From Candidatus Marinacidobacterales bacterium (GTDB taxonomy: Bacteria; Acidobacteriota; Vicinamibacteria; Marinacidobacterales; SMYC01), in the NCBI GenBank assembly GCA_965237955.1, contig OZ250169.1, positions 4,512,001-4,576,000 on the forward strand: 64,000 nt of DNA. The letters run 5' to 3'. Positions 1 to 64,000 of the stretch are shown here, one piece after another. A program made the translations under genes and the position numbers. How positions within the stretch are numbered: the stretch's first letter is position 1; every line of letters starts with the position of its first letter. Under the pieces are notes generated by a model. That model saw only the letters and a program-made list of their open reading frames with translations, ran no database searches and was not told where the DNA came from.

Positions 1-1
1 G

Positions 2-670
2 ATGGAGCCACTCCGGACACACCTCGGCTTGTCCCGAAAAGACGCGCGCGATCGATCCATCGAGCTTCTTCGCGAAGTGCAGATCCCCGAGCCCGAGCGG
101 CGCGTTTCCGACTACCCGCACCAGCTCAGCGGCGGGATGAAACAACGCGTGCTCATCGCGATGGCGATCGCATGCGACCCCGAGCTCCTCATCGCCGACG
201 AACCGACGACGGCGCTCGACGCGACGCTTCAAGCGCACATTCTCGAGCTCCTCGCTCGTCTCAAAGAGGATCGGAACTTGTCGCTTCTTCTGATCACGCA
301 CGATCTCAGCCTGGTCAAAGAAAATACCGATCGTGTCGCGGTGATGTATGCGGGGCGGCTCGTCGAGCTCGGACCGTCGGACAGCATCCTCTCGAATCCC
401 TCTCATCCGTACACGAGAGGGCTGTGGCAATCCCTCCCCAAGCCGCGCGGCGACAAGCCTGGAAAGGCCAAGCTCCACGCAATGACGGGCACGGTGCCCC
501 ACCTCGCCACGCTCCCGGCCGGGTGCGCGTTCCAAGCTCGGTGTCCGGACCACTTCGATGCGTGCGACCAGGAAGTTCCCACCCTTCAAGACGTCGACGG
601 CCATAGTACCCACCGTGCCGCGTGCTACCTGAACACTGCCGTGCTTGACGCGATGACGACGAAGGTATGA
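2..670 (+). CDS. Oligopeptide/dipeptide ABC transporter ATP-binding subunit (OppD/DppD type), 5' part outside window
   Basis: LSGGMKQRV signature, Walker B LLIADEPTTALD, ITHDL, and C-terminal HPYT...GCAF..RC oligo-HPY domain. Confidence 0.93.
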   Translation: MEPLRTHLGLSRKDARDRSIELLREVQIPEPERRVSDYPHQLSGGMKQRVLIAMAIACDPELLIADEPTTALDATLQAHILELLARLKEDRNLSLLLITHDLSLVKENTDRVAVMYAGRLVELGPSDSILSNPSHPYTRGLWQSLPKPRGDKPGKAKLHAMTGTVPHLATLPAGCAFQARCPDHFDACDQEVPTLQDVDGHSTHRAACYLNTAVLDAMTTKV

Positions 671-819
671 GCCCCGTGAGGAACGAGCGAGAGACTCTCG
701 TCTCCGCCAAGGAGCTGACGAAAGTCTTCCCCGCGCGGCGCGGGTTGTTCGCGCAACCTGCGGAAGACGGGGAGCTCTTGCGTTCCGTGCCCCTCGTGAA
801 GCTGATCGAGGGAGGCTGA
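667..819 (+). pseudogene. 5' fragment of second ABC ATPase (OppF/DppF type), truncated next to an IS3 remnant
   Basis: ATG overlaps upstream stop (ATGA); reads MSPVRNERETLVSAKELTKVFPARRGLF..., a typical OppF N-terminus, then stops before Walker A. Confidence 0.7.
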
Positions 820-845
820 CGTCTAACAGGAAGGCTGATTTCATG

Positions 846-1480
846 ACCGTGCCGCCGACATCGGTGAACCATCCACGCCGACCGTGGCAGCTCGATGCGA
901 AGCAAGTCCGTAGCTATGCTCCTGGCTGACCTCGGCGTTACCAAGACCCACTCCAGACCTTACGTCTCGAACGATAACCCCTACTCCGAGTCCCAGTTCA
1001 AGACTCTGAAGTATTGCCCTCAGTTTCCGAGCCGTTTTGGTTCCATCGAAGACGGCCGGCTGTTCTGCGGCGGCTTCCTCGACTACTACAATCACGAACG
1101 CCGGCACTCGGGAATCGGCCTCATGACACCGGCCGCCGTTCACGATGGTCTCGCGGAACAGCTCACCACTGCCCGGCGCCAAATCCTCCTCGAAGCTCAT
1201 CGGGCTCATCCCGAACGCTTCGTTCGCGGAATGCCACAGCCCCCCGTTTTGCCTCCTCAGGCCTGGATCAACCCGCCGCCGGAGAAAACGACGCGCCAGG
1301 AGGCCGCCGGAGCCACTTTCTCGAGGTGGTCCACACCTGGGGTACCCCCGGATTCAGGCCAACGCGACCAGATCTCGCCGCACGCAGACGGTGACCGCCC
1401 CGGGCCCACGAGTCTTACTGCATTGATTGAGGCTCACTAAATGCAGTCCGCGGGTGTCTCAAAGTTGTTGACACGTTCCG
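846..1480 (+). mobile_element. IS3-family transposase 3' remnant with right end
   Basis: HADRGSSMRSK..LGVTKTHSRPYVSNDNPYSESQFKTLKY..YYNHERRHSGIG (integrase core C-half); the end reads ...TGTCTCAAAGTTGTTGACACGTTCCG. Confidence 0.85.
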
Positions 1481-1699
1481 CTCGAAAACAACCCCAAGCG
1501 ATGCGCACAGATTGATTTGGCCATCCGCACACCTCTTGCTGTAGTCATCTATGCTGATGTCCTGGGCGTAGGTATTTCCCACGACTAGAAAACCCAAACC
1601 CACAACGATTGCTCTGATTAGCACCCTAGTAACGAGCAGAAGCCCAGTGAGTTTCGACTTCAGCTTAGATGTGAGACTCATGAGCGTCGTCGTCGTCAT
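1481..1699 (-). pseudogene. N-terminal fragment of an exported Sel1/Hcp-like repeat protein, cut by the IS3 remnant
   Basis: Hydrophobic signal ending TYA-Q followed by 'YSKRCADGQINLCASLGVVFE' (C..G...C..LG pattern), then runs into the IS end. Confidence 0.4.
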
Positions 1700-1723
1700 G
1701 CGGTAGACATTGCCCCTCTGTTC

Positions 1724-2329
1724 TCACCTCGACGGACGAGACTCACCAGTCTTGGCGTGGACGACGATACGGAAGAACGTGAGGCGTTCTCGCCAAAGCT
1801 CGAACGGGATACTCGCGGTCATCTCGTCGTTGGAGATGTATCGACTTTCAATCTGGTGCTTCGGTCCCTTCCGGTCGTCGACGGAGGCGAAGACCTTGGC
1901 GCCCGGCTGGAATCCGTGGCCCCGCAACGTGCTCTCTTGGTTCGGGGGACCACCGGGGACGAGGAAGGGCATCGCAGCCGGCGAGTGGGAGGCGATCTCC
2001 GGCCAAATCGAGTCGTCATTTGACGCGAGCGGGTTCCAGTCTCCATCGAGGGGCTGATAGAGGATCTGTTCGGAGACGACGACGTTGTTCCGGTACGAGC
2101 GGACCTGGAACTCCAGGTTGCCGTAGATCTCTAGAAGATGGAGATTGTAGAGCATGACGAGCTCACGCTCCGAGCGGAAGACGGTAGTCTGCGGTGACAT
2201 GGAGGAGCTCAGATACGTTGCGAGAAACACGGACCCTAGTGGACGCTCGAGCGCTCTCCTAGGCCTGAATGGGAGAAACAACATCGCTACCCAGACGATC
2301 AGGGCTGCGATACTGAGAAAACGCTCCAT
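1724..2329 (-). CDS. Hypothetical membrane-anchored protein (possibly the 3' part of a gene disrupted by ISL3)
   Basis: 201-aa ORF with N-terminal hydrophobic segment; no recognised family. Confidence 0.45.
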   Translation of the reverse strand: MERFLSIAALIVWVAMLFLPFRPRRALERPLGSVFLATYLSSSMSPQTTVFRSERELVMLYNLHLLEIYGNLEFQVRSYRNNVVVSEQILYQPLDGDWNPLASNDDSIWPEIASHSPAAMPFLVPGGPPNQESTLRGHGFQPGAKVFASVDDRKGPKHQIESRYISNDEMTASIPFELWRERLTFFRIVVHAKTGESRPSR

Positions 2330-2595
2330 CTTTCAATGATGCCATACGGTGAGGTCGACGACACGAGTGGTTGTGCTCCTATGGTCCGCAAAAACTCGAT
2401 CCGGCGTTGATTCCTTGACTTCGAGCTCCTTGTGGCCAAAAGACTCATCCGGCTTCCCGATGGCAAAACGGAGCAACGCGCGCCCTCGGTCTGATGTAAC
2501 TGTTCGCAGACGCCGATCTCAGGCCAAGGTGTATATTCTGGATAACCAAATCGGCTTTCGGTGACGACGTACCTAGAATTACGGATTAATAATGT

Positions 2596-4311
2596 GCCTC
2601 TCCTGCCATTTCAGTGGATCCTCTCGAGGGTGAGACCGCCACAGTTTAGGTAGACGAGACTGATGAGAGCTTCGGCAGAGTGGAGTCCAAAGCTGCGGTG
2701 GCTCAGCAGCCGGATTTTGTTGTTCATTCCTTCGAGTCGGCCGTTGCTGAGTCTCCACGTGACCCACGCGATGACGCCATCGAAGTGGCTGCTCATCTTC
2801 GCCGCGCGTTTGACGGGCTCTATCCTCGAGCTCATAGCGCGCCGCAGCCATCCTCGGAGAAACTTCTTGGCCCATGTCTCGGTTTTGTAGGTGTAGAGGT
2901 CCATGAAGTCGTCGCGCAGAAGCATGGCGCGGTAGAGGCGACGATTAGCTCGCACCTGCTCGCGGAGCACCCGTTTGTCTTTCGCGCTGCGGTTGTGTTT
3001 GGCCTTGAGAAGGGGAAACTTGGTGTTCTTGAGGTTGCGCCGGGCAGTCCCTTTGAGCTCGCGCACCAGCTCGCGCCGGGTCTTATCCACGGCCTCGTTC
3101 AGATGCTTGACGATGTGGAAGCGGTCAAAGATCACCCGTGCCTGAGGAGCCTTTTTGCCGACGACAGTTATGTACGGCTCCCACATGTCCATGCTGACCG
3201 CTTCGAGCTCCGCGGCTCTTTGTGGTCCGAGCTTGCGGAAAAACCGCAGCAGCGTCTTGGCCTTGCGCTCCTTTCCCGCCCAGACGACCCGGCCGCTGAG
3301 ATGGTCTATTACCACTGTTAAGTACTTGTGGCGTTTGCGGTAGCTGATCTCGTCCATCCCAATCACCCGCAATCCATCGAGCTCGCGCCGCTCATCCCGC
3401 TGCTCGGCAACCACTCGCTGGATGATCCGTCGCACCGAACGCCACGTCACTCGGAAATAGTTCGCTACGGCGCTGACGTCCGTCCTCTGTGCCAGCCACG
3501 CTACCTCTTGTTCGAAGCTTTTGGTAAAGCGGCTTCCCTTGTCTGCCCAAGGCACCTTTTCTCTGACCACTCCACACCGCCGACATACCACTCGTCGGAT
3601 CGAGTAGCGAAGATAGGTCCGGACTCCGAACAGGTCCAAGTGCCGCCAGTAGCGATTGTAGCGATCTTTGTTCTTGCGGACCTTTCGTCCGCAAATCCCG
3701 CACAGAGGCTTCCTCCTCCGTGGTACTACATCCACCACCACTCTGGCTTTGTCCGCCTGGAAGTGGAAACCTCGGACCCACAGGCCTTGCAATCCGATGA
3801 GCTTGTTGACTAACGTAGTAACGCGCATCGCGGGAACGCTCTTTTCTCTTTCGGAAAAAAAGATTCTAGCGTTCTCGCCGATGCGCATCTACACATGGCT
3901 TACCCTCTCAACCCACGGGCCTCACCAAATGCCACTGCCCCTCAGCGGGAGACAAGGCTGTGGGAAACGCCCCCACGGTTCTGGTCGTTCAGACCTTGCT
4001 CACGACTGAGTTCTCTTCGAAGCCTGGAAGGGCGTTTTCCATAGCCTCCACTAATCGAGCCCCCCCTTCCTTATTCCATATGAATTAATCTTTCTTGTAT
4101 ATATATCAGGAGGGGCCTGTGGGCGCTCGTGGGAAACGCGAAGCGTTTTCCAAGCGATTGTGGAAAACGCCGCTCCACGTTTGTACGTGCTCACAACCTT
4201 TCCCTAAACGCCTCTCTCGCCCGGAGTTTCCGGCGTTTTCCACAATCGCGGCAGCGTCCATAGGCCATGCCCTCCAACACAAATCAGATCCCCCGAAACG
4301 ACAGGAGAACC
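2596..4311 (-). mobile_element. ISL3-family insertion sequence (~1.7 kb)
   Basis: Imperfect 24-bp terminal IRs: GCCTCTCCTGCCATTTCAGTGGAT (2596) and ATCCCCCGAAACGACAGGAGAACC (4288-4311); no TSD seen. Confidence 0.85.
2611..3828 (-). CDS. ISL3 transposase
   Basis: zf-ISL3 CxxC pairs, GMDEISYRKRHKYLTVV, SMDMWEPY, FDRFHIV, NGRLEGMNNKIR..FG. Confidence 0.92.
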   Translation of the reverse strand: MRVTTLVNKLIGLQGLWVRGFHFQADKARVVVDVVPRRRKPLCGICGRKVRKNKDRYNRYWRHLDLFGVRTYLRYSIRRVVCRRCGVVREKVPWADKGSRFTKSFEQEVAWLAQRTDVSAVANYFRVTWRSVRRIIQRVVAEQRDERRELDGLRVIGMDEISYRKRHKYLTVVIDHLSGRVVWAGKERKAKTLLRFFRKLGPQRAAELEAVSMDMWEPYITVVGKKAPQARVIFDRFHIVKHLNEAVDKTRRELVRELKGTARRNLKNTKFPLLKAKHNRSAKDKRVLREQVRANRRLYRAMLLRDDFMDLYTYKTETWAKKFLRGWLRRAMSSRIEPVKRAAKMSSHFDGVIAWVTWRLSNGRLEGMNNKIRLLSHRSFGLHSAEALISLVYLNCGGLTLERIH

Positions 4312-4434
4312 AAAGCGGTTAAGTGAGAATCGTGCACCATAGAGACCTCGGAGACCTTCAGGGGCGAACGTTTCTGCGCGAGCCGTTCGGCTACGATTCT
4401 TTCGCTGGGATCGTGACAAAGGCGGGCTGGAGCG

Positions 4435-4524
4435 GTATAACCGCGCGTGCAACTGACGATCGGCGAGGGCTTATTTAAGAGGGATCAGGGTGACGCCGCT
4501 CGCAGCTGACCCGGGCCGTTAACC
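4435..4524 (+). other. Solitary integron attC-like recombination site
   Basis: GTATAAC-N5-GTGCAACTGAC ... GCAGCTGA-N8-GTTAACC with inner stem CGATCGGCG/CGCCGCTCG; ATG 8 nt after the R' box (4533). Confidence 0.55.
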
Positions 4525-4580
4525 CGACAAGCATGAAGCAGCTTTCCGAACGGGGCTTAGCGCTGGTTGTACCAGACACC

Positions 4581-5667
4581 TGCCTTGGTGCACAACTCGC
4601 GATCTCGGTCCACAATTCTCCTGTACTCGCGGATTCGAGGTTCCCCATGAGCATTTTCAAACGCACTCAGCGTAAGTATGTGAAGAAGGCCTATCGCGTG
4701 AGGAATTGGCGTGAATATGAGGTGGGTCTACGCAACCGCGGGAGCCTGACCGTCTGGATCTCGCTCACCGCCGGCAAGCTTGTGAACTGGGACGCGCCCC
4801 GGCCGAGGAGGAGGAAACCGGGCCGTCAACGCAAGTACTCGAACCACGCCATCGAGACGGCTGTCACCCTGGGCATGGTGTTTCATCTGTCATCTAGGCA
4901 GAGCGAGGGATTGCTGCGATCGTTGTTCGCTCTGATGAAGCTAGACAATGATGTGCCCGATCACACCACGATCTCGAGGCGCAAGGCGAAGCTGGGTAAG
5001 GTCCCCTTCTACCAAGACAAGCAGAAGACGCCGTTGCACATCTTGATCGACAGCAGCGGTCTCGCTGTCCACGCCGGCCAGCTGCGCAGAGCACCAAAGA
5101 GCAGGGACTATCGCAAGCTCCATCTGTGTGTCGACGAGCAGAGTGGCGAAGTCGTCGCCGGCGAGCTGACGAGCAAAAGAGCCCGCGATTCATCGCGGGT
5201 TGCATCGCTTGTCGGACAGATCGACAGTCCCATCTCATCGGCCAGAGCTGACACCGCATACGACGCCGGCGGCGTCTATGAGGCAATCGAGAATCACAGC
5301 GCTCATCGCTCGCCGAGGGTGCTGATACCGCCGCGCAAGGGCGCCCAGCTCGCATCGGGGCCGGCGAGCAGCCGACAGCGCAATCGCAACATTGCAGCAC
5401 AAGCTCGGCTCGGCAAACGAAAGTGGCACACAGAATCGGGCTACAGCAAACGGAGCAAAGTCGAGACAACGTTCCATCGCTACAAGGCTATCGTGGGCTC
5501 AGCGATGCGAGCGAGAGGGTTGGCGGCACAGAGAGTCGAGGCAAGGATCGGGTGCAAGATTCTGAACACCATGACGGCGCTCGGGATGCCTGATAGCGAG
5601 ATGATCGGATGATGGGAGTCGGGGCCAAGCGAGCTATCGGCCTCTATCGGAGTTGTGCACCAAGGCA
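4581..5667 (+). mobile_element. IS5-family (IS903-like) element, copy 1, 1087 bp
   Basis: Perfect 18-bp IR TGCCTTGGTGCACAACTC / GAGTTGTGCACCAAGGCA; no TSD. Confidence 0.93.
4647..5612 (+). CDS. IS5/IS903-group transposase
   Basis: YRVRNWREYE.GLRNRGSLTVW, PDHTTISRR, IDSSGL, KLHLCVD, ADTAYD, YSKRSKVETTFHRYK. Confidence 0.92.
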   Translation: MSIFKRTQRKYVKKAYRVRNWREYEVGLRNRGSLTVWISLTAGKLVNWDAPRPRRRKPGRQRKYSNHAIETAVTLGMVFHLSSRQSEGLLRSLFALMKLDNDVPDHTTISRRKAKLGKVPFYQDKQKTPLHILIDSSGLAVHAGQLRRAPKSRDYRKLHLCVDEQSGEVVAGELTSKRARDSSRVASLVGQIDSPISSARADTAYDAGGVYEAIENHSAHRSPRVLIPPRKGAQLASGPASSRQRNRNIAAQARLGKRKWHTESGYSKRSKVETTFHRYKAIVGSAMRARGLAAQRVEARIGCKILNTMTALGMPDSEMIG

Positions 5668-5797
5668 CCCTGCCGCTCCCGATGGCGCCGGGCAGCTCTC
5701 AGACCCAGGTAGATGCGCCCGAGATCGATCGCCACGCGCGGCAGGTGACTGAGCCCGATCAGTGATAACCGATCAAACTTGATGAATTATCCTCCGT

Positions 5798-7060
5798 TTA
5801 TCTTGATACGCCACACCAATCTAAGATGGAGGCAGCCAGAATCTTGGTCGCCATTATGACATCATCTACCAGCACCCACTCATTGTTGGCATGCATCTGT
5901 TCCGTCTTTCCCGGTCCGAAGATGACCGTCGGGGTTTGGCCAGGCAGGTTCAAGAATCGAATATCGGCCGCTCCCTCCCGGCCGGAGATTTCCGGTTCCT
6001 GCCCAGTTAACTCCCGAAACTTACGAGCTATTGTTTGGACAATTGGGCTGTTCACTGGTATTTCGGAAGGTACAGCAAAATACCCGGTAAAAACAATTTC
6101 CGGTGGATGTTCGGCCAGCCAAGGATCGGAGGCGACGCGTTCCCGGACAAAAGATGTGAATTCAGCTTTGACAGCATCGGAATCTTCCCCCGGCACCGTG
6201 GCAAGGCTACCTTTCAGAAGTGCAGTGTCGGGGAAGGCGCTGTTGTAACTGCCCGCCTCGAATGCACCCACCATGCAAGGAATCGCACACTTGATGTTCG
6301 GATAAAGTGGATGGCTTACTCTAGACATGCGGAGCTTTTCAAATTCGGCGACGGCTCGAAGCACGGGGTAAGCCTTTTCAATGCCATTGACACCTTCCCA
6401 CTGGCGCTGAATACCTGCTGCTTTGCCCCTAACCGTAATTTCAAACCAGATGCGCCCAATGGATGCTGGCTGGACCTTCATGCTGCTGGTCTCGCAGCAG
6501 ATTCCTGCGTCCGCCTTGTACCCTCGCATGACGCAATCTAGCGTGCCATTTCCACTAAGCTCTTCATCCACCACGTATTCCAGTATGACGTCGCCGGCCA
6601 GTTTGACACCAGAACGGACCACGGCTTCTACAGCCATAGTCATAGCAGCAACGCCCGCTTTCATGTCCGAAGTGCCACGGCCATAGATCCGGCCGTCAGC
6701 CAAATCTCCAGACCAGGGGTCGTGCTCCCAGGCTTCTTTCGCACCAGCGGGAATAACGTCAACGTGTCCATTTAACAATAGGGACCGGCCGCTGCTATTC
6801 CCCTTTAGGGTAGCGACCACGTTCGGGCGGCCTTCGTATCCGCGAGAAACTGGAACATAGGCAGGATGTTTCTTAAGAGCCTCCCAGTCCGGCTCGAATA
6901 CATCGACAGCAAGCCCCAAATCCGCCATCTTCTCGGCAATAAACTTCTGGATCTCCCCTTCGCTACCGGTCACGCTGGGATAAGCGATGAGTTGCTGCAA
7001 GAATATGATGACATCGTTCGACATCGAATCAACGGTATCCAAAACAGTTTCTTTCGTCAC
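5798..7060 (-). CDS. ArgE/DapE-family M20 metallo-deacylase
   Basis: LLLNGHVDV, IYGRGTSDMKAG, DEELSGNG, FGPG..EQMHANNE; lower GC than flanks. Confidence 0.9.
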   Translation of the reverse strand: MTKETVLDTVDSMSNDVIIFLQQLIAYPSVTGSEGEIQKFIAEKMADLGLAVDVFEPDWEALKKHPAYVPVSRGYEGRPNVVATLKGNSSGRSLLLNGHVDVIPAGAKEAWEHDPWSGDLADGRIYGRGTSDMKAGVAAMTMAVEAVVRSGVKLAGDVILEYVVDEELSGNGTLDCVMRGYKADAGICCETSSMKVQPASIGRIWFEITVRGKAAGIQRQWEGVNGIEKAYPVLRAVAEFEKLRMSRVSHPLYPNIKCAIPCMVGAFEAGSYNSAFPDTALLKGSLATVPGEDSDAVKAEFTSFVRERVASDPWLAEHPPEIVFTGYFAVPSEIPVNSPIVQTIARKFRELTGQEPEISGREGAADIRFLNLPGQTPTVIFGPGKTEQMHANNEWVLVDDVIMATKILAASILDWCGVSR

Positions 7061-7169
7061 CTAACTACCTCAATCTTATGAGTCTCAGGATTCTTGTAAA
7101 TAATATATCAGGCGCTAATTGGTGTCAGTCGCAAAGCACAGACCAGGCAGATTGCCTTCATTGGCACAG

Positions 7170-7650
7170 AGGGAAGCTCCGTTTGACATTTGTGGACCTA
7201 AGAGTGGTGCTTCCGCCGTCCACTGTTGGCGATCCGTACGTATCCCCATGCGAGCAAAGCGATTATACCAAGTTTGAGGCAAGCTGGACTCGACAACGTC
7301 CAAATGGACTGTAAGCTATTGAACCGTTATGTCTGAAGACATCCCAGCAACACTTAATGACGGAAGCACCTCCGTTCGTGGACTGGCGCGCCCATGCGGC
7401 GATGGGCAATCGCTCGCTGGCCAGCGAGCAATATCGGAAGCTCCAGAACATCTGGAGTGGGTATTCTGTGCTGGGTCTGAAAGAGGTGTCGGACTATCTC
7501 ACTTCAACGGATGCCGAAGGTCAATAAACTTTGGAGCTCGTTCGCGACGTCTCGACGCGAATGGATTTCGCGAAACTTCCGTTGATTGTCACGGACGGAT
7601 TCGGTCTCTACGGGAAGGTCTTGATGGCGGAAGCACCGTCGATCAATAGG
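7170..7650 (+). mobile_element. Degenerate IS1-like transposase remnant
   Basis: Broken frames including 'LVRDVSTRMDFAKLPLIVTDGFGLYGKV' (xTDG motif); boundaries approximate. Confidence 0.35.
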
Positions 7651-7898
7651 AAAAATCAAGGTCCGTTGGCGTGCCGGGGAGAGGCAGAACTCAATTTTGA
7701 GGGGGTTCGCATGAGTCGTTGGTCAAAGCTGAGCTGAGTCCGACGCACGGCAAGCGGAATTCACGCGGAGAGGAGCTGCTAGCTCTGATTGAGACATAGC
7801 ACGGCCATGGAACGGTCGGCTGAGAGAGCTCGTTCTAGGAAGAAGCGGAATCAGGATCGCGGTTTTTACCTGGAGGAGCGCGCGCGGGTGGGTTTTGT

Positions 7899-8260
7899 TT
7901 ATCGAGATGATCGAGAATCCGTCGGATCACCTTGGGCTCGGTGATGAAAGAAACGATGCGCATTTGGCCGCCGCATTTTTTTGCAAATCAACGGGTCGGT
8001 TTTGAACACACGGCGGATCAAATTGGCCCATCGTCGGCGAAGAGTTTTACGCTGGGTAGCGTTGAGCTCGTCGTCGGCTGCAGGTGGTTTCTTTCGGGAA
8101 TATTTTCTACTTCGTCGAGCGTAGTGGCCGTAGTACAAGATCGAATGTTGGCTAGGCTGGGGAATGTGGATGAGCACCCGGGCAAGGAACTCGAGCGGGT
8201 CGAGAAGCTCGGCTTTTCTGTTTCTTGATTTGGGCTGATAGAGGACGTAAATAGAAGGAT
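7899..8260 (-). mobile_element. IS91-family (Y2) transposase C-terminal remnant
   Basis: LDPLEFLARVLIHIP....ILYYGHY, WANLIRRVFKTDPLIC; after a poly-T frameshift (~7980) continues CGGQMRIVSFITEPKVIRRILDHL. Confidence 0.8.
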
Positions 8261-8334
8261 CAAATGTTTTAAGGGAGGTGTTAAGTGCATCAAAAAAATC
8301 CAAAAAGTTTTATCAGTAAGGAAAGGAGGCTATC

Positions 8335-9894
8335 TTGATGTTTACTCGACAAGTTGTTTGTGCAAACCTTTTCTTGTCCATGTTTTTGGGCCTGTGCCAT
8401 GTTGCAACGGCTAAATCCGTACCAATTGATGCGGAAATGCCCAGTCAACAGGCCCAGGAAGAGGACGATTCCATTCCGTCGGAACAGAAGGTACGGCGTT
8501 ATGTGAACCCGCTTCCCCTGGAATATCCTGTCCATTCATCAGCGGGTGGTGATGGATTTGATAGGATGAATGTCGCGGATCCCACGGTCGTACGGCATGA
8601 TGGACAGTATTATCTGTTCGGCACAGAGGGCATGGCATGGGTTTCCTCCGACCTGGTGAACTGGAAATATCATCCTGTAACCCTGCCCGAGGGCAGAAGC
8701 GCAGTAGCACCCGACGTTGCCGAGTATAAGGGTAATTTTTACATGTGCGGCAACACTCAAGATTTATTCCGCAGTCCCCACCCCCTGGGCCCATGGGAAT
8801 TCATCGGCGAGTTCAAGGATGAAAAAGGCGAAACCTTTAGCTTAGGCGACTGCATGATGTTCGTCGATGATGACGAGCGTGTTTATATGTATTACTCGGC
8901 TGACGGAATTTACGGGGTAGAGCTTGACCAGAATGATTTAAGAAAATTTAAATCCGCCCCCACGCACTTTTTCCGTTTCGAGCCATCACATATCTGGGAG
9001 CGATTCGGTGATCGCAACGAGTATTCCAAGCTCTCCTGGATCGAGGCTCCCTGGATGACCAAACACAATGGAACCTACTACCTGCAATACTCTGGTCCAG
9101 GGACCGAATGGAAAACCTATGCCGTAGGATACTATACCAGTAGCAGTCCACTCGGTCCTTTCACCTATTACCCGGGCAGTCCCATTCTTGTGCACAACAA
9201 AGGCTTAATCAACGGTGTTGGACATCATTGTGTCATCGATGCCCCGGACGGCTCATTGTGGGCATTTTTCAATATCCTGTACCAGAACTTGCCGGGTCGT
9301 CTGGAAGAAAGGCGCATTGGCATGGACCCTGTTGAGTTTGATGAAGATGGGAACATGAATATTCTCGGTCCTACTGAGACTCCACAATGGGGGCCCGGAT
9401 TAAAAACACAAGCCCTGGATGACGCTATTGGTGACGTCATCCCTGTATCAATCAATAAAACGGAATATTCTGTCAGCAGTGAAGCTCCGGGACGTGATGC
9501 ACAATATGCCTTCGACAACTACATCAGAACATGGTGGGAGGCGGATGCAAATGATCCTCAACCCAGGCTGATGATTGACCTCGGCTTTCTCGACACTGAC
9601 CAGGAGTTCATCATTAATTCTTCACGGATTATATTTACGGCCTATAAGCTGAAACGTTCTGAAGGTATAGTTCCAGGTCCTTACCAGTACAAAATCGAGG
9701 TTTCATCAGACGGAGAGACCTTTAGAACAGCGGTTGATAAGACAAAAAACAACCTAACGAAAAATGTCGAATATGACGAGATTGACCCAGTAAAGTGCCG
9801 GTATGTCAGGCTGACCGTTACCGGAGCACCCCCTAAGGTTCCTGTCGGCATCATCGAGTTTACTGTTTTTGGCAATCCAGTAGAACCTAAGTAA
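8335..9894 (+). CDS. Exported GH43 glycoside hydrolase with C-terminal F5/8 type C (CBM32-like) domain
   Basis: Signal peptide; ADPTVV, APDV, WIEAPWMTKHNGTYYLQYSGPGTE, GHHCV; C-terminal AFD...TWW and RYVRLTVT..IIEF. Confidence 0.9.
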   Translation: MMFTRQVVCANLFLSMFLGLCHVATAKSVPIDAEMPSQQAQEEDDSIPSEQKVRRYVNPLPLEYPVHSSAGGDGFDRMNVADPTVVRHDGQYYLFGTEGMAWVSSDLVNWKYHPVTLPEGRSAVAPDVAEYKGNFYMCGNTQDLFRSPHPLGPWEFIGEFKDEKGETFSLGDCMMFVDDDERVYMYYSADGIYGVELDQNDLRKFKSAPTHFFRFEPSHIWERFGDRNEYSKLSWIEAPWMTKHNGTYYLQYSGPGTEWKTYAVGYYTSSSPLGPFTYYPGSPILVHNKGLINGVGHHCVIDAPDGSLWAFFNILYQNLPGRLEERRIGMDPVEFDEDGNMNILGPTETPQWGPGLKTQALDDAIGDVIPVSINKTEYSVSSEAPGRDAQYAFDNYIRTWWEADANDPQPRLMIDLGFLDTDQEFIINSSRIIFTAYKLKRSEGIVPGPYQYKIEVSSDGETFRTAVDKTKNNLTKNVEYDEIDPVKCRYVRLTVTGAPPKVPVGIIEFTVFGNPVEPK

Positions 9895-9898
9895 ATAA

Positions 9899-11435
9899 GG
9901 GTCTTCAGCAGAATCTGTGGGTAGAAAAGCGTCTGCCATGCCCGTTCAGTGGACCACGGTGCTCGCCCGCGTCAAGGCTTCCCTCGCTTCTGCTCGGCGG
10001 CTGCGCCGGCCTGGACGCGGACGGCGCTGCGTGGTGGTAGCGAGTATGGGCGATGGGCGAACGGGGCTCCGGCGGGGGCTCTGCGCACTGGGTTCATCCC
10101 GACGTCCCCCCGGAAACAAGCGCATCCCGAGGTCGACTCTGAGAAGATGAGTTTGCAAAAACAAAACCTTCTTGGGAGTCGCACAGGATGCAGTTGAAGA
10201 CTATCTTGTATCGGGTTCGAAAGCATCGGAGCTTTGTTTACGAGATGGTGCGTGTCGTTGGCGAACAGATCGAGGTCGAACTCCGGCCCCGAAAGAACGG
10301 CAGAGCGATCTGTTCCGAGTGCAAGCGCCCGGCTCCAGGCTACGACACCCTCGCTCAACGTCGCTTCGAGCTTGTTCCGTTGTGGAACCTGAAGGTCTTC
10401 TTCCTCTATGCGCCCCGCCGGGTGGCTTGCCTACGCTGTGGCGTGAAGGTGGAGAAGCTTCCATGGTCGGAAGGCAAACATCGACTCACCCGAGCCTATG
10501 CTTGGTTCTTAGCCACGTGGGCGAAGCGGATGAGCTGGAAAGAGGTAGCTGAGCTGTTTCACACGAGCTGGGAGAATGTGTTCCGCGCGGTCGAGATGGC
10601 CGTCGAGTGGGGCCGTAAGCATATGGATTTGAATGATATCGGGGCTATTGGCATCGATGAGATCCGATGGCACAAAGGCCATCACTTCCTCACGGTGGTC
10701 TACCAGATCGACAAGCACCGCAAGAGGCTTGTGTGGTTGGGCGACAAACGTCGCGTCAAAACCTTGCTCAGGTTCTTTCGCTGGTTCGGCAAGGAGCGAA
10801 GCGCTGCGCCCGAGTTCATCTGCTCCGACATGTGGCGACCATACCTGAAGGTCATTGCCAAAAAAGCCCCTCAGGCCGTGCCTATCCTGGACCGATTCCA
10901 CATCATGTCGATGCTGAGCAAAGCCATCGATAAAGTGCGGGCCGAGGAAGCCAACCAGCTCCGTGTTCAAGGTTACGAGCCAGTCTTGAAGGGCTCGCGC
11001 TGGTTGCTACTCAAGCGAAGGGAGAATCTCACCGAAGCGCAGGATGTCAAGCTCGCGGAGCTTGTTCAATACAACCTCCGTTCCATTCGGAGCTATCTCT
11101 TGAAGGAGGACTTCCAGTTCCTGTGGAAATATGTTTCTCCTTACTGGGCAGGTCGATTCCTCGACCGGTGGTGTACTCGAGTCATGCGCTCACGAATCGA
11201 GCCGATGAAAAGGGTGGCTCGCTCGATGCGCAACCATCGTGAGCTCATTCTCAATTGGTTCCGTGCCAGGGAAACCATCTCCGCCGCCATGGTTGAGGGC
11301 TTCAACAACAAAGCGAAACTGACTACCAGAAAAGCCTTCGGGTTCCGGACCTTCAAAGCCGCCGAACTCGCCCTGTTTCACACGCTTGGAGATCTACCGG
11401 AGCCAGATATGACCCACAGATTCTGCTGAGGAAGC
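9899..11435 (+). mobile_element. ISL3-family insertion sequence between GH43 and GH3
   Basis: IRs GGGTCTTCAGCAGAATCTGTGGGT (9899) and ACCCACAGATTCTGCTGAGGAAGC (11412-11435); A-rich flanks. Confidence 0.9.
10188..11429 (+). CDS. ISL3 transposase
   Basis: IGIDEI, CSDMWRPY, LDRFHI, VEGFNNKAKLTTRKAFGFR. Confidence 0.93.
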   Translation: MQLKTILYRVRKHRSFVYEMVRVVGEQIEVELRPRKNGRAICSECKRPAPGYDTLAQRRFELVPLWNLKVFFLYAPRRVACLRCGVKVEKLPWSEGKHRLTRAYAWFLATWAKRMSWKEVAELFHTSWENVFRAVEMAVEWGRKHMDLNDIGAIGIDEIRWHKGHHFLTVVYQIDKHRKRLVWLGDKRRVKTLLRFFRWFGKERSAAPEFICSDMWRPYLKVIAKKAPQAVPILDRFHIMSMLSKAIDKVRAEEANQLRVQGYEPVLKGSRWLLLKRRENLTEAQDVKLAELVQYNLRSIRSYLLKEDFQFLWKYVSPYWAGRFLDRWCTRVMRSRIEPMKRVARSMRNHRELILNWFRARETISAAMVEGFNNKAKLTTRKAFGFRTFKAAELALFHTLGDLPEPDMTHRFC

Positions 11436-11455
11436 AAAAAAAAGGAGAAAAAATC

Positions 11456-13759
11456 ATGAAAAAAAGCAGATTAAGGAACATATTGTTCCATTTGGTTTTA
11501 CCACTTTTTTGCTTTCATGCATGTATCCAGGAAAAATCCGGTTCAGTACCCCAATTTGGGAAAGATCCGGTAAAAGAAGTCATTGCGGCCATGACTCTTG
11601 AAGAAAAAGCCATGGTGGTTGTCGGTGCCGGTGCAGAGCCTCAACTTATTCCCGGTGCTGCCGGAAGAACACATGAAATTTCCCGTCTTGGTATTCCTGC
11701 CATTGTTTTAGCTGATGGACACTCAGGACTCAGAATAAGTCCAACCAGAAGAGACGACTCTGAAACTTATTATTCCACGGATTTTCCAATTGCCACCCTG
11801 CTGGCTTCGACCTGGGATTTAGAGTTGATTTACTCTGTTGGACAAGCATTAGGAAATGAGGCTCTCGAGTATGGAGTAGATGTGTTATTGGCTCCTGGCT
11901 TGAACATTCACCGTAATCCCTTGGCTGGAAGGAATTTGGAATATTTTTCGGAAGATCCTCTGGTCACGGGAAAAATGGCTGCAGCCATGGTAAAGGCAAT
12001 AAAATCACAGGGTGTCGGTACATCCATCAAACATTTTGTAGCCTACAATCAGAAAACCAATAATAACGTCATCGTTAGTGAAAGAGCTTTACGGGAAATC
12101 TACCTGGAAGGGTTCCGTATAGCAGTAGAAGAAGCCCAACCCTGGGCTGTGATGTCATCGATGGATAAACTCAACGGCCCTGATACTTCTGAGAACCATG
12201 ACCTTTTAACAAAAATATTACGTGATGACTGGGGCTTTGAAGGTTATGTGATGACCGACTGGGAAGGCGGAGACGATGTCGTGGCCCAGATGGAAGCCGG
12301 TAACGATATCCTGATGGCCGGGAGGCCGGAACAATCAGAAGACATTGTAAATGCAGTGAAAGAGGGAAATCTTAATGAGACAGTTTTGGACAAGAATGCG
12401 GAAAGGATTCTGAATATATTACTCGAAACACCCAAGTTCAAAGGCTACGACTATACCAATAAGCCCGATCTTGAAGGGCATGCCCGGCTTGCACGCCAGG
12501 CTGCCACGGAGGGAATGGTCCTGCTGAAAAATGAAAATAAAGCACTCCCTCTGGCTGAGGATATTAAGAAGATTGCTGCATTCGGGAAAACTTCCTATGA
12601 AGTTATTACCGTAGGAATAGGTAGTGCTGATGTCACGACCTACCATATAGAACTTGTTGAGGGATTGGAAAACGGAGGATATGCCGTTGATGAATCCTTG
12701 CAGGAAGAGTACCTGAGTTATATCAAAGAAAGCAGAGTTGCGCAGCCCGAGCGGAAATTTTCGTTTATGCCGGAAATGCCTATCTCCGATAAGTTGGCCG
12801 GTAAAATGGCTAACGAGACAGATATTGCTCTCATCACTATCGGCAGAAATTCAGATTTGGAGAATCGGAAAGAAGAAGGGGATTTTAATTTAACGGAAAC
12901 TGAAAAATCGTTGATTCAAACTGTATCCCAGGCGTTCCAGGCACAAGGCAAAAAGGCCATTGTTATCCTGAACATTGCGGGTGTCATTGAAACAACCAGC
13001 TGGAGGGATATTCCGGATGCCATCCTGCTGGCATGGCAACCCAGGCAGGAAGTCGGAACCTCCATTGTTGACTTAATCAGTGGTAAGGTCAATCCTTCCG
13101 GTAAGCTTGCCACCACATTCCCTGTTTCATACCAGGATGTGCCTTCAGCAGACAATTTCCCTGGCATTGAACTGGAAGTGCCGGAATCGGAGAGGGCGAA
13201 CGAAGGCGGCGTTGGGTCCAGACTCAGAGTACCTGCCGAATTGGTTTACGAAGAAGATATCTACGTAGGCTACCGGTATTACAATACATTCGATGTTCCC
13301 GTTGCCTATGAATTTGGGTACGGATTGTCATATGCCCAATTTGAGTACGATAACATTCAGATCAGCTCAAAGAAATTCGAAAACAACCTTACTGTTTCTG
13401 TTGATACTAAAAACACGGGTGAAGTTGCCGGTCGCGAAGTAGTTCAGGTATACCTCAGCGCTCCTGCCGGTAAACTCGATAAGCCCGAAGAAGAATTGGC
13501 AGCCTTTGGAAAAACCAAATTATTGGAACCTGGAGAGGCTCAAACGCTAAGCTTTGTGATCAACAAAATTGACCTTGCTTCATTTGATACAGAGGCTTCA
13601 GCCTGGGTTGCAGACGCGGGAAATTATACTGTGAAGGTAGGCGCTTCCTCAAAGGATATCAAACAGACAATTACTTTTAAACTGGGTAAGGAACTTATCG
13701 TGAAGCAAGTTAATAAAGCATTGACGCCTCAACGGGAAATAAAAACTATAAAACCTTGA
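11456..13759 (+). CDS. Lipoprotein GH3 beta-glucosidase/xylosidase with Fn3-like C-terminus
   Basis: MTLEEK, LAPGLNIHRNPLAGRN, KHF, VMTDW (nucleophile D), VLLKNE, PSGKL, YEEDIYVGYRYY, FGYGLSY; AGGAG RBS; lipobox-like HA-C. Confidence 0.93.
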   Translation: MKKSRLRNILFHLVLPLFCFHACIQEKSGSVPQFGKDPVKEVIAAMTLEEKAMVVVGAGAEPQLIPGAAGRTHEISRLGIPAIVLADGHSGLRISPTRRDDSETYYSTDFPIATLLASTWDLELIYSVGQALGNEALEYGVDVLLAPGLNIHRNPLAGRNLEYFSEDPLVTGKMAAAMVKAIKSQGVGTSIKHFVAYNQKTNNNVIVSERALREIYLEGFRIAVEEAQPWAVMSSMDKLNGPDTSENHDLLTKILRDDWGFEGYVMTDWEGGDDVVAQMEAGNDILMAGRPEQSEDIVNAVKEGNLNETVLDKNAERILNILLETPKFKGYDYTNKPDLEGHARLARQAATEGMVLLKNENKALPLAEDIKKIAAFGKTSYEVITVGIGSADVTTYHIELVEGLENGGYAVDESLQEEYLSYIKESRVAQPERKFSFMPEMPISDKLAGKMANETDIALITIGRNSDLENRKEEGDFNLTETEKSLIQTVSQAFQAQGKKAIVILNIAGVIETTSWRDIPDAILLAWQPRQEVGTSIVDLISGKVNPSGKLATTFPVSYQDVPSADNFPGIELEVPESERANEGGVGSRLRVPAELVYEEDIYVGYRYYNTFDVPVAYEFGYGLSYAQFEYDNIQISSKKFENNLTVSVDTKNTGEVAGREVVQVYLSAPAGKLDKPEEELAAFGKTKLLEPGEAQTLSFVINKIDLASFDTEASAWVADAGNYTVKVGASSKDIKQTITFKLGKELIVKQVNKALTPQREIKTIKP

Positions 13760-13788
13760 TTTTTCTGCATGTTTCGCAAGTTATGTTC

Positions 13789-13960
13789 TATGTATAAGAT
13801 TACTATCCAGGCTAACTGGAATAACAATCTGGTAATGTATGCTCACGGATATGAATTCCCGGATAGTACTTTTATTACTGGCCACTCTAGGGAGGAGGGA
13901 TTTCCCTGGCCACTATTGAATACTATCCTCAGTACTATCACGGAGCCCTTCCTAAAACTT
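13789..13960 (+). pseudogene. Fragment of an alpha/beta-hydrolase-like gene cut by IS110
   Basis: YKITIQANWNNNLVMYAHGY (WN..LV.YAHG motif); sense is lost at ~13960. Confidence 0.45.
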
Positions 13961-14417
13961 AGACATCATGTATTGAACCTGCCCTACCTTGAGAGCGTGG
14001 GTTACGCTTTCGCGGATTAGCACGAAGGCACAGAGCCACAATCAACGAGGGCAGGTCATGGAAGAGTATAGCGAATACGTAGGATTGGATGTTCACAAAA
14101 GACACGATCGCGGTCGCGGTGGCGTCGCCGGGTCGGAGCAAACCAAAGTCGCTGGGGATCATCGCGAACACGAAGAAGTCGGTGCTGAAGTTGGTCGACA
14201 AACTATCACCGAACGGAAAAGTTCTTGGCTTGTGCTATGAGGCAGGTCCGTGCGGATACGAGCTGTACCGTTGGGTCAAGCAAACGGGCCACGACTGTGA
14301 AGTGGTGGCTCCATCCAAGATTCCGAAGAAAGCCGGAGAGAGGGTGAAAACGGATCGTCGTGACGCGGTGAAGTTGGCGTCGTTGTTTCGCTCTGGAGAG
14401 TTGACGCCGGTGTGGGT
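13961..14417 (+). mobile_element. IS110-family left end plus N-terminal DEDD recombinase fragment (frameshifted, truncated)
   Basis: ATG 14058: MEEYSEYVGLDVHK / frameshift / DTIAVAVA..CYEAGPCGY..VVAPSKIP..RVKTDRRDA; cut at 14418 by another IS. Confidence 0.88.
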
Positions 14418-15652
14418 TGTGCCTTCCAATAAATTCGATCCGCGACCCTCGGAGCGAGTTCACGCGCGCCGAATGCTCTGGTCGGCGTCACGGCAATCAC
14501 GGGATCGGAGCCATCGCGTGAACGGCGGGCCTGTTTGCGGGAAGGACATCGCATCAAGGGCGGCGACCCTCACGCAGCGAGCTGTAATAATGATGGAGAC
14601 CCCCGACCTTCGGAACAGCTGTCACTCGCCCTATCGAGCGAGACTGGACGGGTCGTCGCTCGGGGGCGTCTTTCTCGAGCGACAAGTGAGTCCGGCAGGA
14701 ATGATAGTAGTCGACGTATTCGCTCAGGATTCGCCTGAGGTGCCGCTCGGTGAGGACGATCACGTGGTCGAGACACTCGCGGCGGATGGATCCGACCATC
14801 CTTTCGACGAATGGATTCTGCCACGGCGAGCGTGGTGCCGTGAGGACCTTCTCGACGCCCAGTCCCGCGACGCGCCGATCGAAGTACGCCCCGTAGATCC
14901 ATCCCGGTCCCGCAGCAGATAGCGCGGCGCCGTGTCCCATGGAAAGGCATCCACGATCTGCTGGGCGCTCCACTCGGCTGTAGGGTGTTCGGTGACGTTG
15001 AAATGGACCATACTTCGCCGATCGTGACGAAGGATGATGAAGACAAACAGAACTCGGAAGGTTGCGGTTGGGAAAGTGAAGAAGTCGATGGACACCAAGT
15101 CCTTGACATGATTGTCGAGAAAGCTCCGCCAGGCCTCGGACGGTGGTTTGCGACGGCGAATCATGTACTTGGAAACAGCGGCCTGGGAAATGGAGATGCC
15201 GAGCTTCGCGAGCTCGCCGTGAACGCGCGGCGCTCCCCAGAGCGGATTGGCTCGAACATTCCCGGATCAGCTCGCGTACTTCCGGAGCGACGCCTGGTCG
15301 ACCGGGCCGACGTTTCCGGCTCTTCCAAGTCAATAGCGTCTGAACCCCGCGCGGTGCCACCGGACAATGGTCTCAGGCTTCACGATGACGAGGACGTTGT
15401 CCCAGTCCGTCTAGACTCTTCGCAAAAGAACCCAGAAGCCGCGGTCGACATTCGAGAGGCGCGGCCGTTTCACCGAGCGCTGGAGGACGACGAGCTGCTG
15501 CCGGAGTGCGAGATTCTCGAGGGCCAGCGAGCGGCGCGTTTTGAACGCCGAAACGAGGGAGCAAAGGAACGAGGAAATCATGCGCGAATGCTGACGCGGA
15601 GTTCTGTGAAAGATCAAGAGGGACGCGCCCGGACGAATAAATGGAAGGCACA
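14418..15652 (-). mobile_element. IS481/IS3-like integrase-core element with inactivated transposase
   Basis: TGT...ACA ends with IR TGTGCCTTCCA; LENLALRQQL, IDFFT, YLLRDRD, SPWQNPFVER..GSIRRECLDH, GGLHH in several frames with a stop and frameshifts. Confidence 0.85.
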
Positions 15653-15725
15653 AGCAGTAACGCCCCACCAATAGACGGCTTGCCCCACCGTCCGATAACA
15701 TCTTCTTATATGATAAGGGCTAGCC

Positions 15726-16064
15726 ATGTCATTGACCCCCGGCACCAAGCTGGGTCCCTAATGCGCGAGTTGGTCTGGGTCGATCGCGAGGGAGTCGAGC
15801 ATCCTCTCACCGAGACACGAGGAGGCTACTTGGTCCCGCGACTCTCACTGGATGGCCGCTGCCTCGCCTACACGGCGAACGAGTCGGGCCAGAGAGAGGT
15901 GTACGTGCGGCCCTTTCCCGGCTTTTATGCATAACTACGACGTGGCCCCCGACGGCCGGCGTTTCGTGATGATCAAAGAGAGCGAGCTGGACTCAGCACC
16001 AGTCCAAATCAACGTCGTCCTCAACCGGTTCGAGGAATTGAAACGGCTTGTTCCGACGAACTAG
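15726..16064 (+). pseudogene. Collapsed remnant of a Ser/Thr kinase-PD40 (TolB-like) gene
   Basis: MSLTPGTKLGP start joined to LVWVDREG..PRLSLDG..LAY..NESGQREVYVRPFPG and YDVAPDGRRFVMIK..INVVLN.FEELKRLVP end. Confidence 0.75.
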
Positions 16065-16130
16065 GACGACAAGCGCCGGGCGCTTCTCGAGACCCAGGCG
16101 CACCTGAATGCCTTAGGCGAAAGGAAAGGT

Positions 16131-16403
16131 ATGCAATCGTCCGGCGACAAACGAGAGTATTGGAAAAAGAACTTGACCTATGTCGGAGCTCTGCTCGCGA
16201 TCTGGTTCATCGTATCCTTTGGCTTCGGCATCCTACTCGTGGAGCCGTTGAACCATATCCGAATCGGTGGCTTCAAACTCGGCTTTTGGTTCGCCCAGCA
16301 AGGCTCGATGTACGTGTTCGTCATTCTGATCTTTGTCTATGTGCGCCTGATGAACCGGCTCGATCGCGCCCATGACGTCGATGAGCGGGAGGATCGCTCA
16401 TGA
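16131..16403 (+). CDS. DUF4212-type small membrane partner of a solute symporter
   Basis: YWKKNL..LLAIWF.VSFG..GFKLGFWFAQQGS; overlaps the symporter start. Confidence 0.85.
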   Translation: MQSSGDKREYWKKNLTYVGALLAIWFIVSFGFGILLVEPLNHIRIGGFKLGFWFAQQGSMYVFVILIFVYVRLMNRLDRAHDVDEREDRS

Positions 16404-18082
16404 ATGTCCAGGCATGGACGTTCGTGATGGTGGCGTCGTCTTTCGCGCTCTACATCGGTGTTGCCATCTGGTCCCGTGCGCGGTCGACCGATGACTTCTA
16501 CGTCGCCGCCGCGCAGGTATCGCCGGTTGTCAACGGCATGGCCACAGCTGCGGGTTGGATGAGCGCCGCATCGTTCATCTCGATGGCGGGTCTCATCGCA
16601 TTCATGGGACGGGACGGCTCGGTTTACTTGATGGGCTGGACCGGTGGCTATGTCCTCTTGGCGCTTCTGCTTGCTCCTTACTTACGAAAGTTCGGCAAGT
16701 ACACGGTGCCAGACTTCGTCGGAGATCGCTACAATTCCCAGGTCGCCCGAATCGTCGCTGTCATCTGTGCGATCTTCGTTTCCTTTACCTACGTCGCCGG
16801 CCAGATGCGCGGCGTCGGAATCGTCTTCTCACGCTTTCTCGGCGTCGGCATCGAGGCCGGAGTCCTCATCGGCATGGGCATCGTCTTCTTCTATGCGGTG
16901 CTCGGCGGAATGAAGGGCATCACTTATACACAAGTCGCCCAGTATTGCGTTCTGATTTTCGCCTTCCTGGTACCCGCGATCTTCATCTCATTGCTATTGA
17001 CGGGAAACCCGATTCCTCAGCTCGGCTTCGGCAGCGTACTCGCGGACGGTTCTGGGACCTACCTCCTCGACCGTCTGGATGGTCTCGCGCGGGAGTTGGG
17101 ATTTTCCGCCTACACCGACGGTCAAAAGGGCACGCTCGACGTCCTCTTTATCACCGCGGCGCTGATGCTAGGGACGGCCGGATTGCCGCATGTGATTGTG
17201 CGCTTTTACACCGTCCCCAAAGTGTGGCAAGCGAGAAGCTCTGCTGGATGGGCGCTGCTGTTTATTGCATTGCTCTACACGACGGCTCCGGCAGTGGCCG
17301 CCTTTGCTCGGGTGAACCTTCTGACCACTGTCTCCAACACGCCCTATCGAGATGTGCCGAGCTGGTTTACGAATTGGGAGACCACCGGGTTGATCCACTT
17401 CGAGGACAAGAATGGAGATGGGCTGATTCAATACACCGGCCCCGCCTCAGAGGTTCCGAATGAGCTGACGATCGATCGGGACATCATGGTGCTTGCGAAC
17501 CCCGAGATCGCAAATCTTCCGCACTGGGTTACGGGGCTCGTCGCTGCAGGCGGACTGGCCGCTGCGTTTTCGACCGCCGCAGGTCTCCTCTTGGTCATCT
17601 CTACTTCGATTGCGCACGACCTGTTCAAGAACGCCATCCGTCCATCCATTACAGAAAAAGGCGAGTTGCTGGTCGCTCGCATCACTGCAGGATTTGCGGT
17701 CATCATTTCCGGCTACTTGGGTATCAACCCACCTGGCTTTGTCGGCGAGGTGGTTGCTTTGGCCTTTGGGTTGGCGGCGTCGTCGTTTTTCCCGGCCATC
17801 CTTCTGGGAATCTTTAGCAAGCGAATGAATAGCTACGGCGCGGTGAGTGGCATGGTCGCCGGCATCACCTTCACGTCACTCTATATCGCCTATTTCAAAT
17901 TCTTCCATCCCGAGCTCAACAGTGCTGAACATTGGTGGCTAGGTGTGTCACCCGAAGGCATCGGCACGGTCGGCATGGCACTGAATTTCCTCGTTGCTTG
18001 GGCGGTGGCTTCGTTTACCGAACCACCCCCGCTCGAGGTACAGCAGTTCGTCGAGGAAATTCGCGTGCCACGAAAAGGATAA
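16400..18082 (+). CDS. actP: Sodium:solute symporter, ActP / cation-acetate symporter type
   Basis: NGMATAAGWMSAASF, YLRKFGKYTVPDF, GGMKGITYTQVAQY, GTAGLPHV..RFYTVP. Confidence 0.85.
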   Translation: MNVQAWTFVMVASSFALYIGVAIWSRARSTDDFYVAAAQVSPVVNGMATAAGWMSAASFISMAGLIAFMGRDGSVYLMGWTGGYVLLALLLAPYLRKFGKYTVPDFVGDRYNSQVARIVAVICAIFVSFTYVAGQMRGVGIVFSRFLGVGIEAGVLIGMGIVFFYAVLGGMKGITYTQVAQYCVLIFAFLVPAIFISLLLTGNPIPQLGFGSVLADGSGTYLLDRLDGLARELGFSAYTDGQKGTLDVLFITAALMLGTAGLPHVIVRFYTVPKVWQARSSAGWALLFIALLYTTAPAVAAFARVNLLTTVSNTPYRDVPSWFTNWETTGLIHFEDKNGDGLIQYTGPASEVPNELTIDRDIMVLANPEIANLPHWVTGLVAAGGLAAAFSTAAGLLLVISTSIAHDLFKNAIRPSITEKGELLVARITAGFAVIISGYLGINPPGFVGEVVALAFGLAASSFFPAILLGIFSKRMNSYGAVSGMVAGITFTSLYIAYFKFFHPELNSAEHWWLGVSPEGIGTVGMALNFLVAWAVASFTEPPPLEVQQFVEEIRVPRKG

Positions 18083-18185
18083 AGGATAGGAAATTCTATC
18101 CTGGGACGTAGGGAACCGGGAGCGGAATTTTCGCGGTGGGGGTGAACAAAAGCCCGGGAGTGCGTGCAGCGGATAGCTGAGAGAC

Positions 18186-19272
18186 TGCCTTGGTGCACAA
18201 CTCCGATAGAGGCCGAGAGCTCGCTTGGCCCCGACTCCCATCATCCGATCATCTCGCTATCAGGCATCCCGAGCGCCGTCATGGTGTTGAGAATCTTGCA
18301 CCCGATCCTTGCCTCGACTCTCTGTGCCGCCAACCCTCTCGCTCGCATCGCTGAGCCCACGATAGCCTTGTAGCGATGGAACGTTGTCTCGACTTTGCTC
18401 CGTTTGCTGTAGCCCGATTCTGTGTGCCACTTTCGTTTGCCGAGCCGAGCTTGTGCTGCAATGTTGCGATTGCGCTGTCGGCTGCTCGCCGGCCCCGATG
18501 CGAGCTGGGCGCCCTTGCGCGGCGGTATCAGCACCCTCGGCGAGCAATGAGCGCTGTGATTCTCGATCGCCTCATAGACGCCGCCGGCGTCGTATGCGGT
18601 GTCAGCTCTGGCCGATGAGATGGGACTGTCGATCTGTCCGACAAGCGATGCAACCCGCGATGAATCGCGGGCTCTTTTGCTCGTCAGCTCGCCGGCGACG
18701 ACTTCGCCACTCTGCTCGTCGACACACAGATGGAGCTTGCGATAGTCCCTGCTCTTTGGTGCTCTGCGCAGCTGGCCGGCGTGGACAGCGAGACCGCTGC
18801 TGTCGATCAAGATGTGCAACGGCGTCTTCTGCTTGTCTTGGTAGAAGGGGACCTTACCCAGCTTCGCCTTGCGCCTCGAGATCGTGGTGTGATCGGGCAC
18901 ATCATTGTCTAGCTTCATCAGAGCGAACAACGATCGCAGCAATCCCTCGCTCTGCCTAGATGACAGATGAAACACCATGCCCAGGGTGACAGCCGTCTCG
19001 ATGGCGTGGTTCGAGTACTTGCGTTGACGGCCCGGTTTCCTCCTCCTCGGCCGGGGCGCGTCCCAGTTCACAAGCTTGCCGGCGGTGAGCGAGATCCAGA
19101 CGGTCAGGCTCCCACGGTTGCGTAGACCCGCCTCATATTCACGCCAATTCCTCACGCGATAGGCCTTCTTCACATACTTCCGCTGAGTGCGTTTGAAAAT
19201 GCTCATGGGGAACCTCGAATCCGTGAGTAAAGGACAATTGTGGACCGAGATCGCGAGTTGTGCACCAAGGCA
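18186..19272 (-). mobile_element. IS5-family (IS903-like) element, copy 2, 1087 bp; transposase 18241-19206
   Basis: Near-identical inverted copy of 4581-5667 with the same 18-bp IRs. Confidence 0.93.
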
Positions 19273-19543
19273 GCACAAGCTCGGCTCGGCAAACGAAAGT
19301 GGCACACAGAATCGGGCTACAGCAAACGGAGCAAAGTCGAGACAACGTTCCATCGCTACAAGGCTATCGTGGGCTCAGCGATGCGAGCGAGAGGGTTGGC
19401 GGCACAGAGAGTCGAGGCAAGGATCGGGTGCAAGATTCTCAACACGATGACGGCGCTCGGGATGCCTGATAGCGAGATGATCGGATGATGGGAGTCGGGG
19501 CCAAGCGAGCTCTCGGCCTCTATCGGAGTTGTGCACCAAGGCA
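19273..19543 (+). mobile_element. IS5-family element, copy 3 (3' 271 bp only)
   Basis: Matches ~5397-5667 including the right IR; abuts the left IR of copy 2. Confidence 0.9.
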
Positions 19544-19896
19544 CCACGAAGACGCCGTTCTCGTATCGGATCGTATCCGCTTCCAGCTCGTGGTCTGCCC
19601 GTACGGTGATGACGCCGTCGAGACGACCCGGGAGCGATGGCTCACCCGATAGCTCCTGCGCGGCGACGATGACGAGACCCACCGTCGTCGACGTTGATGG
19701 CATTCCCGACTCCGGACACGAAGAGCTTGCTACCGTCCGCGGAGACGATCATCGTCGTATTGATCCGGCCCTGCTCGACTCTCTTCTTCTCGGTGTCTGC
19801 TAGAGCTGGTCATCTCAAAGGCCGTCTCGCGCTCCCGAAACCCGAACCCGGCTCGCTCTGGGAGCGTCTCATCGCCAACAATTGGCGCCGCGAAGG

Positions 19897-21543
19897 CTAG
19901 CTTGAATCGAGTCCCGCTGCTCGCAAGAGGTCCTCTTCGATCGCGTCGAGACGCGATTCCGCGTCGTTCCCGACCACTTCGAGATAGAACTTGAGCTTCG
20001 GCTCGGTACCGCTCGGCCTGACCGCGACGCGTCCTCCGTCCTCGAGGTCGTAGATGAGAACGTCCTCTCTCACGTGGCGCTCGACCCGCTCCGACGCGCT
20101 GTGGTCGCGCTCGTCTTCAAGGAGCAACCGCATCGCCTCTCGGATCTTAGCGGCGCCTTCAGTGCCGGTGAGCGTGAAGCTCGTCTGGCGGTTGACGTAG
20201 AAGCCGTAGCGCTCGCGCAATCGCGCGAGCTCATCCAAGAGCGTTTGTCCGCCGGCCGCGAGCCCGGCGGCCATCTCCGCGAGCAAGAGGCCAGCGCTGA
20301 TGCCGTCTTTGTCGCGGACGTCCGCTCCGATCGCGTAGCCGAGAGCTTCTTCGAAGCCGAACACGAAACGGCATCCCTCCTCTGCTTCGATGCGCATCGC
20401 TTCGTTGGTGATCCACTTGAAGCCGGTCAGCGTGTCTTCGTAGCGCACGCCGAGCTCGGAGCACATCTTCTGGACCATCCTCGACGAGACGATGGTCGAG
20501 ACGACGAGCGGTTTCTCCTCCTTGGTGCGCGACAAGATGTAGTGGGCGAGCAGGGTGCCGATCTCGTTGCCGCTCAACGCGACGTAGCGGCCGTCGCGAT
20601 CGCGCACCGCGGCACCGAGCCGGTCGGCGTCGGGATCGTTCACGAGCACGAGAGGGCAGTCGTGCTCACCCGCAAGAGCGAGAACGAGATCGAGCGCGCC
20701 TGGCTCTTCGGGATTGGGGAAGCTGACGGTGGGGAAGTCGCCGTCGGGCTCGGCTTGCTCGGGAACGGGGAACAGGTCCTGAAACCCGCGGCGCCTCATC
20801 ACCTCCAAAAACGTCGCCTGCCCGACGCCGTGAAGCGCCGAATAAGCGATGCGCATGTCGGACACGTCTATTTCCGGTGCGAGCGCGAGGGCCGCGAGAG
20901 CGTCACCGTAGGCGTTCGCGACGTGAACGGTCTCGATTCGTGGTGAGTCCTCGTGTCGAGAAATCTCGTTCGCGGAAGGTGCTGCTTCGATCGCGGTAGC
21001 GATGCCGGTATCGACCGGCGGAATGATCTGTGCGCCGTTGTCCCAATACACCTTGTAGCCGTTGTATGCCGGTGGATTGTGAGACGCGGTGATCACGATT
21101 CCGGCCGCGGCACCAAGGTGCCGCACAGCGAACGCGAGAAGTGGCGTCGGGCTCGTGCCGTCGAGCCAGTGAACGCGAACACCGAGAGCAGCCGCGACCG
21201 CGGCGGCATCTTTTTGAAACACGTCGGAGCGATGTCGACCGTCCCTCGCGATGGCAACGCCGCGAGTGGTAGCGTCGGCAACGGTGTCGAGAAGATGTCG
21301 CACGACGCCGTACGTCACCCGGATCACCAGGCTTCGGTTCATGCGGCTCTCGCCGGCACCGAGCACTCCACGAATTCCGGCCGTGCCGAACGTCGGTATA
21401 CCGGAGAAGCGGCTTTCGAGCTCGGTGAACGATCCGTTCTCGATCAGAGACTCGAGCTCCGCGCGGTCTTCGGCGTCGACGTCCTGACGGAGGAATTCCC
21501 GGACACGCCTTACAAGGACGTCCGGAGCGCGGTTATCGCTCAT
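19897..21543 (-). CDS. Phosphoglucomutase/phosphomannomutase
   Basis: FGTAGIRG, ITASHNP, DPDADR, GFEEALGY, RDKDG, RPSGTEPKLKFY. Confidence 0.95.
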   Translation of the reverse strand: MSDNRAPDVLVRRVREFLRQDVDAEDRAELESLIENGSFTELESRFSGIPTFGTAGIRGVLGAGESRMNRSLVIRVTYGVVRHLLDTVADATTRGVAIARDGRHRSDVFQKDAAAVAAALGVRVHWLDGTSPTPLLAFAVRHLGAAAGIVITASHNPPAYNGYKVYWDNGAQIIPPVDTGIATAIEAAPSANEISRHEDSPRIETVHVANAYGDALAALALAPEIDVSDMRIAYSALHGVGQATFLEVMRRRGFQDLFPVPEQAEPDGDFPTVSFPNPEEPGALDLVLALAGEHDCPLVLVNDPDADRLGAAVRDRDGRYVALSGNEIGTLLAHYILSRTKEEKPLVVSTIVSSRMVQKMCSELGVRYEDTLTGFKWITNEAMRIEAEEGCRFVFGFEEALGYAIGADVRDKDGISAGLLLAEMAAGLAAGGQTLLDELARLRERYGFYVNRQTSFTLTGTEGAAKIREAMRLLLEDERDHSASERVERHVREDVLIYDLEDGGRVAVRPSGTEPKLKFYLEVVGNDAESRLDAIEEDLLRAAGLDSS

Positions 21544-22792
21544 CGAGCTCGACGACGGCGCGGTAGAGCACCTCGACGCCGCGGGCGCAGTCGTCCCAGT
21601 CGGTCCATTCGTCCGGGTTGTGGCTGACGCCGTCTTTGCTGCGAACGAAGATCATAGCGGTGGGTATGCCGTGGCGTGCGACGTTTTGTGCGTCGTGTCC
21701 GGCTCCGCTCGGGAGCCTGAGCGTGTCGAGTCCGAGCTCTCGAGCGACGCGGTCGATATGATCCTGAAGACCCGTATCGGTCGGCGCCGGTCCTTCGGAG
21801 GCGAACGGCTCGATGGTGATACGGGTTCGATCGGTTTTGCCGATGGCGTTCGCGCGATCCCGAATGCGCTCGAGCACGTCGGTGACGACGAGCGGGTTGA
21901 CATCGCGAAGCTCGATCGGGAGCTTTACTTTTCCGGGAACGACGTTGGGCGCGCCCGGAAAAGCGCGGAGCAGACCGACGTTTCCGACCTGTCTACCCGG
22001 CTTCGCCATCACCTCTTCGCGCACGGCTTGGGTCAGCTTCGCCGCCGATACCATCGCGTCGCGTCGCTCCCTCATCGGCGTCGTGCCCGCATGGTTTGCG
22101 TACCCATCGATGGTGGCTTCGAAGCGGTAAATGCCGACGATGCCTTCGACGATTCCGATCGGGACTTCGCCTCGATACAGGTACGGACCTTGCTCGATGT
22201 GAAGCTCGAAGTACGCAGCGACGTCCCGGGGATCGATCACCGCGCGGTCGATGTCGCGAGGACGCTGGCCGTAGCGCTCGAGCCACTCGGAGAGACTCAA
22301 CCCGTCGTCGCCGGTGAGGTCGAGCTCGCCCCGCTTCGGACCGGCGGTGGCAGCGCGACTTCCAAAGAGACCCTGGCCGAAGTGCACACCTTCTTCGTCG
22401 GCCCAGATCACCATCGCGAGTGGATGACGCGTCTCGCGATTTTCCGCTCTCAGCGTCGTCAGGACTTCGAGCGCACCCAGGCTTCCGAGCGTTCCGTCGA
22501 AGATCCCACCCTCAGGCACCGAGTCGATGTGGGAGCCGAAGAGAATGACAGGAAGGTCGGGCTCAATGCCTGTGCGGCGTCCATGAATGTTGGCGGCGGC
22601 ATCGACCCAAACCTCGAGCGCGGCGTCTCGCATCTTGGCGACCACCCAGGCGCGGGCGTTCACGTCGGCTTCGGAGAACCCGAGCCGGGAGATTCCGCGC
22701 TCGGGGTTTTTCCCAAACGCGGAAATCTCGGTGAGTCGATCTTTCAGTCGGTTGGAATCGATGTGAAAGCGACTCCCATTAGCGGTCTTCAT
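21533..22792 (-). CDS. Zn-dependent amidohydrolase (allantoate / N-carbamoyl-L-amino acid hydrolase, M20)
   Basis: GSHIDSVPEGG.FDG, DEEG, ELHIEQG, ANHAGTTPM, SGAGHDA, GVSHNPDE. Confidence 0.92.
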   Translation of the reverse strand: MKTANGSRFHIDSNRLKDRLTEISAFGKNPERGISRLGFSEADVNARAWVVAKMRDAALEVWVDAAANIHGRRTGIEPDLPVILFGSHIDSVPEGGIFDGTLGSLGALEVLTTLRAENRETRHPLAMVIWADEEGVHFGQGLFGSRAATAGPKRGELDLTGDDGLSLSEWLERYGQRPRDIDRAVIDPRDVAAYFELHIEQGPYLYRGEVPIGIVEGIVGIYRFEATIDGYANHAGTTPMRERRDAMVSAAKLTQAVREEVMAKPGRQVGNVGLLRAFPGAPNVVPGKVKLPIELRDVNPLVVTDVLERIRDRANAIGKTDRTRITIEPFASEGPAPTDTGLQDHIDRVARELGLDTLRLPSGAGHDAQNVARHGIPTAMIFVRSKDGVSHNPDEWTDWDDCARGVEVLYRAVVELDER

Positions 22793-24419
22793 TGGTCGCG
22801 GTCGAGAGATAGTGCTCCGCCTCCTCGCGTCCGGGGAGATCCGGTCCAGCGCCTCCGAGGTTCACGAGAGCGCTGTAGAGCTCCACCGCGAGCTCGGTGT
22901 CGCCGGTCTTGTCGGCGGCCCGTGCACCGCCCAGAAGCGACCGTGCGCGATTCGGTGTGCGGAGGAGCGAGACTTCGTACTGCGCGAGCGCCGCCTCGGC
23001 CTTGCCGTTTGCCAGCAGCATTTCGCCGTAGAGCTCGTGCGGCGGCTTCACCGGTGTATCCGCCGCGTGTTCCCCTGGGGGTCCGGACGGCGGCTGCATT
23101 GTTTCGGCGATCCTGACGGCTTCGCTCATGAGATTGATAGCGTCGGTGTGCCGATCTTCGGCCTGGGCGAGGACCGCGGCGGCTTCCAGCCAGCTGATCT
23201 CGACCTGCTTGCGGCCGTTCGCGTCGGCTTCCATTTTCATGGTGAGATCTTTGAGGCCGTCTCGCGTTTTCACGGCGCTCTCGATATCACCTTTTCGGGC
23301 CGCGCTCATTCCGTTCGCGAGCAGGACCGCGGCGGCGGCGCCCTCGTCGAGCTCTCCGCTTCCCCGAATCTGAGCGAGGACGGTATCGATGTCCTGCACG
23401 TTCCACTGTTCGCTTTCGGCGATCTGGAGCGACTCCATGCGCATGACGGTATTGGCGATGCGTCGGGACGCGTCGTCACGGCTCGCGATGGATTTGATCT
23501 CGTCGATACATTCCTGAGCTTTCGCGTACTCGCCCTGTTGGAGGTAGGCGTATTGGAGCCAGTAGAGCGCATGCCAGGAGTGGCGCGTCGGTGAGAGTCC
23601 CTTCCGTTTCGCGCGCGCCACCGACGCGTTGTACGACTCGTCGTTCCTCTCTACGACATGGTCCCACATGCCGTGCTGCACGAAAATGTGGGCCGGCATG
23701 TGCAGGGCGTGCACTGCCGCGGGAGCGATCTCCGAATACTTGTGCGCCGCATAGAGCGCGATGGGAGCATGAATCGGATCGTCGTACGCGTGGATGACGT
23801 AGTGCGCGGCGCCAGGATGGTCCGGGTTCGCGCGGTACACCATCTGCGCGATCGCGCCAGACTGCATGTCTGTGCGAATGCTGTCCTCGCCCCTCACTTT
23901 GGTCCGCATCAGAGCGAGCGCGTACAGCGTTGCGGCTTCGTGATCTTTGGGATAATCCTTCCAGAGCTTGGCCATCCTGTCGGAGTACGCGAGCGTGCGC
24001 TCCTCAGGCGAGCCCGCCCCGTACAGGAGCTCGACCGCTTCGAGGTAGCCTCGCTCGCGGTCGTTCGCTGCTTTGTCGAGCCGCTCTTTCTTGGCGCGCC
24101 CGAGTTTCTGGAGTGCGGCGCGACCCGCAGGGACGTCCGTGGAGCTCGCGGAAAAGTGATGGCCTTGGTAGTGGCTCAGCGCTTCGCCCCAATAGGCGAG
24201 GTAGAAATCCCGATCGATTTCCTGCGCTTCTTGAAACAACTCGATCGCGTCTTCCCACCCGAAGCTATGCATCATGCGCACGCCGTTCAAGAAATCGCGT
24301 TGCGCTTCGGCCTTGCCGGAATTCGGGAAGTCGATTTTCCCGAGGACATCCTCTTGGGCGTAGCCGGTACACGCTACAGCCACGACCAGTACCAGGGCTA
24401 CGAGCCACGCCTTTTTCAT
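22779..24419 (-). CDS. Exported TPR-repeat protein
   Basis: GGAGG RBS then signal peptide MKKAWLVAL; F..G...MHSF, AYWGEA, PDHPGAAHY.IHAYD, HALHMPAHIF. Confidence 0.8.
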   Translation of the reverse strand: MKKAWLVALVLVVAVACTGYAQEDVLGKIDFPNSGKAEAQRDFLNGVRMMHSFGWEDAIELFQEAQEIDRDFYLAYWGEALSHYQGHHFSASSTDVPAGRAALQKLGRAKKERLDKAANDRERGYLEAVELLYGAGSPEERTLAYSDRMAKLWKDYPKDHEAATLYALALMRTKVRGEDSIRTDMQSGAIAQMVYRANPDHPGAAHYVIHAYDDPIHAPIALYAAHKYSEIAPAAVHALHMPAHIFVQHGMWDHVVERNDESYNASVARAKRKGLSPTRHSWHALYWLQYAYLQQGEYAKAQECIDEIKSIASRDDASRRIANTVMRMESLQIAESEQWNVQDIDTVLAQIRGSGELDEGAAAAVLLANGMSAARKGDIESAVKTRDGLKDLTMKMEADANGRKQVEISWLEAAAVLAQAEDRHTDAINLMSEAVRIAETMQPPSGPPGEHAADTPVKPPHELYGEMLLANGKAEAALAQYEVSLLRTPNRARSLLGGARAADKTGDTELAVELYSALVNLGGAGPDLPGREEAEHYLSTATNEDR

Positions 24420-24471
24420 ATTGCTGCCTCCTTCCAAACGATGAGTTTTACCAGACGTGGACGTCAACGCG

Positions 24472-25182
24472 CTAGTGTGACAGTATCTGCGCCACGTAGG
24501 CGACAGCGACGCCGGTCAACGAGAGTACGGGAACCGCGAGCGACGGCTTTTCCCGGCGAGCCTCGGGTAAGAGCCGGTTGGCCCCGAGGTAGAGAAACAT
24601 CCCCGCAAACCACGCCAAGAACAGCGCGAGAATGGACGTCGGTAGAACGAGAAACGACTGCGCAACGACACCGAGCAAGGGTGCCACGGCCGTGATCACG
24701 AGCATCGTCGTGGTTTCGCGAACGTTGTGCTCGGTTCCGAGCATCACCCCGACAGCGCTGACGCCATCGGCGAGCTTGTGCAAGAGCACGGCGGCCGCGA
24801 GCGCCACGCCAATGTCTTCGCCGGCACGGAACCCCTGTCCGATGACGACCCCGTCCAGGAAACTGTGCGTCGCGAGCCCTATCGCACCGCCGAGCCCCGC
24901 GATCCGCGCCGACCGCGTGCCGTGCGCGCCACGCTCGAACAAATAGAAGAACAGAAAGCCGAGCGCGCACGCGAGCCAAACCAGATCCGGCGAAAGCCGG
25001 CTGTCGCTTTGTTCGAGCAGTTGGCGTGCGTCGGGGAGTAGCAAAATGATAGCACCCCCGATCAGCGCCCCCGAGCAGAACGCGAACACCAAGGGTCGGT
25101 GATTTCTCAAATAGAGCGCGCCGAGACCGCTCACCAGTGTCACAACGAACGCGGCGACGGAGACGTAAATGACTGTGCTCAA
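24472..25182 (-). CDS. ZIP-family metal transporter
   Basis: HSFLDG and LHKLADG transmembrane motifs; fully hydrophobic. Confidence 0.85.
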   Translation of the reverse strand: MSTVIYVSVAAFVVTLVSGLGALYLRNHRPLVFAFCSGALIGGAIILLLPDARQLLEQSDSRLSPDLVWLACALGFLFFYLFERGAHGTRSARIAGLGGAIGLATHSFLDGVVIGQGFRAGEDIGVALAAAVLLHKLADGVSAVGVMLGTEHNVRETTTMLVITAVAPLLGVVAQSFLVLPTSILALFLAWFAGMFLYLGANRLLPEARREKPSLAVPVLSLTGVAVAYVAQILSH

Positions 25183-25256
25183 AACATTTCTCGATAGGAC
25201 GGACCAGACGTAATTCTAGCGCGGGGGTGCCCGTCATTGCGTATAGAAAAACGTTC

Positions 25257-25285
25257 TTGACAGGATAGCCAAGCGCGAGTAAGCT
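25257..25285 (+). promoter_or_regulatory. Sigma70-type promoter facing an ORF-free intergenic region
   Basis: TTGACA-N17-TAAGCT. Confidence 0.6.
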
Positions 25286-25291
25286 TCGCCC

Positions 25292-25483
25292 ATCAGTCAA
25301 AAGGCGATCATAGACGGCCACGGCTGACCCAGGTGCCCTTAGAATGCGAGGTGAGGGTGGAGCTGGGTGAGGGTAGCCGTTCTCTAAAGATATAATCCGA
25401 GGGGGAGAAATCGGAGAGGCGGTACCTTATCCCGGTTGGGACTTCATCCTCACCTCATCAAAAGTTCCTCGCTAACTGACTGT
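25292..25483 (+). ncRNA. Candidate ~190-nt rod-shaped sRNA (6S-like?)
   Basis: Closing stem CAGTCA/TGACTG plus GGCGA/TCGCT; 15-bp stem 25348-25362/25442-25456 complete only on + strand (G-U pairs); further stems; upstream promoter. Confidence 0.5.
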
Positions 25484-25509
25484 AGACAACACCTTCCGCT
25501 TGCCGTGCT

Positions 25510-26274
25510 TCACAATTTCAAATGGTTCTTCAATCGGCGCGTGTGGGACCGCGACACCGGGATTTCGGTTTCGGCTCGGTCGGTCATCTTCAGCTGGATA
25601 GTCCGGTTGAACCAGGGGATCACTTCTTTGATGCGTTGTAGGTTGACGATGTACGAGCGATGGACTCGCCAGAATACGGCGGGGTCCAACGTTGCCGACA
25701 ACTCCTCGAGCGTACGCACGTTCGATGTGCCGGTGACACGATCGGTCGTGAGGGTCACGACGCCGTCCTCGACTCTCGCATAAATGACATCCTGCGAGTG
25801 GACGAGCATGAAGCGATCGGCCACCTTCACCACGAGCTGCTTGGGAGCGCTCTCACGCTCGAGCGCTCCCAACAGCTTTTCGAGCTGGCTCTTGATGGGG
25901 CTATGGTCAGCGCCCCGGGAAGACGTGCGCGAGATCGCTTCTTTCAGCCGCGCCTTCTCCACCGGCTTCAACAGGTAGTCGACCGCGTTCACCTCGAAAG
26001 CTTTGATCGCGTACCGATCGTAGGCGGTCACGAAAATGAACTGCGGCACTTTGGCGCGTCCTATGAGCTCACGCACCACTTGGAAACCGTCGAGCCCAGG
26101 CATTTGGATGTCGAGAAACAGCAGCTCCGGAGACAACCGCTCCACCAGCTCGACGGCTTCGAGACCGTTCGACGCTTGCCCGACGACTTCGATATCTGGA
26201 ACCGATTCCAAAAGGAAACAGAGCTCGTCACGAGCGAGCTGCTCGTCGTCGACAACGAGAGCGCGCAACGACAC
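25510..26274 (-). CDS. LytTR-family response regulator
   Basis: ALVVDDEQLARDEL, FLDIQMPGLDG, FVTAYD, DYLLKP, FWRVHRSYIVNL, IPVSRS; GTG start directly after the kinase stop. Confidence 0.94.
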   Translation of the reverse strand: MSLRALVVDDEQLARDELCFLLESVPDIEVVGQASNGLEAVELVERLSPELLFLDIQMPGLDGFQVVRELIGRAKVPQFIFVTAYDRYAIKAFEVNAVDYLLKPVEKARLKEAISRTSSRGADHSPIKSQLEKLLGALERESAPKQLVVKVADRFMLVHSQDVIYARVEDGVVTLTTDRVTGTSNVRTLEELSATLDPAVFWRVHRSYIVNLQRIKEVIPWFNRTIQLKMTDRAETEIPVSRSHTRRLKNHLKL

Positions 26275-26276
26275 AA

Positions 26277-27596
26277 CTAACTCGCTCGAAGGTAGGAGAT
26301 GTCGATGTCGGGGATTTCTACCCGGGCGATGGTTCCGCGATTGGGCTCGCTCGTCAGCTCGAGCTTGCACTGATCACCGTAGATTACTTTGAGGCGCTCG
26401 CCGACGTTGCTGAGCCCGATCCCGTGGCCGTCGTCCGCTTTCTCGCCGGAGGCACCGGAGAGGCCGCTCCCGTTGTCCTGGATCTCGATGATGACGCTTC
26501 CGATGCCTCGTTGCGCACGGATGACGATGCGACCGCCCTCGAGGCGCGACGAAATGCCGTGTTTCACCGCGTTCTCGACGAGTGGCTGGATGATCATCGA
26601 CGGCACGTACGTCTTCAGCGTATCTTCTTCGACTTCCTTCTCCACCACGAGTTTCCCCGCGCCGAATCGCACCGCCTCGATATCCAGGTAGGAGTCGATG
26701 AACTCGAGCTCTTCCTTCAAGGGGATGAAGTGCTCTTGTTCCTGGAGTAGCTTCCGCAAGATGGACGACAGCTTGCGGATCAAACGACGGGCGACGTCGG
26801 GATCGGTACGGGTTGCCGAGGCAATCGAGTTCAAGGTGTTGAACAGGAAGTGTGGGTTGATTTGACTCGAAAGGGCCTGGAGTCGTGCGCGGACCACGAG
26901 CACTTCTTGCTCGGCAAGCTTGCGCTCGAGGCGAACGTTGTTCCAGATCTTGAGAGGTATGCCGAGGGCCGCGAGGGTGCTGATGTAGATCGCGAGCAGC
27001 ACCCACGGGTTTTGTGACGACAAATGGAACACGAGGCCGGGAGCGAGCTCCACGCCGATGAAGATACGGAGCGATTCGAGTCCCACCGTCACCGCGAAAA
27101 TCACGATCTGCCAGTCGAAGATTCGGTCGCGGATCGCGGTCTTTCCGATCCGGTAGAGGTTCAGAAAGATGAGCGGCGAGAAGCTCCAGATGTCCTCTTT
27201 GCGACAAAGCTCACGAACGATTCCACCGCTCACGCCGTAGAGAACGCCGAGCGGGAGTGCGAGCAGCTCCCCGTTGAACGCGGCGGGGGCGCCCACCATG
27301 AGACCGACCGCAGCGCCGGTGAGTGGGCCGGCGAGAAGCCCGACCAGAATCGTACCCGAGAGTGAAAGATCGGCCGCGTCGTAGTTCAGCAACAACCGCA
27401 CGATGACGCCCGAGGAGAGAAGCATGCCGGACAGCAGCGCGAAGATGAGCTTTTCCTTCAGGGACAGCTCTTCTCTGTAGAGCAGGCGCTTGAAGGCGCC
27501 GAAACGGATGAGCAGGCTCGCGATCGAGGCCATGACCACGAGCTTCACGAGGATCGTGACCATCACGAACTGGTCCGGCGATAACGTCTTTTCCAT
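26277..27596 (-). CDS. LytS-type membrane sensor histidine kinase
   Basis: N-terminal TMs; QINPHFLFNTLNSI, QPLVENAVKHG, DNG.G, GIGLSNV. Confidence 0.94.
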   Translation of the reverse strand: MEKTLSPDQFVMVTILVKLVVMASIASLLIRFGAFKRLLYREELSLKEKLIFALLSGMLLSSGVIVRLLLNYDAADLSLSGTILVGLLAGPLTGAAVGLMVGAPAAFNGELLALPLGVLYGVSGGIVRELCRKEDIWSFSPLIFLNLYRIGKTAIRDRIFDWQIVIFAVTVGLESLRIFIGVELAPGLVFHLSSQNPWVLLAIYISTLAALGIPLKIWNNVRLERKLAEQEVLVVRARLQALSSQINPHFLFNTLNSIASATRTDPDVARRLIRKLSSILRKLLQEQEHFIPLKEELEFIDSYLDIEAVRFGAGKLVVEKEVEEDTLKTYVPSMIIQPLVENAVKHGISSRLEGGRIVIRAQRGIGSVIIEIQDNGSGLSGASGEKADDGHGIGLSNVGERLKVIYGDQCKLELTSEPNRGTIARVEIPDIDISYLRAS

Positions 27597-27686
27597 TGCT
27601 TAGGAGAAAACTAGCACGATCCGGCTGCCAGCTACCAGTCAGCGGTGGTTCGCAACTGGGCTATCCGCGGATAGCGGGTAGCGACA

Positions 27687-28583
27687 TCATCTGCCTGGTG
27701 AAGCCTTCAGCTCCAAGACGAGTCGGCCTTTCTTTCCCCGCGCCTCCGGGAAGCGCCAAGCCTCCGCTTCTCCAAGAATTCTCGAATTCACTTCGGGGAT
27801 CGACGAGCGCACGATCTTCACGTCGGTCGGGGTGCCTGCATCATTGATGTCGAGCTCGAGCTCGATGGTGCCGACGAGATCGATACCGAGCGTGCTTTCG
27901 AGGTCCGGGATGGTGGCGTCGTCGGGAAGGTTCAACTGGACGGCATCGGCGGGCGCAGGCGCTCCTCCGGCGCGGCGAAGCGACAGTGCCACGACGAGAA
28001 ACGTCGTGAAATCGCGCAGCTTGTCGTAGAGCTCGCCACGGTGATCACGATCGCTGTAGTCTCGAAAATGCGACAAATACTCGCTCGCTGACATCTCCAG
28101 ATCACGACTGCTCCACACGTACGTCTGTCCCACGCGGAGCTCGATGGTCTGGCGGAAGGACCGTTGGGACTCGGAGCGCCGCAGCAACTCACCATCGACG
28201 GTAGCGGTGAACACCCCCTCGGCGGCGAACTCGGAAAGATCCAGCGAGAGTCTCAGCTTGCGGGAGCGTTTTTCGAGCTCGAGCTCCGCCGTCGTCGGTG
28301 AGTCGACCGTGAGCGTCTCGAAGGCGAGCGTTGCCAGGAACGAGTCCGCCGCCTCGTGCGCTATGGTTGCCAGCCACTCACGCTCGGTGACACCCTGGCC
28401 GTCGGTATTGACGAAAAAGTGCAGCCCTTCCATCGCTTTGAAGTCAGGCGTCTTGCTGCGCGCCTCAAGAACCCGAATATCTATTACGAGATCGTTGGGG
28501 ATGTCCTCGAACGCCAGGGCGCGACCCCCCGTCGGTAGAGCGACGAGCAACACAGCAACCGAGCGTAAGGTCTGCGACAGCAT
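27687..28583 (-). CDS. Exported hypothetical protein with TonB-C-like C-terminal domain
   Basis: Signal peptide; C-terminal GTIELELDINDAG.PTDVKIVRSS....AEAWRF. Confidence 0.6.
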   Translation of the reverse strand: MLSQTLRSVAVLLVALPTGGRALAFEDIPNDLVIDIRVLEARSKTPDFKAMEGLHFFVNTDGQGVTEREWLATIAHEAADSFLATLAFETLTVDSPTTAELELEKRSRKLRLSLDLSEFAAEGVFTATVDGELLRRSESQRSFRQTIELRVGQTYVWSSRDLEMSASEYLSHFRDYSDRDHRGELYDKLRDFTTFLVVALSLRRAGGAPAPADAVQLNLPDDATIPDLESTLGIDLVGTIELELDINDAGTPTDVKIVRSSIPEVNSRILGEAEAWRFPEARGKKGRLVLELKASPGR

Positions 28584-28614
28584 TTCGATTCCTCTTAAGG
28601 GCTTTTTTGGGCCC

Positions 28615-29625
28615 TCAGGCTACCGCCGGTCTGACCTGCTCCGTTTGAAGCAGCCGGGCAAGGATACGAGCGGTATGGCAGTGGCAACTATGAGCTTTCT
28701 CGAAGAGCTCGGCAACGGTCATGGGCGAATGGAGACAGCCCCACACCTGGCGCGCGTCGGCCTGCCCTTCATCGTCGCTCCAATCCAATGCGTCCACGTT
28801 CCTCTGGATCACGGTGCTGTCCGCCGGCAGCTCTTCCAAGAGGACTTTGAGCTCGTCCTGGAGTCGCACGGAGTCCATCATCAGCGCCATCGCCGGCACG
28901 GTGATGCCCGGGTCAGGTCCGTCGGCGACGGACTCGGCACCTTTGCTTTCGAACAAAAACTCTCCCTCCGGCTCGGCTTGGAAGAGATGGTGCACCGCCT
29001 CGTCACCGTGGCGGTGTCCGTAGTGAGCTCTGAACACGTTCCCGTTCTGGAAGTAGAGCTGTGCGACCAGCTCCTTTCCGCTCGAGAGCGTCATCACGCC
29101 CGACTGGGACGCTCCGATCAAAGTCTGGACGATGGTCCCAAGGTCGAAGTATTTGAGATCGCCTTGGAGTTCTTTCTTCGATTGAGTGGGGAGGTCCTCG
29201 AGTACGCCGACGAGACGGTGGGCGAGAATCACAGCGAGCTGGCTCGCAAAACCCGGGTGGTTGGCCATGAGGTCTTCGAACAAAGCGCGATCGATCACGA
29301 GAAGCTCGGCCGTCTGCGGCACGCGCACGTCGGCGCTCCGCTCCGAGCTCGTTAGAAGCGCCATCTCGCCGAAGCTGTCACCTCGTCCGAGATAGGCGAG
29401 CGGTGGCCCGTCGGCAGGGTTGACGACTTCCACTACCCCGGTCTTGACGACGAACAGGCTGTCGCCAGGCTCGCCTCTCTTGACGACGAGCTCGCCGGCG
29501 CCGAGCTCGATGGTTTCGCCCTGGGTGACGATGGTGCGGATGACAGACTCGGGCATGTCTTCGAACAGAGCCGCCTCACGAAGAAAACCGATGTCGTCGA
29601 GCTCTCCGAAGTCTTCAGCGGTCAT
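28615..29625 (-). CDS. Cyclic-nucleotide-binding plus DUF4388 domain protein
   Basis: GEPGDSLFVV..G, GDSFGEMALL..RSADV; LQGDL..FDLGTIVQTL..SG.MTL..LYFQNG. Confidence 0.85.
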   Translation of the reverse strand: MTAEDFGELDDIGFLREAALFEDMPESVIRTIVTQGETIELGAGELVVKRGEPGDSLFVVKTGVVEVVNPADGPPLAYLGRGDSFGEMALLTSSERSADVRVPQTAELLVIDRALFEDLMANHPGFASQLAVILAHRLVGVLEDLPTQSKKELQGDLKYFDLGTIVQTLIGASQSGVMTLSSGKELVAQLYFQNGNVFRAHYGHRHGDEAVHHLFQAEPEGEFLFESKGAESVADGPDPGITVPAMALMMDSVRLQDELKVLLEELPADSTVIQRNVDALDWSDDEGQADARQVWGCLHSPMTVAELFEKAHSCHCHTARILARLLQTEQVRPAVA

Positions 29626-29888
29626 ACATTTCCTGTGTCTTGGAGGGGTACGAGCTCTCGCGCCGAGGCGGAGGATGACGATTATAACGATGGCAAAAGT
29701 GCACGGTCAAGGGGGAGGGGTATGCGGCCAATCGTTTAAGTAATGATAGACTAGATAGAGTCATGTCGAAGCAAGAGAACGAGGTCTTGTTCGCGATCTA
29801 CCTCTACGGGGTGACGTAGAGCTTCTCTCGACTCTCCCCCATTCCCCCTACATTATTATTACCGGTAACCCCTCGAGGAGAAACCAAG

Positions 29889-31208
29889 TTGACGCTGAAG
29901 CCCGCCGACGTCCATAGCGCGCTCGAGAAACACATGCTGGTCGATGGACTCGACCTGGTGTTCGATCTCGAGCGTTCTCAGGGCTCTCATATCTACGATA
30001 GCCGCAAGGGGCGGCGATTTGTCGATTTCTTTTCATTCTTTGCCACCAACCCCGTCGGTATCAACCATCCCAAGATGCGGGATCCCGACTTCATGAAACG
30101 CATGGCGGAGATCGCGATCCACAATCCGAGCAACTCGGATATTTACACGGTGCCGATGGCGCAGTTCGTCGAGACGTTCGCGCGTGTCGGCATCCCCGAA
30201 AGCCTGCCCCATCTGTTCATGGTCGGGGGTGGCTCCGTTGCCGTCGAGAACGCGCTCAAGACGGCTTTCGACTGGAAAGTGCGCAGAAATCGCGAGCGCG
30301 GTATTCCCGGCGACAAAGGTCAGCAAATCTTTCACTTCCAAGAAGCGTTCCATGGTCGAACGGGCTACTCGTTGTCGATGACCAACACCGCCGATCCGCG
30401 AAAGACGATGTACTTTCCCAAATTCGATTGGCCGCGGATCGTGAACCCGAAGATCACGTTTCCACTCGAAGAGGATCTCGACGCTGTCATCGCGCTCGAA
30501 AAACAAGCAGTCGAGCAAATACAACGAGCGATCGCCGACAACCCGAACGATATCGCCGGCCTTATCATCGAGCCGATTCAGGGCGAAGGCGGCGACAATC
30601 ATTTTCGTCCTGAGTTTTTCCAGAAGCTGCGCGAGCTCGCCGACGAGCACGAGTTCTTGTTGATAATAGACGAAGTTCAGACGGGCGTCGGGCTCACGGG
30701 AAAAATGTGGGCGTATGCGCACTACGGGATCGAGCCCGACATCCTCAGCTTCGGCAAGAAGGCGCAAGTGTGCGGCATTCTCGCGGGCCGACGTGTGGAC
30801 GAGGTGGAGCACAACGTCTTCTCCGAATCCATGCGCATCGGCTCCACGTGGGGCGGCAACCTCGTCGATATGGTGCGCTTCGGCCGCTATTTGGAGATTA
30901 TCGATGAGGAACGCCTCATCGACAACGCACGCGACGTGGGTGCTTACTTGCTCGAAAAGCTGTACGGGTTTCAGGCGGAGAGGCCCGAGCAGGTATCGAA
31001 CGCGCGCGGTCGGGGTCTCATGTGTGCCTTCGACTTGCCCGATGCCGACAAGCGCAATGAGTTCCTGAAGCTCGCGTTCGACAACGGGCTTTTGGTTCTC
31101 GGGTGCGGGGTACGCTCGATCCGGTTTCGCCCAGTGTTGAGTGTATCGAAAGAAGACATCGACCAGGGGTTTGCGATCGTCGGGCGCGTGCTTTCCAAGC
31201 TTGTTTGA
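29889..31208 (+). CDS. lat: L-lysine 6-aminotransferase (class III PLP enzyme)
   Basis: HMLVDGLDLV.DL, PSNSDIYT, AVENALKTAFDWK, AFHGRTGY.LS.TNT, EPIQGEGGDNHF, DEVQTG, FGKKAQVCG, STWGGNLVDM. Confidence 0.92.
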   Translation: MTLKPADVHSALEKHMLVDGLDLVFDLERSQGSHIYDSRKGRRFVDFFSFFATNPVGINHPKMRDPDFMKRMAEIAIHNPSNSDIYTVPMAQFVETFARVGIPESLPHLFMVGGGSVAVENALKTAFDWKVRRNRERGIPGDKGQQIFHFQEAFHGRTGYSLSMTNTADPRKTMYFPKFDWPRIVNPKITFPLEEDLDAVIALEKQAVEQIQRAIADNPNDIAGLIIEPIQGEGGDNHFRPEFFQKLRELADEHEFLLIIDEVQTGVGLTGKMWAYAHYGIEPDILSFGKKAQVCGILAGRRVDEVEHNVFSESMRIGSTWGGNLVDMVRFGRYLEIIDEERLIDNARDVGAYLLEKLYGFQAERPEQVSNARGRGLMCAFDLPDADKRNEFLKLAFDNGLLVLGCGVRSIRFRPVLSVSKEDIDQGFAIVGRVLSKLV

Positions 31209-31222
31209 CCAAGCCCTCCAAG

Positions 31223-31251
31223 TTGACGGGTCGTCGGACGTTGCCTACAAT
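31223..31251 (+). promoter_or_regulatory. Sigma70-type promoter for the 31305 gene
   Basis: TTGACG-N17-TACAAT. Confidence 0.65.
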
Positions 31252-31304
31252 GACGTATAAAGCCTGCTAGCGATTCAATTTAGGCGAAAGGGACGGCACA
31301 CAGC

Positions 31305-31520
31305 ATGGACGAGCAGAATCATGTACGGGTCTACAACGAGGCCCTCGGGGTCAAAGGAGCCAAAGGCAAGCTCCTTCAAATCCACAGCGACGGCTATTAC
31401 GAGATCGCGCTCGAGGTCAAAGAACGCTTCTATCAGGCTTTGGTGCCCATCAACAGCACCGTGCTGCTTTCCGCCGAGCCCATCGTCGCGACCGAGAGCA
31501 TCACCGTCGATCGTTACTGA
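31305..31520 (+). CDS. Small hypothetical protein (71 aa)
   Basis: Upstream promoter; codon usage like neighbours. Confidence 0.65.
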   Translation: MDEQNHVRVYNEALGVKGAKGKLLQIHSDGYYEIALEVKERFYQALVPINSTVLLSAEPIVATESITVDRY

Positions 31521-32191
31521 CTGAAGCGGACCAGCGTCTCTAGGGTCGCCGCCGCCGCGACCGGTACCGTCAGGTTATCCGTCCCGTACACCGAGACGGT
31601 CTCGACCGACGCCGCCACGGTTGCACCGATCAGCGCAAAGGCGACCGCCTGGTGCGAGTCGAGTCCACCGAGGATGGCGAGCACCGGCGCCATCGTGAGC
31701 CCCGAAGCCAGGAACAGGCTCAGCGTGCCCTCCATGGAGCGTGGATGGCCGAGGGTGCGGTACTTACGCGTCCCCAGCCGACGCCCTACTAGCGCCGCGG
31801 TCGTGTCCCCGAAACTCGCCGCGAAAATGCCAGCTACGGCCAGGTAGACGCGGTCGCCCCAAAACCACAGCAGCAACATCGCGCACGATAGCGGTAGCAG
31901 CACCGAGCCGAGGCTCGCACCATCGTCTTCGAGAGCCTCGAAAATCTCGAATCGAAACGACAGGTACATGACCGCGGCCAGGACCAGAAACGGAATCGCG
32001 GCGTGAACGCCATCGTCGAACAACGACACCGCGACAAGCGCCCCGAGCCCAACGCTCATATGGAAGAGCTTCCGGGTGACGTCGGCGGCGACACCGAGAC
32101 CTCGCCGAAACCATTCGAGCACAAGCAGTAAGACGGCGAAGGCCGCTAGCGATGCGACCGCGTTCGAGCTCATGTGCGTGAAGGCTACCAC
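31514..32191 (-). CDS. Diacylglycerol/polyprenol (phytol/dolichol) kinase family membrane protein
   Basis: RKLFHM, GDTTAALVG..LG, RSMEG, DNLTVP. Confidence 0.85.
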   Translation of the reverse strand: MVAFTHMSSNAVASLAAFAVLLLVLEWFRRGLGVAADVTRKLFHMSVGLGALVAVSLFDDGVHAAIPFLVLAAVMYLSFRFEIFEALEDDGASLGSVLLPLSCAMLLLWFWGDRVYLAVAGIFAASFGDTTAALVGRRLGTRKYRTLGHPRSMEGTLSLFLASGLTMAPVLAILGGLDSHQAVAFALIGATVAASVETVSVYGTDNLTVPVAAAATLETLVRFSQ

Positions 32192-32245
32192 GGGCTATAA
32201 TGTGGCCACGGGAAAAGAGTTCTAGGAAAAGAGGCGCACGGCAAG

Positions 32246-33058
32246 ATGAAACAAGCACGGGACGTGTTTTTGATCGTTTCTGCCCTGAGTTTACTCACGG
32301 GCCTCGCGCTTGCGGAAGTGGTCTACCTCAATAACGGCGACATCATCCACGGCGAGCTCGTCGCCGCCAACAACACCGAGCTCACGCTGAAGACCGCCTA
32401 CGGCAAGCTCGAAATTCCCAAGAAAGACATCCAACGGATCGACTACCAAGGGGGGGAAGCTCCCGCTCCGCCGGCAGCACCTAAAGAGGATACTCGGCCC
32501 GCGCGTGCCAAAGTCCCCGGGGATCGCGCGCAGATCACGCTCAACATTATCGGGCGTTCGTTCTGGTACGCGTTCGAATCACCAGAAGACAACCCCGCCG
32601 ACACCAGGATTCGACTGCGGTTGTACATCGGCAGCGCGCGAGCATGCACCTTCATCGATGAAAAGCCCGACACCGTGGACGGGGCCTCACTCTACAACTC
32701 GTTCACATTCTCCCCGACGGACTCTCGTCTCGTCGAGACGCTGGAGGGCTTCCAGTGCTCGTGGAAAAAAGCCGAGGATGGCGAAGTTGGTCTCGTCGTC
32801 CAGCTCCCGGCCGAAGTGAGCTCAGGTCGCCAGCTCGTCCGCATGCTCTACGAGGTCAACCAAGGAGACCGGTCGTTCCCGTGGTGGATGGACATCATCT
32901 CGCGGTCGTTCTCAGTCGAAGTCGAAGCAGGTAGGGAGACGGCCGTGATCATCGAGCAGAACTCGACCGCGCTCGAATACTCCGTCTTTTTCAAGAAGAG
33001 CATGAAAAACCTCGAGCAGTTTCATCTCAACGTGCTCTCGTCGGAGCTCAGAGACTGA
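32246..33058 (+). CDS. Exported hypothetical protein
   Basis: Signal peptide; VYLNNGD.I.G...LKT.YG.L.IP...I..I N-terminal module. Confidence 0.7.
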   Translation: MKQARDVFLIVSALSLLTGLALAEVVYLNNGDIIHGELVAANNTELTLKTAYGKLEIPKKDIQRIDYQGGEAPAPPAAPKEDTRPARAKVPGDRAQITLNIIGRSFWYAFESPEDNPADTRIRLRLYIGSARACTFIDEKPDTVDGASLYNSFTFSPTDSRLVETLEGFQCSWKKAEDGEVGLVVQLPAEVSSGRQLVRMLYEVNQGDRSFPWWMDIISRSFSVEVEAGRETAVIIEQNSTALEYSVFFKKSMKNLEQFHLNVLSSELRD

Positions 33059-33072
33059 TCCGGTTCGTCGGG

Positions 33073-33972
33073 TTGCTGGCCGTCACCGCCACGTGCTGCG
33101 GCGCGCCCGATGGTTCGCAGCCGGTCGAAGAAGAAGCTACGGAGACTCGTACTTACACCGGTACGCTCGTGTTCCAGTCCGATCGCAACGGCACGTGGGA
33201 TATCTACCGCGTCGAGGCCGACGGCACCGAGCTCGTCCGTCTCACGGACGAGCTCGCGGCGGACCAGAACCCAGCGTGGTCGCCCGACGGGCGGACCATT
33301 GCCTTTTCCTCGGAGCGCACTGGCCGAGGCGATATCTACGTGATGGATGCGGATGGAGATAACGTTCGTCGGATGACCGATCATCCGGCTTACGAGGGCG
33401 CACCGCGGTTCACTCCGGACGGCAAAGCGATCGTGTTCGAAGGCGAGCGAGACGGCCGCGCGGAGGTCTATTGTGTCGATCTCGAAACCGGTACGGTGAA
33501 GCGGGTGACTGCATCGGTGCAACGAAAGCTCGGCCCGGCGTACTCGCCGGACGGGCGAACGCTCGCATTCATGGAAAAGAGCCTGATTCGGTGGCACATC
33601 TCGGTTCGCGATGAGGGCAGCGGCAAAAAGCGAGCGGTCACGAGAGGTGGCGGGGCTTGCCGTCCCGCGTGGTCGCCCGATGGCCGGCTGCTCGCGTTCG
33701 TGAGCACGCGTGAAACCGACAAAGCCGACTTGTGGTTTCGCGAGATGAAAGGCGAGCGCGAAGGCAGCGCCTGGCGAGTGCCGACGCGCGCGAACGCACA
33801 CAACTACGATCCCGCGTTTTCTCCGGACGGGACGGCTTTGGCCATGGCGTCGACGATCGTTCGCGGCGACAACGAGCAGTGGGACATCTTCGTCATGGAT
33901 ATGAACGGGCGTGGGCTCGTCCGGTTAACGGATGACGGAGGCAACGAGCGGTTTCCCGATTGGAGACCGTGA
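33073..33972 (+). CDS. TolB-like PD40 beta-propeller protein (start uncertain)
   Basis: Repeated P.WSPDG / FTPDG / YSPDG motifs. Confidence 0.85.
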   Translation: MLAVTATCCGAPDGSQPVEEEATETRTYTGTLVFQSDRNGTWDIYRVEADGTELVRLTDELAADQNPAWSPDGRTIAFSSERTGRGDIYVMDADGDNVRRMTDHPAYEGAPRFTPDGKAIVFEGERDGRAEVYCVDLETGTVKRVTASVQRKLGPAYSPDGRTLAFMEKSLIRWHISVRDEGSGKKRAVTRGGGACRPAWSPDGRLLAFVSTRETDKADLWFREMKGEREGSAWRVPTRANAHNYDPAFSPDGTALAMASTIVRGDNEQWDIFVMDMNGRGLVRLTDDGGNERFPDWRP

Positions 33973-34586
33973 AAAAACTCATCCTCGTCCGCCACGGGCT
34001 CACCGATTGGAACGAGAACGGCCGCCTCATGGGCCGCTCCGACGTGGAGCTCAACGCCCGGGGGCAAACCCAAGCCGAGCGCGTCGCCGAAGCGCTCGCC
34101 CCTCGCGCGCCCCGCACGATCGATGCCATTTACTCGAGCCCACAGGTGCGAGCGCGACAGACGGCGGCACCGCTTGCGGCGGCCACTAACATTGACATTG
34201 AGATTGCCGGGGACATCGTGGTCGAGCCTGATTTCGACGAGGTATGGCTTTCAGACACGTGGAAAGGCAAGACGGTCTCCGAGCTCCGCGGTGACGAAGA
34301 CCTCGAACGCATCATCGAGGACCCGACGCACCGTTGCGATGCGATCGAGCCCATTGCCGAAGTGCAAGCGCGCACCGTTCGAGGTTGCGAGCGGCTGCGC
34401 GAGCGGCATGCCGAGGGCACTGTCGTCGTCGTCTCTCACGGCGACCCGCTCCGCGTGATCGTCGCGCACTATCTCGGTCTGGACCTCGCGGTGTTTCGCG
34501 GCCTTGCGTGCAACAACGGCTCGGTGAGCGAGATCGTCTTCAATCGCCGAGGCCCACGGCTCGAGATCTTGAACTGGGTCCCTTAG
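33969..34586 (+). CDS. Histidine phosphatase (phosphoglycerate mutase-like)
   Basis: LVRHGLTDWN, YSSPQ.RA.QTA, VSHGD. Confidence 0.9.
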   Translation: MKKLILVRHGLTDWNENGRLMGRSDVELNARGQTQAERVAEALAPRAPRTIDAIYSSPQVRARQTAAPLAAATNIDIEIAGDIVVEPDFDEVWLSDTWKGKTVSELRGDEDLERIIEDPTHRCDAIEPIAEVQARTVRGCERLRERHAEGTVVVVSHGDPLRVIVAHYLGLDLAVFRGLACNNGSVSEIVFNRRGPRLEILNWVP

Positions 34587-35173
34587 GGTCCGGGCCCTTG
34601 GCCGGGTAATCGAAGCCCGCACGCTTTCACGAGCTCGTAGAACTTCTCCAGGGGAAAGCCGACGACGTTCGAAAACGATCCCTCGACGCGCGCCACCAGG
34701 AGCCCCCCTTTGCCCTGAGCGCCGTAAGCCCCGGCTTTGTCGAGAGGCTCTCCGGTTCCGACGTACCAGCGGATCTCGTCATCGTTCAGCCGGCGGATGA
34801 AGACACGCGTCGACGACACGGCGCTACGAGCGACGGCCTCGGCACGGTGCACGAGAGCAATCCCGCTCAAGACACGATGGCTGCGACCCGACAACGTGCG
34901 CAGCATCTTCCGCGCCTCGGCCGCGTCGTGCGGTTTTCCCAGCACCGTCTTGTCCACGACGACGGTCGTGTCCGCGCTGACCACCCATGACCTCGGGTAG
35001 CGTTCGGAAACGGCCGAGGCTTTCTCGACGGCGAGGCGGCGCACGTAGGCGCGTGGCGATTCGGCGCGACGCCGCGTTTCGTCGACGTCCGGCGAAACGC
35101 GGCGGAACGGGATGCCGAGGTCCTTCAAATAGGCTTCGCGTCGCGGTGAGGACGAAGCAAGGATCAGCTTCAC
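34583..35173 (-). CDS. maf: Maf nucleoside-triphosphate pyrophosphatase
   Basis: LILASSSPRR, ADT.VV..LGKP, LSGRSH, EPLDKAGAYGAQG, NVVGFP. Confidence 0.93.
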   Translation of the reverse strand: MKLILASSSPRREAYLKDLGIPFRRVSPDVDETRRRAESPRAYVRRLAVEKASAVSERYPRSWVVSADTTVVVDKTVLGKPHDAAEARKMLRTLSGRSHRVLSGIALVHRAEAVARSAVSSTRVFIRRLNDDEIRWYVGTGEPLDKAGAYGAQGKGGLLVARVEGSFSNVVGFPLEKFYELVKACGLRLPGQGPGP

Positions 35174-35955
35174 TTTTTCGTACGCCGGCGCTTGGAAAGC
35201 TTACGGCGTTCTCGGGTGAACTTGCGGAACACCGCTTCTTTGTCGCGCTCGCACGCTTGTCGGATCTGGGAGATCTTGCGGTCGTGAGCTTGCTGGGCGA
35301 GGTGTGCTTCGGGGTGGCCTTGAAGCTCGCGGCGCATGGTCGTTTCAGCGTGCGCGACCGCCCGCTCGTAGGCGATCGCGGCCCCGGTCATCGAGCGTTC
35401 GGCTTTCCGATGAGCTTTCTCGATCGCGAGCCGCTCGTCGACGAGATCATCCTGAATGGCAGCGCGGTAGGCGAGTCGCCCGTCTTCGATCGCGAAGTTA
35501 AACGTTTCGCGCGCGTCTTCGAGGGCACGCTCGAGCGCTTCGTCCGCGACTTTCCGGAGCGCGCGCTGGCCGGTGAGAGGAGTCCTCCGCGCCTTCGACA
35601 CCGCGTCGCGCCATTTCTTTTCGGCTTTGCGCGTCTGGTCACGCTTCTTGTCCGAAGCCTTCTTGCGGGTCGCGCGGAACTTGCGCTCCTCTTTCAGAAG
35701 TTCGCCCCGTCTTTTGTCCTCCGCTCTCAGAACCTCACGACCCCGAACCTCGTCGGCCGTTTCGACGGACCCAAGCTGCGATTGCTTGGCGTCGTCGAGG
35801 TCCTTGTGGTAGCGCGAGAGGATGCTCTTGGCACCGCCGGTCACGAGCGCGCGATCGCGATCGCGATCGGCAGAGGCGAGCTCACGACCGCAGCGCTTCT
35901 CGAGACGGGAGAGATCGTTAGAAAGTTTTAGCGTCAAATCGGCTAGATTCTTCAT
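35170..35955 (-). CDS. Highly charged coiled-coil hypothetical protein
   Basis: R/K/E-rich helical ORF translationally coupled to maf. Confidence 0.65.
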   Translation of the reverse strand: MKNLADLTLKLSNDLSRLEKRCGRELASADRDRDRALVTGGAKSILSRYHKDLDDAKQSQLGSVETADEVRGREVLRAEDKRRGELLKEERKFRATRKKASDKKRDQTRKAEKKWRDAVSKARRTPLTGQRALRKVADEALERALEDARETFNFAIEDGRLAYRAAIQDDLVDERLAIEKAHRKAERSMTGAAIAYERAVAHAETTMRRELQGHPEAHLAQQAHDRKISQIRQACERDKEAVFRKFTRERRKLSKRRRTKK

Positions 35956-35969
35956 TGGGCTACCAGTAC

Positions 35970-36581
35970 CTACTCAGCATCGTCTCGAAACGCACGGTAG
36001 TCCGAGGGCGTGTCGATATCGACCGTCACGCCAGCGTCTGAGACTTCGACTTCTAAAAGATCCTTTTGATGATCCCACACGACCTGGCGCGCGCCAACCG
36101 TCTTCGGGGCATCCATCAGCGCGGAGAACACATCGCTCGAAAAGAGCACCGGATGTCCCCGGCGGCCGTTGTGCACCGGCACTACGATAGGGCTTCGGTG
36201 CTCCTCGAATCGATGGATGAGCGTATCGACCACCACAGGATCGACGTCAGGATGATCGACCGGGCACACCAAGGCCCCGTCGACGTCGTCGTTGTCGAGC
36301 GCACGGATGCCCGCATGGATGGAGGACAGCATGCCGTCGCGGTAGTCTCGGTTGGCGACCATACGGGCCGCGCCGAATCGAAAGCTGCTCGCGAGATTCT
36401 CGGCGTCGTGTCCGAGGACGACGACGACGGGCTTCGCCTGTGAGCTTCCGAAGACCTTAAGAAGATGATCGAGGAACGTGCTCTCCGTGCCGTCGTTCTC
36501 CGGATAGGGAAGTAATGCTTTCGGAGAGCCCATGCGGCGAGACTCGCCAGCAGCGAGGATAATCGCGGCGATGATGCTCGT
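35970..36581 (-). CDS. MocA/MobA-like nucleotidyltransferase (NTP_transf_3)
   Basis: IAAIILAAGESRRMGSPKALL, GMLSSI..G, GHPVLF, DIDTP.DY; no ATG/GTG/TTG upstream of LAAG, ACG at 36579-36581 is the likely start position. Confidence 0.85.
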   Translation of the reverse strand, partial: TSIIAAIILAAGESRRMGSPKALLPYPENDGTESTFLDHLLKVFGSSQAKPVVVVLGHDAENLASSFRFGAARMVANRDYRDGMLSSIHAGIRALDNDDVDGALVCPVDHPDVDPVVVDTLIHRFEEHRSPIVVPVHNGRRGHPVLFSSDVFSALMDAPKTVGARQVVWDHQKDLLEVEVSDAGVTVDIDTPSDYRAFRDDAE

Positions 36582-36668
36582 GAGCTATTGCCTCCGGGAA
36601 AGAAAAAATTCTTAGTCGCGGCTTTGCTGCGCTGTGCCTCTGTGGCTAACTAATCCTATAATAGCAGC

Positions 36669-37154
36669 GTGCGGCGACAACATACGTCCTTGAAGGAACT
36701 TCTGAAACAAGTTCTTCCCGCTCCCGCGCGGGAGCGCATCTATTCGGTCGAGCTCGTTCACAAACGCTGGGCGGAAGTCGTCGGAGACGAGCTCGCGCGG
36801 CGATCCGAGCCGGAAGCGCTGAGCCAGGGTGTGCTCACCGTGCGGGTGACCGATCCCGTCTGGGGAAAGATGATTTACAAGCTCCAGGGCCGGATTATCC
36901 CGGCGCTGAACCGCGCGCTCGGCTCGAGTTTGGTGAGGAGGATCAATTTCACCAAACGCAGCCGTTTCGAGCGCCCGCCCCCAGAAGTTGAGCGGCAGGA
37001 GCGCGAGCCCGAGGCCGTCGAGCCGCCGCCGCTCGTCGTCGACGCCGCCGCGGCGATCGAAGAGCCCGAGCTGCGAGAGCTCGTCCTTCGTAGTGCAGCC
37101 CACTATTTGAACGCGCAGCAACGCGAAAAGATCAAGAGGCGCAGGAGGAAGTAA
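36669..37154 (+). CDS. DUF721 / DciA-family protein
   Basis: W.EVVG.ELARRS.P..L..GVLTVRV.DPVW...L pattern. Confidence 0.75.
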
Positions 37155-37158
37155 ATCG

Positions 37159-38333
37159 ATGGAAGATGTGTTCATTGTCAGCGCCGTCCGCACGCCGACG
37201 GGGAAGTTTTTGGGCGCGTTGAAAGGCTTCAAGGCGACCGAGCTCGGCGCGATGGTCGTCGGTGAGGCGGTCTCCCGGGCGGGATTGAGACCCGACCACG
37301 TCGACGAGATCATCATGGGCAACGTCGTCTCGGCGGGTCTGGGGCAAAACCCCGCCCGTCAGGCAGCGCTCGGTGCGGGGCTTCCACCTATTGTCGCAGC
37401 GTTGACGATCAACAAGGTATGCGGATCGGGTTTGAAAGCAGTGATGCTCGCTCGACAGGCAATCATCGCCGGCGACGCGGAGGTAGTCGTCGCCGGGGGG
37501 ATGGAATCGCGCCCTATCTCGTCCATCGTATGAGAGAAGGGCTCAGGCTCGGTCACGGCGAGCTCGTGGACGCGGTCGTGCACGATGGGCTGTGGGACAT
37601 CTACAACGACTTCCACATGGGCATGACTGGCGAGAAGGTCGCGGAAAAGTACGACGTCGCCCGCGAGGAGATGGATGGCTACGCCGCCGAAAGCCATCGG
37701 CGCGCGGCCGCCGCCACCGAAGCGGGCAAGTTCCGGGACGAGATGCTTCCGGTGGAAATCCCGCAGCGCGAAGGCGATCCGATCGTCTTGGATCGAGACG
37801 AGCCCATCCGCTCGGACACGAACGTCGAAGCGCTTTCGAAGCTGAAGCCCATCTTCAAGAAAGACGGCACCGTGACCGCGGGCAACGCCCCGGGGATGAA
37901 CGACGGCGCGGCGGCGCTCGTCGTGGCCTCGGCGAAGGCGGTCGAAGAGCATGGGGTGAAACCGATCGCCCGCGTCGTAGCGCAGGCGATCTCCGGGCTC
38001 GAGCCCGAGTGGGTGATGATGACTCCCGTTCCCGCGGTACAGAAGCTTCTCGACAAGACGGGTTGGACCAACGACGACGTGGACCTCGTCGAGCTCAACG
38101 AGGCATTCGCCGTTCAGGCATGCGCGGTCACCAAAGAGCTCAGTCTCGCCACGGAGAAAACCAACGTCAACGGGGGAGCGGTCGCGCTCGGGCATCCGAT
38201 CGGTGCGAGCGGTGCGCGCGTACTCACGACGCTCCTCTTTGCTTTGAAGGATCGAGACGGCCGGCGCGGCATCGCGACGCTTTGTCTCGGTGGCGGCAAC
38301 GGAGTCGCTCTCGCCGTGGAGCTCGTGTCATGA
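37159..38333 (+). pseudogene. Acetyl-CoA C-acetyltransferase (thiolase), frameshifted at ~37510
   Basis: Frame 1 gives [26 protein letters not shown]; frame 2 gives [33 protein letters not shown]. Confidence 0.85.
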
Positions 38334-39184
38334 CCATCGAAAAAGTGGCGGTCATGGGTGCCGGCACCATGGGTAACGGCATCGCGCAGGTGTTCGCCCA
38401 GTCGGGTTTCGACGTTTATGTCCGCGACGTCGAAGACGGGTTCATCGAACGTGGGCTTCGAGCGATCGACAAGAGCCTGGGCCGGTTGGTCAAAAAAGAA
38501 AAGCTGACCGACGACGAGGCCAAAGCCGTTCGAGAACGGATCTCGTTCGGCACCGAGCTCGAAGGCGCACGAGACGCGGGCTTGGTCGTCGAGGCGATCA
38601 TCGAGAACGCCGACGCGAAGCAGGCGATTTTCGAAGAGCTGGACCGAATCACGCCGCCCGAGACGATCCTCGCGACCAATACGTCTTCGATTTCGATCAC
38701 CAAGCTCGCGGTGACGACGTCGAGGCCCGAGCAGTTCATCGGCATGCACTTCATGAACCCGGTGCCGGTCATGCAGCTCGTCGAGATCATCCGCGGGCTG
38801 GGCACGTCGGACGAGACCTACGCGCTGACGGAAGAGCTCGTGAGAAAGCTCGGCAAAGTTCCGGTGGAAGTGCACGACGCGCCCGGCTTCATTTCGAATC
38901 GGGTGCTCATGCCGCTCATCAACGAAGCCATCTACGCGCATATGGAGGGGGTGGCGAGCAAAGAGGCCATCGACACTGTCATGAAGCTCGGCATGAACCA
39001 TCCCATGGGGCCGTTGACGCTCGCGGACTTCATTGGTCTCGACATCTGCCTCAGCATCATGCGCGTGCTGCACGACGGTTTTGGCGATCCTAAATACCGT
39101 CCGTGCCCGCTCCTCGTGAGGATGGTCGATGCGGGCTATCTTGGCAGAAAGAGCGGCAAGGGCTTCTACGACTATCCCGATTGA
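38330..39184 (+). CDS. hbd: 3-hydroxybutyryl-CoA dehydrogenase
   Basis: [54 protein letters not shown]. Confidence 0.93.
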
Positions 39185-39699
39185 CGGCGTCGCCACCAAA
39201 AGAAGAGCACGACAGGCCCGACGATCAGAACCTCCCGCGCGACCGCCAGCCAATTGTGAAGCGACAGTAGCTTCGGCAGGGTTCCCCTCCAGATATCGTC
39301 GAAGACCGTGAACGACGCAATGGTGAACGCGTCCGAGAACGGCCACCACAGCTCCAGCCCATATGGCGCCGAAATGTCCTTGGAGAACAGGTCGAGAAGG
39401 ATGTGGGTCAGATACGCCAGCGCCAAGATCCAGGCATCCCGGCCAGGTGCCACCCGCGTGGAGAGCCTCGAAAAAAAATAGGCCCCGATCGTAAAAAGAC
39501 TGGCAAAAGCGACGCTATGGGTGAAATGATGGTGATAGTTTTCGCCGGTCAGAAAGTTGAGGCCGAAGTCGAGATCGGCGAAACAGGCAGCCACGACGGC
39601 CGCCGCGAAGAGCACGAGGTCCTTGCGGCGTCGGCCACCACGGAATGTCGACAGGTAGACGGCGGTGCCGGCGAGCGCGTGGGCGAGAGGCGTAGGCAT
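39172..39699 (-). CDS. Metal-dependent hydrolase (YdjM-like membrane protein)
   Basis: [24 protein letters not shown] motifs. Confidence 0.8.
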
Positions 39700-39936
39700 T
39701 GAGCTTGCGGAGAGAGAGTAGCATAGACAACAACATCATCCATTAGCCTGGCTTGGAGGCTCTATATATGGTAGTGTCCAGCCGACCGGGGAGGTTCGAG
39801 CCCCTCAATCTCGTCTAGATCGACTGAGGGTGCGGCCTGAAGGCCGTTCACCGGTGGCGGGAGCCGTTTTCGGCCCCAAAGTCGAATCTAAAACGAAACG
39901 AGGCCTACGCGGGTAGGCTTCCCGGAAAGGAAAACC

Positions 39937-41070
39937 ATGGCGGAAGACAAAGACGGACGATCCAAAGCAATCGATATCGCGCTCAGCCAAATCGAAAAGC
40001 AGTTTGGCAAAGGCTCGATCATGAAGCTGGGCGATCGCGAGATCTCGAACATCCCATCCATCCCCACGGGCTCGATCTCGATCGATGCCGCGCTCGGCGT
40101 TGGCGGGCTGCCACGAGGACGTGTCGCCGAGATTTTCGGGCCGGAATCGTCGGGCAAAACCACGTTGGCGTTGCACGTCATCGCCGAAGCTCAGAAGACG
40201 GGCGGCATGGCGGCGTTCGTGGACGCGGAACACGCTCTCGATGCGATCTACGCCAAAGCACTCGGGGTCGACACCGACAATTTGCTCGTCTCGCAGCCCG
40301 ATAGCGGCGAGCAAGCGCTCGAGATCACCGAAGTGTTGATCCGTAGTGCGGCGGTCGACGTGGTGGTCATCGACTCGGTGGCCGCTCTCGTGCCCCGCTC
40401 CGAGCTCGACGGCGAGATGGGCGACGCTCAGATGGGGCTTCAAGCGCGGTTGATGTCCCAGGCGATGCGCAAGCTCACGGCCATTACATCGAAATCCAAC
40501 ACCTGTCTTGTTTTCATCAACCAGATTCGCGAGAAGATCGGCGTCATGTTCGGAAATCCCGAAACGACGACGGGTGGTCGGGCGCTCAAGTTCTACACTT
40601 CGGTTCGCGTCGACATCCGCCGTATCGCGTCGATCAAAGACGGCGACCAGATCGTGGGGAACCGCACCCGCGTCAAGATCGTCAAGAACAAAGTGGCGCC
40701 ACCATTCCGCCAGGCCGAGTTCGACATCCTGTACGGCCACGGCATCTCGAAAGAGGGCGACCTGCTCGACCTCGCGGTCTCACAGAACATCATCGAAAAA
40801 AGCGGAGCCTGGTACTCCTATGGAAACGAGCGCATCGGCCAAGGCCGCGAGAACGCGCGCCGTTTCCTGCAAGAGAACGCCAAGGCGGCCTCGAACATCG
40901 AGGCCAAGGTGCGCAAAGAGCTCGGCCTGACCTCGAACGGCGACTCCCAACCCGCCGGTGAAAAGGCTGAAAAGCCTGACAAGCACGAGGAGGCCGCTGC
41001 CCCGAAGGCGTCGAAAGCGACTCGAAGTGGTCCCCGCGAAGTCAAAGTCGCGGCCGACCGCGGCGCTTAA
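39937..41070 (+). CDS. recA: Recombinase RecA
   Basis: [66 protein letters not shown]. Confidence 0.99.
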
Positions 41071-41088
41071 AACCCCCCTCGGGCGCAA

Positions 41089-41130
41089 GGCCGGGGTCCC
41101 GTTTCTAACGGGACTCCGGCCGTATTTGTT
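41089..41130 (+). terminator. Intrinsic terminator after recA
   Basis: 15-bp stem GGCCGGGGTCCCGTT / AACGGGACTCCGGCC followed by GTATTTGTT. Confidence 0.6.
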
Positions 41131-41216
41131 GCGGGAATCGACTTTCCCCGCGCCGCCGGTAAGTTCGACTAGGCTCGTGCTCTGGCGGTCGGGCTATCCT
41201 GAGGGAGGAGACTTGG

Positions 41217-41435
41217 ATGGTGTTCAAGGTCTTGCTCCAGTGGGACAGCGAAGCCAACGCTTGGACGGCTACCGTTCCAGAGCTGAACGACATCTGCACC
41301 TTCGGCTCCGACGAGGAGGAGGCTCTAGCGATGGCCAAGGATATGATCATCGGCTACTTAGAGGCTTCCGCTAAGGTGGGCAGTGAGCCGACTACGCCGG
41401 TCTATCTTCCTCGCGTAGTTGAGCTAGCCATTTGA
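41217..41435 (+). CDS. hicB: HicB-family antitoxin (short form)
   Basis: W.ATVPEL...TFG...EEAL.MAKD.I.GYLE; strong RBS. Confidence 0.85.
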   Translation: MVFKVLLQWDSEANAWTATVPELNDICTFGSDEEEALAMAKDMIIGYLEASAKVGSEPTTPVYLPRVVELAI

Positions 41436-41494
41436 GGCGACTTCCTGCCGTCTCCGGCAAGCATGTCTTTCGCGCCCTCAACAGAAATGGCTAG

Positions 41495-41619
41495 TCCCCT
41501 GTATCAGAACAAACTAGATAAAGCAGAGCTTGCCGAAACCATTCTAAGTGCATGAATCTCATGAATCTTATGGGCTGGCGAAAAGCCTAACTTTGTATAG
41601 TAATCAAAGATCCAGGGGA
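41495..41619. mobile_element. 125-bp MITE
   Basis: TCCCCTGTATC ... GATCCAGGGGA terminal IRs, flanked by CTAG on both sides (41491-41494, 41620-41623); AT-rich, no ORF. Confidence 0.75.
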
Positions 41620-41688
41620 CTAGTTCGCACTGCCGCGGGCTCTCACAGGTTCTTGAAACACGCGACACGCGCTGGGCTAGTTGCCGTG

Positions 41689-43003
<1,315 letters not shown>

Positions 43004-43186
43004 GTGCCCTATACCAACAAGGACCTGCCCAAGAAGACGTTGGCGTCTGTTCTGAAACAAGCCGACCTGTCAGCAGACGAGCTGGCGGAGATGCCATAGA
43101 AGCCTGCTCGTCGAAGCTCTGCCGACGTACTTGTTTGCAGATCTTGACTTTCATCGCGCCGCCGCTAAAAATGGGGGGCTCTTTTT

Positions 43187-43262
43187 GCCGGGGTAGCTCA
43201 GTCGGTAGAGCGAAGGACTGAAAATCCTTGCGTCGGTGGTTCAATTCCACTCCCCGGCACCA
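43187..43262 (+). tRNA. tRNA-Phe (GAA)
   Basis: 76-nt cloverleaf GCCGGGG...CCCCGGC-A-CCA; anticodon arm AGGA-CTGAAAA-TCCT; TTCAA T-loop; TTGACT promoter box upstream. Confidence 0.97.
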
Positions 43263-43554
43263 TATTTATCAGTAGTTTATGGCTCTCGCGACAGCATAGT
43301 AGAGCCGAATTGGGGGACGCCTTTCTTTGGCTTGCGATGGATCCTCGACGCGCGCCTCTCTTGTCGGCCCTTCCGTTCGAGAAGCGTTGCAACAAACACT
43401 GCCGTTTGAGGAGACGGAAAACCGTGCAGCGACTGGCGAGGATTTGTGGCCTCTCTCGGACGGGACCATTCGGAAGTGGAAGTTCACGCATCTTTTTGCC
43501 TTGAAGACGGGTTTTCGAAGTTCGAGTGCCAAGGCTCAGAAGGCTAGAGACTGT

Positions 43555-43860
43555 TCACCGCTCACGAGGTACACCGACATTAGCCCCAAAGTGCTGGTGA
43601 AGATTCTGCATCAGCACGACACCTTCCCGGCTGTTCGCGTCAAGATGAAGGATTCTCTCGACGAGTTTCGGGCACTGCGCTGAATAGGTCTTGTAGACAT
43701 CGTCTTGCTCTAAGAAACACTCCATAGCGTACAAGTAGGCTTGGCCTAGTTGAACGCGCAGAGCGTTTAGAGCGTAGCGGTTGTGAAGATTCTGATCGTA
43801 GTAGAACTGAAGCCCGTCCTCTAGCGTATCGATCGCTTCAGTCAATCGACCGCCTCTTGC
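43555..43860 (-). pseudogene. C-terminal fragment of a TPR-like helical protein
   Basis: LARGGRLTEAIDTLEDGL..LGQAYL; 5' part replaced by an IS5 remnant. Confidence 0.4.
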
Positions 43861-44275
43861 TAGGATACTCGGTCGGTGTACGAGCTGCTCGGTGAGGTCG
43901 GCACCGCGGACATCAAGTTCGTGATCCCACCTCGACGAGGGGCGGTGCCTTCGGACGGCGCCGAGGGCACGTGGGCGCAGCGGAACGCAACCCTCGAGAC
44001 GATTCGCAATGTCGGACGCCAAGGCTGGCAGCGGAAGTCACGGTATCGACGACAGGGCTCCGTCCAGAATCTTTTCTTCAGGTACAAGCGCACGCTCGGA
44101 AACAGCCTTCTCGCGCGCGGCTACGAATCGCAGAAGCGGGAGGCAAGGATCGGGTGCAATGTATTGAGCCGGATGGCTGAGCTGGGCAAGCCTGAATCCC
44201 AAGCGATCGTCGGGGAGTAAGTTGGGCCGCCAAAAGGTTCCGTGCGTGTCCCGCACTGATTCATGCACCAACGCC
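43861..44275 (+). mobile_element. IS5/IS903-group 3' remnant (different element from copies 1-3)
   Basis: VIPPRRGA..RN..W...SRY..Q..V...F.RYK..G..L.AR....Q..EARIGCNVL; right end GATTCATGCACCAACGCC. Confidence 0.85.
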
Positions 44276-44347
44276 CAGCGGCCGGGCCGGGACATCCCCT
44301 CCTGGAGAGAGATACAATGGACAGGCTACCCGAGAAAGGTTTCCAGC

Positions 44348-45889
44348 ATGGCGCAAGTCTTCCAGATAGCCTCTCAGAGGTTGCCCCTGTTTGGGGTGGT
44401 CTTGGCGGCCTGGCTCGGAGTCTCTCTTTCGTGTGGATCCTCCGGCCCATGGCAAGACAACCAGAGTGACGACAGCCGGGTGGATGCTCGTACACCAGGT
44501 GGCGATGCGCAGGCCGCCCGCGAGCGCGACGAAGAAGACGGGAGCAAGCAGGTTGCGTCCTCGGAGGGGGGTGAGCTTCGTAGCCTGACCGGTGCTCGAA
44601 CCCGGGTCGTCTGGACCCAGGATGTCGCCGACGGGACGGACATCCTCAGCGCGGGGAATCAGCTGATCTTGATGGGCTTTGACACCCACGACGACCTCGG
44701 CGAGCGACCTATCCTCGCCACAACGGCTAACTATTCCAAACCCCTGATCACGCCTCTTGGCAACCGGGTTGTGTTCTCGGACCACCAGCAAGGGAGCGCG
44801 TTCATTGTGAACTGGGATGGATCCGGCCTGAGGCGGCTTGAGGAAGGGTTTGCTCTCGCAACCTGGATCGATCCGGATACGAGAATCGAGTGGGTCTACA
44901 TCGGCACGGACGAAGCGCCGACCAGAGCTCCCTCCTATCGAATCGTCACGCGGTACCAGATCGATCGATTAGACGTGAGAGAAGTCGTCTGGGACAAGAA
45001 ACCGGTGAACCACAATAGCTTCCAGCTGTCAGCGGACGGCCGCCTCGCCGGCGGCCTGTTTCCTTGGCCTAATGCGGGTGTGGCGGAGCTGCCCAATGGA
45101 TCGTGGCGGCCCCTGGGAAAGGGATGTTGGACGGCTCTGGCAGGTGGCTCGAGCTCATTGTTCTGGTACTTCGACGGGGCTCACCGGAACCTGACCATGG
45201 TGGATCTGGAACGTGACGAACGGTGGCGGGTCAACATCAACAGTGCGCCCGGCATCGAGGGTTACGAGATTTATCATCCACGGTGGACCAACCATCCCCG
45301 GTTCCTCACGATGACCGGTCCCTACACCGTGGGCAACGAGGCGAACAAGATCCGTGGGGGTGGTCAACAGGTCGAGATCTACGTTGGGCGATTTGCCGCT
45401 GATTTCACCTCCGTCGGGGACTGGGTCAGGGTGACGGCCAACCGGCGCGCCGATTTTTACCCAGATGCTTGGATTGATCCGACCGAGCAACTCCCGACCA
45501 GCATGGTGCGTGACGTCGGACCTGAGGCAGCGCCCCCGTCAGCGGCGCCGGCCGCCGAAGCGAGCGCCCCGCTGGTCGTTGAGGCCCGGGTGCTGGAGAG
45601 CGGTCCGATTCCCACCCCGAAGTCGATCCTCCCCTATCGGCGTGCGCTGCTCGTCATCGAATACGAAGTCGTCCGCGTTCTGTCCGGCGCCTACGAAGAA
45701 AAGAAGATCCTCGTTGCACACTGGGTCATTCGAGACGACGAAGTGCTGGCCACGGCGGCGCGAGAACGGGGCACGGTCCATCGAATGTCGCTCGGCGCCT
45801 ATGACGAGCACGAGGAGCTGGAAGGAGAGCGGCTCGTCATGGATAGCGACGAATTTGGCCTGCGCCTCTATTACGACATCGCCAGCTAG
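44348..45889 (+). CDS. Putative lipoprotein with beta-propeller-like region and a C-terminal domain shared with the AlgJ-like protein
   Basis: Lipobox-like SLS-C; first gene of the acetylation cluster. Confidence 0.7.
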   Translation: MAQVFQIASQRLPLFGVVLAAWLGVSLSCGSSGPWQDNQSDDSRVDARTPGGDAQAARERDEEDGSKQVASSEGGELRSLTGARTRVVWTQDVADGTDILSAGNQLILMGFDTHDDLGERPILATTANYSKPLITPLGNRVVFSDHQQGSAFIVNWDGSGLRRLEEGFALATWIDPDTRIEWVYIGTDEAPTRAPSYRIVTRYQIDRLDVREVVWDKKPVNHNSFQLSADGRLAGGLFPWPNAGVAELPNGSWRPLGKGCWTALAGGSSSLFWYFDGAHRNLTMVDLERDERWRVNINSAPGIEGYEIYHPRWTNHPRFLTMTGPYTVGNEANKIRGGGQQVEIYVGRFAADFTSVGDWVRVTANRRADFYPDAWIDPTEQLPTSMVRDVGPEAAPPSAAPAAEASAPLVVEARVLESGPIPTPKSILPYRRALLVIEYEVVRVLSGAYEEKKILVAHWVIRDDEVLATAARERGTVHRMSLGAYDEHEELEGERLVMDSDEFGLRLYYDIAS

Positions 45890-45996
45890 TGCCGTTCCAA
45901 CTTGTTTCGCTAGCAAACCCGTTGCCCAGGTGCCGGCACGAGCGACCTGCCGTGGCGCCGACATTTGGGCGTAGATAGTTGGAAAGGCACTAAAGA

Positions 45997-47454
45997 GTGG
46001 TTTTCAGCTCGTACCTCTTCCTCTTCTACTATCTCCCGGTTGTCCTGCTCCTCTACTACGCTTCACCGCGTCGAGGTAAACACCTTCTCCTCACCCTGGT
46101 GAGCTATCTGTTCTACGGGTGGGCGAACCCGCTTTTTGTCTTCCTCCTTTTGGGATCGACGACGGTGGATTACTTCTGTGGACTCGTGATTACCGAGCAC
46201 GGCGTGCGCAACTGGGGAAATCCGATCCGAAAGCTCCAGCCCGGGACACCGCGCACCCGCTCCCAGCGTGTCGCCGTGACCTTGTCCATCGTCTCCAATT
46301 TGTCACTGCTGGGCTTTTTCAAGTACTTCAATTTCGCCGCGGATAACTTCGATGCGATCCTGACCTGGCTCGGCCTGCCGGAGCTCCAGATTCAGAGGGT
46401 GATCACCGTGGTGTTGCCCCTCGGAATCAGCTTCTACACCTTCCAGTCGATGAGCTACACCATCGACGTCTATCGTGGTCACGCTCGCGCGCTTCGGAAT
46501 TTCATCGACTTCGCCTGCTACGTGTCGATGTTTCCTCAGCTCGTGGCTGGGCCGATAATCCGGTTCTCGGAGGTCGCCGACCAACTTGCCGAGCGGACGC
46601 ACACCGTCACGAAGTTCGCGCGTGGCGTCGCCTTCGTTAGTGTCGGGCTAGCGAAGAAGATCCTCCTCGCCAATCCCTGTGGCAAGGTGGCGGATGTGGC
46701 GTTCGAGGCGGGATCCATCGGTCTCGTGGATGCCTGGTACGGCGTGATCGGCTACGCCTTCCAGATCTACTTCGACTTCAGCGCGTACTCGGACATGGCA
46801 ATCGGGCTGGGCCTCATGCTGGGATTCGTCTTCTCCAAGAACTTCGATTCTCCCTACCTCGCCCAGTCGATCACCGAGTTCTGGCGGCGGTGGCACATCT
46901 CCCTGTCAACCTGGCTCCGAGACTATCTCTACATTCCGCTCGGCGGAAGTCGCCGAGGACCGGCAAGGACCTACCTGAACCTGGGCGTCGTCATGCTCCT
47001 CGGAGGCCTGTGGCACGGCGCGGCCTGGAACTTCGTTATCTGGGGAGGCTTGCATGGCCTCTTACTCGCCGCGGAGCGCCTCCGCGGAAAGACCTCCCCG
47101 TATCAGTGGCTACCCAAAGCTGGCCGCCGGGCCGTGACGTTCGTCCTTGTGCTCATCACCTGGGTGTTCTTTCGGGCCGACGATCTGCCAGCGGCGCTCC
47201 TCTATCTTCGAAGCATGTTCGGGCTCGAGGCTGCATACGAAAGCGCCGGGCTTCTGAGCGGGATTTTGTATCAGCCGTATTATCTCGGCACCGTCCTGGT
47301 TGCGGCTCTGGTGACCTGGACTTGCCCACAGACCTGGGATTGGACACGCACGATCACGCCACTGAAGGCGGGTGCGCTCGTCCTGCTCTGGCTGGTCTCA
47401 CTCGCCGTGCTGGCAACGCAGACCTACAACCCGTTCATCTACTTCATTTTTTGA
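45997..47454 (+). CDS. algI: MBOAT O-acyltransferase, AlgI/PatA type
   Basis: MVFSSYLFLF, FKY.NF, LPLGISFYTFQSMSY.IDVY, FPQLVAGPI, QIYFDFS.YSDMA, FWRRWHISLS.W.RDY.YIPLGG, GLWHGA. Confidence 0.93.
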   Translation: MVFSSYLFLFYYLPVVLLLYYASPRRGKHLLLTLVSYLFYGWANPLFVFLLLGSTTVDYFCGLVITEHGVRNWGNPIRKLQPGTPRTRSQRVAVTLSIVSNLSLLGFFKYFNFAADNFDAILTWLGLPELQIQRVITVVLPLGISFYTFQSMSYTIDVYRGHARALRNFIDFACYVSMFPQLVAGPIIRFSEVADQLAERTHTVTKFARGVAFVSVGLAKKILLANPCGKVADVAFEAGSIGLVDAWYGVIGYAFQIYFDFSAYSDMAIGLGLMLGFVFSKNFDSPYLAQSITEFWRRWHISLSTWLRDYLYIPLGGSRRGPARTYLNLGVVMLLGGLWHGAAWNFVIWGGLHGLLLAAERLRGKTSPYQWLPKAGRRAVTFVLVLITWVFFRADDLPAALLYLRSMFGLEAAYESAGLLSGILYQPYYLGTVLVAALVTWTCPQTWDWTRTITPLKAGALVLLWLVSLAVLATQTYNPFIYFIF

Positions 47455-47471
47455 AAGGACATTAGCTGCCG

Positions 47472-49175
47472 ATGCCGGAGACCTCGCTGCAAGACTTCCG
47501 AGAGGAGCTCGCCAGACGCGAAGTGGGCCGGACGACGGTTGGGCGACGGACCGCCTGGGTTCTCGTGGCGCAGTTTCTGCTCGTGGTCGGTGCGGTGCCG
47601 CTCAGCGAGATCCTTCGCGACCGTCGGAATCCCGAGGCGACAGACACCCTCCGCGAACGACTGTCACGCCTGGTGCGTACGTTCCTGCCGGCGGACACGG
47701 ACCATGCCGAGACCGCGTCACCGCTTGTCTCGCGGATCGTCTCGCGGAACCGAGCGCTCATCCGGGAGCTCGATCGGTTTGGGGACGCGGCGGAGGATGT
47801 ATCGCTGCTTGGACGGCAGCTGCGGCCGCCAACCCAATACGGGCTCGCGGGCCTCGGCGCGGGTAACGAACAGGCCTACATCGGGCGTACGGGGTGGCTG
47901 TTCTATCGCCAGGGGCTGGACTACCTCACAGGACCCGGCTTTCTCGAGCCCAGGCAGCTTGCGACCCGCCGTGCGACGAACGACCTCGGGGATAGCCTGC
48001 AACCGGATCCGCGCCCGGCGATCCTGCAGCTGAAAGCGCAGCTCGATGAGCGAGGGATCCAACTCGTCGTCATGCCGACACCCGTCAAGTCGACCATTCA
48101 TCCGGAACGCTTCAGCCGTCGCTTCGAGGGCCGGAAGGATCCGCTTCGGCCGGCTTCGTATGCGACCTTCATTCGTGAGCTCGAGCAGCGCGGCATGCTC
48201 GTTTTCGATCCTGCCCCGGACCTGCTCGAAGCGAAGCGTCGGAGGGGAACGTCTCAGCACTTGATGGCCGACACGCACTGGCGACCTGAGGCAATGGAGT
48301 TGGTGGCCGCTCGTCTTCGTGATTTTGTGACGCGGCATGTCGATCTGCCGCCGACGCCGCCAGCCGGCTACGTCACTACACCTGTGGAGGTCACGAATCC
48401 GGGCGACGTCGCCCGGATGTTGGATCTGCCGGAAGGGCAGTCTTGCTATCCAGCGGAGAACGTCCGGCTGCGACAGATCCGCAGCGCGGATCACGCGCTC
48501 TGGCAGCCGAGTCGATCTGCAGACGTCTTGCTGCTCGGTGACAGCTTCAGCAACATCTACTCGCTTGCCGAGATGGGATGGGGTGAGTCTGCTGGATTTG
48601 CCGAGCAGCTGAGTTTTCTCATGCAACGACCTATTGACCGGATCGTTCAGAACGCCGACGGGGCGTTTGCTACACGGGAGCTTCTGGGGCGCGAGCTGGC
48701 GCGCGGCAGGGATCGCCTCGCGGGCAAGCGCCTCGTGGTCTTCCAGTTTGCGGAGAGGGAGCTGGCCTTTGGAGACTGGAAGCTCGTGGATCTCACTCTG
48801 GGCGAGGCAGCGCCAGGCCGTTTCTTCGTTCCAGACGTCGGAGAGGAGGTCGTCGTAACCGGGACCATTCGAGAGATTGCCCCGATTCCGCGCCCGGGTA
48901 CGGTTCCTTACGCGGACCACATCACAGCGATGCACCTCGTGGAGCTTGCTAGCGAGCGGGCAGGCGTGAGCGGGGGCCAGGCCGTCGTGTACATCTGGGG
49001 AATGCGTGACCACGTTTTGAAGGAAGCCGCACAGTTTCGGGCGGGAGACACGATCGCGGTCCGCCTCCGGCCGTGGTTAGATGTGGCGGATCAGTACGAC
49101 AGTATCAGCCGCACCGAGCTTACGAACGACGACGTGCAGTTTGAAGAGCCGACGTGGGGCGAGGTGGTTAATTAG
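47472..49175 (+). CDS. AlgJ/AlgX-like SGNH O-acetyltransferase with extra C-terminal domain
   Basis: G..GWLFY, P.K..IHPE, DTHW, GDSFS. Confidence 0.85.
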   Translation: MPETSLQDFREELARREVGRTTVGRRTAWVLVAQFLLVVGAVPLSEILRDRRNPEATDTLRERLSRLVRTFLPADTDHAETASPLVSRIVSRNRALIRELDRFGDAAEDVSLLGRQLRPPTQYGLAGLGAGNEQAYIGRTGWLFYRQGLDYLTGPGFLEPRQLATRRATNDLGDSLQPDPRPAILQLKAQLDERGIQLVVMPTPVKSTIHPERFSRRFEGRKDPLRPASYATFIRELEQRGMLVFDPAPDLLEAKRRRGTSQHLMADTHWRPEAMELVAARLRDFVTRHVDLPPTPPAGYVTTPVEVTNPGDVARMLDLPEGQSCYPAENVRLRQIRSADHALWQPSRSADVLLLGDSFSNIYSLAEMGWGESAGFAEQLSFLMQRPIDRIVQNADGAFATRELLGRELARGRDRLAGKRLVVFQFAERELAFGDWKLVDLTLGEAAPGRFFVPDVGEEVVVTGTIREIAPIPRPGTVPYADHITAMHLVELASERAGVSGGQAVVYIWGMRDHVLKEAAQFRAGDTIAVRLRPWLDVADQYDSISRTELTNDDVQFEEPTWGEVVN

Positions 49176-50242
49176 TGTTACGAAGCAGCGCTGCGGCGGC
49201 CGGTATTGCCCTCCTGGTCTTTTCGTGTAGCCAGGGAGGCACGCAGCCACCCGACGCAAACGCGCTGTTCACCGAATGGGCGAGCTTGGCTCGGTCCGCT
49301 GAGCAGCAAGGGTCCATTGTGGTCGAGGGCAGTGAGGGGTGGTTGTTCTTCGCCCCCGAGCTGCGGCACGTCGGCGTGGGCGAGTTCTGGGGCGACGCCG
49401 CGGCTGCAGTGAGCAAGGCAAGACGCCCGGAATGGGGGGACCCGCTTCCGGCTGTGCTCGACTTTCACAAACAGCTCCTCGAGGCAGGCGTCGGGCTCGT
49501 GATCGTACCTGTACCGCCCAAGAGCATCATCTACCCGGATAAGCTTCCGTCCACCGTCGAGTTCGGCGCTGAGCCGCTGCCACGTCTCGACGTCCATCAT
49601 CAGACGTTCTATGAGCTGCTTCGCGAGAGTGGTGTGAAGGTCCTGGACCTTACGCCCGTTTTTCTGTCGAATCGAGTGCATCCCAATGGCCCTCTGTACT
49701 GCCAGCAGGACACACATTGGTCGGGCATCGCCACGGCCCTCGCGGCGGAGCAGATCGCCGCCGACGTCGACTCCAAGCCGTGGTTCGAGGCTGCGGCAAA
49801 AACAACCTTTCAGGACGGGTGGAAAACGGTGGAGATTGCCGGTGATCTGTGGCGAGCGCTAGCCGAGCCCTCGCTGGCCAAGGAGCGACTCTCATTGCGT
49901 TTCGTGGGAACCGGCACCGAAGGCGCTCTCACCCCGGTAGAGTCCGATCCATGGAGCCCGGTTGTGCTTCTGGGCGACAGCCACACGCTGATGTTCCATG
50001 CCGGCGGCGACATGCACGCGCAGGGGGCTGGCCTGGCCGATCAGCTCGCCTTGGAATTTGGATTTGCGATCGACCTGGTGGGAGTGCGCGGCTCTGGGGC
50101 GACAGCGGCGCGGATCAACCTGTTGCGGCGTGCTCAGCGAATGCCCGGGTACTGGGCCAACAAGCGGCTGGTCATTTGGTGCTTCGCGGCCCGCGAGTTC
50201 ACTGAGAGCGACGGGTGGCGGAAAGTCCCGATCGGGTCGTGA
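49175..50242 (+). CDS. AlgX/AlgJ-like SGNH O-acetyltransferase (lipoprotein)
   Basis: VFS-C lipobox; G.EGWLFF, PPKS.IYPD, DTHW, GDSH. Confidence 0.85.
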   Translation: MLRSSAAAAGIALLVFSCSQGGTQPPDANALFTEWASLARSAEQQGSIVVEGSEGWLFFAPELRHVGVGEFWGDAAAAVSKARRPEWGDPLPAVLDFHKQLLEAGVGLVIVPVPPKSIIYPDKLPSTVEFGAEPLPRLDVHHQTFYELLRESGVKVLDLTPVFLSNRVHPNGPLYCQQDTHWSGIATALAAEQIAADVDSKPWFEAAAKTTFQDGWKTVEIAGDLWRALAEPSLAKERLSLRFVGTGTEGALTPVESDPWSPVVLLGDSHTLMFHAGGDMHAQGAGLADQLALEFGFAIDLVGVRGSGATAARINLLRRAQRMPGYWANKRLVIWCFAAREFTESDGWRKVPIGS

Positions 50243-50319
50243 CACTCAGTCGAACCTCGCTCCTGTCATTCATCATTATTGATCCGGCCGGGCCGCACCG
50301 GCACACACACTTCAAGTCC

Positions 50320-50480
50320 GAGACAATGAATCCGAGCTTCGTGAGCTCCGCGTGGATACGCCACGCGGTGCGCCCCAGCCGTCCTGAAGCCATCACCCGG
50401 ATGAGCCGACGTATCTCGGCGTCGATACGAGGCCGGCCAGGATAGCGCCTCTTGGAGAGCCAGTTCCAGTATCGTTGGAA
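50320..50480 (-). mobile_element. Short remnant of an IS481-like integrase (same type as 14418-15652)
   Basis: PGRPRIDAEIRRLIRVMA...IHAELTKLG. Confidence 0.55.
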
Positions 50481-50757
50481 TCGATCCCGATTCCTTGTCC
50501 GCGTTGACGATGACCAAGCGGCTCGTTCACGGGGGGCTGTGCCTCATCAAAATCCGTCCACGTGTAAAATCAGAGACTTACGCGCGTTCTCGCATCGTCC
50601 AGAGAGCGGATCTCACGCTTGAGATCGCGGCGAGGGTGACACTCCGCCCGAATTTTCAGGGGCTCGTGCGCAAAAAAAGCCGACCATCTGTCCGCCGACT
50701 GAGTGATGCGCCCGATGACCCTCTATTTGGCTCTTCACGCGGGCGGATGGGCAAGTG

Positions 50758-50940
50758 ACTTTGCCCGGACTTTGCCCGTCTTGCTGGCGGGTTGTGGTCT
50801 GTTCTGGTTGTTGCTGTCTGCACGCCCTCTCGTAAGAGACGGGAAACAAACCAAAACCGACCAGAACCGACCAGCAGAGACCACATCCGCGGGGTCTGAA
50901 AATCCTTGCGTCGCCAGTTCAATTCTGGCCCCCGGCACCA
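50758..50940 (+). repeat. att-like module A: arm repeats, hairpin and tRNA-Phe 3' half (variant T-stem)
   Basis: 2x ACTTTGCCC, imperfect inverted repeat 50783-50875, 45-nt tRNA fragment 50896-50940. Confidence 0.85.
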
Positions 50941-51137
50941 CGCCAGATCAAATCATCTCAACACTTTCCAGGCGTCGGTGTTTTCGTTTGGACTCCAAAG
51001 TCCCGCTGACTTTGCCCCTCGAGCTTTCCGATAGAGATTCCTCTCACGGGTGGTGCGGGCAGCGGTGCAGGCGATGTGGGAAAACCGGGCGATTCAGGCT
51101 AATCACTGGTAGTGGCCTCTGCCGGTGCCTGCACCGA

Positions 51138-52649
51138 CTAATAAGGATTCGACGGCATCATGTCCCACGCCTCAAGTTTCGGAATCTTCACAGAACCGCC
51201 TTTTGAAAAAACAACTACATTGACACTGTCTTTCTTCGTGGGATATATACGACGTATCACAGCCTGGCGATTGTTTGCAAAAACTTCCACAACGGATTTA
51301 TCCACGAACACTCTCAGCCTCAGTGTCTCACCCCGCTTGAGTTCCAGCGGGCCTGCCTCGACGGACTTCGGACCCTCGCCAAGACTGGACTTGTTGGTAT
51401 CGACCTTGAGCTTCATATCGTTCGTATCGAAATAGACAAGCGTCTCTTCCTGGCCATCAGGCGAAGCACACACCTTGACTCCGAACTGCTGCGCACCTTT
51501 GGGCACCATCTCTATCGAAATCTCAATGCTGTTACCGCGGATATCGTTTAATGGCAACTCGGAATCGGCTTTGACAGTAAGATTCTTCATCTTTTTAGGA
51601 TTGTATCGCAGCATTTTGAGTTCTTCCGGCGGTGACATCCGAAGGGTGTCGTCTTTTGCCAGCCAAAGCACCCGCGGCAGACTCATGGTTCCCCGCCAAC
51701 CGCTTCCGATGTGTATTTTCTTGCTTCTGGTGTCGCGTATCCAGCCCCACATAATCCGGCGGCCCTTGTCGTCCAGCAAACTCTCGGGAGCGAAATACGC
51801 ATTGTCAACCCAGCTCATTTGCTCGTGGAATTCAGGATAGAACTGCTCGTTCTTCCATTGGCCTAGGTAATAACGAACGCCAAGCCTGTGACTGATACTC
51901 AGAAGCATGTGTTTATTGCCTAGCTTGAAAAAATCGGCGCAGGATACATCTTCGCTAATGCTCACATCGCCGACAGTGTGTGCAAATAAGTCACCAACAT
52001 ACTTCCACGGTCCTTCCAGGCTTTTGGACTTGACGATTGCGGGCCTTTTCCCGCCGAAGATAGCGTAGTAGGTATCCCCCTCAAGCCAGCCGTAAGGATC
52101 CCATGAACCGTACTTGCCATGATGAGGGTCGCCCTGGCCGGTTTCCGGAGTAATGGGGTTTGAATCTAGCTTCTTCCAGGTGTCCAGATTATCATCCAGC
52201 GCAACTGCCATAGCATTGCCTGCCATAGCATTGCCCTGTTGGACGAAGTCTCGGTTCAAATTCGTCTCGTGGTAGCACATGGTCGGCACGCCGTCTTTAT
52301 TGAGAAAACAGTTTCCGCTGAACATACCAGTCACCAGTCCCGTCGGGTGATGACGCCAGTGCATCAGGTCTATACTCGAAATATGTCCCCAGTTGTGACC
52401 CCGGTAGTCCTGGAAAATATAGAAAAGATGGTATCTGCCTTTCCAGAAGATTGCGCCGTTAGGATCAAAAGGCGAAGCTCGCCCCTCGAGTATGACGAAA
52501 TGATACCCTGGCCGATACGGATCAACGAGCAGCTTCTCCCTCAGAGCACGCACTTGCTCATTGAGACTCTCCTGCGCCGCCAACGGGCGAGAAGCGGCGG
52601 CGAAGCCCGCGGCACTGGATGCCAGGAACGCTCTTCGGTCGAGTTTCAT
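51138..52649 (-). CDS. Tat-exported GH32 glycoside hydrolase
   Basis: DRRAFL Tat signal; RPGYHF, FDPNG, YHLFY, WGH..S.D..HW, FSG, WDP, YAPES..D..GRRIMWGW, SLPR, FVDKSVVEVFAN. Confidence 0.9.
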   Translation of the reverse strand: MKLDRRAFLASSAAGFAAASRPLAAQESLNEQVRALREKLLVDPYRPGYHFVILEGRASPFDPNGAIFWKGRYHLFYIFQDYRGHNWGHISSIDLMHWRHHPTGLVTGMFSGNCFLNKDGVPTMCYHETNLNRDFVQQGNAMAGNAMAVALDDNLDTWKKLDSNPITPETGQGDPHHGKYGSWDPYGWLEGDTYYAIFGGKRPAIVKSKSLEGPWKYVGDLFAHTVGDVSISEDVSCADFFKLGNKHMLLSISHRLGVRYYLGQWKNEQFYPEFHEQMSWVDNAYFAPESLLDDKGRRIMWGWIRDTRSKKIHIGSGWRGTMSLPRVLWLAKDDTLRMSPPEELKMLRYNPKKMKNLTVKADSELPLNDIRGNSIEISIEMVPKGAQQFGVKVCASPDGQEETLVYFDTNDMKLKVDTNKSSLGEGPKSVEAGPLELKRGETLRLRVFVDKSVVEVFANNRQAVIRRIYPTKKDSVNVVVFSKGGSVKIPKLEAWDMMPSNPY

Positions 52650-53452
52650 GACTTCACCTCCAAAGACTTCACCATTCTAAACGCACGCTGCCCGGATGGG
52701 TACACGCCTACCCCGTCTCGGAGACGCAATCCGTGGCGCGCGAAAAACCGTTGCGCCCTCGAGTTCCCTTCGGCGACCACGAGCCACACTTCGCGCGCCG
52801 GTGTTTAGCTTAAGAAGAGCGAAACAACAAACCTTCCTAGAAAGTTTTTGGCACCTGTTAGCAAGTATGCGCTTCGCTTTTTCGCAAAAGAGCCGGGACT
52901 CAAGGGTTCTCTCGATATCATGGTGGGGACGAGCAGGCTTCCCCCGGAACAGAGTCAAGTCATACAAGCTGTTCTCATCCAGAATGGACTTCTACCGGAG
53001 CTAAACGAAAACCAACTCGTCACTACAGGAGATGGGAGTGCGTATTCCAGCCATCGTGAACGCCGAATCCAGAGCAAGCTGAACAGCGAATCCGGTGAAG
53101 CCGAACGCTCATCGAAGCGATGAAGTGTTGGGTGACCTCCTTTCCACTGATTGAAAACGTGAACCTATCTTACCTGCGTGTTGTGTAGCAAGGGGCGGCA
53201 GGTCGCTGCCTACGGGAGCGGGCGTAAGGAAAGACGCGAAGCGACCTTCCCGCTCCCGTAGGCAGCGACCTGCCGCGGCCGAACCCCGGGCGATGTGGGG
53301 CTGGTTTCGGGGGGTTGCTGGGGTATGGCCTGGCTCGAGAAGACGCTTCCTGAGGCATTCTCGCGCGTCGTTTTGGCGCCGCATCGTCTGGTACCCCGGG
53401 TTTGGCGGTTTCACCCGTTTTTATCGCATCGACGCTGTGGTCCCTCGCTCGC

Positions 53453-54211
53453 TCATGCATCGGCGTTGTCAAATGCCTTTGGCGCAGCCTTGGTCTTTCT
53501 CAGAGAAGCTCCTTTGAGAGTGATGCGGTGCGCGCTGTGGAGAATGCGATCGCAGATAGCGTCTGCCTGGTTTGGGTCGCCAATCGCTTCGTGCCACTGC
53601 TTGAGCGGAATCTGGGTCGCGATGAGTGTGGAGCCACGCTCGGCGCGGTCTTCGATGACCTCCATTAGATCCCGTCTCTCCGATTCTTTCAGCGGGTGAA
53701 GCAGCCAATCATCGATAGCCAGTAAGTCCAGCTTGGCGAGTTTCGTCAAAAGCCGGGCGTAGGAACCATCACCACGAGCGACCGCGAGCTCGTGGAGCAA
53801 GCGCGGTGCTCGCACGTAGCATCCGGTGAAGCCGCGACGACAGGCCCGCTCCACGAAGGCGCAAGCCAAGAACGATTTGCCAATCCCCGTCGGGCCGGTG
53901 ATGAGCAGGTTATGGCGCTCACCGACAAAGCGGCAGTTGCCCAGGCTCAAGATCTGTTCGCGGTTTAAGCCTCGAGGCGCTTGGAAGTTCACGTTCTCCA
54001 AACATGCCGGATAGCGGAGCTTTGCCGCTCGCAGTCGTCGAGAAAGCTTACGCTGTTCGCGGGCGGTCCACTCGGCATCGACCAGGAGTCCCACACGTTC
54101 CTCGAAGCTCAGCTCCTTGTATTCGCTCGAGCTCAACTGGGTTTCGAACGCGGACACCAAGCCGAACAACTTCATGGCGTTCATCTTTTCTATCGTTTCG
54201 GGTGTCAGCAT
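53453..54211 (-). CDS. istB: IS21 helper ATPase IstB
   Basis: [31 protein letters not shown]...ADAICDRI.H. Confidence 0.93.
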
Positions 54212-55439
54212 CGGGACTCTCCTCCTTCGTAGTGATCCGCGCCTCGGATGTTCTCGTGCTCCTCTCGCGGTTTCGCTTCGGCGTCCGATTCGAGCACCAC
54301 ACGATCCAGACCAGCCGAGAGAATGTTTTTCACCGTGCGATAGCTGTAAGAGCTCAAAGCTTCCGCTCGTGCGCAAGCGGCCTCGAGACGCTCACTGCCC
54401 CAGCGGCTGCCTAGTCGCATGACTCCCAGGCAAGAGCGAAATCCCTGCTCCGGGTGAGGCCGACTCTCTAGAATCCCCGCAACCAGCCTTCCCGTGGCGC
54501 GACCTGACTGCTCCGCCCAGTGGAGCAGCCGCGACGGCGTCCACTCCAGGTGCTCCCGATGCGAACGTGGCATATGCTCCGGGTTCGTGGAGTAGTGCCC
54601 CTTTCCTTTCTTGCGGGGATGCGACGCGACGCGCTTTCCCTTGAACAGGACCTCCACCACCGAGGCCGTCACCCGTGCCTCGACTTTCTCGTGAATGAGC
54701 TGATAGGGAACGCTGTACAAGTTGTTCTCCACCTCCACGTGGTAGTCGATGTTCACTCTGCACCGCTTCCACGTCGATAACTCGTAGCTCTCCTGCGGTA
54801 GCGGTTTCAGTACGGGCCGGTCTAGCCTTTCGTACAACTCCCGCCGACTCACACCGAGCTTCTGCATCGGACGCGCATTCAGGACCTCTAACTTCTCCCA
54901 GATGGCTTCGTTCAGTTCCGCCAGGCTGAAGAACGTGCGATGACGAAGCACCGCCAGGATCCAGCGCTGCGCCACCTGCACTGCCGACCCCACCCCGAAA
55001 AATCGACGAATGTCTTCTCGCCTGCTCGATGCCGTTGACGCATCGTCGGGTTCAGCTTCTTCTTCCACTGACCGTACAGCTCGCAATAACGGCTGTAGCC
55101 GTACGCTCCCGGCTTATTCTCCGCGTACTCCACCCACAGCTGCAGCAACGTCAGCTCTCGGTGACGCCTCAGCTCCTCGTGGATGTGGGCATAGTCCAGA
55201 CCCGGCCGTGCGCCAGACGAGCCCGGCGGCGGAAACAGCCCTGCCTCCAGCTCCCCTTCGCTCAGCTCCTCCGGGAGCGGCCAGCTCAGACCACCCTTCT
55301 TCGCCTTGGCCAGGTACTCACTCACCGTTCCAACCGCCACGCGAAGTGCCTTTGCGATCATGCGGTGAGTAAAACCCAGCTCGTACTTTAACCTTAGAAC
55401 CTCTCGTATTTTTCTCATCGATAACCTCTTAGCTGCCAT
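54205..55439 (-). pseudogene. istA: IstA transposase lacking its DDE core
   Basis: N-terminus [29 protein letters not shown] is joined out of frame (~54995) to [24 protein letters not shown]. Confidence 0.88.
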
Positions 55440-55899
55440 TTCCTAGATCGTCCTCCTTCCGGGTACGACCTAGAGTTGCCTTGAAACGTGCTATCGATGA
55501 GCGTTCGCGATGCCGGAACCGGCGTTCACGTTGCCTGGAATCCGTGTTCACCTTCCCCGGAATCGATGTTCACGATCCCCGGAATCCGTGTTCACGATGC
55601 TTTGGAATGGATGTTCACCTTCGGCTGGAATCTGCGTTCACGATGCCCCGGAATACACAATGGGAGGACGTTTCTCAGGTACTACCGCCAGAAATACGCG
55701 GTTGACCCACATCTTCCCATATCTCCAGGTGTGGTTCACTCAGCCGCTGGTACGGCTACCGGAAGAAGTCGGGCCTCAGCCATAGCGACGACTAACCTCC
55801 CGCCTGGGGGCTCCGGGTCGAGGTTCGGATTCCAGGACAAGCGAAAGCAAGGACCAGCCGAATCACAAGACGAGTAGCACTTCGAGGGACAGCTTTAGG

Positions 55900-56064
55900 C
55901 CGTCGCCCCTCACTTTGCCCCGACTTTGCCCGTTTTGCTGGCGGGTTCTGGTCGATTCTGGTCGTTTCCACCTTCCAGGAGGCTCATAAGTGGATGGAAT
56001 CTAACCAGAATCCACCAGAAGCGACCAGCAGAGACCACATGCGCGAGCCCTGAAAATCCTTGCG
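55900..56064 (+). repeat. att-like module B with a truncated (15-nt) tRNA-Phe fragment
   Basis: 2x ACTTTGCCC, inverted repeat 55937-56029, then CTGAAAATCCTTGCG at 56050-56064. Confidence 0.85.
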
Positions 56065-56399
56065 ATCTATTCGCGAATTCCCTGGTTTCGAGCCGTCGCT
56101 GTTGAGGCCGCCCCCAATGGCCAAGGCAGCCTGCGCCGCCATCGGGCATTCCGGCACGGTGCCACTCCCAAGCGTGTTACGACGCCCCGCTGCGTCGCTT
56201 CTCCTCAAGATCTCACGATCCCAACCGCGCGGCGGGGAGATACATGTTGACGACTGACGCATGACCATCGCGTGAATCACGTGTTCGCAAAGCTAGTGCA
56301 ATTCAATTAGAAAAATAAATTCGTTAATGCTATAAAGGACTCACAGACGAGGCTCGCAGACGAAAGGTCCCGGCGGCCAACTCTAAACGGAGGTGATCC

Positions 56400-59031
<2,632 letters not shown>

Positions 59032-59034
59032 CTA

Positions 59035-60232
59035 GTACCCGTCCTGAAGCCTGTAAGGGATTGAGAAAAAAGGAGAAATCGCAAATTTAGGGCTAGTCTT
59101 CTGAGGGGGTGTCGATTAGGACCGTGTCGTTGAAAACATCCGATTCTAAATGACTTAACTCCAAAGGAGACCAGCCCTAAATGCGAAAAACGATCAACCC
59201 ACAGCCAAATCTACGTGAGCCCTGGCTGGAGCTGGAGCACGCACGCGAACTCGAAACGATCTCGTCGCTGCTCGATGCCCATCCTAAGCTCAATGAGCTG
59301 GTACTGCAAGACCTGAAGTCGGTCACCCCATCGGCAGGGAGCGATGTTGGTCGTGGGGGAATGAGCGCGGAGCAGGTTCTCCGGGCGTTGTTGGTCAAGC
59401 AGCTGAATCAGTTCAGCTATCGAGAGCTGGCGTTTCACTTGGCAGACTCTCGAAGCTATCGGACGTTTTGCCAGCTCGGCATCATAGAGCCGACCCCGTC
59501 GAAGTCGACCCTAGCAGCAAACATCAAAGCCGTGAAGTTCGAAACGCTGGAGCAGATCAACCGAGAGCTGGTGAGCGTTGCCGAGGATGCTGGGACCGGC
59601 GCGAGACCCTCTACGGTCACAAGGTGTGTCTGACTGGTGGTTCGTCCTCGATGATTTTGGATTGCGTGATCTTGGATGGGAATCCGGCCGATTCAACTCT
59701 CGCGGAAACCATGATCGACCGTCTAGTCGAACTCTACGAGCGGGCCCCGCGCCAGGTCGCCTACGATGGCGCGTTTTCTTCAAAGGCAAACTTGGAAGCC
59801 ATCAAAGGCAAGGGAGTTGAAGATGTTGCCTTTACCAAGGCTCAAGGTTTCGCCGTGACCGATATGGTCAAGAGTTCCTGGGTCTATCAACGCCTGCGGC
59901 GATTTCGCTGCGGGATCGAAGGCGTCATTTCGTTCTTGAAACGAGTCTTTGGTCTCGACCGATGCACATGGCGCTCATTGCCTTCTTTTAAATCGTACGT
60001 ATGGGGTTCCATCATCACCTGCAATCTACTGGTGATGGCGAGACATCTATTAAGATAATAACTATTACTCTTCCGCTCCCATAGCCTTGGATTCCTGACG
60101 ATTCGCCTCTCGTTTCGTCCAAGATTTTCATTCGCTCTCAACCCTACGAAGTTCCCTACCGAAACCGTATAATACCCACATCTTCGGTAGGCCTGTCGCA
60201 CACCACAAGTTATGGTGTTTCTGGACAGGAAC
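59035..60232 (+). mobile_element. ISNCY-type (ISDol1-like) element with internally deleted transposase
   Basis: Imperfect IRs GTACCCGTCCTGAA / TTCTGGACAGGAAC, flanked by TAACTAACTA; N-terminus GMSAEQVLR..SYRELAFHLADS fused to C-terminus YGHKV.L..GNPADS..DG.F..FRCGIEGVISFLKR.FGL.RC. Confidence 0.8.
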
Positions 60233-60370
60233 TAACTAACTAACCAACGCGAATCCCGACGCGGGCGTCCTAGCGCAACCGCCCGCGTTCGGCTCGCGTC
60301 CCAGGGAACGCCCCAGGGCTTGGATTCTCAGGCGAAAACGCGAACCGAATAACGTCGGCAACCACGTAAT

Positions 60371-60565
60371 CCGTCGCCCCTCACTTTGCCCCGACTTTCC
60401 GTCTTGCTCGCGGGTTCTGGTCGATTCTGGTCGTTTCCACCTTCCAGGAGGCTGATCAGTGGATGGAATCTAACCAGAATCCACCAGAAGCGACCAGCAG
60501 AGACCACATGCGCGAGCCCCCTGAAAATCCTTGCGTCGGTGGTTCAATTCCACTCCCCGGCACCA
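60371..60565 (+). repeat. att-like module C with a perfect 45-nt tRNA-Phe 3' copy (outer attR)
   Basis: Nearly identical to module B; 60521-60565 equals 43218-43262. Confidence 0.9.
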
Positions 60566-60688
60566 CTGAGTGCCCGCTGAATCAACGACTGGTGATTTCG
60601 TCCAGTGTGAGAGGGCGTTCCGCGAAGCCGAACTCGCTGAACCGCTTCACGTGAGTTCCGCACGTGCCGCCATTGGCGCAGAGTCGGC

Positions 60689-60865
60689 TCAATCCTGGAC
60701 CGCTGCCTCCACGGCTTTTATGAACGGCGGCTCCAACTCTACTCCGGACAGCGCCGTCGGCCAGGCGCTCTGGGTCACGATCACCAAGTCCAACTCCGGG
60801 TTGATGTGGACCGTCTGTCCGAAAATCCCGAGTGCGTGATACGCGGGACCGCGGTCGTCCACCAC
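60689..60865 (-). pseudogene. C-terminal fragment of a class C beta-lactamase-like serine hydrolase
   Basis: AYHALGIFGQTVHINPELDLVIV. Confidence 0.65.
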
Positions 60866-61296
60866 ATGAGGCCGTAGCCGCTTTGCGGGTACGCCGCCAC
60901 CGGCACTATCAAGTTGGCGAATCGCGCCCAATATCGTGGGGCTCAAGGATGCGCCGTCAACCATATCTTGGGGTCGAATTGGCTTCGAAGCCCTCAACTT
61001 GACAATACCCCCTGGAGCGCTCGGCTTCTATGTAGTGTCATCGGCACGGCTCGGGTCCGCCCCTGCGGACAGGGAGCTTGCCCGGCACGTTTCCGCCTGA
61101 TACCTCATATAGACGAAATTTGGGGCGGGAAACTTCCCGCGATGCGAGGATGCTTAGTCCACTGACCTATTACGAAATAGGTAAGAATTCCGATTGAAGC
61201 AGATGGAGGTCGAGCGGTTTGCTTTCATTGCGTGACGGGAGTACATTTTCGGTCGGCGGCGGTCCCGTCCTCGTTCGTAAACCTCTCGCCATCCAG

Positions 61297-61969
61297 ATGC
61301 TCACGTGGTTAAGCAGGAAGACCAAAGCCAGGGAGGCAACCAAGAGAAAGGCAATCGTGTTTCTAGTGATGATGTCCGCTCCCGCCATCGCAGCTGCGCA
61401 GACTGCCGCTCCCTCGTTTGCCGAGCTAAACCGCCAGCAGGCGCTAAAGGAGGGAGATACGGTTTTGATCACGTATGTCCTGGAGGAAGGAGGCCCGTTA
61501 CACTGAGACAGAGGCCAAGGTCGAAAGCGTGACGGACACGGCGATCACGGTCCGAGTGGAGTCCCCGCCGTCGGGGGCGACCGACCTAGAGGTGACGTCG
61601 ACGGAGGATGGAGCGCAGATCGTGATCCCGGAGAATCGCGTGAGGCGAATTTCGCGTGAGCACAAGGATACGGTTTGGAAAGGCGCCGCGATCGGCGCCG
61701 CAGTCGGTGGTGGTCTCTACGTCGGTCTTGCAGCGTACTGTCGTCGAGCCGCTGATTGCCACGCCACTCTTGCCGACGACCTTGCCTATATGGGAATATT
61801 TACAGGCATCGGCTTCGGCGTCGGAGCAGGAGTGGACGCGCTGATTGGTGGTTCGCGATCGGATCTGGTCTACCTGGCTCCCGGGTCGAGCAGTAGCTCG
61901 TTCACCGTCTCGCTCTCCCCCATTCTCTCGAGGGACCGGAAGGGGGTTCTTTTTTCGATAAGCTGGTAG
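61297..61969 (+). pseudogene. Exported glycine-zipper-like hypothetical protein, frameshifted near 61495
   Basis: Signal peptide plus SFAEL...LKEGDTV in one frame; D.VWKGAAIGAAVG..GAGVDAL..VSLSPILS..KGV..S.SW in another. Confidence 0.55.
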
Positions 61970-62149
61970 ATCGATCCACTCGAAGCTGGGTCGCTCTATG
62001 GGACGCTTGCTCGTCCCTCCACGGTCGGCAGCTCGGCGAGCGAAGCCCGGGTCGGTGCTTGCGCTGTTCGCTGTTGATCAAGCAGCCGCTCTTTGATCGG
62101 GCGGCCACGAGGACCGCAGCTCGGCTGCGCGAGGTTCCGTGAGGTGGAC

Positions 62150-62400
62150 GGTAACAGAGACGAGCACGACCGGCACAAAAAGACGTAGAGAGACACCGCG
62201 TGCGGTGAAGATATCGCTCAAGGTCAATCGCTTACTCACCAAACGGCCTGCATCGCCGGCGTCCTGGTCTCTCGCCCGAACTTCAAGCTCTGTGCGGCCG
62301 GACGAAGTTGTCATGACAACGCAGAACTCAACGTGCTCGCGGAGCTGGTCTTGGCAACGGGCGTGGCATGGCGAGCGACGGCGCAACTAAGCCGACCCTT
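62150..62400 (-). mobile_element. IS1-like transposase C-terminal remnant
   Basis: Broken frames LRCHDNFVRPHRA.KFGRETRTPAMQAG.VSKRLTLSDIF. Confidence 0.5.
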
Positions 62401-62587
62401 GACGAATGGTAAGGTTGAAGCGCTCTGCCGCAGTGGAGTAGTCCAGGCGATAAGGCGCGGGTTTCCAATCTCGACGCTGCAAGCGCAGAATCGCGCTTGC
62501 TTTTCCTTGTTCGATCCGATTAGCATCAAAAGCTTGGGAAGTGGTGTGCCACAGTTGGAGTTGTGATCTTTTAGAAGAGAGTGCTGT

Positions 62588-64000
62588 ATGCCTATCGTCC
62601 TCGACGGTTCGTCATTGACGGTTGAAAAACTGGATCAAATCGCTAGACGAGGTGAACCAGTTGAGCTCCATCCCGACGCCCTTGCGCGAATCAAGGTGTG
62701 TCGAGCCATGCTAGAAAAAAAAATTGCTGCGCGAGAGACCATGTATGGTGTCAACACGGGCATCGGAGAGTTCTCTGAAGTCGTTCTCGATGACGAACAA
62801 GTACAGCAGTTCCAGAAATACCTGATTTACAACCATGCCGCGGGGATTGGTGAGCCCGCAGCGATCGATGCGGTTCGGGGCGCCATGGCGAGTCGCATCA
62901 ATGTTCTCGCCAAAGGGAACTCAGGGTGTCGGCCGGAGATCACCGAGACCCTCGTGACGCTACTCAACAAAGGCGTGACACCTGTCGTCTGCCAAAAAGG
63001 CTCGGTCGGTGCCAGTGGTGATTTGGCCCCCATGGCTCAAATCGCTTTGTTGATGATGGGTGAAGGCGAGGCCTTTTATGAGGACAAGCGCCTGCCGGCA
63101 AGAGAGGCTATGGAAAAGGCCGTGGTACCCATACCCGGACTCCAAGCTCGCGATGGTCTAGCGACAATCAATGGTTCCAATTTCATGACATCGATGAGCG
63201 CGCTACAACTCTACGACATTGACCGCTGGCTCAAGCAGGCAGAAATTGCCTGTGCGATGTCATTGGAAGCACTCTTTGCAAACCTGAAGCCCTACGACGT
63301 GCGCTTGCACGAAAAACGCGGCTTTGCCGGTGCCGTTCGCTCTGCAAAGAGCATCATGAAGTGTGTGGAGGGTGGCGATCTCGTGACGGGAAAAATCAAG
63401 ACCCGAGTGCAAGATGCCTACTCCATGAGGTCCTCCCCGCAAGTGATCGGTGCCGTTCACGATGCCGTCGCCTATGCAAAAAAGCAGGTCGAGATCGAAC
63501 TAAACGGTGTCGGAGACAATCCGATTTTTCTTCCCGAGGACCAACTGATACTGACGGGCGCGAATTTTCAAGGCACTCCGGTTTGCTTGCCGATGGACAT
63601 GGTGGGGGCCGCCGTCACGATGGTATCCGTCCTTTCGGAGCGTCGTTTGAACCGTCTCACCAATCCCGCATTGAGTCAGGGGCTTCCTGCCTTTTTGACC
63701 AAGGGTGCAGGTATGTTCTCCGGCTTGATGCTCAGTCAGTACACGGCGGATTCCCTCATCGTTGAACAGAGAATCCTGTCGGCCCCGGCAAGCACGATGT
63801 CCATTCCCGCCGCCGCCGATCAGGAAGACTTTGTTTCTATGGGAATGAATACGGCGATCAAGAACCTGCAAATCCTGGACAACGCCTATGGAGTGCTCGG
63901 CATCGAGCTCATGGCGGCGGCTCAGGCGTTGGATTTTCGGGACTTTCGGCCAGGTCGTGGAGTCTCCACTGCGCATAGCGTCGTACGCTTGCATGTGGAG
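62588..64000 (+). CDS. MIO-dependent aromatic amino acid ammonia-lyase (HutH/PAL family), runs off the window
   Basis: Not in the ORF track. YGVNTGIG, GSVGASGDLAP (MIO-forming ASG), QDAYSMR..PQV.G, DNP, GANFQG, SERR, QEDFVSMG. Confidence 0.92.
   Translation, partial: MPIVLDGSSLTVEKLDQIARRGEPVELHPDALARIKVCRAMLEKKIAARETMYGVNTGIGEFSEVVLDDEQVQQFQKYLIYNHAAGIGEPAAIDAVRGAMASRINVLAKGNSGCRPEITETLVTLLNKGVTPVVCQKGSVGASGDLAPMAQIALLMMGEGEAFYEDKRLPAREAMEKAVVPIPGLQARDGLATINGSNFMTSMSALQLYDIDRWLKQAEIACAMSLEALFANLKPYDVRLHEKRGFAGAVRSAKSIMKCVEGGDLVTGKIKTRVQDAYSMRSSPQVIGAVHDAVAYAKKQVEIELNGVGDNPIFLPEDQLILTGANFQGTPVCLPMDMVGAAVTMVSVLSERRLNRLTNPALSQGLPAFLTKGAGMFSGLMLSQYTADSLIVEQRILSAPASTMSIPAAADQEDFVSMGMNTAIKNLQILDNAYGVLGIELMAAAQALDFRDFRPGRGVSTAHSVVRLHVE

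Follow-up and report, generated by a model that had tools for sequence, protein, structure and literature searches.

CIMEs, or cis-mobilisable elements, and their tandem accretion have reportedly been described in the ICE and IME families of streptococci by Pavlovic in 2004 and by Bellanger in 2011. CIMEs are decayed elements that have kept their att sites and lost the genes for recombination and transfer; they are 1.2-13 kb long, form tandems of up to three and often carry carbohydrate genes (PMC7563491, PMC5704250). The tandem ssrA islands of Dehalococcoides include 15 without an integration module (PMC3146451), and the islands of Prochlorococcus built by tycheposons are characterized by partial tRNAs and broken integrases (10.1101/2020.12.28.424599). 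The Islander collection comprises 2083 anticodon-centred islands and 125 tandems, with an integrase in every member (PMC4383910). An Islander tandem, as defined there, needs an integrase per member, and therefore arrays such as the one described here are invisible to it. Our literature search on non-autonomous tandem tRNA islands or on Marinacidobacterales gave no match, which is not evidence that the array is unpublished.

We consider it likely that the region described below is a tandem stack of decayed tyrosine-integrase islands at tRNA-Phe, built by CIME-like accretion, and not an integron.

The tRNA-Phe locus and its segments

The window, which is the whole stretch of 64,000 nucleotides that was analysed, belongs to a one-contig genome of 8.13 Mb, where the sole tRNA-Phe among 55 tRNA/tmRNA calls is located at 43187-43262. 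As the original prediction had it, the 3' part of this tRNA recurs at 50896, 56050 and 60521 (45, 15 and 45 nt), and all three copies start exactly where the 7-nt anticodon loop does. The displaced fragments lie downstream of the intact tRNA in the same orientation, with identity starting from the anticodon loop, which is the arrangement that characterizes anticodon-loop islands. The 15-mer of the tRNA-Phe core occurs four times in the genome, always within this locus. The copies close three segments, which contain the following features.

43187..43262, + strand: tRNA-Phe(GAA), the target gene (ARAGORN)
43263..43330, + strand: left end of segment 1, not the left arm of the family, with no match to the family arm or to relatives
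43860..44275, + strand: IS5-family remnant (3' part, NF033579), directly before the O-acetylation genes
44222..50242, + strand: cargo of segment 1, predicted polysaccharide O-acetylation cluster (Pfam)
44222-45889, + strand: unnamed ORF of segment 1
45997-47454, + strand: MBOAT gene of segment 1
47472-49175 and 49175-50242, + strand: two AlgX-type SGNH genes of segment 1
50286..50636 (ends approximate), - strand: multicopy IS-like repeat remnant with about 22-46 BLAST hits elsewhere in the genome
50896..50940, + strand: copy A, tRNA-Phe 3' half, foreign allele (45 nt, 38/45 against the live gene)
51138..52649, - strand: GH32 glycoside hydrolase, cargo of segment 2
53039..55659, - strand: IS21 (istAB), a copy with an internal deletion; the IS has more than 40 genome copies
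56050..56064, + strand: copy B, bare 15-nt core (7-nt loop and 8-bp right core site)
56445..57756, - strand: IS3-family element with ALIL frameshift signal
57763..59031, + strand: gene of an SH3 and TonB_C protein, cargo of segment 3
59033..60231, + strand: ISNCY-family element, about 410 bp shorter than the other copies, target duplication intact
60521..60565, + strand: copy C, tRNA-Phe 3' half and last tRNA-Phe piece of the array (45/45 against the live gene)

The genome is IS-rich, with about 45-55 matches each for IS21 and IS3. Once IS DNA is removed, the segments measure 6911, 2503 and 1990 bp, so segments 2 and 3 are as small as had been predicted, and each of these two holds one intact gene. 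Pfam recovers the expected cargo (MBOAT and AlgX of O-acetylation, GH32, SH3/TonB_C) except for the Zn-ribbon of the SH3/TonB_C protein, which is visible as Cys/His pairs but is not reported by Pfam. Cargo orientation is mixed: four genes in segment 1 lie on the + strand, the GH32 gene on the - strand and the TonB gene on the + strand. An Rfam search of the window returned the tRNA and two ALIL elements, and nothing else. The IHF consensus has 18 matches against 18.4 expected, and its sites at 43267 and 60580 are leads only.

The idea of a tandem array is retained in two respects, namely crossover at the anticodon loop and build-up at tRNA-Phe, but it is corrected in a third, as the segments are not alike. 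The left arm of the family is found only in segment 2, where it is cut after one repeat while the right arm B is intact; segment 1 has another start; segment 3 begins at a bare 15-nt core and has the damaged right arm C at its end. Segment 1 is likely to be a fusion, in which the left end of another element has been joined to the right arm A of the family, because its left end is unlike the family's left arm while its right end is arm A. At copy B neither the remainder of the tRNA half nor a left arm for segment 3 is present, and the junction retains exactly the loop and the 8-bp right core site, which is the minimum for an attR. Copy A is identical over 45/45 positions to the live tRNA-Phe 3' half of the relatives G009, G012 and G013 (3 of 17 relatives compared), and its T-stem is altered in sequence with pairing kept. 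Judged by these positions, copy A is a foreign tRNA allele and not a decayed copy, and it was brought in by element 2.

Putative attachment arms and the integrase linked to them

The conserved module of about 140 bp that had been noted before each tRNA-Phe 3' copy is present at all three (starts 50758, 55912 and 60383). Identities are 78% for A/B, 75% for A/C and 96% for B/C over 150 bp, and no further copies were found elsewhere in the 8.1-Mb genome. The module opens on the left with two 9-bp direct repeats, followed by two inverted arrays of repeats of about 10 bp. A short block mirrors the 8 bp right of the loop, with 5-6 of 9 bases matching in the tRNA and in both A and B; in C it matches at only 2 of 9, because a 2-bp insertion shifts the block. 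For lambda-type integrases the arm-type sites are expected as paired repeats on either side of the tRNA fragment. Predicted arm-type direct repeats do stand on both sides of the core: they are paired in the right arms and in the left arms of G017 and G008, and in the window's left arm one repeat remains (51010-51019). In the genome G406 a tRNA-Leu-like 3' fragment, read by eye, is flanked on each side by a pair of the same repeat word. This layout leads us to interpret the module as the right arm of an attachment site for a tyrosine integrase, and the arms are listed accordingly.

50758..50895, + strand: module A, read as right att arm, with paired 9-bp direct repeats, inverted arrays of about 10-bp repeats and left core site
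50941..51019, + strand: left att arm of the family, truncated behind the first of its two arm repeats
55900..56049 (module from 55912), + strand: module B, read as right att arm, in which the two arm repeats and the core spacing are preserved
60238..60382, + strand: extension of arm C, 145 bp, 89% to G008 and found in only 1 of 54 relatives
60383..60520, + strand: module C, read as right att arm, in which the second arm repeat has lost 2 bp and 2 bp have been inserted next to the core

The closeness of B and C, together with a CheckM-type contamination of 6.2% for the assembly, could suggest that a single attR end was duplicated locally or mis-assembled and that the two are not separate insertions. 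This is very improbable, considering that 4 substitutions and two 2-bp indels separate B from C, that their flanks are unrelated, that C, and not B, shares the further 145 bp with G008, that A is merely 75-78% alike, and that the relatives carry 2-3 arms each in similar stacks. The assembly duplication that had been raised as a danger to the original prediction is therefore not what the data show.

The left arm of segment 2 ties the array to an integrase. It is 86% identical to G008 and 73-75% to G009, G013 and G017, and is present in 4 of 54 relatives, or in 5 of 55 genomes of the order when the window's own is included; three more weak matches (E 0.006-0.009) were dropped as chance. In G017 this arm lies behind the live tRNA-Phe and leads into a 97-codon ORF with PF00589 and integrase catalytic motifs, a remnant that is cut by an ISAzo13-type transposase fragment and is 91% identical to residues 232-323 of the integrase P0126. 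In G008 the same left arm continues into the last 34 or so integrase codons, and in both genomes the integrase stop codon lies inside the second arm repeat. The integrase codons that survive on the same left arm in different genomes, 92, 34 and 0, form an erosion series. Near-complete cognate integrases are known from other assemblies (P0126 and P0129); the longest members of the P0126 protein cluster have 315 and 323 aa and are without about 55 N-terminal residues of their close relatives, which are 350-400 aa long with 40-60 more N-terminal residues. Directly behind tRNA-Phe, G033 has a full-length relative (56%) with another arm-repeat pair, and G058 and G015 have remnants of related integrases behind tRNA-Phe sequences; tRNA-Phe is therefore a shared target of several related integrases. 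Among 19 loci examined, 4 had an integrase signal within 8 kb.

Integrons have intI and attI beside the array, an attC hairpin with crossover at the hairpin edge, and cassette genes in one orientation. Could the module be a single-strand, attC-like hairpin, with single genes captured as array cassettes? Module folding does beat that of shuffled sequences, giving a long imperfect hairpin in each (z -2.5 to -4.4), segments 2 and 3 hold their single genes, and the TonB gene runs up to the border of the arm extension common to G008. That end, however, falls within a stretch where every frame has stops and which is also the ISNCY target, and the stop codons at the edge of arm C were for this reason rejected as a cassette sign. 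The attC-like hairpin was likewise rejected, as covariation is nearly absent: across 7 sequences a two-sided change is seen in 2 of 32 pairs and the covariation term is unfavourable (+2.72). Such weak covariation fits predicted double-strand binding sites, not an attC-like hairpin. In addition, the crossover lies in the loop of the tRNA, about 20 bp past the hairpin stem, cargo genes lie in both orientations, and no integrase adjoins the array (no PF00589 in the window). With NF040815, P0126 reaches 39.5 bits where the cut-off is 220; the enzyme linked to the arms is a lambda-type integrase, far below the XerC, XerD and integron-type cut-offs. The integron-style array proposed earlier is hence hardly credible for this locus.

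The absence of an intact integrase from the segments agrees with what had been predicted. None of the genome's 18 PF00589 matches lies in the window, an HMM of the cognate integrase family found no remnant in its six frames (best E 1.1), and among 40 ORFs searched with Pfam none matches a serine recombinase. A tblastn search of the window with 134 proteins gave nothing credible, the best match (E 0.004) being rejected as an integrase remnant since it is read-through into the tRNA itself. Thus the integrase that marks the left end of each member in tandem islands is found nowhere in the window, and remnants of it stand at the homologous arm in G017 and G008. The only recombination genes of the segments are IS transposases; functional recombination or transfer genes are absent, as they are from CIMEs. 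Within the genome the closest integrase is 39.7% identical to P0126 over 224 aa and starts mid-protein, with its N-terminus missing; since this is the best of the 18 matches, a helper integrase within the same genome was rejected.

A complete element with family arms and an intact integrase was sought more widely. It was found in 0 of 54 relatives, in no viral contig and in no phage (best 30%). Metagenome contigs gave a single locus (L046), which was left out of the count, being 100% identical to L028 over arm and remnant. Genome contigs gave five loci with the arm-core pattern and no complete element; these come from Ca. Marinacidobacterales MAGs and were not counted as independent of the relatives' genomes. 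A PDB search with the full-length integrase relative returned 0 matches.

Probable decay, exchange of cargo and the less likely mobilization in trans

Since the window's segments hold no integrase remnant, their decay is inferred from the relatives. Integrase remnants had been named as a sign of ordinary decayed islands, and they are absent from the segments and present on the left arm in G017 and G008. The erosion series on that arm indicates that the segments derive by deletion from an integrase-encoding element, as CIMEs do. In the history that we favour, islands of one tyrosine-integrase family would have inserted successively at the anticodon loop of tRNA-Phe, with the integrase gene at the left end of each incoming element. 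With every insertion the incoming element would have rebuilt the tRNA from its own 3' half and displaced its predecessor outward, the segments arriving in the order 3, 2, 1. Deletions, many of them beside IS copies and presumably due to IS activity, would have stripped the integrase and most of the interior, leaving the att arms and a few cargo genes. The paired 9-bp repeats would represent arm-type sites of the integrase, and the inverted arrays of about 10 bp may bind accessory proteins. Segment 2 alone is a CIME-like unit that has both ends, and its movement would depend on an integrase brought by an incoming element. The stack is probably inert at present, because the closest integrase of the genome is both distant and truncated.

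The distribution of the arms in relatives bears on this history. Of 150 relatives, 6 have the module, and all 6 belong to the order (5 of 18 genomes of the family and 1 of 8 of a sister family); outside the order, BLAST found it in 0 of 96 genomes of the class. The paired-repeat pattern has hits in 6 of 400 genomes of the phylum against 5 control hits, none of them with module, tRNA or integrase as determined by script. In the examined regions of the six relatives 10 right arms were counted, one of them by eye. Eight abut a tRNA-Phe fragment starting at the loop, with variable cargo, as would be expected from the original prediction, which had also looked for a full element with an integrase, and none appeared; the two others have lost the core. 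Six of the ten are eroded, being cut to 17-67 bp or internally deleted. At 4 of 11 cores, B included, the tRNA fragment is short (11-20 nt). Overall, the 13 right arms in 7 genomes are accompanied by a cognate intact integrase in no case.

Cargo has its own distribution. The GH32 region 51030-52856 is 96.4% identical to G009, where recA of the same pair is 78.7%, and in G009, too, the copy is enclosed by family arms and follows a sodium:solute symporter gene. The left arms of the window and G009 are, however, only 73.8% alike, and the DNA from GH32 to the right arm is unrelated. A third copy (97.6%), in G013, is found on another contig between IS copies, with no arms. By these identities (96-98%) the GH32 cargo has recently been exchanged between genera, although its copies lie within different arms or are flanked by IS copies. 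Homologues of the AlgX gene occur in 15 of 54 relatives (44-75% aa identity), and the O-acetylation cluster stands behind a tRNA-Phe 3' copy in G008 and G015 and far from the tRNA in G013, G021 and G025. The full SH3/TonB_C architecture was found in none of the 54 relatives, in which the C-terminal part alone matches. Of at least 23 sequencing runs listed, 5 entries from 2 studies contain 0.7 or more of the query words, and no RNA run is listed among those that contain them.

The original prediction went further than tandem insertion and described a family of non-autonomous cassettes mobilised in trans. In such mini-elements the arms would be kept by selection, and a rare helper integrase would act in trans, with excision and re-insertion at tRNA-Phe. 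Two aspects lend this some weight. First, the left arms of the window and of G009/G013, though about 73% alike, end at the same base after the first repeat and run into unrelated DNA; a shared stop base is not predicted by random deletion. Second, none of the 13 right arms is accompanied by a cognate intact integrase, while near-complete ones (P0126, P0129) exist in other assemblies. The GH32 gene between family arms in two genera and the tRNA allele of another genus in copy A point in the same direction. On the other hand, the shared GH32 DNA stops short of the arms, its third copy is armless, 6 of 10 right arms in relatives are eroded, the left arm is absent from 2 of 3 segments here, the genome has no close integrase, and broken integrase ends remain on the left arm in G017 and G008. 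Mobilization in trans is therefore unlikely as an explanation of the array, and it keeps its small share of our confidence because of the same-base left-arm stop and the minimal core at B. If it held, which we doubt to the same degree, a left arm with one repeat and a right arm of 140 bp would suffice for a helper of the P0126 clade, sugar and surface genes and tRNA-Phe alleles would shuttle between genera, and the same-base break would reflect directed removal of the integrase gene.

Decay by successive deletion has points of its own to account for: the window has no remnant, no complete element was found, the left arms stop at the same base, the core at B is minimal and the GH32 identity is 96.4%.

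Comparison with described systems

The mechanism of tandem accretion and decay is already known; what is new is the tie of integrase-less segments to a parent integrase. Island finders that require an integrase miss integrase-less tRNA arrays, and such arrays are often read as integron-like. The present array is a worked case of how the origin of such a stack can be traced, and it defines an integrase, an att core and a set of arms for in-vitro testing. It is also a record of the recent exchange of GH32 and of tRNA-Phe 3' halves between genera of a little-studied marine lineage.

What the array has in common with integrons is that segments with one gene each stand in a row and end in similar repeats that can form a hairpin. 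It differs from them by having neither intI nor attI, by a crossover in the tRNA loop outside the hairpin, by the lack of covariation, by mixed gene orientation and by segments riddled with IS.

With the tandem ssrA arrays of Dehalococcoides the locus shares tandem islands bounded by 3' repeats of the target with an element-side motif at each, a left-end integrase gene pointing at the target and many members without an integration module. There, however, the target is ssrA with a T-loop crossover by a serine recombinase, whereas here it is tRNA-Phe with an anticodon-loop crossover by a tyrosine recombinase. As in class A of Islander, whose attP is centred on the anticodon, and in the Prochlorococcus islands, the tRNA is restored, the 3' fragment is displaced and older elements are pushed outward; partial tRNAs and broken integrases left by repeated insertions are a further feature in common with Prochlorococcus. 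Unlike in tycheposons, no tycheposon genes for replication or packaging were seen in the window.

Streptococcal CIMEs are likewise integrase-less units (2-7 kb here) with att ends, placed in tandem at a tRNA 3' end, with carbohydrate or surface cargo and descent from tyrosine-integrase elements. Our stack departs from them in that no intact ICE or IME is left in it, in that both ends are present in only one of three units, and in that its host belongs to a marine lineage of Acidobacteriota.

The tRNA-Phe gene as an integration site

To the right of tRNA-Phe sequences in related genomes, at least four other paired-repeat words, which are putative arm-type sites of integrases, are present (loci L030, L032, L033, L040, L042, L099 and L016), so the tRNA-Phe site is common to several integrase families. 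The window at 43263-43320, directly downstream of its own tRNA-Phe gene, is similar to one of these words, as judged by eye only. Motifs that resemble the IHF consensus lie at 43267 and 60580, that is, 5 bp past the CCA of the tRNA and 15 bp past the CCA of copy C, the last of its 3' copies; the window contains no more of such motifs than chance predicts. The motif at 60580 may mark the end of a further element beyond copy C.

Surroundings and cargo of the array

Between recA and tRNA-Phe (41200-43100) there is a small gene pair, presumably HicB/HicA judging from its appearance, which is split by an IS3 copy at 41689-43003; a 34-bp promoter-like repeat is located at 41129 and 43135. At the right end of the window, a 1666-bp block (from 62447 to the window edge at 64000; G000:C1:4574447-4576112 in genome coordinates) has a second copy elsewhere in the genome, at G000:C1:6332990-6334655, 99.9% identical, and contains a 507-aa gene that we take to be ammonia-lyase-like.

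The glycoside hydrolase gene GH32 of segment 2 has an upstream region and a twin-arginine-like leader (52577-52801) that match, at 96% identity, the start of an unrelated gene in two of its copies. Because of this identity, either GH32 or the unrelated gene with the common 5' end is a leader-swap chimera.

Matches to the GH32 upstream region and leader
G000:C1:6012260-6012484, 5' end of one copy of the unrelated gene
G000:C1:1227084-1227265, 5' end of a second copy

Related arrangements in other genomes

In G025, a relative of the same order, the module, together with a 19-nt tRNA-Phe core, is found 766 kb away from tRNA-Phe (L023:9612-9767). There it lies downstream of a tRNA-Thr gene, at a distance of about 6 kb, and beyond a tRNA 3' repeat; an AbiE-type pair adjoins it. 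No intact tRNA-Phe was found in the assembly of another relative, G008 (96% complete), which carries two diverged tRNA-Phe 3' halves, with a right arm on contig C2 and a left arm on C3. Elsewhere in the phylum, in G406, which belongs to another family, the repeat word of the window's own arms occurs paired and flanks a tRNA-Leu-like 3' fragment on both sides (L133, G406:C1:520250-520513), an arrangement like that of an attP junction.
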